64,000 nucleotides of DNA. Source: Octopus vulgaris (lineage: Eukaryota). The DNA is taken from contig OX597833.1 of the NCBI GenBank assembly GCA_951406725.2, positions 5,890,001 to 5,954,000 on the forward strand, in the 5' to 3' direction. The notes under the pieces were generated by a model. The model was not told the origin of the DNA. It searched no databases and saw nothing but the letters and a program-made list of their open reading frames with translations. Positions 1-64,000 of this stretch are shown here, piece after piece; within the stretch, counting starts at the first letter, position 1; every line of letters begins with the position of its first letter. A program made the position numbers and the translations under genes.

Positions 1-862
1 TTTTGGAACGTCTTCTGACGGCTTTGCATGTTTTATTTCTTTCTTTCGTAATTTCTTTGCATTAGTGTACACATCAAAAAGACAATCCGGGATTCCTGAC
101 ATTGCTTCCGAACCGTGTGGGCATTTAGTGTTAAATATATCTCAGCATGATCTTTCTAACATCGAGGTACTTCATCTATATCTGCATGTATGGCACCCTC
201 TCTTTATCTGTTTGTTTGTTATTTGTTAGAATTAGGAGCCACAATAGATCGACATTTCGGGATTCTTGGCATTCCTTCCCGGTTGTGTGATTTAGTGCCA
301 AAATTTTCCTTAAATAATCTTTACAAAATTGAGGTATCTTGTCTATATCTGTATGTATGGTAATCTCTCTTTATCTGATTATCTTTTATTCCTGACATTT
401 CTTCTGGGTTGTGTGAAGATTTAGTGTTAAAATGCTTTTTTAAAAAACGATCTTTCCAAACTTAAGGTACCTTATCTATATCTGCGAGTATGGTACCCTC
501 TTTTGATCTTTTCCAGCGTTATACATATTTATGTTCTCCATTTCATCGACAGACGTGAAAAAGAAAATTTCTTGAATTCAGCTTTTGCTTCTTCCCTTTT
601 GTCTTGTAAATTCCCGTTGTCTCGGAATTCTAAAAATTGTTTTGCCTTATTTCTTTAGTCTTATGTACCATTTTGATTCTGGATTATTCCACGTTTCTCT
701 TATTCGATTGTTCGCTACTTACAAACAATCTCTATAACAAATGGTAAAACCATCACTTGTTTTCCAGCTTCCAATTCGTTGTCGTTCCTTCTCTTGTTTT
801 GTTTGTTGCTCTTCTCAGACACAAACACACACACACACACACACACACTTTTTCTCTTTTGC

Positions 863-1228
863 ACTCCGTCGGTTACGACGACGAGGGTTCCGGTTGATCC
901 GAATCAACGGAACAGCCTGCTCGTGAAATTAACGTGTAAGTGGCTGAGCACTCCACTGACACGTATACCCTTAACGTAGTTCTCGGGGAAATTCAGCGTG
1001 ACACAGACGGTGACAAGGCCGGCCCTTTGAAATACAGGTACAACAGAAACAGGAAGTAAGAGTGAGAGAAAGTTGTGGTGAAAGAGTACAGCAGGGATCA
1101 CCACCATCCCCTGCCGGAGCCTCGTGGAGCTTTAGGTGTTTTCGCTCAATAAACACTCTGGAAATCGAAACCGCGATCCTATGACCGCGAGTCCGCTGCC
1201 CTAACCACTAGGCCATTGCGCCTCCACA
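863..1228 (-). mobile_element. tRNA-derived SINE, octopus OR1/OR2-like, tail type A
   Basis: Minus strand reads TGTGGAGGCGCAATGGCCTAGTGGTTAGGGCAGCGGACTCGCGG (tRNA-like A box, B-box-like GGTTTCGATT). Near-identical to the copy at 35171-35559. Confidence 0.85.
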
Positions 1229-1596
1229 CACACACACACACTTCATCGACGTCACTCATTTCTGTATGTATGCTTTGCTTTTCTCCTTTGAAACATATTT
1301 CAAGTTGTTTCCATTTCCGAATTTAACCCCATCAAAAAGAGTGGCAAAGCTCTTTTTTCTAAGTCAAGACAGCTCTTGGGATTTATCGTTTGGTTAATGT
1401 AATCATATATGAGTTAGCAGCGGTGCCCTTCTATGTGTGCGTGTTGTGCGTATGTGTACGTACGCATAAACCTAGACTCGGAGGTGTACGTAACGCGAGA
1501 GAATGCAACTGCGATTACATGCATTTGTTCATCAGGGAACACCAAATGGAGAATTCCTGGAATATTTTACAAATTTTCGCTGTTTTTCTGATCGAG

Positions 1597-1682
1597 TGTA
1601 TGTATGTATGTATGTATGTATGTATGTATGTATGTATGTATGTATTTATGTATGTATGTATGTATGTATGTATGTATGTATG

Positions 1683-1713
<31 letters not shown>

Positions 1714-1738
1714 GTATGTATGTATGTATGTATGTATG

Positions 1739-1769
<31 letters not shown>

Positions 1770-1886
1770 GTATGTATGTATGTATGTATGTATGTGTGTA
1801 TGTATGTATGTAAGTATGTATGTAAGTATGTATGTATGTATGTATGTAAGTATGTATGTATGTATGTATGTATGTATGTATGTATG

Positions 1887-1917
<31 letters not shown>

Positions 1918-1923
1918 GTATGT
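1597..1923. repeat. (TGTA)n microsatellite
   Basis: Direct reading. It produces the spurious MYVC ORFs. Confidence 0.97.
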
Positions 1924-2078
1924 ATCTATCTATCTATCTAGTTAAATAAAACATAAAGATGATGGTTTGCATCGGGAAAGTTGTATTATTTGTAAAAAGT
2001 GAAAGAATGAGTAAAAATATTGGCATGCTTGGGAAGTGGAGGTTTTCGGCGTTTTGGACAGAGTCCCTCAATAACTGA

Positions 2079-2100
2079 TATCTATCTATCTATCTATCTA

Positions 2101-2186
<86 letters not shown>

Positions 2187-2646
2187 ATATATATTATGTA
2201 TGTATGTATGTATGTATAAATGTATGTATGTATGTATAAATGTATATATATATGTATATATATATGTGTGTGTGTATGTATGTATGAATGTATAAATGTA
2301 CGTATACATATATGTATGTATGTATAAATGAATATATACATATATATATGTACATATATATATATGGCAGAGATACATAAGATTGAATAGATGATCGAGA
2401 AGAGAGAAAGAGGTTGAGAGATACCTAGCGCAACGGGAAGAAGAACCATCGGAAGTGTCTAAAATTATAAGATCCGAAATGGCCTGGAATTCTGCACAAT
2501 ACCCGCATGCAACATGAAGAATACATTCATACATACATACGTACATACATACATACATACATACATACATACATACATACATACATACATACACGTGCAC
2601 ACAGACACACACACACATATATATATATATAACATGCTCATGTGCG

Positions 2647-2744
<98 letters not shown>

Positions 2745-2879
2745 GTAAATATATATATATCTCCGATGACCGGATAACTGAAGAGATGGTGCTGTGGATT
2801 TCCACCTCGGCATCCGAAACTCAGAGTTTTATCTTGGCTACCGAATAATTGTCACATATTATTTTTACATATATATATC

Positions 2880-2924
<45 letters not shown>

Positions 2925-2934
2925 TATATATATC

Positions 2935-2970
<36 letters not shown>
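2079..2970. repeat. Compound (TA)n/(TACA)n/(CTAT)n microsatellite field with short embedded modules
   Basis: Direct reading. Confidence 0.92.
2772..2834 (+). ncRNA. Putative type-I hammerhead ribozyme
   Basis: GGATAA-CTGAAGA-GATG...CATCC-GAA-ACTCAGAGT-T-TTATCT. Stem I is GGATAA/TTATCT and the core is intact. Stem II has a one-base bulge, stem III is the near-palindrome ACTC-A-GAGT, and the triplet is GUU. Confidence 0.65.
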
Positions 2971-2971
<1 letters not shown>

Positions 2972-3467
2972 CTTGTTCAAGAGAAAGTGGCAGTGCTCTA
3001 CATGTCCGTTTGTTACAAGAATTCCAAGAATTTCTACTGATGTCCTCGCAGACATATCTTCTGTGCTGCATCTACTCCCAGGTTAAGGTCAATCTTTTCA
3101 AGCTTTCTTCTTGGATGTTTGTCTCTGTCCTCAATCTCCCAACTAGAGTCAAAAACTTTATGGTTTTGTTATCTTCTCTATTGAAACACTTGAGGATTTC
3201 ACTCTTCTGCTCGGTATAATACTGAACCTTTACCTATCTTTGTTTCATTTTACTTAGGTGAAAATTGATGTTCCACGAAGATTGCAAAATAACTTTATCT
3301 TTTTGGTCAAGGACTGCGATATTCAAGCTTTTGCGTTGTATCCTTGTGTAAGAAAATCCCACAACAACCGCAGGTCATAGTTTAGGACGGCTTGAATTTT
3401 TATTCCTAGAAAATGATTCTAGCTTTTTCTGAAAAATTCCAGTGCATTGTTGCAGAAACCTCATCAT

Positions 3468-3842
3468 GCAGGAGTGGCTGTGTGCTAAGGAGCTTGCTTA
3501 CCGACAACATGGTTCCGGGTTCAGTCCCATGACATGGCACCTTGGGCAACCGACCAAAGCCTTGTGAGTGGATTTGGTAGACGGAAACTGAAAGAAGACC
3601 GTCGTATATATGTATATATATATGTATGTGAGTGTATATGTTTGTGTGTCTGTGTTTGTTCCCCTAGCATTGCTTGACAACCGATACTGGTGTGTTTACG
3701 TCCCCGTATCTTAGCGGTTCGGCAAAAGAGACCGATAAAATAAGTACTAAGCTTACAAAGAATAAGTCCCGGGGTCGATTTGCTCGACTAAAGGCGGTGC
3801 CCCAGCATGGCCGTAGTCAAATGACTGAAACAAGTAAAAGAG
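3468..3842 (+). mobile_element. tRNA-derived CORE-like SINE with internal (TA/TG)n
   Basis: Head GCAGGAGTGGCTGTGTG..GGTTCAGTCCCA, CORE-like ACCTTGGGCAA, tail GCATGGCCG..GAAACAAGTAAAAGAG. About 9 copies in the window. Confidence 0.85.
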
Positions 3843-4617
3843 ATGCCTACACAGTTTGCATTCATTTTGAGATGACTGTGGACATTCCGATACAATATTA
3901 CCTTTAATTTCAGCTGAATCATTACTCATTCTGCACTTGGAGCTATCCTCTTGTTCATCTATCGTGCTCTTGGTCCAATTCACTCTTAGTGCCTCTTCCT
4001 ATGCTACCAATATTATTCCATCTGTTTCCTTCTTCATTAATCGTTTCTTAAACCATAGTCAGCTGTTTTCCTCATTCCGTATCACGTATTCTTTGAAAAA
4101 TGCTGAGCGGAGCTTTTCAAAGTTTGAGTTTCTCTTTTCCACACTTTTCTGGGATTTTTTGCCCCTTTTTCTTTTGGTGTTTCCACATCCAACACGTTAG
4201 TCTTCACTTATTACCTCCCTTACCGAGTGCATCTTCATTTCTTGGAGATTGAAAAGAAGAATAATCTTCTCTAGCTCTACTTTCTCTTTGACACTCATCA
4301 ACCCTCTTCTTTCGTTTGTTCTTTTCCACTATACCTGGTCCCTATAAGACCGGAGATGAATGACTCTACGCATCGGGAGCTGCTTCGTTGTTTTGACTTG
4401 GTTGCCGACAGCATTCAGCTCATCCTTTCTTCATTCAATTATTCTCGTTCCATACCTAAATAATGATTGCATTCATGATGAGACTTCCTGCATTCCAGTT
4501 GGGTTTTACAATGTTCTTCCGTCTGAAAAAAATGTACTTTACTGAATTTCCTTCATTTCCATTCTTTTGATTTTGTCGCGTTTCATTTGCACTTCTTCTG
4601 CATCGAATGATTTCCTA

Positions 4618-4997
4618 TTATTACCTACCTCCGCCTTAGCGAAGGCGGAGGTATTGTTTTCAGTCGTGTTTGCTTGTTTGTTTGTCCGTGGACAAGATAT
4701 CTCAAGAACCGCTCGATGGATTCGGACGAAACTTTCAGGGATGTTTGGCCTCGTGACTGGCACGAACTGATTAGATTTTGGGATCGACCCGGAAATGGAC
4801 AAGGATGCTGCATTCTTTTTCCGTTGCTTTTTTTTCTTAATTTTTGAGAGCGGTCGGGTTCATGTTTAGTATTCCCGTTCGTGAGAGCAGTCGAGTTTAT
4901 TTCAGATATTCTCATTTTAAAACTCATCTCTGGTTAATCGTTGAGAGGACGATGGTGTTGCCTTGGCGAGGGTTTGCGCTCTCTGAGAGCTCTTGTT
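4618..4997 (+). mobile_element. Non-autonomous Helentron-associated element (HINE/DINE-like)
   Basis: 5' ACCTCCGCCTTAGCGAAGGCGGAGGT hairpin/subTIR followed by GTTT repeats. 3' CCTTGGCGAGGG subTIR plus GCTCTCTGAGAGC hairpin. T-rich flanks. Confidence 0.7.
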
Positions 4998-5559
4998 GTT
5001 CTTGTTATAGTTATCTCTACAGTTATTAAAAGTGCCCTCTACAGGGTATTGACTTATAAAAACGTTCATTATATTTTATAGTATATTACGGTTGCATAAC
5101 GAACTACCGTGTACCTACAAGTCATTAGCATTAGGTAGATCTATTCTAATACTTTTTCTGAGTTTCCCCGTTTCATCCATAACATTGCAGAATTTTCGAT
5201 TCCGAAAGTCATGCCGATGTCATAACTAAAATTCTTACTGTTTGCACTCAGGAACTCAACTGGTTTTTATCTTTGGCACAAAAGCTTACATCATCCATTT
5301 ACAGGGCTGATTCATTCCAACCAATTCTTTCTCAATGAGTATCCTTACCTTTGTTTAGTAAACTCGACAAAAGAATCTGTGCAATTACACACAAGACGGG
5401 AGAAAGGTTTCGCCTTGAAATACCTTTTTATCTGCTATTTCTTTATTTCCCACCTTTTTATCTGCATCACAGATAAGCTTTCCTTTCTTGATGTTAGCTC
5501 TACGCTCCAATGGCGCTACGCGTATTTTTTTTAGCGGATATACAATCTTTTTCAATATC

Positions 5560-5850
5560 TCGAAGATCCACGAGTGTTGGACTAGATCGAATACTTTTCA
5601 ATAATCGATAAAAACAATGCACAAATTAGTCGATCTTGGCCTGCAATTTCCCAGGATCTTCTTGTTGATCATTAATTAGTTCTTCGTCCCTCTGCTCTAT
5701 TTATTTCAGGTGTTCTGTTCACCATGCATTAAGTGTTTCTTATGTAGGTGTTGATACACCTCTTCCGCAATTAACCCTATTAAGAGTTTTCTCGTGATTA
5801 GCAGACACGTAATTGGCTTGTAATTTGAGGCAGCATTTCCTTCAATTTGT
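5560..5850 (-). pseudogene. Degenerate RT fragment of Dong/R4-type LINE
   Basis: Minus strand translates to NYKPITCLLITRKLLIGLIAEEVYQHL..EQ..SRGTKN*LMINK (RT domains 1-2, with stops). Confidence 0.7.
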
Positions 5851-5961
5851 TTGAAGGAAATCCTTGGATAGGAACTCTTTTAATTATATCACCATGGTTT
5901 CATGGAAGGTCATAAACCCATTTATCCAGTGCTTATGGACTTATTATTATTATTATTATTA

Positions 5962-7141
5962 CTTTTTTTTTTCTTCTTTCAAATTTGCTTCTATTTCTTG
6001 CCGAGTGTCTTCCCGACTCCTAGGGCAAAGAAACTCATAGCATACATTGGTAGGCCATTAAACCAAACTCAGTAGTCCGTTAATTTTTTTTTTTATTTTT
6101 TTTTTTAAGTTAAATTAAAATACACGAGCAGCAACAGTTCTCACATCGACAATGCACTTCTCAATACGTGTGATGTACCAGTTAAGACAATCTTTTGCAC
6201 TTCTTGCAGGGATGGTAAGCCAGGGATCATTCTCATATAATTTTCGGTTCCCTTCTTGATCATTCCTAGTGCTCCTACGATCACTGGTATTGTAACCGCC
6301 TTGAGATGCCACATTTTCTCAATTTCAATGAGTAGGTCTTTATATTTTCTGAGCTTGTCAAACTCTTTCGCTGAGATATTATGATCACAGGGGATGCTCA
6401 TGTCGATCAATAAGCAAACTTTATTGTTTTGGTCTTTCACAACAATATCTGGTTTATTGGCCTTGATGGTTCGGTCTGTATGTACTGGAAAGTCCCACAG
6501 AATGGTTACATTTTCTCCTTCAGTTACAGCCTCAGGGTGGTGATTATACCACTTGTCGGCAGTTTTGATATTGTAATGCCGACTTATTAGCCAGTGTAGA
6601 TATTGGCCAACTCTGTCATGTCTTAATTTATACTCCACTGGTGCTAAGACTTTACATCCAGAGATTAGGTGGTCCACTGTTTCAATCATGTCGTTGCAGA
6701 ATCGGCATTTTGGGTCTGCTCCATTTTTCATCACATTGGCCTGGTAGTTCCGGGTTAATAGGCTTTGATCTTGAGCAGCCAGGATGAAACCTTCGCTCTC
6801 TGCTTTTAGCCCTGAGCTCCTTAGCCACTGATGGGTTTGCTTCTGGTCAACATCAGCTTGTTTGCTGCGGGTCACATATTTGCCGTGCAGAGGTTTCTCC
6901 TCCCACCTATCAGCCAATTGCTCGTGCGCTTTCTTCATTGCCATCATTTTCACCTTCTTTGCAACAATAGTTGCCGTACTTCCCTCGGGTTGTTCAGTTT
7001 GGGTATCCTGCACGAGATCAATAGCAAATCTTTTGCTTTCCTTTATGATAGAATGAAGCTTCTTTCGTCTCTCGTGATTTTCCACGAGCTTTAGCATCCA
7101 GTCATTCGATATTTCGAGATATTTGGCCAGTCCAATTGTGG

Positions 7142-7142
<1 letters not shown>
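5962..7142 (-). mobile_element. 5'-truncated Dong/R4-clade non-LTR retrotransposon with CCHC finger and RLE endonuclease; ORF 6141-7097 open
   Basis: LAAQDQSLLTRNY, CRFC..ETVDHLISGC, RHDRV, KPDIV..LLIDMSIP..KY.DL, PVIVGALG. Flanked on both sides by (TTA)n. Confidence 0.92.
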
Positions 7143-7216
<74 letters not shown>

Positions 7217-7325
7217 TCTTTTTATCACAGGTTTTGTTGGAACTCTTGGAGTCATGTATGCGTAGTGGGCTTACTACCTGCAGCCTACGGTACCATGCTA
7301 TTCGTTCTTTACAACTATTTAATAC

Positions 7326-7560
7326 TTACCTGACTATTCTGGTCTTGCCAAGGAGGCAAACCTTTTGTAACAGTTCTACTGGACATTCTATTCCGATTTT
7401 CTTTATATTCTTGACACCTTCTGGTACTGTCTCCAAGGACCCAACAATAAGTGGCATCATCTTCACCTTCTTCATTTTCCATAGCCGGGCTATTTCGTTC
7501 TTAAGAGAGTTGTATTTATCAACTTTTTTGTCTTCCTTCTTGACTATTCGTGGGTCAAAG
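7326..7560 (-). pseudogene. Older Dong/R4-type RLE C-terminal fragment
   Basis: KEDKKVDKYNSLKNEIARLWKMKKVKMMPLIVGSL..LQKVCLLGKTRIVR. Confidence 0.8.
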
Positions 7561-7825
7561 GGGCAAAAACAGTGAAATAAAGTTGGTTGACTATGTATAT
7601 TCGTAAACACATCGTCCAGTGTTATTGCGGTATACTGGAAGCTATTCCAGAATTTCAAAGTCCTTGCACTAATCATTGACCTTACATTGGGTTCGTCTGT
7701 CCTGACACATCATATATTTTCTCCTGTTGAGTCTCTAGTAATCTTCGCCACCAGACAAGCTTAGAGAGGAAGCCGGTTTAGTCACTGACGATCCGACAAT
7801 GCAACATGTTGTGCCGGACTATATG

Positions 7826-8100
7826 TTACCAGCTGAGCATTCGTGAGCAACTAGACATAAGTATTAAAACGTTTCTCTTAAAGCAATATATCATAAAGGT
7901 ATATACTGTTGATGGGGCATATATAAGGGTTGCTGTAATTACATAGAAAATGAGAGTTTTTGCGCAACTAGAACTCATTCTATAAAAGATCCTATGATAT
8001 CTATGTTCTGTTGGGAAATGCTCATTTATAAGGTTCAAGAAAACACTAGCAATACAGGAACAAATTTTTAAACTATGGGAGGGAATATATAATAATTAAA
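7826..8100 (-). pseudogene. Penelope-like element remnant (RT/GIY-YIG linker and C-terminus)
   Basis: LNLINEHFPTEHRYHRIFYRMSSSC resembles the Penelope motif FLxLIDKHFP..H..HKIFNR....SYSC. Confidence 0.65.
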
Positions 8101-8129
8101 AAACCCTTCTCAATGGTCTGAACCAAGAA

Positions 8130-8740
8130 AGCACAGGTACCCGCATGTTGCTTGGCGGTGAATGGAACTGGGATGGAGCAGAAGGACAGTTTCATATATC
8201 TGGGAAGTTGGATAACATCAGATGGAAGGTCAGATAAGGACATCAAGTGCGGAACTGGATTAGCAGAGGAGATTTTTATGGGTATGAGGAGGATTTTTTG
8301 TGGAAAGAGAATTGGAATGGAAGTCAAGAAAAGACTATTGAAGTGCTACATCATTTGGTCGGTGCTAACGTGTGGATGTGAGTCTTGGACGATAAGCAAA
8401 GCGATGGAGAAGAGACTCAAAGATGCAGAAATGTGGTTTTACAGAAAAATGCTTAGAATCTATTTCGTGGGTCAAGAGGGTGGCGAATGTGGAAGCGTTG
8501 GAGAAGATGGAAGTGAAGAGACAGTTGATGGATTTTATCAGAGAGAGACAGTGGAGATTTGTTGGTCATTTTCTCGGAGAGGGTGACGGAATGGAGCGTT
8601 ACATGGCGGAGACTGAGGTGGTGGGAAGGAGACCGAGAGGAAGGCGGAGGATGAAGAAGAGAGTGAAAGTGCAGAGCGAGAAAGACCTGGGTGATGTTGC
8701 AAGAGACAGAAATAAACGGAGGAGGAACAAGCCATGATTC
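8130..8740 (+). mobile_element. RTE-clade LINE 3' fragment, frameshifted
   Basis: SFIYLGSWIT..GCESWTISK..EMWFYRKMLRI / SWVKRVANVE..GRRPRGRRR. Confidence 0.88.
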
Positions 8741-8904
8741 GTCAAAGACTTGAATATGCCAAGACACAAGAGAGAGAGAGAGAGAGAGAGAGAGTGAGTG
8801 AGAGATAGAGAGAGAGAGTGAGAGATAGAGAGAGTGTGAGAGAGAGAATATATAAGATACATCTTTTAGTTTCTTAGGTTTTTTATCTATTTATATACGT
8901 ATAT

Positions 8905-9207
8905 TGTGGAGGCGCAATGGCCTAGTGGTTAGGGCAGCGGACTCGCGGTCGTAGGATCGCGGTTTCGATTCCCAGACCGGGCGTTGTGAGTGTTTATTGA
9001 GCGAAAACACCTAAAAGCTCCACGAGGCTCCGACAGGGGGGGGGGTGATCCCTGCTGTACTCTTTCACCACTCTTTCTCCCATTCTTTCTTCTGTTGGCC
9101 TGCTCGCTTAGCCAGTGGGGTGGCGTCATTCAAAGGCTAAAACAATGCGAACACATTGTGACCAGCGATGTGTAACTACATGTGATGGACTGGTCGGTCA
9201 CGTGATG
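8905..9207 (+). mobile_element. OR-like SINE, tail type B
   Basis: Same head as 863-1228 with a different tail ending GGTCACGTGAT. Probable TSD ACGTATATT. Confidence 0.85.
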
Positions 9208-9656
9208 GTGATAGTGATGATACACGTATATTTTTAGTATCGTTGTTTATGATTTGTATTTGTCATTACAGTTATTACCTTATCATTCATTGTTATAGAA
9301 AGGACAGCAAGGTTATCCTTACAGGATAAGCTGTATATTCTGTTATTAATGTTATAAACTAGTTTCCAAAGATTATCTGAGGATAGTCTAGTTTATACGA
9401 ATATGCTGCAATTTCTCGTCAACTTTTCCATACATGCGGTAATTACAGGTATAGATAAGGAATTAATTATGCTTCGATCCGCTCATCCCACAATCCTAAA
9501 CATGATCAAGTTAAACTCCTTTCTCAGAGCATACCTTCAATGATTCGTCTATCATAACAGTAAAGCGCAAAACACGCGGACCATCGGTGAAAATAAATAA
9601 TTACAAAATTCTGTAAGATTACTCATAGCTATTTTTTTTATGAGAATGGCTACTAA

Positions 9657-10180
9657 TCTATAAATATAAAACTATAGTTGTGTGAGTGTCTGTCCCCTTC
9701 GATTTAGATTCCTAACTACTCCCACATTTTGCGGTGCAGTTTAACCAAATTCGGGTATCTTATAGTCGTGATTCATATCGAGCCCGTCTGAGTATTAGTG
9801 CGCGTCTACGATGAGTCTACGATTTTAAAAATAATTTAACATCATTTTTTATTCCATTTTAATGCATAATTTTTCGTGTGTCGATGGCGGCGGAGTTGGC
9901 GTCCATGGTCACACCTGCACCTGTTTGCTTCTCCCCCTTCTTCCCTCCCTCGTGAAGCTGTGGGGAAGGGAGTGTAAGGAAATCAACGTCGTAAAGCGTT
10001 ATCAAGGAGACCAGCGTTCTTTTAGAACAACGACTTCATGGCTTGAAGACACCAAAATTACCATCATTTTTTATTCCATTTTTAATGAATTTTTTTGCTA
10101 TTTTTTTGCTATTACTCACAAAAAATGCTTATATAGTTATTTCCCTTACAAACCCGAGCAACGCCGGGCGATACTGCTAG
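9657..10180 (+). mobile_element. Non-autonomous Helitron
   Basis: Starts A|TC(TATA) and ends CTAG|T, with subterminal hairpin CCCGAGCAACGCCGGG and no TSD. Confidence 0.8.
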
Positions 10181-10716
10181 TAAATAATAAATAATTTCTG
10201 ACTTCTGAGATAATCGGATGAGACCAAGCTTCAAATGACTTAAGCTGATGTTTGTTTCATCATGAAAATACAGGTTGATACAGGTCGCACACTCACAAAC
10301 GTTTACTGTTTAATCTATCACTCCATAACTGTCTTATCAAAGTACAATCTTTCTTTTTTCTTTTTCTGTTCTCGTTGGTCACCTGGTCTTTATTTTCCAG
10401 TTGGACATCCAGTGATAGACATAAGTTCTTCTTTTCTCGCGGGCAGAACTCTTCTTTTGATCATGGAGAGGCAAAGCTCGTCTTACGGTTGTTCAGAACA
10501 CATTGACACCCATTATTTTCTATTATTATTTTGTCTGTGAACGCAACAGATATTTTCAGCCTTCAGTTTAATCGTTCTTTGTTTCATTGTGAATTAAAAA
10601 AATATTTATACAAATAAAAAGATTTAAAATTTTCTAGTCAATCCACTTCACTTCCATGACTGATGGCTACTTATATTATTAATCAGAGACCTGATAAAAT
10701 ATTAAACTGACTATAG

Positions 10717-10901
<185 letters not shown>

Positions 10902-11153
10902 CTTTTTTTTCTCTTCTTTCAAATTTGTTTCCATTTCTTGCCGAGTGTCTTCCCGACTCCTAGGGCAAAGAAACTCATAGTATACATTGGTAGGCCATTG
11001 AACTAAACTCACTAGTTCGTTCATTTTTTTTTAAAGTTAAATTAAAATACATGAGTAGTAATAGTTCTCACATCGACAATGCTCTTCTCAATGCGTGTCA
11101 TGTACCAGCTAAGACAATCTTTTGCACTTCTTGCAGGAATGGTAAGCCAGGGA
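10902..11153 (-). mobile_element. Short 3' copy of the same Dong/R4 LINE as 5962-7142
   Basis: Closely matches about 5965-6227 (IPGLPFLQEVQKIVLAGT plus 3' UTR). (TTA)n on both sides. Confidence 0.88.
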
Positions 11154-11196
<43 letters not shown>

Positions 11197-11754
11197 GAGT
11201 GAGAGAGCAGTGCATGCCATCAAAGTGACACTGGGGTAAAATATACGAAGCGCAATATACCCATCATGACTACCCATCATGACTACCTGTCTGATAAAGG
11301 CATATGCATCACAACCATATGTGCGCGACATGGTGATCTCATATCAAGATAAACAGCACATGACCTTGCAGGTGGGGCCCAGTTAGAATTTTCTTCAGGT
11401 TGAGTAGCCCATCCCGCTCAAAAGGTCCCTGAATAAGGGTTGTTTAAGGATGTTGAAAGAACCACCCATGTTTCCAGAGGTGAATCATTCAAACCCCAAA
11501 GAATCCCTCTCAACACATGGCTATGATGCTCCCCCACTACTTCTGCTCGTGATCAGAGATGCACATATCGTCAGCCACTAAGGGACATGCTCAACTGGTT
11601 AAGGTCAAACAACTGACAAGCAAATCTGTGGTATTGAGCAGAATATTTGCTGTAGCCCATCTTTTATACCAAGACAAAACAATGTACATGATAACACTTC
11701 CAATCAGTTAAGATCAGAAGCCATGAGAGCCACTGCCTGGTACTGCATCAGGGC

Positions 11755-11757
<3 letters not shown>
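11197..11757. mobile_element. About 560-bp non-coding module inserted in (TTA)n
   Basis: Sharp (TTA)n borders on both sides and no convincing ORF. Confidence 0.55.
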
Positions 11758-11817
<60 letters not shown>

Positions 11818-11820
<3 letters not shown>

Positions 11821-11990
11821 AGCACCGAGCTGGCAGATTCGTTAAGCATACCAAGCAAAATGCATTGCGACATTTCGTCCGTTCTGAGTTGAAAATGCCA
11901 CCAAGGTCGACTTTACCTTCCGTCCTTTTGGGCTCGATGAAATTACTACGAGACGAGCACTGGGGGTCATGCAATCGAGTACCCCCCACC
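11818..11990 (+). mobile_element. Diverged Meta-domain-like SINE
   Basis: GAGCTGGCAGATTCGTTAAGC..GGTCGACTTTACCTTCCGTCC. Confidence 0.7.
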
Positions 11991-12117
11991 ACCACTATAG
12001 TAGAGAGGATTGTTAATTTTTTTCATTATGTGTAAACCCCAACACTTTTGTACTGTTCCCCTCATCCTTCGCCCAGGTGGTAAATATCGAAATCATCATT
12101 ATCATCATAATCATCAT

Positions 12118-12186
<69 letters not shown>

Positions 12187-12466
12187 TCTTCTTCTTATTA
12201 TTATCATTCCACATCCTTTATTCAAGTAACCAGGTTCAGATAAAATCCATGTTAAATCCAGAAGTTAATATATTTTTTTAATTATTCCCTTCAGTTCATA
12301 TAATCTTTATATTTCTAATTAAACTAATCCTTTTTTTCATAAGCATTGTCTTTCCATTAGCGCAGTCTCTCATTATCTCCAACGGTCGTCTACACACCCG
12401 TGCACATATAGACGCGCATACATATAAATATATATACATATATAAAACATATACATATATGTATAC

Positions 12467-12580
<114 letters not shown>

Positions 12581-13299
12581 GCCTGTATATATATATGTGT
12601 GTGTATGTGTAAGAGTTTTTTGCCTGTCTCAACCTGTACTAACATTAGCGAGACACTGTAACCTTATTTGGGACATGGTTTAAGTCACAACTCCAGCACC
12701 AGCCTTAATATTAATTCATTAAAAAAATTTTTAAATGTGCCTCTTCTGCTTAACATCTAAAAATTAACCCAAACACATCTCAGCCCAAACGCATCCCAGC
12801 CCACCCGGTTGATATTGTGGGTATTACGGATTTGGGGTGTATTATGTGCGGCCTATCACATGATGAGTCTTTCATAGTCACCTTCCTTGACATCAAAACA
12901 TTAAGACAGATATTTGAGGACTTTGCTATTAGCATATGCCCAGACCACACTCTACTGTGATTTGTGAACGTATATAAATCTAAGCTTTCTCGGGTGAGAG
13001 AGCAAGAAGAATCAAGAAAATTAAAAGCGTAAATAAAAATATGAAATAGCTAAAATTTTACCAGAAGCAACATCACCATTCTGCAACAAAGACGTTTGAA
13101 TCAAGCGATAGCAGCGCCGTATCAATTTTTGGAGAAGCATTAATACTCATAGACACACAGTTGTTTAATGGAGTATTAAGAAAACTAGACCTTTCGCTCG
13201 AAATATTCTATTCATTTTCCAAAGAAATATACGTAAAGCACACAAGACATACAGCCAATGGTTTTTTGTTGTAAGTGCATGGTCAATCAACGGGAGAAA

Positions 13300-13800
13300 G
13301 GCGTAATGGTGTGACTAATGTAGCAGAGAACTAATATGATACACAAGTTTCAATGTAAACATGAAATGTATAAACTTTATAACTCTGTTACACGCGAAGA
13401 AACGTCAGAACAACACTTTGCCATAGGTTAGTCATGTATTCACAATGGAACACCATAACATAGAATATATTAAACGAAATATAATTATAAGGGGAAAATA
13501 GCAATATTTGGCAACACTACAATTTTATAATTCCAAAAAAAAAAAAAAGAAGAATGAGAAAATAACTACTAAAAATTCACTGGTAGCAATATATAAGTCA
13601 AACATCAAAACCCTGAAATATTCGATGAGTTCTACCAGGACTTCATCACTGCTAATTTCGAAATGCAGTGAACAGAATTTTATCAGTTATACCAGTGTCC
13701 CAACAATCATTTCTGAGCTACCGAAAAGCATGTGTACACCACGCCATTACTGACAACATTTCATTCTGACGATGAGGCAGTTAAGGGTTTGAAACGTTGC
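13300..13800 (+). pseudogene. Possible degenerate Penelope GIY-YIG region followed by a decayed hammerhead-like motif
   Basis: TNMIHKFQC-like and LLISKC-like peptides, and CTGACGA...GAAAC at 13766-13795. Weak. Confidence 0.3.
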
Positions 13801-13976
13801 TTGGTTGTGGATTTAGAACAATTACGAAACATCCTAAAGAATATATTAAACTCGAACGTAATTGTGTCTTTGATATGTACGCATGTTTGCCTGCCTGTCT
13901 GTATGTATGTATTTACAGAAAAAAATTCATCAAAAAGTGGCAGCATATTAAATACCTTTAAAGGTTAAAATTATTA

Positions 13977-14343
13977 ACAACTTATGAACAAGGGCCCAAG
14001 AAAATTATTTCCATGCCAATATGCTGATAACAGACTTTTAAATCGTCAATTTCCACATATTATTATATACCCACTACAGAAATACGTTGTGCTGAAATTA
14101 TATATTTCTTATTCGTATTTTCTACTGAAGAGGGAAAAATCTATGAGATTAATTCCGAAATTGATTCAATATAGAAATAACGAACGTTTTTAAAAAAAAT
14201 TCTGTTGGCTGGCTTTCCTCGATATCAGCACAACGTACTTCTGTAGTGGGTATATAATAATATGTGGAAATTGACGATTTAAAAGTCTGTTATCAGCATA
14301 TTGGCATGGAAATAATTTTTATTTGCCCTTGTTTATAAGTTGT
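13977..14343. repeat. Long inverted repeat (arms about 13977-14095 and 14225-14343)
   Basis: Arms are near-perfect reverse complements (..CCATGCCAATATGCTGATAACAGACTTTTAAATCG..). Abuts (TA)n. Confidence 0.92.
14118..14177 (+). ncRNA. Putative minimal type-I hammerhead ribozyme
   Basis: TTTCTA-CTGAAGA-GGGAA..TTCC-GAA-ATTGATTCAAT-A-TAGAAA. All three stems and the core are present, and the triplet is AUA. Confidence 0.75.
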
Positions 14344-14366
14344 ATGTATATATATATATATAAATG

Positions 14367-14418
<52 letters not shown>

Positions 14419-14558
14419 TTATAATATATATCCATACATAGTTATAATATAGACATATATATGTGCGTGTGTGTGTATACGCATAACTCTATTATATGTG
14501 TATATATATATATATGTATATATATGTGTGTATGTATGTATGTATGTATGTATGTATG

Positions 14559-14610
<52 letters not shown>

Positions 14611-14614
<4 letters not shown>

Positions 14615-14908
14615 TAGTCTTAGAGACAGAACCACCCTCAACTCAATCAACATCGAAAGATATTATACCCGAGCGAGCCATAAAATATTAAATATGATAC
14701 TTACTATATCTGTTCAGAATCCCATACTTTCCATTTTAAAGACAACGCGTGTTTCTTGACAGTATGTCGGTATTGTTGAGATATAAGGTCTCTAGTTTCA
14801 ATACTAAGATAAAGTAAGTATTATACTTAATTTTTTATAGCTCGGTCGAGTATAATATCTTTCAATGTTAATTGAGTTGAGGATGGTTCTCTCTCTAAAA
14901 CTACTTTT
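14611..14908. repeat. Inverted repeat (about 100-bp arms) embedded in (TA)n
   Basis: 14611-14711 is the reverse complement of about 14807-14906 with scattered mismatches. Confidence 0.85.
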
Positions 14909-15002
14909 ATATATATATAAATAATATATTGAGAGAAGTTCACTTCAGCACCTTTAATTTGAATGTCTCATTCCTGTGGACTTGTAATTAATCTTCCCTA
15001 AT

Positions 15003-15058
<56 letters not shown>

Positions 15059-15081
15059 CGAATTTGTGTAAATGTGTATGG

Positions 15082-15138
<57 letters not shown>

Positions 15139-15233
15139 GTTAATCCAAACATGAACAAAGAGAAAACATAACGCGAGGACGTGGAACAAATATTGTGTTA
15201 TTGGACGCTCAGGAAAGGAAAGAAAGGAGAAGG

Positions 15234-15268
15234 ATTTAACGTTTCGAGCTGAGCTCTTCGTCAGAAAC
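15234..15268 (-). ncRNA. Putative minimal hammerhead ribozyme inside a (TA)n-embedded module (15138-15342)
   Basis: Minus strand: GTTT-CTGACGA-AGAGC-TCA-GCTC-GAA-ACGT-T-AAAT. Palindromic ACGT stem III. Confidence 0.65.
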
Positions 15269-15346
15269 ATAGAAAAAGGAAAGGTCCAAGGAAGGAAGAC
15301 GGAGGAAGAAAATCGCCAACGATACACACGCGGTCACATAATATGT

Positions 15347-15422
<76 letters not shown>

Positions 15423-15448
15423 GTATATATATATATATGTATATATAA

Positions 15449-15562
<114 letters not shown>

Positions 15563-15591
15563 CGAATTTGTGTCAGTGTGTATAGAATAAT

Positions 15592-15891
15592 ATATTAGTT
15601 GGTTAAAGTTAAAACATGATCTGGTTTTCACTTTTTTTTTGCAATGTTGAAATGTGTTAAACATTAAAAAAAATATTTAGTAATGTTCATACGTTCGTAG
15701 TAATCATCAAGTAAATTTTGAAATCTGATGATTCCTACGGACGCCTGAAAGCGTTAATTGAACTTTATGAACGTTACTAAATATGTTTTTAAAGTCTAAC
15801 ACAATTCAACATTGTGAAAAATTTTTTCAAAAATACAATAATAAAAAAAACACGTGAAAACCAGTCTATGTTGTAACTTTATTCAACTGAT
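15592..15891. repeat. Imperfect inverted repeat enclosing a decayed hammerhead-like core
   Basis: Arms about 15592-15695 and 15760-15891. The loop contains CTGATGA..GAAAGCGTTA. Confidence 0.75.
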
Positions 15892-15892
15892 A

Positions 15893-16281
15893 GTTGTGTG
15901 GTTGTATGGTAAGTAGCTTGCTTACCAACCACATGGTTCAAGGTTCAGTCTCACTGCGTGGCACCTTGGGCAAGTGTCTTTTACTATAGCCTCGGGCCGA
16001 CCAAAGCCTTGTGAGTGGATTTAGTAGACGGAAACTGAAAGAAGCCCGTCGTATATATGTATATATATATATATGTGTGTGTGTTAGTTTGCCTATGTTT
16101 GTTCACCCATAAATTGACAACCGATGCTGGTGTGTTTACGTCCCCGTCATTTAGCAGTTCGGCAAAAGAGACCGATAGAATAAGTACTAGGCTTGCAAAG
16201 AATAAGTCCTGGGGCCGATTTGGTCGACTAAAGACGGTGCTCCAGCATGGCCGCAGTCAAATGACTGAAGCAAATAAAAGA
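15893..16281 (+). mobile_element. CORE-like SINE with internal microsatellite
   Basis: Matches the 3468-3842 family. Confidence 0.85.
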
Positions 16282-16312
<31 letters not shown>

Positions 16313-16395
16313 TTTATGTATGTATGTATGTATGTATGTATGTATGTATGTATGTATGTATGTATGTATGCATGTATCTATCTACCTATCAATCA

Positions 16396-16471
<76 letters not shown>

Positions 16472-16486
16472 ATCTATCTATCTATC

Positions 16487-16519
<33 letters not shown>

Positions 16520-17055
16520 TTATCTATTTATCTATCTATCCATCTATTTGTCTATCTATCTATCTAGTTGCATATCTACCCATCTCGTCTAAATGTAATA
16601 TTCATCTTAGCCTGTAAATCTATCTGTCCATCTAGCTATGCGTCTATCGATCTACCTATTCATCCCCCTATCCCCTATCTACTGTTTTATGCATCTGTTT
16701 ATTGATCTCCTCGTCTTATTTTTCCAGGAAATTCATTGAACTTTTTCAATGCTGGATTCACACTGGATTTACTCTAAGTCACCGTTAATGCTGCTACGGT
16801 GGGCTCAGAGCGGAAGGTAAGGCGCAACTTTGGCATCCTTTATTTCGCACTACACACACACACACAAACAGACACACACACTCAAACAAACACACACACA
16901 CGCACACAAACAGACACACACACACACATGCAAACCCTTTGTCTTTCTCTCTCTAAACATTATAGTCTATCACGTATAACTTACCCTCTTGTAGAAACAA
17001 TTTGAATGCGTGTGCGTGTATGCATATGAGAGAGTGTGTGTGTGTGTGTGTGTGT

Positions 17056-17377
<322 letters not shown>

Positions 17378-17860
17378 TGTATGTGTGTATGTGTTTGTAC
17401 GTCTGTACACGTATTCTCATTTATACATACATATAGAAATCGACACATACATAAATATAACTATACGCATACATAAACATACATATAAATACATACACAT
17501 ACACACACACACACCTTGTATAAATGTTTAATGGAAGCAAGCAATAATCACCGTTAATTTTATTAAACCTGATAAGTCATATAAGGTACCTTTCGATGAT
17601 GTCAAATGTAAGGAGATATCGTAAGTATATCCATCTATTTATCCATCTAATCATCTGTCAGTCTGTTTGCCTGTCTGACCTTTTATCTACCCATCAATTT
17701 ACCAATCTGTCTTCTTGTCTGTGTGTCGATGTAACCGTAATTCTATCAATGCGTTAGCCTCACTGAAGTTTAATCTACCAATCCATCTTAGAAATTAACT
17801 TGGGAGGTCATGTAACATATATTCCACTGTCTAATGTAACAAGATATTGTATATCTATCA

Positions 17861-17942
<82 letters not shown>

Positions 17943-18227
17943 AAATATATCTATCTAGTTAGCTAGCTAGCGACCGACCGACCTACCTACCTATTTAATC
18001 TAATGTAACTTGATATAGTATATCCATCCATCCATTCGTCCATACATACATACATACGTCCATCAATCCATAGATCCATCTATTCATCCATCCACCCATC
18101 CATCCATCCATCCATCCATCCATCCAACTGAGTCTAATTGAAAGAAAAAGTAGTTTAGAGCCATTTGGCGTCTTCTTCTAGCATGTGGCATTACTCGGTA
18201 ATCGCCCTTATATTTATAAAATTATAT

Positions 18228-18309
<82 letters not shown>

Positions 18310-18353
18310 TGTATGTATGTATGTATGTATGTATGTATGTATGTATGCATACA

Positions 18354-18700
18354 CTAGCAGAAGTACCCGGTGTTGCTCGGCATCGAAAGACTAAAATGCT
18401 TTTGATACTTAGTAAATTTCCTATGTTATAAAGAACGCTAGCGCCAAATTGTAACAAAATTGTTACAAAATTGTCGCAAACTGTAAAAAAATTGGTCGCC
18501 GCGTACCGCTGAAGCCAAAGGGTAACAGTTTGATACGATGCCCTGAGAAGGGCTTTAATGCGTTCTCAGATGATGTAACAATCACGGGTGAAGTAGCCCT
18601 GAAAAGGGCTTTTTTTTTGTCGTTCTCACAGCGGTAGAAATTTGATGAGAAGCCTACTTCCTAATACATGCACCACTCCACCATACACAGATACATAGAG
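18354..18700 (-). mobile_element. Helitron 3' end (5' boundary uncertain)
   Basis: Minus strand CCGAGCAACACCGGG hairpin followed by CTGCTAG|T, like the 10180 end. Confidence 0.55.
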
Positions 18701-18807
18701 ATACACCTTAAATATGAACAGCTTCCAGTTAGAGTTCTCCAGGAGAACCCCAAATGCTGGATGGTGTCACTATTGCCATAGATATCTCATTACGATCACA
18801 TATATTT

Positions 18808-19170
18808 CAACATGGTGATCTCATTCTTGCTCACAACATCATAAGCGGAAAGTGTAACCTCTCGAAAGAGCTGGTCTTCACTCCTGCTCCAGAGCGTCGG
18901 TTGCGGGGTCACTCCGAAAAGCTCTATCTGCGACGATTTCATCTCAATCGAAGGAGAGGGCTTTCTCCGTCCGGGTTGCGGATCCGTGGAATAAGCTGCC
19001 AGACGAGATGGTGAAGATGACAACGACCGCTCAGTTCAAAGTCTCCCTTGACCAGAAATGACCTGAACTCTTTGCATGAACACCACCCTGTACATAACTC
19101 CATGTCCCCCTACATGGCCTTGCTTTTTGCTTTTTGAGCCAAAAAATTAACTTAACTTAACTTAACTTAA
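18808..19170 (+). mobile_element. CR1-clade LINE 3' fragment
   Basis: GDLILAHNII..RLRGHSEKL..FSVRVADPWNKLP..FKVSLD, followed by an (AACTT)n tail. Confidence 0.85.
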
Positions 19171-19920
19171 CATAATGGAGACTGCATCTCAAAGACAGTT
19201 CATTTCTCATCAAGGTGAGAAAATACTTCACCTGCCGACGACCACAAGTTTTATACAGTTGATATCGCTTACAGAGAATTCGTACCTAAACAGAGTTAGT
19301 CTCTGCAAAAAGTTACTCTTGTCGTAGATTTAGTGTCTACTTAGAGCTAGTCCCTATAATGAGTTTGTAAAAAACTTAGGTGAGATTGACATGAAGAAAG
19401 TACTACTTCCAAAGGTGGCGCGATGCCGAAGAAACACTCAAATCACATAAAAAAAGCCACTGGATTCATTGGTATAAAGACACTCAGTCTCACACAAAGC
19501 CTCTGGACTACAAGCTTGTTATCTCCCTTTTTTGCTTGTTCAGCCGCAATTATAAGGGCAGGTGTTGCATTTACCAGCCTCCCTCAAACACGCACGATTC
19601 ACCTGACCAGTTTCGTTTCTTCATCCATGTTTTGTTTAAAGTCTTCCAGGCTCACTTTGGACACTTCGTCCAGTCCTTCCATCCCCGAATATTGTCCCAC
19701 TTGAACTCATTCTTTGCATTTGTCTTTCTCGGAGTCTTTAACTTGCAAAAATGTAAGCTGAACATTAACGGCAACCAGAGGGTCTGCGGTGTTCATGATC
19801 TCTGCCTCTTCCCTTAGATCCAGCCAATGAGAGGGCACACCTCTTCTCCACACCACAGTCATTGTTCTTCAGACAACACTCCTTAAACACACACACACAC
19901 ACACACACTTATGTATGTAC

Positions 19921-19970
<50 letters not shown>

Positions 19971-19974
<4 letters not shown>

Positions 19975-20026
19975 GAATACTAGTACATATGTATACATAT
20001 ATATATTTATATATACATACATATAT

Positions 20027-20079
<53 letters not shown>

Positions 20080-20216
20080 GAATACTAGTACATATGTATA
20101 CATACATATATTTATATATACATACATATATATAAATTATATATATATATATATATATATAGTAGAATACTAGTACATATGTATACATACATATATTTAT
20201 ATATACATACATATAT

Positions 20217-20293
<77 letters not shown>

Positions 20294-20300
20294 GAATAAT
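19971..20300. repeat. Compound minisatellite: AGTAGAATACTAGTACATATG.. unit x3 plus a partial fourth, separated by variable (TA)n
   Basis: Units start at about 19971, 20076, 20161 and 20290. Confidence 0.85.
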
Positions 20301-20301
20301 C

Positions 20302-20344
<43 letters not shown>

Positions 20345-20405
20345 TGTGTGTGTTTGTGTGGTGCCATAATGAAGAGAACGTTCTTGGTACAATATTATAT
20401 AATAT

Positions 20406-20594
20406 ATTTGCAAGAATGAGTAGGGATGGCTTTTTGGGGGCATAATTTTTATTTTGATGTTAATACTAATGTTTATAGTGAGTTTCAAGCCTTCAAGTAA
20501 CCGTTTTCAAACTGAAAAATATATGGTTTACTGGTTGCTTAAATAGTAAAAGATTTAAGCCATCAAAAAGCCATCTCTACTCATTCTTGCAAAT
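20406..20594. repeat. 31-bp inverted repeat
   Basis: ATTTGCAAGAATGAGTAGGGATGGCTTTTTG / CAAAAAGCCATCTCTACTCATTCTTGCAAAT, 1 mismatch. Confidence 0.88.
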
Positions 20595-20628
20595 GCATAC
20601 ATACATACATACATACATACATACATAC

Positions 20629-20789
20629 GACAGGCTTTCAGTTTCCATCTACCAAATCCACTGACAAGGCTTTGTGCTGGTCCAAAGCTATAGTAAAAAA
20701 CACTTGCTCAAGGTGCCACGCAGTGGGACTGAACCCGGAACTATGTGGTCGGAAGCAAATTTTTAACCACACAGCCGCGCCGGCACCTA
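20629..20789 (-). mobile_element. CORE-like SINE 5' part
   Basis: Matches the family head. Confidence 0.75.
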
Positions 20790-21059
20790 TATTTGCACAA
20801 AATGTATACGCCGAAGAACATGAATTAATAAAATAGTCAGAGAAGTATGAACTGATCGTATAGACATGGGTTTGGCATATTTTGAGCATCACTCTACCCA
20901 CCACAACTATCAAATGTTCTCTGAAGAACTGCAGGATGTTAACCACGATGAAATACACCTCAAAGTAAATTAAGGTTTATGCCATTGTACCAGAAATTCC
21001 CCGCTCATAACTCGATAAAAACTGAATAGACCATGTTTACAGTGTTGATCCCATTATAA

Positions 21060-21415
21060 AAAGAGAGAAAGCGTTTGAAGGGTACATTCAAAAAGCCTCG
21101 TTGAATAGCTTTGAGATTAACCCCGACACCTGGGAAACGCAAGCACAAGACCGCCCTGCCTGGCGAAGAATCACCGACTGGGGTGCCACCTCTTGCGAAC
21201 AGAACAGGATCGAGGGCTACAAAGAAAACACGAACCGCACAAGCCCAGGGCTAACTCCTCGTTTTCTGTCTCAACAGACCACCAATGCTCGAACCTGCAG
21301 CAGAACCTTCTGAGCAAGCATCGGACTGATTCATCACAGCCGGATGCATCGTACCCCGTCTTTTTTTCCCATGTGATGTCTTTGATCATCGTCGACAACG
21401 ACGGACGAACAAATA
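21060..21415 (+). mobile_element. RTE-clade LINE 3' end
   Basis: ASLNSFEINPDTWETQAQDRPAWRR, C2H2-like remnant (TCSRTF..IGLIHH), and a 3' UTR ending GACGGACGAAC. Confidence 0.8.
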
Positions 21416-21705
21416 ATATTGATATACACCAGCTTTTCAGTTTGTGTCTATATAACATGAACACCGGGTTTCATGCATGTCCTGACTGCCACCCGCACCC
21501 CGTACATGTTCTAACTGCTTGCTGTTCCGATAGAACACGCCCCAAACAACCAAACTACACCTGACACAACATCTCGTAACTGTCAGATTCTCCAAATACC
21601 ATAAACATCGTCTCCAGATTTCGTTCTTAAACATGCCTGGACTTCCACATTACTGCAGACCCTTAAAAACATTCATGCACACACACAGACCCTTCACAAG
21701 GGATT

Positions 21706-21920
21706 TACTCTTACTCTTTTACTCTTTTACTTGATTCAGTCATTTGACTGCGGCCATGCTGGAGCACCGCCTTTAGTCGAGCAAATCGACCCCGGGACTT
21801 ATTCTTTTGTAAGCCCAGTACTTATTCTATCGGTCTCTTTTGCCGAACCGCTAAGTGACGGGAACGTAAACACACCAGCATCGGTTGTCAAGCAATGCTA
21901 GGGGAACAAACACAGACACA

Positions 21921-22008
<88 letters not shown>

Positions 22009-22172
22009 TACGACAGGCTTCTTTCAGTTTCCGTCTACCAAATCCACTCACAAGGCATTGGTCGGCCCGGGGCTATAGCAGAAAACACTTGCCCAAGATG
22101 CCACGCAGTGGGACTGAACCCGGAACCATGTGGTTGGTTAGCAAGCTACTTACCACACAGCCACTCCTGCGC
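21706..22172 (-). mobile_element. Full-length CORE-like SINE with expanded internal (TA)n(TG)n
   Basis: Reverse complement of the 55196-55625 family. Confidence 0.9.
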
Positions 22173-22250
22173 CTTTTACTTTTTTCATTTTTTAATCTCG
22201 GATTTTGCGATATGTTTATGGATTAGACAGGACGAAAGGGAAGGCGCGTG

Positions 22251-22563
22251 CCTTAGCGGTTGGGATATTCGGCTCACAATCGCTTGGTCGTGCGTTCGAT
22301 TCCCGGTGACGCATTTTCTTCTTGAGGAAGGTACTTTATTTCGTATTACTTCAATCCACACCCCTAGCAAAAATGAGTGGTACCAGTAATTCAAAGGGGC
22401 CAGCCTTGTGCCATTCTGTTTCATGCTGAATCTCCTTGAGAACTACGTCAAAGGTACGCGTGTGTGTGGAGTACTCAGCCACTAGCACGTTAATTTCACG
22501 CGTAGGCTGTTCTGTTGGCCGGATCAGCGGGAACACTGGTCGTCGTAACCGATGGAGGGCCAG
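22251..22563 (+). mobile_element. Diverged OR-like SINE, tail A
   Basis: The tail matches the reverse complement of 863-1030. Confidence 0.7.
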
Positions 22564-22585
22564 TTCAGTTTAGCGAGGGCGATCG

Positions 22586-23157
22586 AGCGGCGAACTGGCA
22601 GAAACGTTAGCACGCCGGGCGAAATACGTAGCAGTATTTCATCTACCGTTACGTTCTGGGTTCAAATTCCGCCGGGGTCGATAAACTAAGTACCAGTTAC
22701 GCACTGGTGTCGATGTAATCGACTTAATCCGTTTGTCTGTCGTTGTTTGTCCCCTCTGTGTTTAGCCCCTTGTGGGTAGTAAAGAAATAGGTATTTTGTC
22801 TGCCGCTACGTTCTGAGTTCAAATTCCGCCGAGTCGACTTTGCCTTTCATCCTTTCGGGGGTCGATAAACTAAGTACCAGTTCTGCACTGGGGTCGATGT
22901 AATCGACTTAATCCGTTTGTCTGTCGCTGTTTGTCCCCTCTGTGTTTAGCCCCTTGTGGCTAGTAAAGAAATAGGTATTTCATCTGCCGCTACATTCTGA
23001 GTTCAAATTCCGCCTAGGTCGACTTTGCCTTTCATCCTTTCGGGGTCGACTAAATAAGTACCAGTTACGCACTGGTGTCGATGTAATCGACTTAATCCGT
23101 TTGTCTGTCGTTGTTTGTCCCCTCTGTGTTTAGCCCCTTGTGGGTAGTAAAGAAATA
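22586..23157 (+). mobile_element. Meta-domain-like SINE: one head plus three tandem body-tail units (about 184 bp, the first with an internal deletion)
   Basis: Junctions AAAGAAATAG|GTATTT at about 22790 and 22974. The family assignment is from memory of the GGTCGACTTTGCCTTTCATCC..GGTCGATAAA..AGTACCAG motif. Confidence 0.85.
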
Positions 23158-23641
23158 TATATTATTGAGAGTAACAACTGGGGATAGACGACGGTCTCAG
23201 GTATTTCATCACCCATCTTTGTATAAGAATATTGGATCAGACGACAACGACAACAACAACAACAACCACCACTTAAGCCACCCGCCCCACCCGCCACCCG
23301 CGCAACAGGGTGAATGTCGGTGATTAAGGAACGCTCTGCCAAAGATAAACACAGCCAGACGCTGTCAAAACATGACTGTCAAAAAACTAATTACTTCCAC
23401 ACCAATCTGTTGTTATGTGCATCACGTGACATCTCACTTGAAACGGTTTCCTGTCCGAGATCATCCCGGCCTGATCGCTTTCTTCTTTTTCCTTTTTTCT
23501 TTTTCTTTTTTTTTTTTTGTTTAATTCATGGACTGATATTTTTATGAATCTACGCCCCCTCCCCCCATTCCGCAACCATTTTCTCATTACTTTCCTTCTC
23601 TCTTTTATTCCTTTCTTCCTTATTTCTACGGTCACAGCCCT

Positions 23642-25520
<1,879 letters not shown>

Positions 25521-25611
25521 CGCGCACACGCGTACATGCACATACCATTGAAACTTTGCAAGTACAAAACGCTATTAACCACAAACAAAAGATGTATATA
25601 TATAGAAATCT

Positions 25612-25678
<67 letters not shown>

Positions 25679-25963
25679 AGCCTCCCTATATATATTTTAA
25701 GTATGGATGTCTTCGCTGATTTGATCTCGCCACCCCCACCCACCCTTCCTTCCTTCTCCCACCACCCACCCCTTCATCTCATTAGATTGTTTCTCTCTGT
25801 CTTCGTCTTTGTTCACAGCATGTCCATACTTGCATCTACCCACACACCCACACACATACCATCATACACACAACATACACACACACACACATACCTTTAT
25901 ACACACGCCACAACATACATTTATATATATATAAATATACATCTATAAATATATATATATATA

Positions 25964-26022
<59 letters not shown>

Positions 26023-26037
26023 TATGAATATATAGAA

Positions 26038-26089
<52 letters not shown>

Positions 26090-26832
26090 CAGGTCAGCAT
26101 GTAACCAATGAACGGACAACTCATTTTAAGCATACATACAAATACACACACACACACATGCATATACACACTGACGAACACCACTTATAGAAACACACAT
26201 ACACTACCATACGACCCTAGGGGCATACACTTGTGGGAGGGCAAGTCACGCGCACACAGATACACACACAAATACAAGCGCTTACACACACACAAGGGCA
26301 TACACAAACACAAACCCTGAACGAAACACAATCACAAAAGGTAACTTCGCTCCCAATCCAGGTAATAGAAATGCTGGAAATAGCAGTAAACTCTCTGTAA
26401 ATGAAGCATCATTGTCTGAAAAGAGCAAGAAGAACTGGGCAACAGAGCACTGGTTAATCAAATAAACAGGGGTGGTCACTACTGGATTGTATAAGTTGTA
26501 AGTCTATTAGATCAGGGTGGCCCAAAAGTTGAAGTAAAAGTCACAATGTGACGACACACAGCATGGCATATATTATCAATGATATCGTACGCAAATAGGC
26601 ATATACACATATATATACACCCTTATACATCGATGTATATTTGAATATGTGCGTTTGTTTATATATATCTATATCTATACCTATATGTTTCATGTTCGTG
26701 GCTCCGACGAAGCTATAAGGTGTTACTCATGCACCCAAATATGAGTTCAACGCATCTCATAGCGGAAACAGCTATAAGCTAATGAAGTTCATAACATACT
26801 CACTTATACTTTTGTCCTTTGTCATTTCATTT

Positions 26833-26935
<103 letters not shown>

Positions 26936-27049
26936 ACACACACGTACTTGATATACTTATATAAACGCACACACACACATGTTATTTATCACACATAATT
27001 ATTTGTGTAATGTGCTTCGAAGCGAGGTCATACTGAAACAATTGTAAAG

Positions 27050-27741
27050 AATATTCTTTTCTACTCTTGACACAAGGTCCGAAAATTTGGGGGAGGGGCC
27101 AGTCAATTACATCGACCCTAGTACGCAACTGGTACTTATTTTATCGAAAGGATGAAAGGCAAAGTCAACCTCGGTGGAATTTGAACACAGAATATAAAGA
27201 CAGACGAAATACCACTAAGCATTTCGCCCGGTGTGCTAACATTTCTTGTTTCTTTACTGCCACAGGGGGCTACACATAGAGGAAACAAGCAAGGACAGAC
27301 GGATTAAATCGATTATATCGACCCCAGTGCTTAACTGGTACTTATTTAATCGACCCCGAAAGGATGAAAGGCAGAATTTGAAATCAGAACGTAACGACAG
27401 ACGAAATGCCTCTAAGCATTTCGCCCGACGTGCTAACGTTTCTGCCAGCTCGCCGCCTTCGACGAAGTTAGAAATTGAGGCTATAATGAATTATGAGGTG
27501 GCAAAAAGTTTACCGAAATATTCTTTTCAACTCTAGACACAAGGCACGAAATTTTAGGGGAGATGGGCCAGTCGATTAGATCGGCCCCAGTACGCAACTG
27601 GTACTTAATTTATCGACCCCGAAAGGATGAAAGGCAAGGTAAAGTCGACCTCGGCGGAATTTGAAATCAGAACGTAAAGACAGACGAAATACCTCTATGC
27701 ATTTCGCCCGGCGTGCTAAAATTTCTGCCAATTCGCCGCCT
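27050..27741 (-). mobile_element. Cluster of three Meta-like SINE copies
   Basis: Repeated ATCGACCCCGAAAGGATGAAAGGC..GCATTTCGCCCGG motifs. Confidence 0.82.
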
Positions 27742-28004
27742 AAATTGTAAACAATATTAACGTTGAAGGTACGCTGGTATTTTCGTCTTCACCTTTGTCT
27801 TATATGCTTCTTCACAAAATAGAAACCAATTCATTCTTTCAGCAATAGTTACTCGGATTTCCTGCACTATTGGACTACCGTTAATTCCTACCTTAACATG
27901 TAGATACTCAGGAATTCGTATCGGCTGCTGCACATGGAATATACCGATATTTTACCAAATTCAATCTTATATTTTACATATATATTAATTAATTGAATCT
28001 TTCC

Positions 28005-28178
28005 CCCTCGAGCCATGCTATTCTCATGATGGCCGGTTTCCTGGTTTCCATGGCATATATATTCCCCACATTGACGGGACGCCGGTCCGTCTCAGGATTA
28101 CTCATTTTTGCCAGCTGAGTGGACTGGAGCAATGTGAAATGAAGTGTTTTGCTCAAGACCACAACGTGTCACCCAGTC
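28005..28178 (-). mobile_element. CORE-like SINE fragment
   Basis: Minus strand GTGGTCTTGAGCAAAACACTT..TGCTCCAGTCCACTCAGCTG. Confidence 0.6.
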
Positions 28179-28932
28179 ATTTATTTATTTATTTATGAAA
28201 CAATAAGTAGAAATTACTTCCTTTGAGAACTTTACTGTAGACAAAATTGATAAAGTGTTAACGTTTTTATCAAAATACGCTACCGGTTTCAATCGGTAGT
28301 AAACACTATTTAGTCATGTTGAAATAAAAATAGAAATAAATTGAAATAAATTGATTTAATCTTTCATGATATCAATTTGGGGATTCTACACAATTTTCCG
28401 ACAAAAATCACGTGATCCTGATGTTTTATTTGCTTTCGTTTACTGCTGAGTCGTTGTGGCAGCAAATCAAATTTGATTGTCGACACTTCCGTTCAGTTTA
28501 CTTTCTGTTTATTTTTGAAATTCAATAAACTGCATGTTAACTGAAATGACATAATCAACAACACGAAATAAAAGTGCATTTCCAAGGCAACAATTCCAGT
28601 GGATATTTTTCCTTTTATGACTGGTAAAGGAGAAATGAGAGAGAGAACAAAAAACCGGTGAATGTATTTAACAAAAGCAACAACAATGGCGCCAATATAC
28701 AGAAGGGGAAATACATATCCCACGCGATATTAGTAATTATTGATGACTACAAAGTAATAATAGGAATAATAGTAATAATGATAATACTACTACTAATAAT
28801 AATAATAATAATAATAACGACGACGATGACGACGAGGAGGAGGAGGAGGAGGAGGGTGGCAAGGGTAACTACAACTAGTAATTATAAGGAAAACATGTTA
28901 TATGGCAATAAAAATACTTGTAAGCACAATAA

Positions 28933-28933
28933 C

Positions 28934-29004
<71 letters not shown>

Positions 29005-29117
29005 CAGCAGTAGTAGCAACAGCGGCAGCAGTAGTAGTAGTAGTAGTAGTATTAGTAGCAACAGTAGTAGTAGCAGCAGCAGTAGTAGTAGTAGCAGCAG
29101 CAGCAGCAGTAATAGTA

Positions 29118-29154
<37 letters not shown>

Positions 29155-29218
29155 CAGTAGTAGTAGTAGCAGCAGCAGTAGTAGCAGCAGCAGTAGTAGC
29201 AGCAGCAGTAGTAGTAGT

Positions 29219-29250
<32 letters not shown>

Positions 29251-29260
29251 TAGTAGTAGT

Positions 29261-29298
<38 letters not shown>

Positions 29299-29302
29299 CA
29301 GT

Positions 29303-29355
<53 letters not shown>

Positions 29356-29380
29356 CAGTAGCACCGGCAGCAGCAGTAGT

Positions 29381-29436
<56 letters not shown>

Positions 29437-29478
29437 CAGTAGCACCGGCAGCAGCAGTAGTAGTAGAAGTAGTAGAAA

Positions 29479-29517
<39 letters not shown>

Positions 29518-29540
29518 CAGCAGCAGCAGCAGCAGCAGCA
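28933..29540. repeat. About 600-bp mixed (AGT)n/(AGC)n trinucleotide tract
   Basis: Direct reading. Confidence 0.97.
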
Positions 29541-29981
29541 GGAGAACGCAATAAGAAAAGCTACGCTGGATGATTACCTGATCGCTAGAAATAGCAACTA
29601 AATCTCCCCTCATTTTTTTTCAATCATAGCACACAACCCCCTAAATTATGGCGGGAACATTGGATAAAGTAGTCCAAGACGTACTTCGTCTAAAATTAAG
29701 ACAAGAATGTCACAGGTTAGGCGGCTTTGAGCCTCGCCCAACTGGATATTACCAGACCAAGGGTTAAACAGCAGTAACAGCTATATTTAGTTCATTGGGA
29801 AGATTTCAGAAAACCCCAGGTTTTCAATAATTAAAGCTGGACACGGTTGGAAGATTAGAAGCATCGTATTCAACAGAGCGTGACTGCATGCAATGCAGTG
29901 ACGTCATAGGAATAAGTTATAGGCGGCATAGATCGATTGTTTTGTTCCATAACCAATAACGATTTGATCTTTAGCCATCTG

Positions 29982-30069
<88 letters not shown>

Positions 30070-30093
30070 CCTATCTATCTTTCTATCTATCCG

Positions 30094-30192
<99 letters not shown>

Positions 30193-30195
30193 ATC

Positions 30196-30252
<57 letters not shown>

Positions 30253-30274
30253 CCTATCTGTGTCGCTCTCACGC

Positions 30275-30319
<45 letters not shown>

Positions 30320-30352
30320 GTGTGTGTGTGTGTATGTGAAATATATATGTCA

Positions 30353-30580
30353 AGGCGCATGGTTCAGTGGTTAGAGCGTCGAGCTTACGATCGTGAGGTT
30401 GTGCGTTCGAATCCCGGACCGGGCTGAGTGTTGTGTTCTTGAGCAAGACACTTTATTTCACGTTGCTCCAGTTTCACCCAGCTGAAGAAATGAGTTGCGA
30501 CTTCACAGGTGCCAAACCGCATCGGCCCCTTTGTCTTTCCCTTGGATAACACTGGTGGCGTGGAGAGGGGAGGCCGGTAC
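30353..30580 (+). mobile_element. tRNA-derived CORE-like SINE
   Basis: A box TGGTTCAGTGG, B box GTTCGAATCC, then GTGTTCTTGAGCAAGACACTT. Confidence 0.75.
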
Positions 30581-31026
30581 CCTAAATGGTAAAATGATCT
30601 ACTTTAAACTCAATACTTTATAATACTTCAATGATTTTATACCATTTCCGAACTCGGGTAGTGTGAACCCCCACCCACCCGTTTCAATGTTCGGCTTTCA
30701 TTAAGCTGAATTCTTCCTTTTGTGTAACTGGTTCGTTGTATTGCAGTTCCTTTCATCGAAGATTACCAATTTAGGGAACCAAATATGCAACCCTTAACAG
30801 AGAATTCAGCAAACTCTGTAAACATGCTAAGAGGGTGTACCTGAAGAATAATAACGTGGATAAGACTGAATATTGACTGAATAGAGAGAGGTGGAAGACT
30901 GGCGGAATTGGTAATTATCGGATTAACCAATAAAAGAAATAAAGGACACGATTAAGAAATTCACAGACTTTCCAGAGATAGAATGAAGAATCTTAATCAA
31001 AGATAAGGTGTGGGGAGACTGGTTAT

Positions 31027-31081
<55 letters not shown>

Positions 31082-31086
<5 letters not shown>

Positions 31087-31212
31087 ATATTTCGGAATGG
31101 TCATTTTGCCAGTTTAGCCAATAAAAACACACGCACTATATATTTGGTGTTACTTTGCTTCAGTGTTATTTATTGGCTAAACTGGCAAAATGACCATTCC
31201 GAAATATAACAA
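31082..31212. repeat. Perfect 44-bp inverted repeat in a (TA)n-embedded module
   Basis: 31082-31125 is the exact reverse complement of 31169-31212. The module recurs without the inversion at about 45498-45598. Confidence 0.92.
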
Positions 31213-31269
31213 GATCTGTTTCAACACACGACTTCACATAAAAAACCTTGCACAACAAATATTTAAACG

Positions 31270-31297
<28 letters not shown>

Positions 31298-31301
<4 letters not shown>

Positions 31302-31500
31302 GAATTCACAAATAGGAAACAAAAGACGAATATAGGCGGTGTAGACAACAAACAGATGTATTAGTATAACGCTCGGGAAGTTAAAAAGTCTTTAACGTTT
31401 CGAGCTTACGCTCTTCCACAGAAAGGAACACAGAAAGAAACAAGGAGAGAAAATAAAGTATGTATAGTGGCTAGCGATCTATCATGGCGAATGCCGGACA
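31298..31500 (-). mobile_element. Mini-element with variant hammerhead core (31390-31425)
   Basis: Minus strand CTTT-CTGTGGA-AGAGC-GTAA-GCTC-GAA-ACGT-T-AAAG. Confidence 0.65.
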
Positions 31501-31809
31501 ATATATATAAAGTGAGTCAAAACAAATCCTAGCCACATGAGACCACTTTTCTGACGACTGGCTCCCATATCAGTCGTTAGGAAAGTGCTCTCACGTGGCT
31601 ACGAGTTGCTTTGACTATTTTTTCTAGCAAAGCTGGTGTTCACTAGCACCCTCCGCCACTTTAGCGACGACTGTACTCGTTGCCTTTCGGTTGTAAATTG
31701 CAAATGGCCACCTTGATAATTTATACATACATTTATACATACAGCGATGGTGCCCCAGCATGGCCGCAGCCTTCGGGCTAAAACATTTTTACGGATTTTA
31801 AGGATACTC

Positions 31810-31976
31810 TGCACAATTGTTTCTCTCTCCATTTTTTCCCTCGTAATCCTTTCTGTCGAAGAGCGTAGGCTCGAAACGTCAAATACTTTCCCATTCATCC
31901 CAAGCGTTAAACTAATACACCTGTCTTCGTTGTTCCTACGCCTGTCTTCGTCTTTTGTTTTCTGTAAATTTGAACC

Positions 31977-31980
<4 letters not shown>
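31810..31980 (+). mobile_element. Mini-element with variant hammerhead core (31849-31884)
   Basis: CTTT-CTGTCGA-AGAGC-GTAG-GCTC-GAA-ACGT-C-AAAT, ending in (TA)n. Confidence 0.65.
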
Positions 31981-32011
<31 letters not shown>

Positions 32012-32233
32012 CTTTTAATTGTTTCAGTCCTTAGACTGTAGCGATGCTGGGCCTCCGCCTTGAAGAATTTAAGTCGAATGAATCGACGCAGGATTATTTT
32101 CTTTAAGTTTCGTGCTTACTCTATCGGTCCTGGAGTCGATTCGTTCGACTAAAGGCGGTGCTCCAGCATGGCCGCAGTCAATGGCTGAAACAAGGAAAAC
32201 AATAAAAGAATAAAAGAATAAAAGAATATATAT

Positions 32234-33800
32234 AGGGTCATTCCAGAAACAATGCGGTTTTTTAAATATTTATTTTATTTTTCAAAATTAAGATAAAGTT
32301 CTTTTTTAATCTAAAATACGAGGGGCGTTCAATAAGTAATGCCCCTGACCCACTTCCCATGGCAGTAGAGCAACGAAACTTGGCACAGTTATTAGTCTTT
32401 TTTTACATAGGAACCACTCAGAGTTACACATTTCTCCCATCGTTTGATGCAGCTCTGGAGACCGTTTTTGTAGAAGACCCCAGTTTGGTCCTCCAGCCAC
32501 GACGTGACTTCAGAAATCAAGGCTGCATCATCTGGGAAACGCTTTCCTTTCAAAAACAACTTCATGGCTGGGAAGAGGTGAAAATCAGAGGGTGCAAGGT
32601 CAGGAGAGTAGGGGGATGGGGGAGGAGTTCATAGCCGCACGCCTGTGCTTCTGATCTGGCGACAAGCAGGTTGTGGACCAGAGCGTTGTCCTGCAGGAGG
32701 AGGATGCCTTTGCTGATCTTGCCCCGCCTCTTGATTTTGATAGCCTCTCTTAATTTCTTCAAAAGTGAAGCATAATAGGCTCCTGTAATTGTGGTACCCT
32801 TTGCCAGGAAATCTGTCATCACTACTCAGTCCTGGTCCCAGAAGACTGTGAGCATGACCTTGCCAGCGGAGGGCTGCACCCTTGCCTTCTTTGGAGGAGG
32901 TGAGTCACGGTGCTTCCACTGCATTGACTGGGCTTTGGTCTCTGGATCATAGTGATGGACCCAGGTTTCATCCTGTGTAATCAGTCTTCTGAAAATTTTG
33001 ACTCATCTTCTTGGCACATCTCCAAATTCATCCTCGAGCACTCGACGCGTTCTTGCTTCTGGAAAGGTGTGAGCAACCTGGGAATCCATCTGGCAGACAC
33101 CTTTTGCATATGCAAATGGTCATGAATGATAGTTTCCACAGACCCGATACTAATCTTGACCTCATGGGCTATTTGGCGAATAGTTATGCGTCGATTTTCC
33201 AAAATGGCAGCCTCAACTTGACGGACAGATGCCTCATCAATGGCAGAAGGGGGCGACCAGATTTGGGAGCTGTTTCCACAGAGTTCCGACCATGTTTGAA
33301 TTCACGATGCCAGCGTCTTACAAGGTCATATGATGGGGAACATCATCAGCATAAGTTACTTTCATTTCATCAAAAGTCTCCCGTGGTGTGCGTCCTTTCA
33401 AATACAAAAACCGGATCACTGCTCGACACTCAACTGGCTCCATTTTACACTTGACTCTGTTCAAATCAGAAACCAGAATTAGTTCAGAGCTGTAATTTGC
33501 CACTTAATCTATAGAGATATAAATAATTGCACATGCAAAATTTCAGCTAGATCAAACAACTGCAAGTGGGTTAGGAGCATTACTTATTGAACGTCCCTCG
33601 TATACTCTCCTTTATTTTTTACAATGCTCTTCCATTTCTCTGATAGACCTGCAACGCCCCTCTTCCAAAATTCACTTGTCCGTGACGAAAAATGCTTCTC
33701 CAGCACTGTTCTGACTTCGTCTACAGAATTCATATCTTTTCGGTCCAAATGATTTGAAGACTGCGGAATAAATGATAATCAGATGGAGCAATGTCCGGCC
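32234..33800 (-). mobile_element. Older mariner 3' fragment that hosts a nested insertion
   Basis: 33603-33800 encodes [27 protein letters not shown]. The frame resumes as Y-ILD* left of 32318. Confidence 0.75.
32319..33600 (-). mobile_element. Full-length mariner (DD34D) transposon with disrupted transposase
   Basis: TA-flanked TIRs CGAGGGGCGTTCAATAAGTAATGC / GCATTACTTATTGAACGTCCCTCG. Motifs WIPRLL, ITQDETW, QDNA and SPDLAPSDF are spread across frameshifts. Confidence 0.93.
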
Positions 33801-33909
33801 AATATAAACATATGTATATCTATACACACACACACACATACACACACACACACACGTGTGTGTGTGTGTATGTTTATCTCTCTGAATACATGTAGATGTG
33901 TCTATGTGA

Positions 33910-33956
<47 letters not shown>

Positions 33957-34004
33957 AATTTATCTAACTCCCCTTCCACTCTCTCATTATTTCTCTCTCT
34001 CCAG

Positions 34005-34127
<123 letters not shown>

Positions 34128-34147
34128 GTATATATAAATATATATAT

Positions 34148-34185
<38 letters not shown>

Positions 34186-34222
34186 CATATATATATATAT
34201 ACATATATATATACATATATAT

Positions 34223-34276
<54 letters not shown>

Positions 34277-34336
34277 TAACATATAATTGCCAACCAAGTG
34301 TGGGGTCCTATATATAGAGATTTAATATAGTATAGC

Positions 34337-34371
<35 letters not shown>

Positions 34372-34865
34372 TGCACAAATGCACACACACATATCCTATA
34401 TGTGTGAGTGTGTGTTTGTGTGTGTGTGTGCGTATGCGTGTGTGTGTTTATACGTATGCTAGCAACAAAACCATTAACCTTTTCCAAACAAAGGATGACA
34501 TTATTTCCTTCGCCCGGTTCCGTTCTGCATTGTCTCTCCTCGGAGCCGATGGCGAAATCCAATTAAAGCCCGACTTGGTTCTTTTATCTGAACACAAACA
34601 CACAAAAGTGGATTAACTTCTGTTTGCATTGAATATAATTTCGTATTATGGACTAACGAGGAGACCTTTACATGGTCGCCCTATTTGCTAGATGTAGTAG
34701 CTAAAACATTCTTCAGCTCTCACTCAACTGTCTTAAAAAATGAAAGGAAACATAAAATAATATTAACTTTGATAAATTACTTGGATAGTCATGGCTGGGA
34801 CGTCTTTGAGATTCATTCTTTCAAGGTTAAGCTGAGGGTGAATAATAACTTCTATAGAAGAATAT

Positions 34866-35160
34866 GTGGAGGCGCAATGGCCCAGTGGTTAGGGCAGCGG
34901 ACTCGCGGTCGTAGGATCGTGGTTTCCATTCCCAGACCGGGCGTTGTGTGTGTTTATTGAGCGAAAACACCTAAAAGCTCCACGAGGCTCCGGCAAGGGG
35001 TGGTGATCCCTGCTGTACTCTTTCACCACTCTTTCTCTCTTTCTTCTGTTGGCCTGCTCGCTTAGCCAGCGGGGTGGCGTCGTTCGAAGGCTAAAACAAT
35101 GCGAACGCATTGTGACCAGCGATGTGTAGCAACATCTGATGGTCTAGTCGGTCACGTGAT
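34866..35160 (+). mobile_element. OR-like SINE, tail B
   Basis: Matches 8905-9207. Confidence 0.88.
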
Positions 35161-35170
35161 ATAAGAATAT

Positions 35171-35559
35171 GGGAATGGAAGCACTCCGTCGGTTACGACG
35201 ACGAGGGTTCCGGTTGATCCGATCAACGGAACAGCCTGCTCGTGAAATTAACGTGTAAGTGGCTGAGCACTCCACAGACACGTGTACCCTTAACGTAGTT
35301 CTCGGGGATATTCAGCGTGACACAGAGAGTGACAAGGCCGGCCCTTTGAAATACAGGTACAACAGAAACAGGAAGTAAGAGTGAGAGAAAGTTGTGGTGA
35401 AAGAGTACAGCAGGGATCACCACCATCCCTGCCAGAGCCTCGTGGAGCTTTTAGGTGTTTTCGCTCAATAAACACTCACAACGCCCGGTCTGGGAATCGA
35501 AACCGCGATCCTATGACCGCGAGTCCGCTGCCCTAACCACTGGGCCATTGCGCCTCCAC
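35171..35559 (-). mobile_element. OR-like SINE, tail A, with TSD TATAAGAATAT
   Basis: TSD at 35160-35170 and 35560-35570. Confidence 0.9.
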
Positions 35560-35834
35560 TATAAGAATATAAGGGAAGTGTCTTAGGAATTTGGTTCCGT
35601 AACCAAAGATTGATCGTTTAACAAATCCACAAACAACAAATCCGCAGGGTCGCGACTGCGTGGGAGCAAATGCTATGCGGTATTTCTTCCGACTATGGAT
35701 TTGAGTTCAACTCCAGCCGAAGTCAGCCTGGTCTTTCATCCTTTCAGCATCGATAAATGAGTTACCAATTCAGAGTAGTCGATTGGTGGAATCGTTAGGA
35801 CATTAGACCAGTTGCATTCTGGTATTTGCAGTCG

Positions 35835-36599
35835 TGGTTTCAAATTTTGACACAAGGCCAGCAATTTCGGAGAGGGGAAAAAAGTCCATTACATCGACCC
35901 CAGTACAAAACTGGTACTTAGTTTATCAGCCCTGAAATGATGAAGGACAAAGTGGACCTGACCGGAATTAGATCTCAGAATGTAAACACCGTCGAAATAC
36001 CTATTTCTTTACTACCCACAAGGGGCTAAACATAGAGGGGACAAACAAGGACAGACAAACGGCTTAAGTCGATTACATCGACCCCAGTGCGTAACTGGTA
36101 CTTATTTAATCGACCCCGAAAGGATGAAAGGCAAAGTCAACCTCGGCGGAATTTGAACTCAGAACGTAACGGCAGACGAAATACCCATTTCTTTACTACC
36201 CACAAAGACTAAACATAGAGGGGACAAACAAGGACAGACAAACGGATTAAGTCGATTACATCGACCCCAGTACGTAACTGGTACTTATTTAGTCGACCCC
36301 GAAAGGATGAAAGGCAAAGTCGACCTCGGCGGAATTTGATCTCAGAACGTAGCGGCAGACGAAATACCTATTTCTTTATTACCCACAAGGGGCTAAACAC
36401 AGAGGGGACAAACAAGGACAGACATAGGTATTAAGTCGATTACATCGACCCCAGTGCGTAACTGGTACTTAATTTATCGACCCCGAAAGGATGAAAAGCA
36501 AAGTCGACCTCGGCGGAAATTGAACTCACAACGTAACGCAGACGAAATACCGCTAAGCATTTCGCCCGGAGTGCTAACGATTCTGCCATCTCGCTGCCA
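35835..36599 (-). mobile_element. Meta-like SINE tandem array: one head, three units of about 184 bp, and one older terminal unit
   Basis: ATAC junctions at 35997, 36181, 36364 and 36547. Confidence 0.88.
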
Positions 36600-37585
36600 T
36601 CACCTGTATAAATATATTAGCGGTTAATTAAAAGTCCGAACCATAGATTCTGAACAATTTGTCAATCCTTTTTCTCTCTCACACTTCCCCAGCCCTTGCA
36701 CTAACCCATCTATCCCGACAGCCGGCTCCTACACCAGCAACGTTAAACTTTAAAGTTACTTAATTTGGCAGGAAATATCCTTCATTTTTAATAAAACCGG
36801 CGAAAGATTAACTTCAAAGAGATGGCCTGGTTCCCGACAATTACGGCAGAGAGAAAAATCATTGATTTGGGTGAGCGGAGACAAAAATCAATCTAATAGT
36901 GCAAAGGAACAGTTTAATGTGGATTAATTAGAAATCAGGATGATAAATCATCGAAGCCGTATGACTGTAAATAGTGGCCAACGATCTAAAATAAGAAATA
37001 GCAATCCGGTTTCGATTTAAGACTGAGACAGTTTCAGTTGCATTATTCATAGCGTTTAGAAAGCCATAAAACCCTTCACGTCCTTTTCTTCCATTCCTAT
37101 AATAGAGCGTGCAAGAGAGAAACCAGTCGGATTTTAGCGAACTATTGGAGTGGTTCCAGTGAAGTTAGGCAAGTGATAATTGTATGTTCACGGAGCAAAT
37201 GTTTTATCGTTTGTGTTTAGTGACCATCGCAGCTTGGATCGATTCACACCGAGCGTTTGCTCTTAAAACGCTTATTAACATGATGAATATGGTTGGGTTT
37301 GTATTCGGTTGCATCCCATATATCTTTGAAAGACGCTTACAGGAGATGTGACACGATTGTACTTCCTTAGATAACTGAGAGAGTTCAAGTTAAATGCTCT
37401 GAAGTAACTTGAAACACATCTCTACTGAATAAATAGCTTGAGATTTTTTTTTTTTATTTATGTAAAGTACTAAATATAGGGGGCAGCAGAAAAATCTCTG
37501 ATGTATTCGGCCATTGGTGTGGCACTAATGAGGTTAGACAGATGGTAAAGGGGTTTTGATGTAGCTAATATTTCATCGTGTTTTG

Positions 37586-38030
37586 GGGCGGTGAGCTGGC
37601 AGAGTCGTTAGCATGCCGGAAAAAATGTTTCGAGGCATTTCATTCGTCTTTGTGTTCTGCGTTCAAAATCCGCCGAGGTTGACTTTGCCTTTCATTCCTT
37701 GGGATCGATAAAATAAGTAGCAGTTGATCCCTGGGGTTGATGTAATCGACGTATCCCCTCCCTTCAAAATTGCTGGCCTTGTGCCAGAATTTTAAATCGT
37801 CATTATTAAGGTGGCGAACTGAAATAACCATTAGCACGCCGGACTAAATGCTTAGCGGCATTTCGTCCGTCTTAACGTTCTGAGTTCGAATTCCACCGAA
37901 GTCGACTTTGCTTTTTGTTCTTTCGAGGTTGATAAAATAATTGCCAGTGGGTGCAACGGGGTTGATGGAATCGACAAAACCCCTCCCCTAAAATTCCAGG
38001 CCTCGTGCCTAGAATTTAGAAAGGATTGTC
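37586..38030 (+). mobile_element. Two adjacent older Meta-like SINE copies
   Basis: Family head and core, with tail AAATTGCTGGCCTTGTGCC. Confidence 0.75.
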
Positions 38031-38838
38031 ATTACTATTAAACTTCTAGTTATAATCCAAAGACCATTCCCTTAACTCTGCGCGCCACCTTGTGACAATG
38101 TAATTAATCATTATTAAAGGAGACACGTTTTCAGTCGATTGACATATATATTATTCTTTTCACCATCCGGTTCCATAAATATTAAGGTTTCTATTTAAAT
38201 ATAAATATAATTGATACATCCATATATATTTGCATTTACGTATTTATTCTACTCTATCGCTTACCTCTCTCTTTCTCGTAATTTATTCCTTATCATCTCT
38301 AAAAATACTTCCCTTCTCTTTATCTTTATGCTGTCGCCTTCTCTGATAACCTCACTTAATCAGAAAGAAAATCTATCTGACATATTTATGAGGTCTTCTT
38401 TGTGTTATTATCCAAGAATGGATTTCCGTGCCTGCTTCCCTTCCATTTACTTCGATATATATTCCGTCTTTTGTTTCCCTTATTATTTTCGTTTATACCT
38501 GACGTACTTTGATGTTTTAAAGGTGTGTCTCGGTTATATTTCCTTTATTAGCTGTAATAAAAATAATTATCGCTGAAACACCTTCGTTTTCTGATTGTGT
38601 AGTGACATGGCAATGTTGTTCGCTATTATTTCAGTTCCACAAACGTTCGCGACTCATATATTACCGACTCTTTAGCAGAATTGACACACGAGTCAATCTT
38701 TGACCCATTTTTCTTTCTTCTTTTCTTTTGTATTTACAATTTTAAGGTAGTTGTATATGGGAAGGTAGATAGGATGTACACATTATATACACCCATCGTA
38801 TGTTATATGTTTTTATTTATGTACACTAATATATTACT

Positions 38839-39150
38839 GTGGAGGCGCAATGGCCCAGTGGTTAGGGTAGCGGACTCGCGGTCAGAGGATCACGGTTTCG
38901 ATTCCCAGACCGGGCGTTGTGAATGTTTATTGAGCAAAAACACCTAAAGCTCCACGAGGCTCCGGCAGGGGGTGGTGGCGATCCCTGCTGTACTCTTTCG
39001 CCACAACTTTCTCTCACTCTTTCTTCGGTTGGCCTGCTCGCTTAGCCAGCGGGGTGGCACCATTTGAAGGCTAAAACAATGCGAAGCGCATTGTGACCAG
39101 TGATGTGTAACAACATCTGATAGCCTGGTCGGTTACGGTGATCACGGTGA
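38839..39150 (+). mobile_element. OR-like SINE, tail B
   Basis: Family match. Confidence 0.87.
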
Positions 39151-39210
39151 ATATATAACTGATGGGCGTATGTATATACGGTATGTGTGTGTGGGTATGT
39201 GTGTGTGTAT

Positions 39211-39655
39211 AAGAGGGTAAGTCAAAACTTATCTGCACTTTCACCATAACATATCTTTATTATTGTCACATTGCCTTCTGCGCATGCGTGCTTAGAGTTG
39301 ATACTATTGTGGTCACGTGATCGAAGATTAAACCTGGTCGCGCCATATTTCTTTCTGGCTTTATAGTATAACTATGGCCGCTCCACTAGCAATGTGCACC
39401 AAAGAAGAACAAAGAGGGGAGATCCGATTTCACTGGTCGGAAGGTGTGTCAGGTGGTGAAATTTATTGGAGGTTTTTAGCACACAAAACGGGGGACAGTG
39501 CACTTCCACGTTGAAGTGTGTATAAGGGGTTTGAGAAGTTTAAAAGTGGCCGGAGAAGCTTGACGCGCGATGACGGAGCAGGACGCCGTCAACTTCCACC
39601 AGATAAGAAGATTCAGCAAACTCGAGAGATGGTAAGGGTGAACCGGTTCACCATT
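39211..39655 (+). mobile_element. Mariner 5' fragment
   Basis: MAAPLAMCTKEEQR..SEGVSGGEI..EKFKSGRRSLTRDDGAGR (HTH region). Truncated by a SINE. Confidence 0.7.
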
Positions 39656-39887
39656 ACCTATTTCTTTACTACCCACAAAGGGCTAAACACAGAAAGGACA
39701 AACAAGGACAGACAAACGGATTAAGTCGATTATATCGACCCCAGTGCGTAACTGGTACTTATTTAATCGACTCCGAAAGGATGAAAGGCAAAGTCGACCT
39801 CGGCGGAATTTGAACTCAGAACGTAGTGGCAGACGAAATACGGCTACGCATTTCGCCCGGCGTGCTAACGTTTCTGCCAGCTCGCCG
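39656..39887 (-). mobile_element. Meta-like SINE
   Basis: Family match. Confidence 0.87.
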
Positions 39888-40142
39888 TCTCTCGGATCAC
39901 TACTCTTTGTTTTTCTTAGGTGCACATAGCTAGTGGAGCGACCATACTTACACAGTAAAGCCAGAAGGGAAAATGGGGCGATCAGGCTTAAACTTGGATC
40001 ACGCGACCACAATAGCAGCAACTACAAGCATGCATGCTAGGGTTCGCAAAGAATGACCGTATTATGAATCATAATCAAATGTCCTTTCAAAGTGGAGCTA
40101 TTAAGTTTGACATGGCCGGGGCAAAGGTGGAGAAGTGAAGGA

Positions 40143-40280
40143 TTATTTTCCAGACCGAAAAATTCTGAGCATCCAAAAGCACGTCCGGAGGGCTATGTCG
40201 ACTTTCTGGTTTATGTGGGCACTCCAACTTACGTTGTTGTCGACGATTGGTCCGAGATCTCTCGTGATGTCTGATGTCGC
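40143..40280 (-). pseudogene. CR1-type LINE RT C-terminal fragment
   Basis: TRDLGPIVDNNVSWSAHINQKV..WMLRIF. Confidence 0.65.
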
Positions 40281-40397
40281 CCGAGGGAAGAGTAGATGAT
40301 GGATTAAGTGGTTTGTTTGAAATTTAATCTCGTTTAGTTGCATACTGCTTTTCCCTGTACACATGTCTACATAATATATTCATATATATTACATACA

Positions 40398-40700
40398 TGG
40401 AGGCGCAATGGCCCGGTTGTTAGGGTAGCGGACTCGCGGTCGTAGGATCGCGGTTTCGATTCCCAGACCGGGCATTATGAGTGTTTATTGAGCGAAAACA
40501 CCTAAAGCTCCATGAGGCTCCGGCAGGGGATGGTTGCGATCCCTGCTGTACTCTTTCGCCGCAACTTTCTCTCGCTCTTTCTTCTGTTAGGCCTGCTCGC
40601 TTAGCCAGCGGGGTGGCGTCATTTAAAGGCTAAAACAATGCGAAGCGCATTGTAACCAGCGATGTGTAGCAACATCTGATAGCCTGGTCGGTCACGTGAC
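40398..40700 (+). mobile_element. OR-like SINE, tail B
   Basis: Family match. Probable TSD ATATTACAT.CAT. Confidence 0.87.
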
Positions 40701-40766
40701 ATATTACATGCATGTATTTATGTATGTATGAATATATGTAGGTAGGTATGTATGTGTGTGTGTATG

Positions 40767-40800
<34 letters not shown>

Positions 40801-40938
40801 TGTGTGTATGTATGTGTGTATAAAGTGCTTGAAATGGTGTGCAGATATTGTATATTGAAAAAAAAGAGGCAGACAGAATTTTGGATAATTCTTTATTAGC
40901 GCTTTCGTTCATTTAAATGAACTCTACATGGCAAAAAT

Positions 40939-41019
<81 letters not shown>

Positions 41020-41255
41020 AACAGATATATGACTGTTACTGTTAACTTTCGACATCCACGTAGATTATTAAAGTCCACTCTGCTTCCAGTAGAGTCGTTA
41101 AGCGGTTCTTTGTAACATGATGCAATAAAGTGTTCCTTGAAGATTCCTGGTGGTGACGCATCCAGTTTCACTTGGAACATCCATTGCAGAATTCCAAACA
41201 ACCACAAAGTTGAAACGTACATAGGAACTAATATAACCTAATGTTTATCGTAATT

Positions 41256-41290
<35 letters not shown>

Positions 41291-41379
41291 CACACGCACA
41301 CACATACAAACATACACAAACATACAAACACACACATATAGGTGGTGAAAGTAATTCTTTCCGGAATATACGAATTATG

Positions 41380-42580
41380 TGATATTGTTTGAAATTTTAG
41401 GGTCACATTTGTGTCCTGGTTGTGTTATAGCTTTTCCTAGATCCTATAAACAACGGCAATAATTTATAAAACCCAACTGACTTCAGGGTCTGCGAATGCA
41501 GTAGACTGTTGATGCGTAAATTTTGTAAGGGGCTGTGAGTTCTGTCTGTAGTCTTTTAATAATGATTTGTTTCCTCAGTTGATCTTTTCATTTGTAGTTT
41601 CATTATTCGTGGCTTAAGAAATACGTTTCTTGGAGCGATTTATTTAATACATAGAAGCTTTCACGATTTACAAGGGAAGACGTGCTTAAAGAAATATGCT
41701 TAATTAACACAAATTTTTAAAATTAAGAATTTTGAATGGAAAACACGTATTCAAGATTAATAAAACTGTATTCAAAAACATCTTTTAGATTAACAAAAGC
41801 ATTTAAAGTTGACAAATACTCTCTTAGAATAGCCTAATCATATTTATACATCCTTAATCTCTTTCATTGCTTGACCTCATGGATTGACTAGTTCTTTTTA
41901 CAATAATTTGCTGAGTAAGTATTTTATGTCCGTGTTTGGTTTAATTCTCTTATCTCTGTTACTTCACCTAACAAAATATTAACGTTTACATTTAAGTTCC
42001 CACTCCTAAATGCTGCCTTATTATATTTCTATAATTCCGAATCTCATATCAATGTGTGTGGTAAACCTGTGTACTATAGGCAGCAGCGTTTCTAATTGTT
42101 TATCGTCTACATATACAAAAGATTGTCGATTATCCCCCCGCGGCTTTTCTATCCGTTTAATATCTGGTTCAATATGTTGGATAAAGATATAAGTACCAGG
42201 CAGAAAAAGAGTGGAGAGGTGGGGGCGCCCCTTTAAAATACTTATCTTGTAATAGAGAATGGATTAGTTTCCATTATTCCTTCTTTTGTTTCGATCAACA
42301 TAATCGTTTGCCATTTACTCATGACATGTTCAGTGTATTGTCCTCTTACTGGTGTTGCCTTATTCATAGCCATTGTTTCCGGAACCAACGTGTGAACACT
42401 GCTAAAAGCTCCCTGGTTATCAATCCTCTGCTATAGTCCGGCCCTTGTCTCACCCTCTACAGTCTTTGGTTAAGGCTTTGTAGATCAATAAATCATTGAT
42501 CTTTACAATTGTATCAGCTTTTGCGGCAGAAAGTCTTTTGTCTTCGGGGAAAATGTTTTCCCGTTATTACCTGGATGTTT
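41380..42580 (-). pseudogene. Highly degenerate Dong/R4-type RT remnant
   Basis: Remnants resembling CKDQ*FID, (QGDS)LSPLFFCL, IDNLLYM and LQTELT..KI. Confidence 0.5.
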
Positions 42581-42598
42581 GGGAACTGCAGTCATACG

Positions 42599-42629
<31 letters not shown>

Positions 42630-43290
42630 ACACACACACACACAATGAAAACAAAGAACGTGACGAATTAACCAACTGGTCAACGACAAGAACAACAACG
42701 ACAACAACACGAACAACAACAACAATAACGCTGACAACAAAAAGCGTCAGTAAAAAAGAACAGAAACCCACAAGAGCAGAAATGACACAATTTACAACAA
42801 CAACAACAAAACGGTAAAGGATAATAATAAAAAAAAACAATAGGCACATTAATTGCAACAACAGCAACAATAGCAGCAGCAACAACAACAACAGCAACAA
42901 TTAAATCTCTGCAGTTTTACTGTTATTCAAAACAAGAATGAATTAATGGGGTTTTGTACACAAATACAAGCGCACAATAACGGGGTGAGGTGGAGATAGA
43001 AAGAAACCACTTTCTGCCAAAGACAAAAAAAAAAAAAGAAAAGAAAGAAAGAAAAAAGAAAAAGAAGGCTGCTTGCTTCAGGATATGAACTCCAGGATTC
43101 TATTAAGAACTCCAGAAAAGATCTCTAAGTGGTGTGAGGAATATTTTTGGGAAGGCCCTCAAGTCAAACATACTTGACGGATAATTCGAGTTTTTCCAAT
43201 GATAGGCATTTCTAAAACACTGGATTACAAACACTTAAAACTAGAAAGCCGACTTTCTCCGACGCCTCTTTTGCGAGGCAGCGTGATACC

Positions 43291-43521
43291 CATTTCTTTA
43301 CTACCCACAAGGGGCTAAACACAGAGGGGACAAACAAGAACAGACAAACGAATTAAGTCGATTATATCCACCCCAGTGCGTAACTAGTACTTATTTAATC
43401 GACCCTGAAAGGATGAAAGGCAAAGTCGACCTCGGCGGAATTTGAACTCAGAACGTAACGGCAGACGAAATACCGCTAAGCATCTCGCCCGGCGCGCTAA
43501 CGATTCTGCCAGCTCGCTGCC
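43291..43521 (-). mobile_element. Meta-like SINE with an approximately 21-bp TSD
   Basis: TTTGCGAGGCAGCGTGATACC (43270-43290) and TTTGCGAGACAGCGTGATACC (43522-43542). Confidence 0.9.
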
Positions 43522-43886
43522 TTTGCGAGACAGCGTGATACCATTAAGGGTTCACTGCAAAGTCCTTAGCTCTTCTGAGAGAATTCGTTTCGAGTGAAAC
43601 AGTTTAGAAGTGAGAAGGATCTTCTTAGTTCCGAATGGTAATCTGGTGCTCCAAGAGCTGAACAGCATCGGTGGTATTGGTGCTTGTAGTCTGGTGGTCG
43701 TTTAGTTGTAAAATCAAAACGATATTGAAGATATAATAATGGTGGTGATATCGGGTTGCTACTCTCGTTAGACTCGGCCCTGAGTACAAGATTATTTACA
43801 TGGCCAAAGAGCTAATTAAAATCAGCACTACAAGCTAATGAGATAGTTGTTATTTTTATTAATTCTGCCACTGGAAAGAAAGGGAG

Positions 43887-43923
<37 letters not shown>

Positions 43924-44569
43924 CTTCTGACCGATATTGAAACCTATATGGTGTCTATATTTAATCGCTACTACACAGGCACATAAAACAATAAGCTAAA
44001 ACATATCACATGCTATCAGATAATTCTCGCTTGCCAGTGACGGCCGTGGTTACGGTACTGCAGTGAAAAGACAAATAGATCGATAAAAGGTTATACGATA
44101 AAAGCTGCTTTATAAATAAATAATTTATGTATTCAGTAACGCCCTTCTGCCTTCTGTTTCCAAAACCTATACAAAACGGTTTTCTGTCCGTATTTCTTTA
44201 AATTTTTTTCTCTTCTTTTTTTTCCTTTGGTTGATTTCAAATAAATAGCCTAATACATGCAGGTTGATCTAATTTCTACGAGACACATAAATGATGTGGA
44301 GTAATCAATATTTTAATTGTACATAGACATATATACGCATATCACACACACACACACACACATAGATAAATAGACTGACAGAGAGAGAGAGAGATAGCTA
44401 GATAGATGGATATGTAGACAGATAGAGAGATAGATACACATAAGCAGATTTATATATATTCACATACATATACACAGATATATATATACATACATACATG
44501 TATTTAGGTGCTAGTACGTAAATATATATTTATATATGTATATGCATAAATACACACACACACACACAC

Positions 44570-44619
<50 letters not shown>

Positions 44620-44954
44620 TGGTAAAAACGGTAAGATAACAAAAGAAAGGAAGAGACCTCAATATTATGTAAATAGAGGAAATTGTCACATATTAATTTA
44701 CAGATATATATATGTGTGTGTGTGTGTGTGTGTTATAATTTTGATGAGAACACTTTTCCAGAGTTTCTTCTCTCTCAGCGTTCAAATCCTGCGGAAGTAA
44801 ACTTTGTCTTTTTGGGGTCTCAAAAAAGAAAAAAGAAGGAACCAATCCAGGGTAGTGGATGGGTGAAAGAGTTAGACCAAGGGTCGGAAAATTTCTTAAT
44901 GTATTTGACCCGACCATCTTCATGGAATTAATGAAAGGTTTATTGATAGAAATG

Positions 44955-45106
44955 GCTGAGCAGTTAAAAACTTTGCTTACGAACCACATGGTTCCGGGTT
45001 CAGTCCCACTGCGTGTCACTTTGGGCACGTGTCTTCAACTTTAGCCTCGGGCCGACCAAAACCTTGTGAATGGATTTGGTAGACGGAAACTGAAAGAAGC
45101 CCGTCG

Positions 45107-45144
<38 letters not shown>

Positions 45145-45383
45145 TATATGTATATGTGCATGTGTGTGCATCTTTGTATCTATTTGTCCTCCATCACCAC
45201 CTGACAACCGGCAATGGTGTGTTTACGTCCCCGTAACTTATCAGTACGGCCAGAGAGACCGATAGAAGAAGTACCAGGCTTAAAAGATAATAAATAATAA
45301 GGTCAATTCGTTTGACCGAAATTCTTCGAGGCGATGCTCCAGCATGGCTGCAGTCTAATGACTAAAACTAATAAAAGAATAAA
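44955..45383 (+). mobile_element. CORE-like SINE with internal microsatellite
   Basis: Family match. Confidence 0.82.
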
Positions 45384-46546
45384 AAACAAAATTCTCCGCT
45401 CTTTTGTATCGTTCACACTTTTTAATAAGAAATATTTTACGAAATTCGATGAAAATACATAAAAAAATGATAAGGAAAACTAAAAAGTGAGTGATTGTAC
45501 GTTTATATATTTGTTGTGCAAGATTTTTGATGTGAAGTCGTGTGTTGACACAGATATTATTATATTTCGGAATGGTCATTTTGCCAGTTTAGCCAATATT
45601 ATATTGATATCGTGGGAATATTTAATATGAAATATGTGTTTGGTGAATACTAATTATTATTGCATCGCAATTTGGTTGGAAATTCCTTAGTTTTAGCCTT
45701 AAATTATTGCATTCTTCCGAATTTAGTTTGCTTATAATTCAGCACTCTTAAGGCTAAAAATCGTTTCGTGTGTCAATCAATTCCTTGGAGATCCTCAGGG
45801 GTCAGTGTTATACCAGTAATATGCTGGGGAAAAAGGGCGAGTAACTCATATCCCCCCATTCTCATTCCCCCCTTTTTTTCTCTTCCTGTATCTGTCCTTG
45901 TCGTTGGTCAAAGTAAATCATTATTGTTATTGTTATTGATTTTGTTGTTGTTGTTGTTGCTGATGGTGGTGGCGGTGGTGGTGTTATTTCAATTAATCAC
46001 TGTTTATAGTGATTAATCAATTTGTCGGTCGAGTAGAAAGAAACAATTAATTAAATCTTTTTAAATGATTGATTACACCCGGTGACATGTGATGAGATGT
46101 CACTGACTCTTCTACCTGCCTCTCCACAAGTTAACCTTTTTCGGGTCACTGAGAACACCACTCCTCCAATACGGTTCTTCTGCACATGGGCGCCCTCGCT
46201 GCCCTCTACCTTGCACCCCGGCAGCATCCGCGATCACTCGACGCGCTCACCCCTCACTACCTTTCCTGTCATCGTTCCACCGCTATCAGCAAGAGGTTCA
46301 TCTCTCCTCCCTATTCACGCTGCTGTCACCCTATTTTTGAGGACACCAGTACTTGCTCGCTTGCTTCCTCGATACTGCTGCCCTCTGCCTGAACGAAAGC
46401 GACGTTGAAAGCATCTCACTGACCGATATGGCATGCTTTACAGCTGAGTGACCTGTATCATTTTGAGTAATTTACAAAGTACAGTTTCTGGTGTCGGGAT
46501 TCGAACGTCTGACCTCGGTTGACTGTCCATAACCATTCCATCCATC

Positions 46547-46580
<34 letters not shown>

Positions 46581-48028
46581 CACACACTCTCTCTCTCTCT
46601 CTATTTCTCTCTCTCTCTTTTTCTCTCTCTTTCTATTTCTCTCTCTATTTCTCTCTCTCCCTCCTTTTTCTCTCTCTCTCTCTATCTCTCTATCTCTCTC
46701 CTTATTTTTCTCTCTCTTTTCTCTCTGTCTCTCTGTCTCTCTCTCTCTCTGTCTCTCTCTGTCTCTCTCTCTCTCTCTCTCAAGTGTTAATTAAATTCAT
46801 GCTCTCATTACCGCAATTCAAGCGATTGCTCTGCCCTTCACAACTGCCTTCCTAATCGGTTTCACCTGTAAATCGATGGCTTCCACCAGATGTCGCAACA
46901 TGACGCTGTATGTCATGTGAGTTACCTTTAATGTCGTGTTTTTAAATATTTTGTCGTCAAGAAGCAATTTTTAGACGCGAGAACTCAATTCACATCTGCA
47001 GTCGAGCCACATTTGGTATCTTTTGAGTTTGCCAGAGTCGAGTTACTTGATGACAAGCTTCTCGTTAAAGACAACCCATCACGAATGAATTGTGCAACGA
47101 AAACGAGCATTGAGGACGACAGAGACATCCGGCTAAGAGTCGTAATGCCTCATTCAACAAGGCACATATTGTTGTCTTGACCCTGGGCAGCCCTGGTGTT
47201 GCGGTGAAGGGGTCGTCTGATGAGATATTGACTTCTGCATTCGGACATGGCGTGTAGCAGCACCCTCAGGACACAAACAGTTCTCGTCAAAATACAATAT
47301 TTGATATAATAATACATGGTTATAGCCTAACGTGACGTAACACAGTAAACGATTTGTTACGCTGTGATACGATAAGCAAGTAAACTAGATGTTTCAATGC
47401 TGTAAAGGAAGCACAGCATGTCTAGATTGACCTCACTCTATCCCCATACCTTCAATAATTGCATGTCGTATGGTGGTTAAGATACAAATGTAAGAACAGA
47501 TCTATGAAACACCATTCGACTTTCGACCGACCGCCATTGCGCAGCAGACGACATCTTGATCCAAGTTGAAATGGGCGACGCAGCAACACCAACGACTTTA
47601 GTTATGGTTACGCTTTGTGTATCTTTGTAAACATTTTGTCGACATCGATTGTGAATCGTTTAACATCGATAGAATAATACCACTTATAGAATTAGGTTAA
47701 ACTACTTCAATTTTTTTTCCATTTACACCTCTTCTGTCTATCTGACTCTCTCTCTCTTCTACTTTCATTTTCTTTCACTCTTCCTTTTTCTCTTTCTTTT
47801 TTCGTTCTTTCTCTCTCCTTCCCCTCTCCCTCTCTATATCTCTCTCTTTCGCAAGAGTAATTTCATTTTGAGAGACAAATTATATTGATTCATATTGTCC
47901 ATAGAATAATGTATTGTGAATTATATGAAGTATGAGTATATATATTATATGCTTGTTTGTTTGTGTGTGTATGTGTTTGTGTGTTTGCGTGTGAGTGTAT
48001 ATGTGTGTGTTTGTGTGTGTGCGTTTGT

Positions 48029-48066
<38 letters not shown>

Positions 48067-48147
48067 ACAAGCGCTCATATGTTCGTATGCATGTGTAAAA
48101 TCGTATTTCTATTCCTAAATTAATTGTTTCTATTTTGTTTCTTTTAG

Positions 48148-49321
48148 GTGAATTTGGAGACGAGGAAAGTATGCTGGCCAAAAGAGGTGCTGAACAGACA
48201 GATCCCCAATTAGATTCCAAACTTGACCTCTCCAGAGACTTCCATAAACCACGTTATCGCCCCTATAAACAAAACAGTTCGCAGGCACCGAAAAAAACCT
48301 TGGAAATGGCGCCGATCGAACCGCACCAAAATGAAAACACCAGCAAAAAACCGTCCCGCCGTCACGTGACTAAACTATCACGTGGCCCAAGTCAAAATAT
48401 TCCGGATGAAAGAATTTCACCCGGAAAGAGTGAAATCAGTCGACGAGAGAGAAGACAGTGGAACAAGCGCTCGAACTCTTTGTTTTCTCCTCACGTGACT
48501 AATCTGTACCCGTTTGAGACGATTGATGTGAGTAATAGCAGCAACGCCGGAAGCCTTAGCAACGCCAGCAGCCTTAGCAACGACCTGCCCAATGGCACTG
48601 CTGAAGCTAGAATGTCGGATAATGCTGCTCTGGACAGGAGAAAACTCCATATTCAAAACCGTCGCAGGAACGGTCAAAAAGCCGTGGAATCCTCGATAAG
48701 TTCCAGAGGGGTTTATCATTTAAGCAGTCCACGGACTTCAGAGAAAAGTTATCATTCTAGCAAAACCTCTGAGTTTCATTCTAAACGTCTTCAACGAGAA
48801 CGTTCCAATGATCTGGAAAACAACCGAAGCCTATATATTAGCTCCCGGAACAGTACTCACTCGGAAGCGTTGACCGATGATTACGGTATGAGCCTTAGAG
48901 ACGACGATGTCGACGTTTTGACAAAGGATGACATGAAAGACAAAAAGGCCCACTATAATAACAGTGATTTCAAATTAGAGAGCCGAGGATCGGACTCTTA
49001 TTTCAATGGTTATGATAAGAGTTATAGCAGCGACATGAACAGCAACAACAATAATTATTATAATGATATTGATAGTGATAGTGATAGATATGCAAGCACG
49101 AGATTGGCTCACAATTCAAAAGATAAAAGGTTCGAATTAGGGAACTTGCATGACGCTAGTCCGTTGAGAAGTTTGATGAAATGGGAATACGAAGATCTGT
49201 ATGGCGGGAAACGACCCAACTCGGTTCGTCCAGCTCGGCCAAAATCAGCCGTGGTCAGTGCTCGGACACATGCGATGACCATAACGGACAGCGACGACAG
49301 TTCCCTCGATGGGGACATAGA
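48148..49321 (+). CDS. Internal coding exon of an uncharacterised Ser/Arg/Asp/Asn-rich protein
   Basis: About 1.17-kb non-repetitive open frame. Acceptor TTTGTTTCTTTTAG|G (phase 1) and donor GA|GTAAGT (phase 2). Confidence 0.85.
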
Positions 49322-49416
49322 GTAAGTATTCTTTTGGGTTTTACAACTGAACGGACGCATGTGTATGTGTGTATGTGTGCATGCGTGTATGTATATGTAT
49401 GTAAACATATACATGT

Positions 49417-49492
<76 letters not shown>

Positions 49493-50135
49493 TCCTCTGA
49501 AGAATTGAGATTTTTGAAAATAAATCTCTTTGAGAAGCTGTTCCTGCGTAAATGAAGCCACAAATGAGAGGGAATATTTCAGATCAAAAAATACTTTTCA
49601 GACGGAAACAAACGTGAAGAGAACCCTTTGCCGGAATCGAACCACAGGTTTCTTGGTGTATTGTGGTATCACACAGAAACTTCTGTTGCTGAAATGACGA
49701 ATTTGTGGCAATTTAGAATTTAAAAGTTATAAAATAACCAAAGCTATTTTAGCCGTCTGCCTGACCAAAGCATTTCCAAAAGTTTGTCCTCAACGTCCAT
49801 GCTTGATTTCGGACTTTCTCTTCGTCCTTGTTCCACACGTTCTGAGTAATATAAAGCTTTGCTTTCCTAAGTCCTAACATACGCTGGTGGTTGAAACTAA
49901 ACTGGGAATGTGTATCACTTATATGATGTATGGAAGCCAAAGAAACATGTCCTGTGTATCGTACGTGATGCACAGGACAGGTAAAGGGTTAAAAAAGTTC
50001 TATCAATAACCACTAAGTCATTTTTAAAAGCATTCCATCCGCGACCATCGTGTCTTTTTAGCTTTTTGCCTGTCCAAATCATTTTCGTAAGTTTGTCTTC
50101 AACATCTATGCTTGATTTCAGACCTTCACTTAACC

Positions 50136-50280
50136 CGAGGTCGACTTTGCCTTTCATCCTTTCGGGGTCGATAAATAAAGTACTAGTTTCGCACTGGGAT
50201 CGATGTAATCGACTTAATCCCTTTGTCTGTCCTTGTTTGTCCCCTCTATATTTGGCCACTTGTGGCCAATAAAGAAATAT
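50136..50280 (+). mobile_element. Intronic Meta-like SINE fragment
   Basis: Family match. Confidence 0.8.
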
Positions 50281-50923
50281 ATAAATACTTTGAACGCTAG
50301 CCATGTGATTGTTTTATCCGTTTGTTTTAGTTGGAAGCTAAAAGACTTGTCTTATATTGAACTCATTATAGCAACACAGCCAAGTTCTCTGCCATTTATG
50401 CCATCCACACCAGGCGGTTAGAGATCGATAAAGATTAACAAACAAGTCTCAGCATGGAACAGATTAATAATATATACTTTGTAAAGACACACCGTCGTTA
50501 CATTTTAAATAAAGGTGATATTTGAGCTTTCGTCGTAATTACGAGCTTTAATGGGTTTGCCCTCAATGGGATTGTCTCCCCTTTTTTATCATAAAGACAC
50601 ATCATTGTTCATGTCAGGTTCGATTACATTGGGCGGCAGCTCATCAATATCTGTTATCAATTATTAATTTTGTATGCGCTTACTAAGTTGGGTAGTGGAC
50701 TTTTGCTTCCAGCTGTCTGGATCCGAGGCCCAGTTTCGATTCCCGGTTGCAACCAATTCACTTACTGTTGAAAGTAACCACGGTGCATTGCTTTACAATT
50801 TTAACGATAAATATTCAGGTCTTACGCAGTACATCTGATATCGTCTCAGAAGCGAATGATGGCCACAACATCCCTTTCCTCGCAGGGCATTATCCTAAGA
50901 GAAATATATTATCCGAGTTTAGT

Positions 50924-51063
50924 GCGGCGAACTGGCAGAGTCGTTAGCACGTCGGGCGAAATGCGTAGCCGTATTTCATCTGCCGTTACGTTCTGAGTTC
51001 AAATTCCGCCGAGGTCGTCTTTGCCTTTCATCCCTTCGGGGTCGATTAGATAAGTACCAGTTA
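50924..51063 (+). mobile_element. Intronic Meta-like SINE 5' part
   Basis: Family match. Confidence 0.8.
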
Positions 51064-51151
51064 GGTAAAGAAAGAAAAAAAGAAAGAAGTATATATATTT
51101 TTTCTTGTTTTAAAATGCTTTCTCATAAAAGATTTTTGAAATATTTTTCAG

Positions 51152-51830
51152 GTATGTTGACTTGGAGGAACTCTCTGACGGGGAAGACGCAATTGTTCTT
51201 ATCGACCCCGAATCAATGAAACACCAGTCGAATAATTCCTGGAAAGACGACGATTCCGATGTCCGGCGATCCGTCTCCACGAAAGCATCTCAAGAAATCT
51301 CCCCGCGGCAAAATCCAAGATTTGTCAATAAAATTTCCCAAGAGAGTAAACGATTGCGAAGTAACGGCTCGGAAAGCGGGAAACCGGATACAAACTGGCT
51401 TTTTGCGAACAAGAATAGCGATTCCAGCAAAGAACGTCGCGAAAAACGGAGGGAGTCCTTTATGGATCCCACAGATCCGTCTGAGTTTAAACTGAACGGA
51501 CAGATTCATAAACTTAATATGAAAAAAGACATGTTTGACTTATCTTCTTTCAAAGACAATCTGTCTCTGCCGAGGGAAGCATCTCTCACTTCTTCGTTTC
51601 AGAAATACAACAGAGACAGACTCTTGTCCGACAGTCTGAGACAAAACAATGCCGTGTTGAAAACGCAAAAACACCAATCAGATCGATCCGATATGATTCG
51701 ATTTGAAAAGAAAGAACTTCTCCCTCGTCGCAGTTCCCACCCACCTCTACCGAGACGGTTGAAACCATTATTCAGGAATATGCCTGACGATGGAGAAGGC
51801 AACGAACTGAACGAGAATGGTTTGGCTTAG
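51152..51830 (+). CDS. Terminal coding exon of the same gene
   Basis: Acceptor ATATTTTTCAG|G completes the codon GA+G, giving ..DGDIE-YVDLEELSDGED... Stop TAG at 51828-51830. Confidence 0.85.
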
Positions 51831-51896
51831 TCATGCCATCAGTGTTATATCTTTTGTTTAGAAATTGATTTTTTTTTTCATTCACCAAAATTTGGT

Positions 51897-51902
51897 AATA
51901 AA
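51897..51902 (+). promoter_or_regulatory. Candidate polyadenylation signal AATAAA
   Basis: 67 nt after the stop codon. Confidence 0.5.
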
Positions 51903-52216
51903 ACTTTGATTATTAAACAAACCTTTCCCGTTACATAAATGTATGTATGTAGCATATTATATGAATCACACATTAGGTCGGCGCCTTCGCCCATTCAGTC
52001 TGCCCTTCGTTTGTTCTTTCTTGTTCCACAATGAGAGATCTTTACTTACAGCAACGATTCATTTTGAAAAGACATAGAACTTCAAAGCATCGCATTTGGT
52101 TTTTCACGCTCCTCTGACATGAAGCCATCGCGTACATTAAAAATACACTATTCAGCAACATTTTATATAACATACATACACACACACACACATGTATATG
52201 TATATTTATGCATGTA

Positions 52217-52298
<82 letters not shown>

Positions 52299-52429
52299 CA
52301 TATATATATTTATACATGTATAAATGTTTATGTATATATATATGTATATATATATATATATATATGTACATATATATATATATGTATATATGTACATATA
52401 TATATTTATACATATATATACTATATATA

Positions 52430-52761
52430 CTCTTTTACTTGTTTCGGTCATGTGACTGTGACAATGCTGGGGCACCACTTTTAGGCGAGCAAATCGACCC
52501 CGGGACTTATTCTTTGTAAGCCTAATACTTATTCTATCGGTCATTTTTGCCGAACCGCTACGTTACGGGGACGTAAACACACCAGCATATACATATATAT
52601 GTACTTATATACGACGGGCTTCTTTCAATTTCCGTCTACCTAATCCACTCACAAGGCTATACTAGAAGACACTTGCCCAAGGTGCCACGCAGTGGGACTG
52701 AACCTGGAACCATTTGGCTCGTAAGCAAGCTACTTACCACACAGCCACTCCTATATAGGCG
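52430..52761 (-). mobile_element. CORE-like SINE, internally deleted
   Basis: Family match. Confidence 0.8.
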
Positions 52762-52786
52762 TATATATATATACATTTTATATGTA

Positions 52787-52817
<31 letters not shown>

Positions 52818-52818
52818 C

Positions 52819-52873
<55 letters not shown>

Positions 52874-52876
52874 TAT

Positions 52877-52935
<59 letters not shown>

Positions 52936-53779
52936 TACATATATATATATAGAGAGAGAGAGAAAGATACATATATATATATATAAATCCTTAAATCCTT
53001 AAAAATGTTTTAGCCCGAAGGCTAATATATATATATTCATATATGTTAAGTGAAGTGCTACAACACAGAAGGGTGAAGAATCTATTATGAAAAGTAAAGA
53101 GAGTGAGAGGGAGAAAGAGAGAGTAAGGGGGAGCGAGAATCCGAATGAATATGTTTCGGATAACCTGCAAAAGGAATGGCAGTTGGTATGGAGAGCAAGT
53201 AGGTTTACTAATCTACGTATCAGGTGAGTTCGGTTCCTGTAGGTGTTAGCACAAGATCCTCCGGTGCCCTCTGCAAGACGATGTCTCTGGCGATCCGTTG
53301 GAAGGATTCCAGTTGAGTGACACGATCGTTTGTGTAAAGATTTTATACATACATGGATGCATTCCTGCATATACACACACACATACATACGTACATACAT
53401 ACATACACACACACACACACATACATACATACATACATACATACATACATACATACATACATACATACATACATACACACATACATACATACATACACAC
53501 ATACATGCATACATACATGCATACATACATACATACATACATACATACATACACACATACATATATATATGACCTTCGTCCATCTTTCTTTTCCTTCAGG
53601 ACTGTCCTAAAGACTGGACGTATTCTACCTCTCTCTTCTATCTCTTCTCCAAAGAAAATATTTCTCCAGTGTTCGCTATTGTACCCTCGTTCTGGTCTAA
53701 TGACCCTCCACATTTGTTTTCGTTCCGTTTCCTTCTATTTCTACTCTGTTCTGTTTTTGTTCCCAACTTTGACCCTTCA

Positions 53780-54340
53780 TAAATCCCAAATTTTATTTTG
53801 GTACTTATAGGAGCAACTGTCTTCCAAGACTCATATTGTAGTTCAATGCTCGAAATGAGTAGATAGACAAGCGACAACTGAAGATGGAATGAACGAGTCA
53901 GCTGCCAAATTTATCGGGCTCGAAATTTCCATCGACGGAAAGACCGTCAACAATCTACGGTTTTTTGATTATACGCCTCTTATCATAAAGTCCCCATACG
54001 CGCTACAGAGACAACGGGACAAATACAAGGTATCGAATGAACACTATATGGAAATCAATACATAGAAAGCATGAAAAGACAAACCACCTGAGTGATTCGG
54101 TATCCAGGGTGAAGGGGTTATCATAGACCAGTTCTGGGTGATATAATTGAAAAATCAAAGGAACGAAGCCATGAAATAAGAGCACGACTCGACGTCACAG
54201 CGGGATCAGCCTGAAAAACAGTCGATGCAATCTGGAAATAGAGAGCTCTTAAAAGCAATATCAAATTAAATCGATACCAATACCACGATTGATAAGTAGT
54301 CAACGTAAAACTTAAGCTCGGCGTAAAGGGAAACATATCG
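53780..54340 (+). pseudogene. Degenerate RTE RT fragment
   Basis: GLEISIDGKTVNNLRFFDYTPL resembles INNLRYADD. Confidence 0.55.
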
Positions 54341-54520
54341 GTAACATTGCAATATGTATGAGTGAGGAAAATATTACGTTGGTAATCATAGATAAATGAT
54401 TAATATATTGCAGGAGAAGGGGAGGAGGAGGAGGAATAAGGGGTGACGATGACGATAATGGGGATGAGAATGATTGTGGTGGGGGTGATGGAAATTCAAC
54501 AATTTACTCTGCGACAAAAA

Positions 54521-54744
54521 CCTATTCTTTTACTACCCACAAGGGGCTAAACACATAGAGGACAAACAACGACAGACAAACGGATTAAGTCGACCCCAGT
54601 GCGTAACTGGTACTTATTTAATCGACCCCGAAAGGATGAAAGGCAAAGTCGACCTCGGCGGAATTTGAACTTACAACGTAACGACAGACGAAATACGGCT
54701 ACGCATTTCACCCGGCGTGCTAACGTTTTGCCATCTCGCCGCCT
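54521..54744 (-). mobile_element. Meta-like SINE with TSD TCTGCGACAAAAA(A)CCTATT
   Basis: Duplicated at about 54508-54526 and 54745-54764. Confidence 0.88.
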
Positions 54745-55195
54745 TCTGCGACAAAAAACCTATTAATGATTGGGTGATATCAGCAAGATATCCAATTAGA
54801 AAATTAAACTAAATCAATTAATTAGAAGTACATAAGCAAGAATTCTTTATTTCTTCAACATGGGAGAATTTTCCATCCTCACGCCGTATGTACCGATGGA
54901 ACAATATAGACAGATCAAAGAACCCCTGCTGATCCTAAATATCCTAAATACAGCAATATACAAGATCCTTGAACAATGAGACTAAATTACCAAACAAATA
55001 CCGAAGGGGTCGTAGAGAGCGTAGAAGAAATCAACGAAGTAGGTAACATTTCCACCGTAGAAGTATAAAAACCCCTTTGACCAAAGAACCAGTGGGAGAA
55101 ATATTGGGGGTCAGAGGTCAAGTGATGTGTGGAGGTAAATAATAATTAAACCACCACAGATATACCTGTTAATTTACTGAAGAAATTACTAGTGT

Positions 55196-55625
55196 AGGCG
55201 TAGGAGTGGCTGTGTGGTAAGTAGCTTGTTTACCAACCACATGGTTACGGGTTCAGTCCCACTGCGTGGCATCTTGGGCAAGTGTCTTCTGCTATAGCCC
55301 CGGGCCGACCAATGCCTCGTGAGTGGATTTGGTAGACGGAAACCGAAAGACGCCTGTCGTATATATGTATATATATATATATATAAGTGTGTGTGTGTGT
55401 GTTTGTGTGTCTGTGTTTGTCCCCCTAGCATTGCTTGACAACCGATGCTGGTGTGTTTACGTCCCCGTCACTTAGCGGTTCGGCAAAAGAGACCGATAGA
55501 ATAAGTACTGGGCTTACAAAGAATAAGTCCCGGGGTCGATTTGCTCGACTGAAGGCGGTGCTCCAGCATGGCCGCAGTCAAATGACTGAAACAAATAAAA
55601 GAGAAAAGAGAAAAGAGTAAAGAGA
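55196..55625 (+). mobile_element. Full-length CORE-like SINE
   Basis: Family match with an (AAAAGAG)n tail. Confidence 0.9.
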
Positions 55626-55649
55626 GTGTGCTGTAGAATAGAATAGCTG

Positions 55650-55900
55650 TCTACAAGGTAAATTAAATAAACAGGATGGAATAATCATGGGTGCTCCCTT
55701 AAGGCTCATGCTATTGGCATTTTACATGGCCGCAATATAGAACAAAGTGCATATGATATAAACCAGCCGCGTGGAAAACACACCAGTCGTAACAGACATA
55801 CAGAAAGAGGTTGAAAACTGAAAGGAATCTCCACAGAATAACTCCGAATTAAATTTCAACACTTATAAGAACACAGATAAAACTTCTAGCAACATCATTT
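55650..55900 (+). pseudogene. Penelope-like RT remnant
   Basis: KQDGIIMGAPLRLMLLAFYM resembles Q.DGVAMGSPLGP.LANFYM. Confidence 0.6.
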
Positions 55901-57066
55901 TCCTTTCTTAGCATAAACATTCACGTAGAATACAGGTATAACAAAGCAGATATTGTGATCTGAGACTAAGGGGAAAGCGATGTACGGCAGTGGAAATCGG
56001 TTACCCAGTAGATGTTAACAAAGTTTAAAATTACCCAATAGATGTTAACATAATACTAAAGGTTGGTGTGGAAGAAAACATCTATGTTAATTAATGAAAG
56101 ATCTGTTACTACAAAACCGGACTTTAGGTCTGGGTTTATACCTGTAAAATACTGGGCTATATGGTTACTTAAGTGACTGCTTTAGCGTCGCTTATTAGGA
56201 GCTGGGCTTGCCGAAACCCGAAGGATTCGGCTAAATGAGAAATAACTGATAAAAGCATTAAATGAAACTGAGAAAGATGTAAGAACAATTCCAGATGTTT
56301 GGTCTGTAATTAAAGAATATATACCCCTATATAGACATACAAACATATTATTCAGTTTACATGCATTAGCCAACCTATACTGATCTATACATGACATGAC
56401 ATTCATGCTAATACACACGTATATGTGTATACATCCATACATATTTACATTAAATGCATAGAAAAAAAGGGGGAGAAAGTAGAGGGGCAGGGGAAAAGAA
56501 CAGGAAAGAAATATGTTACATATTTCCTGGTGATTACTAAAACAGTTTTTTTTTTAATAAAAATTAACTAATTATCCTCTCCTTCCCAAATCTAAAGAAG
56601 AAATAAAATAAATAGAGCAGAAAAGTTAGAACGGAAGCTGAAGAGAAGAACATTTTCAAAATGGAAAATAACTTGTTTCTTTTACGCATGCAAAAATATG
56701 CATTCATTAAAAGGGTGATGTTTCACTATTTCACATCCGTTTCACTTTGAAGGTGAAATTTATGCTTTCCTATGTTTTTTTTTTTAATGCGATTTGATCG
56801 AATCTCACCCTCAAAACCCTACGAATCCACACATTTAGGCTTTAGGCATCAGGTTTATGGAAAAGGTTGATGAAATAAAATTAATTTTTATGTACACTTT
56901 AAAAAATTTTCGAACGTCGGACGACACACTGACGTTTTTTGGAAATGCTCGACGTTTTAAGACATTCCAGCTGTGACTATCCGTTCTTTTTAATTTTTAC
57001 ACAATTGCAATTTATGGTGTGCCTTTTACGCAAGACTTTTTTAATGTGTATGTGTGTGTGTGTGTA

Positions 57067-58327
57067 CAAGGGGCGATGGATAAATTGTCGTTATTTTATA
57101 TTTTTAATTTCGTGCATGCGCATTGTTTGTTTTTGATGTTGTCGACTGCACGGTATAGTAGGGGCAGATGGGCACCATCTGTGAGAAAAACAGAGTAATG
57201 ACGCAATTAACTCTGCCAGAAATTTGGAAATGGTATGCTGTACTGCTTGGCATTCGGCCGGAAGCTCCAATACGAACATTTCAGAGTGTTTGGGTGTCAA
57301 TCTTAGGACAGCGAAGAGGATTCAGAAAGAGTTGGATGATTCTAATGGTGATTACGAAGGCACGACAGCTCGGAAAACTCACTCTGGTCGTTCAGATAAG
57401 AAAAGAGCTCCTGAATTTGTTGGTGAGATCCAAGTCATGATTAACAACGATCCCTCCAAATCTGTCAGGTCCATCGCCAGGGACATGGGATTGTCTGAGT
57501 TTCTTATCAGGCAGGTAGTACATGAAGACATTCGGTATTTCCCATACAAGATGAGGAAGGGCCAATCTCTATCTCAAGCCACCAAGAACAAGAGAAAAGA
57601 CCGCGCTACGAAGCTTTTGACCAAACTCAAGCATCCCCTCCAACCGAACATGTTTTGGTTTTTCTCAAACGAGAAAAAATTCCGTCAAGATCAGATGGCG
57701 AACACACGGAACAACTGTTGGCTTGCCGTGTCCCTAAAACATAAAAAATCAAACATCCAGTCAACATCATGGTGTTTGGAGTGATCACTAATGATGGTGA
57801 CGTTATGCCTCCATTCATCTTCCCACACGACCTCAGACTCAACACACAGGCCTGTATCAAGTGCCTGACGGAAGCAGTGCTGTCCTAGGTTAAGAGAGTG
57901 GCTGCTGGAAGACCTTATGTCTGGCAACAGGACTCTGCACCTTACCACACAAGCAGGAGAACCCTGTCATGGCTGTTAAGCAAATTCTGCGACCACATCA
58001 CCCCTAACATCTGGCCACCTAACTCCCCAGACTTGCAATCTCTTTGATTATTATGTGTAGGGCGCAGTTGAGCGAAAGATCAACAAAACTCAAAGATTAT
58101 GGCAACATTCACCACTAAATGAGGCGACCGTCCAGAAGAGTTGCAGGAGAAACCGAAGTCATCTGAAGGCTGTGGTTGAAGCCAAGGACTATTTTATTAA
58201 ATAAATTTATTCTTTGGTATTTCAAGATATTTTTTATGGAATTTTGGTAACAACATCTATTAAATCCGAGATATCAGTGTTATTTTCATTTTTGCATAAT
58301 TTAGACGACAGTTTATTCACCGCATCC
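57067..58327 (+). mobile_element. Tc1/mariner-superfamily transposon, maT/DD37D type, disrupted
   Basis: FFSNEKKF, MVFGVI, WQQDSAPYHT and WPPNSPDL..LDY. Imperfect TA-flanked TIRs (GGCGATGGATAAATTGTCG / CGACAGTTTATTCACCGCA). Confidence 0.88.
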
Positions 58328-58349
58328 TATATATATATATATGTGTGTG

Positions 58350-58515
<166 letters not shown>

Positions 58516-58526
58516 TTCGAATGTAA

Positions 58527-58735
58527 GGCGGCGAGCTGGCAGAATCGTTAGCAGGTCGGACAAAAAGCTCAGCAGCATCTCCTCCGTCTTTACGTTGTAA
58601 GTTCAAATTCCTCCGAAGTCAACTTTGCCTTCCAAGGACGATAAAATAAGCACCTGTTGAGCACTGAGGTCGATGTATTCGACTCGTCCCCTCCCTGGAA
58701 ATCTCTGTCTTTCGGCCAACATTTGAACCCAATAT
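58527..58735 (+). mobile_element. Diverged Meta-like SINE
   Basis: Family head. Confidence 0.72.
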
Positions 58736-58829
58736 GTATCTTTTACAAAGTCAGCCAATTTCTTTTGCATTAAATTATCCTGTTTCGGAATTTAAAGTCC
58801 ACGATGTCTCACAACAGGGGCACAGGTTT

Positions 58830-59215
58830 AGAAGCACACTTAGTGACAACGTGGTTTCAGGTTCAAACTCACTGCATGGCAACTTAGGTGATTGTCTTCT
58901 CCTATAACCTCCTCGAGCCGACCAATACCTTGTGGCTGAATTTTGATGACGGAAACTGAAAGAAGCACTTCGGATAAATATATATAGATGTGTGTGTATG
59001 TGTGCGTGTGTGTTTGTATTTACTCACCATCTCTACTTTACAACCGGTATTGGTTTGTTCACGCTTCTATAACTTGTCGGTTAGACAATAGAGTTCGATA
59101 GATTAAGTAGCAGATTTAAGCAAGTTCTGGAATTGATTTTTTTTCTATTAAAACCCTTCAGGGCAGTGCCCCAGTTTGGCCTTAGTGCAATGACAGAAGC
59201 AAGAAAAAGAGAAAA
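58830..59215 (+). mobile_element. Old CORE-like SINE
   Basis: GACGGAAACTGAAAGAAGC plus a diverged tail. Confidence 0.65.
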
Positions 59216-59570
59216 AAGATACCCCGTTGGCAACGGTATAATACAACCCAGGTGACACTTAGATATAACAACATCCAACCAACATCGGGAAACATCTGTT
59301 GGTGCTGTAGAAATTCACACAAAACTTAAAAGGCGCAACAAAGGTTCGATTTTGGCAAAGACCAGCAATTTTGAACAGAGGAGTACCTGGTGATATTATC
59401 GATTTTAGTCATTCGCAGGTATTTTATTTTATCGATCCCGAAAAAAGGAATGGCACTATTAATTGACTTCGAAGGTATTTGAACTCAGAACGAAAGAACC
59501 GGAAGAAAATCCGCAAAGTGTTTTATTTTTTATATTAAAATCCACCGCTTCCATAATACTTCTACTACTA

Positions 59571-59800
<230 letters not shown>

Positions 59801-60035
59801 GGCGCATTAGGTATGATAAAAAAATATTCAGACAAATACATAACAAAAACACCAGGACTAACAAGTGTATATAACATACAGAAAATTGCACTACTAGGCA
59901 CTGCACACATCCTACGCAGAACACTTTCCATACAATAACCATCAGAGCATCGCAAGAAACCACAGCACATACCCAAGGCACACAGAGCTGCGCTCGGTAG
60001 TGAAGCGAAAGCACGATATGAAAATAAAACTATTG
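59801..60035 (+). mobile_element. Dong/R4-type LINE 3' end (second family) in (TAA)n
   Basis: GALGMIKKYSDKYITKTPGLTSVYNIQKIALLGTAHILRRTLSIQ*, then 3' UTR and (AAT)n. Confidence 0.87.
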
Positions 60036-60044
60036 AATAATAAT

Positions 60045-60852
60045 AATTTCTACTATAAGCACGTGGCCTGAAATTTTTCAGGGTGACTCCATTATTTGAC
60101 TGGTAATTATTTTGTCGCCTTTGAATGGGTGAAAGGCAGAGACGGCCTTGGCAGAGCTGGAACTCAGAACATAAAGCTGGAAGAATTGGCGTTCAGTATT
60201 TTATCCGCTGCTCTAACGTTTCAGCCAAATCGCTGCCTAAATAACAATGTCAACGATCTTTTCTACAATAGGCGGAATGAGTCAATTAGATCGACCCCAG
60301 TGTGTAACTGGTACTTATTTCATCGGCGGTGAGTTGGCAGAATCGTTAGCACGCCGGGCGAAATGCTTAGTGGTATTTCGTCTGCTGTTACGTTCTGAGT
60401 TCAAATTCCGCCGAGGTCGACTTTGCCTTTCATCCTTTCGGGGTCGATTAAATAAGTACCAGTTACGCACTGGGGTCGATGTAATCGACTTAATACCTAT
60501 GTCTGTCCTTGTTTGTCCCCTCTGTGTTTAGCCCCTTGTGGGTAGTAAAGAAATAGGTACTTATTTCATCGACTCCGAAAGGCTGAAAAGCAAAGCCTAC
60601 TTCGGCAAAATTTGAACCCAGAAGAAATGCCGCGAAGCATCGACGGCAGCGTGCTGGCAGAGACGTTAGCAAAAGGCTTTGCGGTCTTTCGCCCGTCTTT
60701 ACGGCTGGGAGTTCAAACCCCCGCCGAGGTTGACTTTGTTTTTCATCCTTTCGCGGTCGATAAAATAAGTACCAGTTGAGTACTGAGGTCGATGCAACTG
60801 ACTTAATCCTAATCCCGGAATTGCTGGCCTTGTGCCAAAATCTGAAACCAAT
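60045..60852. mobile_element. Nested Meta-like SINE cluster in both orientations
   Basis: A young + copy (60325-60555) with TSD GGTACTTATTTCATC sits inside an older - copy, with further copies on either side. Confidence 0.82.
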
Positions 60853-61112
60853 GTTGTTGGTGTTTATTGAAATGAGGAGAGGCTTTGAAAAATGCATTGC
60901 TATTTTTTTCATTTATATTCGAATCATTATATTATTTTAGCGTTTTCTCATTAAGTATTAATCATTAACAAAATAATTAAAAAGGGAACCGTCGGACTGA
61001 GAGAAGAGACAATATTCCAATATTCCGTCTAATTTCCTGCTTTTCTTTTCCATTTTGTCTTTTTTTTAAACGAAGTTCATTATAATCAATCTTAATTATC
61101 ATTAATCATTCA

Positions 61113-61176
<64 letters not shown>

Positions 61177-61353
61177 AGTATCATCGTCACGGTTATCTTT
61201 GTTGTCTTGCCAAATAATGAAAATATTTAAATCCAGTTTTCGCAACATATTTCCAAATGTTGTAATAATTTGTATAAAAGCAATAGTTTGTTGTTGTTGT
61301 TTTTTTAGTCAGTTATATTATTTGCTAATTAACAACTAATTAAATGTGTCTAA

Positions 61354-62352
61354 TTATTCGGGTGGTGTGCTCAGAATGGAACAGTATCCTAAAACGTTGG
61401 ACTCATCGTAGCAATTATTTTTCCAGTCGTATCGTCGTTCACTGATTGTTCTGTGAACGAAGTTATTCCTGTCATCATCTTCGCTCGACAAAATCTCCAT
61501 CTCAAGGTTGCAATCCAGTGCCGGTGGCTGGTTCTCCGCATTGCAATAGATCATTAAACCAATAACATTGGCCACAACTTGAAGAAAGAAAGCCATCAAA
61601 GATGTGATGCCGATCAAGAATAACTGCCAATTTCCAAAAGCGTTTCGTATTATTTCGCTACAGCCATTTATATTCCAAACCATATTTTCATTCATCATTT
61701 TAGTCAAAGTTTTCGAGAAAGCATTTTTACTACACACGTCAATGTCACGGTTGGAACAGCAACTAAATGGTGGGATAATAACTTTCTTTTTGTAGGTGTT
61801 CTGGGTCCGATGAGATAATAAAATCCAGTCGGAATATCCTACATCCCCACAACAGCTGTAGTATATCTGCAATTTATCGAGGGTATTTTTCATAGAAGAA
61901 TCCACACTATAATGCTTCATGGCGTATACAAGAATACTGCCGGTATTTTCCATGATGTACAAGCGATGAATGATACAGACCACGAAAATCGCCAAATATC
62001 CAAGGCTGAACGTGAGGCAGAGTAAAACGAAAACGAAATACTGCTTCGTCTTTTTCTTGTTTGAATCCAAATTCGAAGTTTTCGGTATCACTGAAAACCC
62101 CCAGAGTAAAAGACAGCTATTCACGAAATTAAATCCTATAATAAAGCTAGCTGTTTGTACAAGAGAGAGCGGCGGCTGCGGGTCACTGTTACGAAACAAG
62201 GGTTCGAATTTATCAAGAGATACAAGGAGGAGATTCACACTAACCGCAATGATGACGATACTGTAGATCAATAGAATAAGGCATAGGATGATATAGATGT
62301 AAACGATCGCATATTTCCTGTTGGCCTGGGTTTTTTTCTGCTTTGGACACAT
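61354..62352 (-). CDS. Intronless tetraspanin, peripherin-2/ROM1 (RDS)-like, 332 aa
   Basis: Four hydrophobic TM segments. The large loop has AMKHY..LDKLQIYYSCCG..GYSDW, PFSCC, C and NGC. ATG at 62352 has A at -3 and an in-frame upstream TAA. Confidence 0.88.
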   Translation of the reverse strand: MCPKQKKTQANRKYAIVYIYIILCLILLIYSIVIIAVSVNLLLVSLDKFEPLFRNSDPQPPLSLVQTASFIIGFNFVNSCLLLWGFSVIPKTSNLDSNKKKTKQYFVFVLLCLTFSLGYLAIFVVCIIHRLYIMENTGSILVYAMKHYSVDSSMKNTLDKLQIYYSCCGDVGYSDWILLSHRTQNTYKKKVIIPPFSCCSNRDIDVCSKNAFSKTLTKMMNENMVWNINGCSEIIRNAFGNWQLFLIGITSLMAFFLQVVANVIGLMIYCNAENQPPALDCNLEMEILSSEDDDRNNFVHRTISERRYDWKNNCYDESNVLGYCSILSTPPE

Positions 62353-62654
62353 CGTCGACAAAATTCTCCAAGCGAAAAACTGGTTTTAATTATCGCTGTT
62401 TTTCGTTTTGTCGTTCACAATTGTGTTTCTATGTCTCTGCTTTTGTTTTCTCTCATTATGTCCGTTAATGATTTGGCAGCGTTTTGCTGACGTACAATCG
62501 AATACTGACACGAAGTCACTGCCTCCTCTTCCGCCTCCTCCTCCTCGTCGTCGACGTCGTCCTTTTACAGACTTCTATTGTGTTAGTTTCATTCTCTCTT
62601 TCTACACTTCTCTCTCTCTCTCTCTCTCACCTCTCTCTCTCCCCTCACTTATCC

Positions 62655-62697
<43 letters not shown>

Positions 62698-62772
62698 CCT
62701 ATCTATCTATCTATCTATCTGTCTATCTGTCTATCTATCTATCTGTCTATCTATCTATCCATCTATCTACTC

Positions 62773-62814
<42 letters not shown>

Positions 62815-62815
62815 A

Positions 62816-62857
<42 letters not shown>

Positions 62858-62870
62858 CCTATCTATCTGT
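62655..62870. repeat. (CTAT)n microsatellite
   Basis: Direct reading. Confidence 0.95.
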
Positions 62871-63751
62871 CTGTGTTTCTTATTTACGTTTGGAATAAAA
62901 GAGAATATCCGACTAGAGAAAGGAAAGTGTGAACCAGCGGAACATTTTCCTATCGAAGTCGGATGTAGAGGGTTTGTTGGACACAGCGTGAGACGACTGT
63001 TGTTATCGATAGGCTTAACTCATCGTAAAGTCAATACCACCATGACTGATATCCAATCTACAGTGGAGAAGGCTAGCCACTGGATTTGGTTAAAAAGAGA
63101 CGATGAGCGATGGCTAGAAGGATATTGAGTTCTTCATAACCAGCTGATCTAGCAAGCGGGGCCTCATATCAGTGAGGGGGGGGCGGTGCGCATTGATGCC
63201 GTCGAGAGGTAGGCCCCGAAACGGCGCGCATTCTCTCCTGATGACCCCATACACTTGCTAGCTTCCGGTATACGGAGCTTTTAACTGGTAGCACTTGCAA
63301 GACATGCCAGGAAAACAACAGATTTTGTTTGTGAGTGTTTGTGTGTGTGAACAAGTGTGTGTATGAATATGTATACACAGACACACACATATACATATAT
63401 ACACATACATATATAGATATATATATACAAACACATATACATATGCATATATATATATGCTCACACACATAAATATGAATGTATGTACATGTATACGTAT
63501 GTGTGTGTGTGTATGTGTGTGTGAAATAAACATCAGAGATGTTTTGCCTGAAGCAGTGACTGCAGGAACTTTTCAGAGGTTTTGAACGCTCTTCTAAGCC
63601 CAGTGCAATGCTGGGAACTCTTCCATATCGTCAGCCGGTATCTCAGGGTCACAAGCGTTTCGGCCCTTAGCCTGTTCGCTTCGCCAGAGTAGGGCAGCGA
63701 GGAGTGAACTAGTCTTCACCCTTGGAAGAAGTTCAGTTGCGGTCTCATATC

Positions 63752-63795
<44 letters not shown>

Positions 63796-63871
63796 GCACA
63801 CACACACACACACACACGCACAAACACACACATCTTTCATCTCTGATTTGTTTCACTTAATTGACGTGCTT

Positions 63872-64000
63872 CTTTAAGTTTCCGACTACCAAATCCACTC
63901 TCAAAGGTTTGGTTGGCCCAAGGCTATAGTAGACATTTGCCTAAGGTGCCACGTAGTGGGACTGAACCCGGAATCATGTAGTAGAGAAGCAAACTTCTTA
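63872..64000 (-). mobile_element. CORE-like SINE, running off the window
   Basis: Family match. Confidence 0.72.

Follow-up and report, generated by a model that had tools for sequence, protein, structure and literature searches.

The hammerhead-bearing insert in the window (the whole 64-kb stretch of Octopus vulgaris DNA that was analysed, from a repeat-rich genome of 2.8 Gb) is very probably a decayed, two-piece copy of an animal non-LTR retrozyme, one whose entry into a TA-rich microsatellite was likely the work of an enzyme from a Penelope-like element (PLE), with the inverted repeat around it likely a by-product of that insertion. Seen directly are a type I hammerhead fold, its covariation among homologs, and a dispersed repeat family with tandem and partial-tandem copies. 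The 5' ends of these copies are scattered, their 3' ends fall at two fixed sites with (TA)n beyond, and copies paired head-to-head carry one of each end. More generally, the repeat family to which this copy belongs, as judged from its genomic sequence, works like, and most likely belongs to, the animal non-LTR retrozymes, and its insertions are of PLE type.

Table 1. Features of the hammerhead fold and of the two-piece insert in the window (positions are those of the 64-kb stretch)
Feature	Position	Strand	Basis or remark
Type I hammerhead fold	14112-14184	+	sequence reading, covariation, descriptor scan
Stem I TTTCTA/TAGAAA	14119-14124 / 14172-14177	+	sequence reading
Distal stem I extension TTCGT/ACGAA	14112-14116 / 14180-14184	+	covaries
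Core CTGAAGA	14125-14131	+	sequence reading
Core GAAA	14157-14160	+	sequence reading
Two-part stem II	14132-14156	+	base 14132-14135/14153-14156, inner AATCT 14138-14142/AGATT 14146-14150
Palindromic stem III ATTGA-T-TCAAT	14160-14170	+	sequence reading
Triplet AUA	14169-14171	+	sequence reading
Inverted copy of the repeat unit, 5'-truncated	13912-14098	-	unit positions ~295-484
Direct copy of the ~506-nt unit, 5'-truncated	14099-14343	+	unit positions ~171-419
Left inverted-repeat arm	13977-14098	.	portion of the inverted copy common to the direct copy
Right inverted-repeat arm	14222-14343	.	native unit sequence downstream of the hammerhead
(TATG)n left flank	13900-13911	.	likely part of the target microsatellite
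(TA)n right flank	14344-14412	.	likely part of the target microsatellite

In the fold (Table 1), the CUGANGA core, the GAAA strand, and an NUH triplet follow one another in type I order, and the AUA triplet places the predicted cut after A14171. Stem I, the core, the inner part of stem II, stem III, and the AUA triplet had all been read by a first-pass annotation from the letters, and each is present where that reading put it. At the base of stem II, the helix stands but its proposed pairing of GGAA, which is off by one base, does not, the register shared by the family being GGGA/TTCC with one G-U pair, which at this copy is an A>G change relative to most family copies. Likewise, the fold had been called complete, and though every element named is there, the distal extension of stem I was overlooked, and it too covaries. 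A descriptor scan gave one match in the 64-kb window, as against any match at all in 1 of 200 locally shuffled windows; an Rfam search returned no hammerhead match, either at the gathering score or at E<=10. With regard to a possible tertiary contact between loop 1 and loop 2, the unpaired UAA in stem I and the AA in the internal loop of stem II are both conserved. By prediction, the hammerhead fold has an energy of -10.7 kcal/mol, which is above the minimum free energy of -14.2 kcal/mol. Taken as a candidate from sequence, the fold at 14112-14184 is supported as a real, conserved hammerhead.

The loop sequence belongs to a dispersed repeat, here called family A, for which there were 1139 first-look candidates; among the 40 that were scored, the other full-length copies are 90-93% identical. 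The exact core pattern of family A has 561 matches in the genome and none in the control, and the window copy is one among well over a thousand genomic copies. The unit, as defined from a head-to-tail dimer of 1018 nt (locus L027), is ~506 nt long, non-coding (longest ATG ORF of 66 aa), and low in GC (about 30% G+C at conserved columns). A sister family B (915 pattern matches versus 5 in the control, with at least one of the 100 listed matches looking like chance) has a unit of 509 nt that is 66% identical to that of family A over 382 columns, and a small family C, recognised in 6 of the 19 matches of a further pattern (L133, L136, and L141-L144), has different flanking sequence. For the comparisons below, the family A set consists of 53 distinct loci (7 overlapping ones of 60 were dropped) and the family B set of 27 (3 of 30 dropped). 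The unit junction is crossed in 28/53 family A and 14/27 family B loci, indicating a head-to-tail tandem or partial tandem, and no long tandem arrays were seen in these loci, which were viewed with 1.5-kb flanks only. Folded as a circle, the unit has a predicted energy of -108.5, compared with -92.7 +/- 6.4 for 30 crude shuffles, a weak difference. We also observed single inserts in which hammerhead variants from distinct subtypes of family B are combined (e.g., L102 1346-1973 and G000:C1:225508450-225508970), a hint that two RNA templates were used or that the template was switched. A family of this sort in this host was not found in the literature by title or abstract, and supplementary repeat libraries may list it.

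Conservation of the fold was gauged with a hand-picked alignment (A2) of 37 sequences, 36 of them distinct, made up of L077, 16 rows of family A, and 20 of the 30 loci that the family B search had supplied; from another alignment (A1), 5 of the 55 hammerhead rows had been removed beforehand for deletions or junctions. In the covariation alignment, 95.8% of the 756 cells are paired and 14 of the 21 pairs have two-sided changes, with slid registers reaching at most 46.4%. All helices covary between families A and B, though this covariation represents few independent events (two to three families plus subfamilies). The first-pass annotation had offered loss of the core and stems in homologous copies as grounds for rejecting it, and here it survives, the stems being conserved. 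Since the core letters were fixed by the search patterns, core invariance in the pattern-selected loci is circular; in a set selected by similarity, the exact core pattern is found in 24 of 29 distinct loci.

Helix III deserves separate attention. Its arms read TTGA-T-TCAA in family A, TCGG-T-CCGA in family B, and TCAC-T-GTGA in family C, such that the innermost pair covaries across the three families as A-U, G-C, and C-G. In a monomer, a loop of 1 nt would be too short for this pair to form; as it nevertheless stays complementary in three forms, the suggestion from the earlier reading that the 1-nt loop III calls for a dimer gains support. The predicted energies point the same way, with monomer hairpins at +1.8, 0.0, and +0.8 kcal/mol and self-duplexes at -6.7, -13.9, and -10.1 kcal/mol for the three families (-6.7 being that of the window's). 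Dimer action also agrees with what is put forward in PMC4209133 and PMC7229834. From the covariation and the modelled energies, then, the hammerhead likely acts as a dimer, with a monomer having a 4-bp helix III and a 3-nt loop as a possible alternative. We can also imagine, as a proposal that we think unlikely, that helix III, besides switching catalysis, signals RNA dimerisation. It would then pair two retrozyme RNAs, or two units of one RNA, for a dimeric Penelope enzyme that primes one of them at each of the two 3' end sites described below, from the two ends of a double-strand cut. If true, the covarying innermost pair would prevent cross-pairing between families, and the rule of one end of each kind per pair (21/23) would be the genomic footprint of asymmetric two-ended priming. 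Our literature searches did not find this idea.

At the window locus, the two arms are complementary at 115 of 122 positions (94%) and enclose a loop of 123 nt. An inverted repeat of 119 bp, near-perfect, had been reported earlier, and such a repeat is indeed present (113/119 for that span), its full extent being 122 nt at 94%. The left copy, which is inverted, extends 65 nt past the inverted repeat, and its 3' end falls ~20 nt short of one fixed end of the unit (B) and abuts (TATG)n; the direct copy terminates at the other fixed end (A), after which comes (TA)n. Because the left side is an inverted, 5'-truncated second copy, the insert amounts to two truncated copies joined 5'-to-5', with their 3' ends facing outward into TA-rich microsatellite. 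Only one hammerhead is carried by this insert. An 'active' retrozyme copy is described by Li, Clavereau & Pollet 2026 (bioRxiv 10.64898/2026.07.22.740005) as one in which two successive units each have a complete hammerhead, and the window copy, lacking this, is a derivative. With its one hammerhead, a dimer would require a second molecule, and the copy is probably a dead end. Contigs from three presumed RNA runs and one unlabelled run cover the repeat with mixed identity, which is uninformative on this locus, and the unique flank at 13700-13861 is uncovered in the contigs of the three presumed RNA runs. Nearby, at 14595-14923 and between (TA)n runs, the window holds a second inverted repeat (117-nt arms, 88%, 95-nt loop), built from a ~200-nt self-complementary dispersed repeat that has 419 candidates and copies of 88-95%; no hammerhead was detected there by the descriptor, and it is possibly a MITE or another head-to-head insert.

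Across the loci, head-to-head pairs occur at 26/53 in family A and 17/27 in family B. The 5' ends are scattered (89 family A and 50 family B segments), and none of them, 0/89 and 0/50, lies within 5 nt of the predicted cut site. The 3' ends, by comparison, cluster at two fixed positions, A near unit position 415 (30/89 segments) and B near 506 (27/89), and 49 of these 57 are then followed by TA-rich DNA. Among the pairs with assignable ends, one A end and one B end are combined in 10/12 for family A (p=0.019) and 11/11 for family B (p=0.0005); assignment failed in 14/26 and 6/17 pairs, respectively (20/43 in total), and the site-B window for family B is wide (unit 78-130). Thus, 5' truncation, partial tandems, and an adjacent inverted 5'-truncated copy, as are typical of PLE-type insertion, are all found, as are the microsatellite target and two alternative 3' ends, albeit at a longer spacing.

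These features suggest the following scheme. Tandem source copies would be transcribed, and their hammerheads, dimerised by way of the palindromic helix III, would cut and so release unit-length RNA that may circularise. A PLE RT/GIY-YIG complex would then cut both strands of (TA)n, and each DNA end would prime reverse transcription at an internal site of the RNA, one end using A and the other B. The two cDNAs would halt early and be joined 5'-to-5' as a head-to-head insert, with the template RNA presumed to be uncut or re-ligated at the ribozyme site. At the window locus, the copy primed at A would have reached slightly beyond the hammerhead and its partner would have stopped short of it, leaving the fold in the loop. 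When purified, the PLE of Anolis cuts the two strands and extends each of them, has two internal RT starts, and does not need hammerhead cleavage (PMC11167929), and inverted 5'-truncated copies, partial tandems, and a (TA)n bias are given as standard for PLEs (PMC8557442). Alternatively, head-to-head PLE inversions have been explained by self-priming on an antisense template (PMC3846280). Speaking against our scheme are the left 3' end of the window copy, which is not at site B, a unit (506-509 nt) that exceeds the 150-450 bp described for retrozymes, although that range is no strict limit, and a distance between A and B (~90-110 nt) that exceeds the 30-40 bp PLE tail.

As for the source of such an enzyme, the PLE sequences of the 38 loci compared yielded no autonomous element whose terminal repeat matches the unit, and the unit itself has no RT plus GIY-YIG ORF inside it, as an autonomous PLE would. 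Three PLE fragments lie near unit loci (L045, L049, and L124), and at the latter two (TA)n separates fragment from unit. Starting from the GIY-YIG fragment close to L049, we arrived at an intact, very young family of PLEs together with older relatives. The young family (L091-L098, e.g., L095 909-6755), which we take to be Neptune from its Zn-finger-like linker, is ~5.8 kb in length and 97.6-99.8% identical between copies, and has intact RT-GIY-YIG frames of 776-846 aa, an overlapping upstream ORF of ~480 aa, and a simple-repeat-rich 3' UTR of ~1.3 kb. Its inserts include tandem and inverted ones, with one being an inverted pair, and they end in (TA)n at 2 of 8 loci; blastn gave no similarity of the young PLE or its older relatives to the unit. 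As a side observation, a minimal hammerhead-like motif, with GAAACCGGTT, sits at the PLE terminus in L095 (6655-6710) and in 15 older loci of L061-L090. In this motif, TTGACAA/TTGAAAA replaces CTGANGA, a U3-A8 variant as in PMC4209133.

Could the unit then be no more than a pLTR, the terminal repeat belonging to some autonomous PLE, with its copies as truncated ends and no self-propagating retrozyme involved? The 5' truncation and inversion are PLE-like, and our PLE comparison covered one young family and older relatives only, which leave this reading some ground. However, units stand head-to-tail without an intervening ORF, as in the L027 dimer and in the loci with a crossed junction, no PLE ORF is contiguous with the unit at any of 53 family A, 27 family B, and 6 family C loci (86), and the hammerhead has full helices, unlike the minimal form reported for PLE pLTRs in PMC4209133; we accordingly rate this reading as quite improbable. 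We give almost no credence to a MITE, or a foldback DNA element, whose terminal inverted repeats of ~120 bp would enclose a hammerhead. The long inverted arms around a short core and the TA flanks are here, but constant terminal inverted repeats are not, in that the position and length of the arms vary by locus and half of the loci have no arms; moreover, the left copy runs beyond the repeat, and tandem units exist.

The first-pass annotation had put the hammerhead in the loop of a transcript that would form a long dsRNA and self-cleave there, giving a nicked duplex that could be a Dicer or ADAR substrate. Read as a design, this would be a locus whose transcript is retained for that role. If transcribed, the arms would indeed be expected to pair (modelled probability of 0.998 at a mid-arm pair, and -201.8 kcal/mol for 13970-14350), and a similar geometry, with an intact hammerhead in the loop, is common to about 13 of the 53 family A loci (11-13, with L018 and L058 doubtful) and 3 of the 27 in family B. 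Yet the hammerhead is buried wholly or partly within the arms at 10/53 and 10/27 loci, and 27/53 family A loci have no inversion, so the placement varies as loop, arms, or no repeat because of where the 5' truncations fell. Nor are the arms unusually alike, as 10/36 and 13/43 other copies are as close to an arm as the opposite arm is, or closer. On whether the arms of a pair come from one template or two, identity between them in nearly all pairs equals or exceeds the median identity to other copies, yet is often lower than that to the three best, which would fit either case. Helix III has a predicted probability of just 0.007 in the hairpin transcript. For an ADAR footprint in reinserted copies, there is no A>G excess (A>G at 10.8 versus T>C at 13.0 per 1000). 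Given that the inverted repeat is also a head-to-head, PLE-type layout, we find it very improbable that dsRNA for Dicer or ADAR is the reason for the structure, though incidental editing of such a hairpin may occur.

With the retrozyme reading preferred, the locus itself is of minor importance, being one decayed copy among more than 1000 of a known class. The family is of modest use, as it extends retrozymes to an octopus host and supplies natural covariation favouring dimeric hammerhead action. Moreover, because each arm uses a different one of its two fixed ends, the unexplained origin of head-to-head inversions in PLEs could be put to the test with the in vitro PLE system already published. 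Elsewhere in the window, a 343-aa open frame on the minus strand (61354-62385) has a tetraspanin domain (PF00335, E 2e-13) with a near-complete profile in one frame, and two long Ser/Arg-rich open frames on the plus strand (48099-49325 and 51129-51830), both without a Pfam match, are likely exons of one host gene. Also on the minus strand, a 333-aa frame (6141-7142) with a weak zf-RVT match likely derives from the 3' portion of some non-LTR retrotransposon.

Among known systems, EN+ PLEs and their non-autonomous derivatives, as portrayed in PMC8557442, PMC3846280, and PMC11167929, share with the octopus family the 5' truncation, partial tandems, an adjacent inverted copy that is itself 5'-truncated, (TA)n as the target, a choice between two 3' ends, and copies uncut at the hammerhead. 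In contrast to these, the octopus unit is without an ORF, has the longer end spacing noted above, and carries a full rather than a minimal hammerhead. The minimal hammerheads of PLEs (Cervera & de la Pena 2014, PMC4209133) show the same palindromic helix III/loop 3 with proposed dimer action, and opposite-strand pairs of them 100-700 bp apart have been noted there. The octopus helix III, however, is long (4 bp in the monomer, and 10 bp plus U-U in the dimer), and helix I continues distally beyond an internal loop. Set against the animal non-LTR retrozymes (Cervera & de la Pena 2020, PMC7229834; Li, Clavereau & Pollet 2026), the octopus unit is longer, its copies are mostly dispersed partial tandems with head-to-head inversions, helix III consists of 5-bp palindromic arms around one U, and stem II is in two parts. 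The octopus family is known from genomic sequence, and a pLTR sequence link was not found among the PLEs compared. Nevertheless, it is with these retrozymes, whose amphibian members cleave in a dimer-dependent manner and whose mussel member is molluscan, that the octopus family shares a low-GC, non-coding unit bearing a single type I hammerhead, the occurrence of copies both in tandem and solo, and coexistence with autonomous PLEs.
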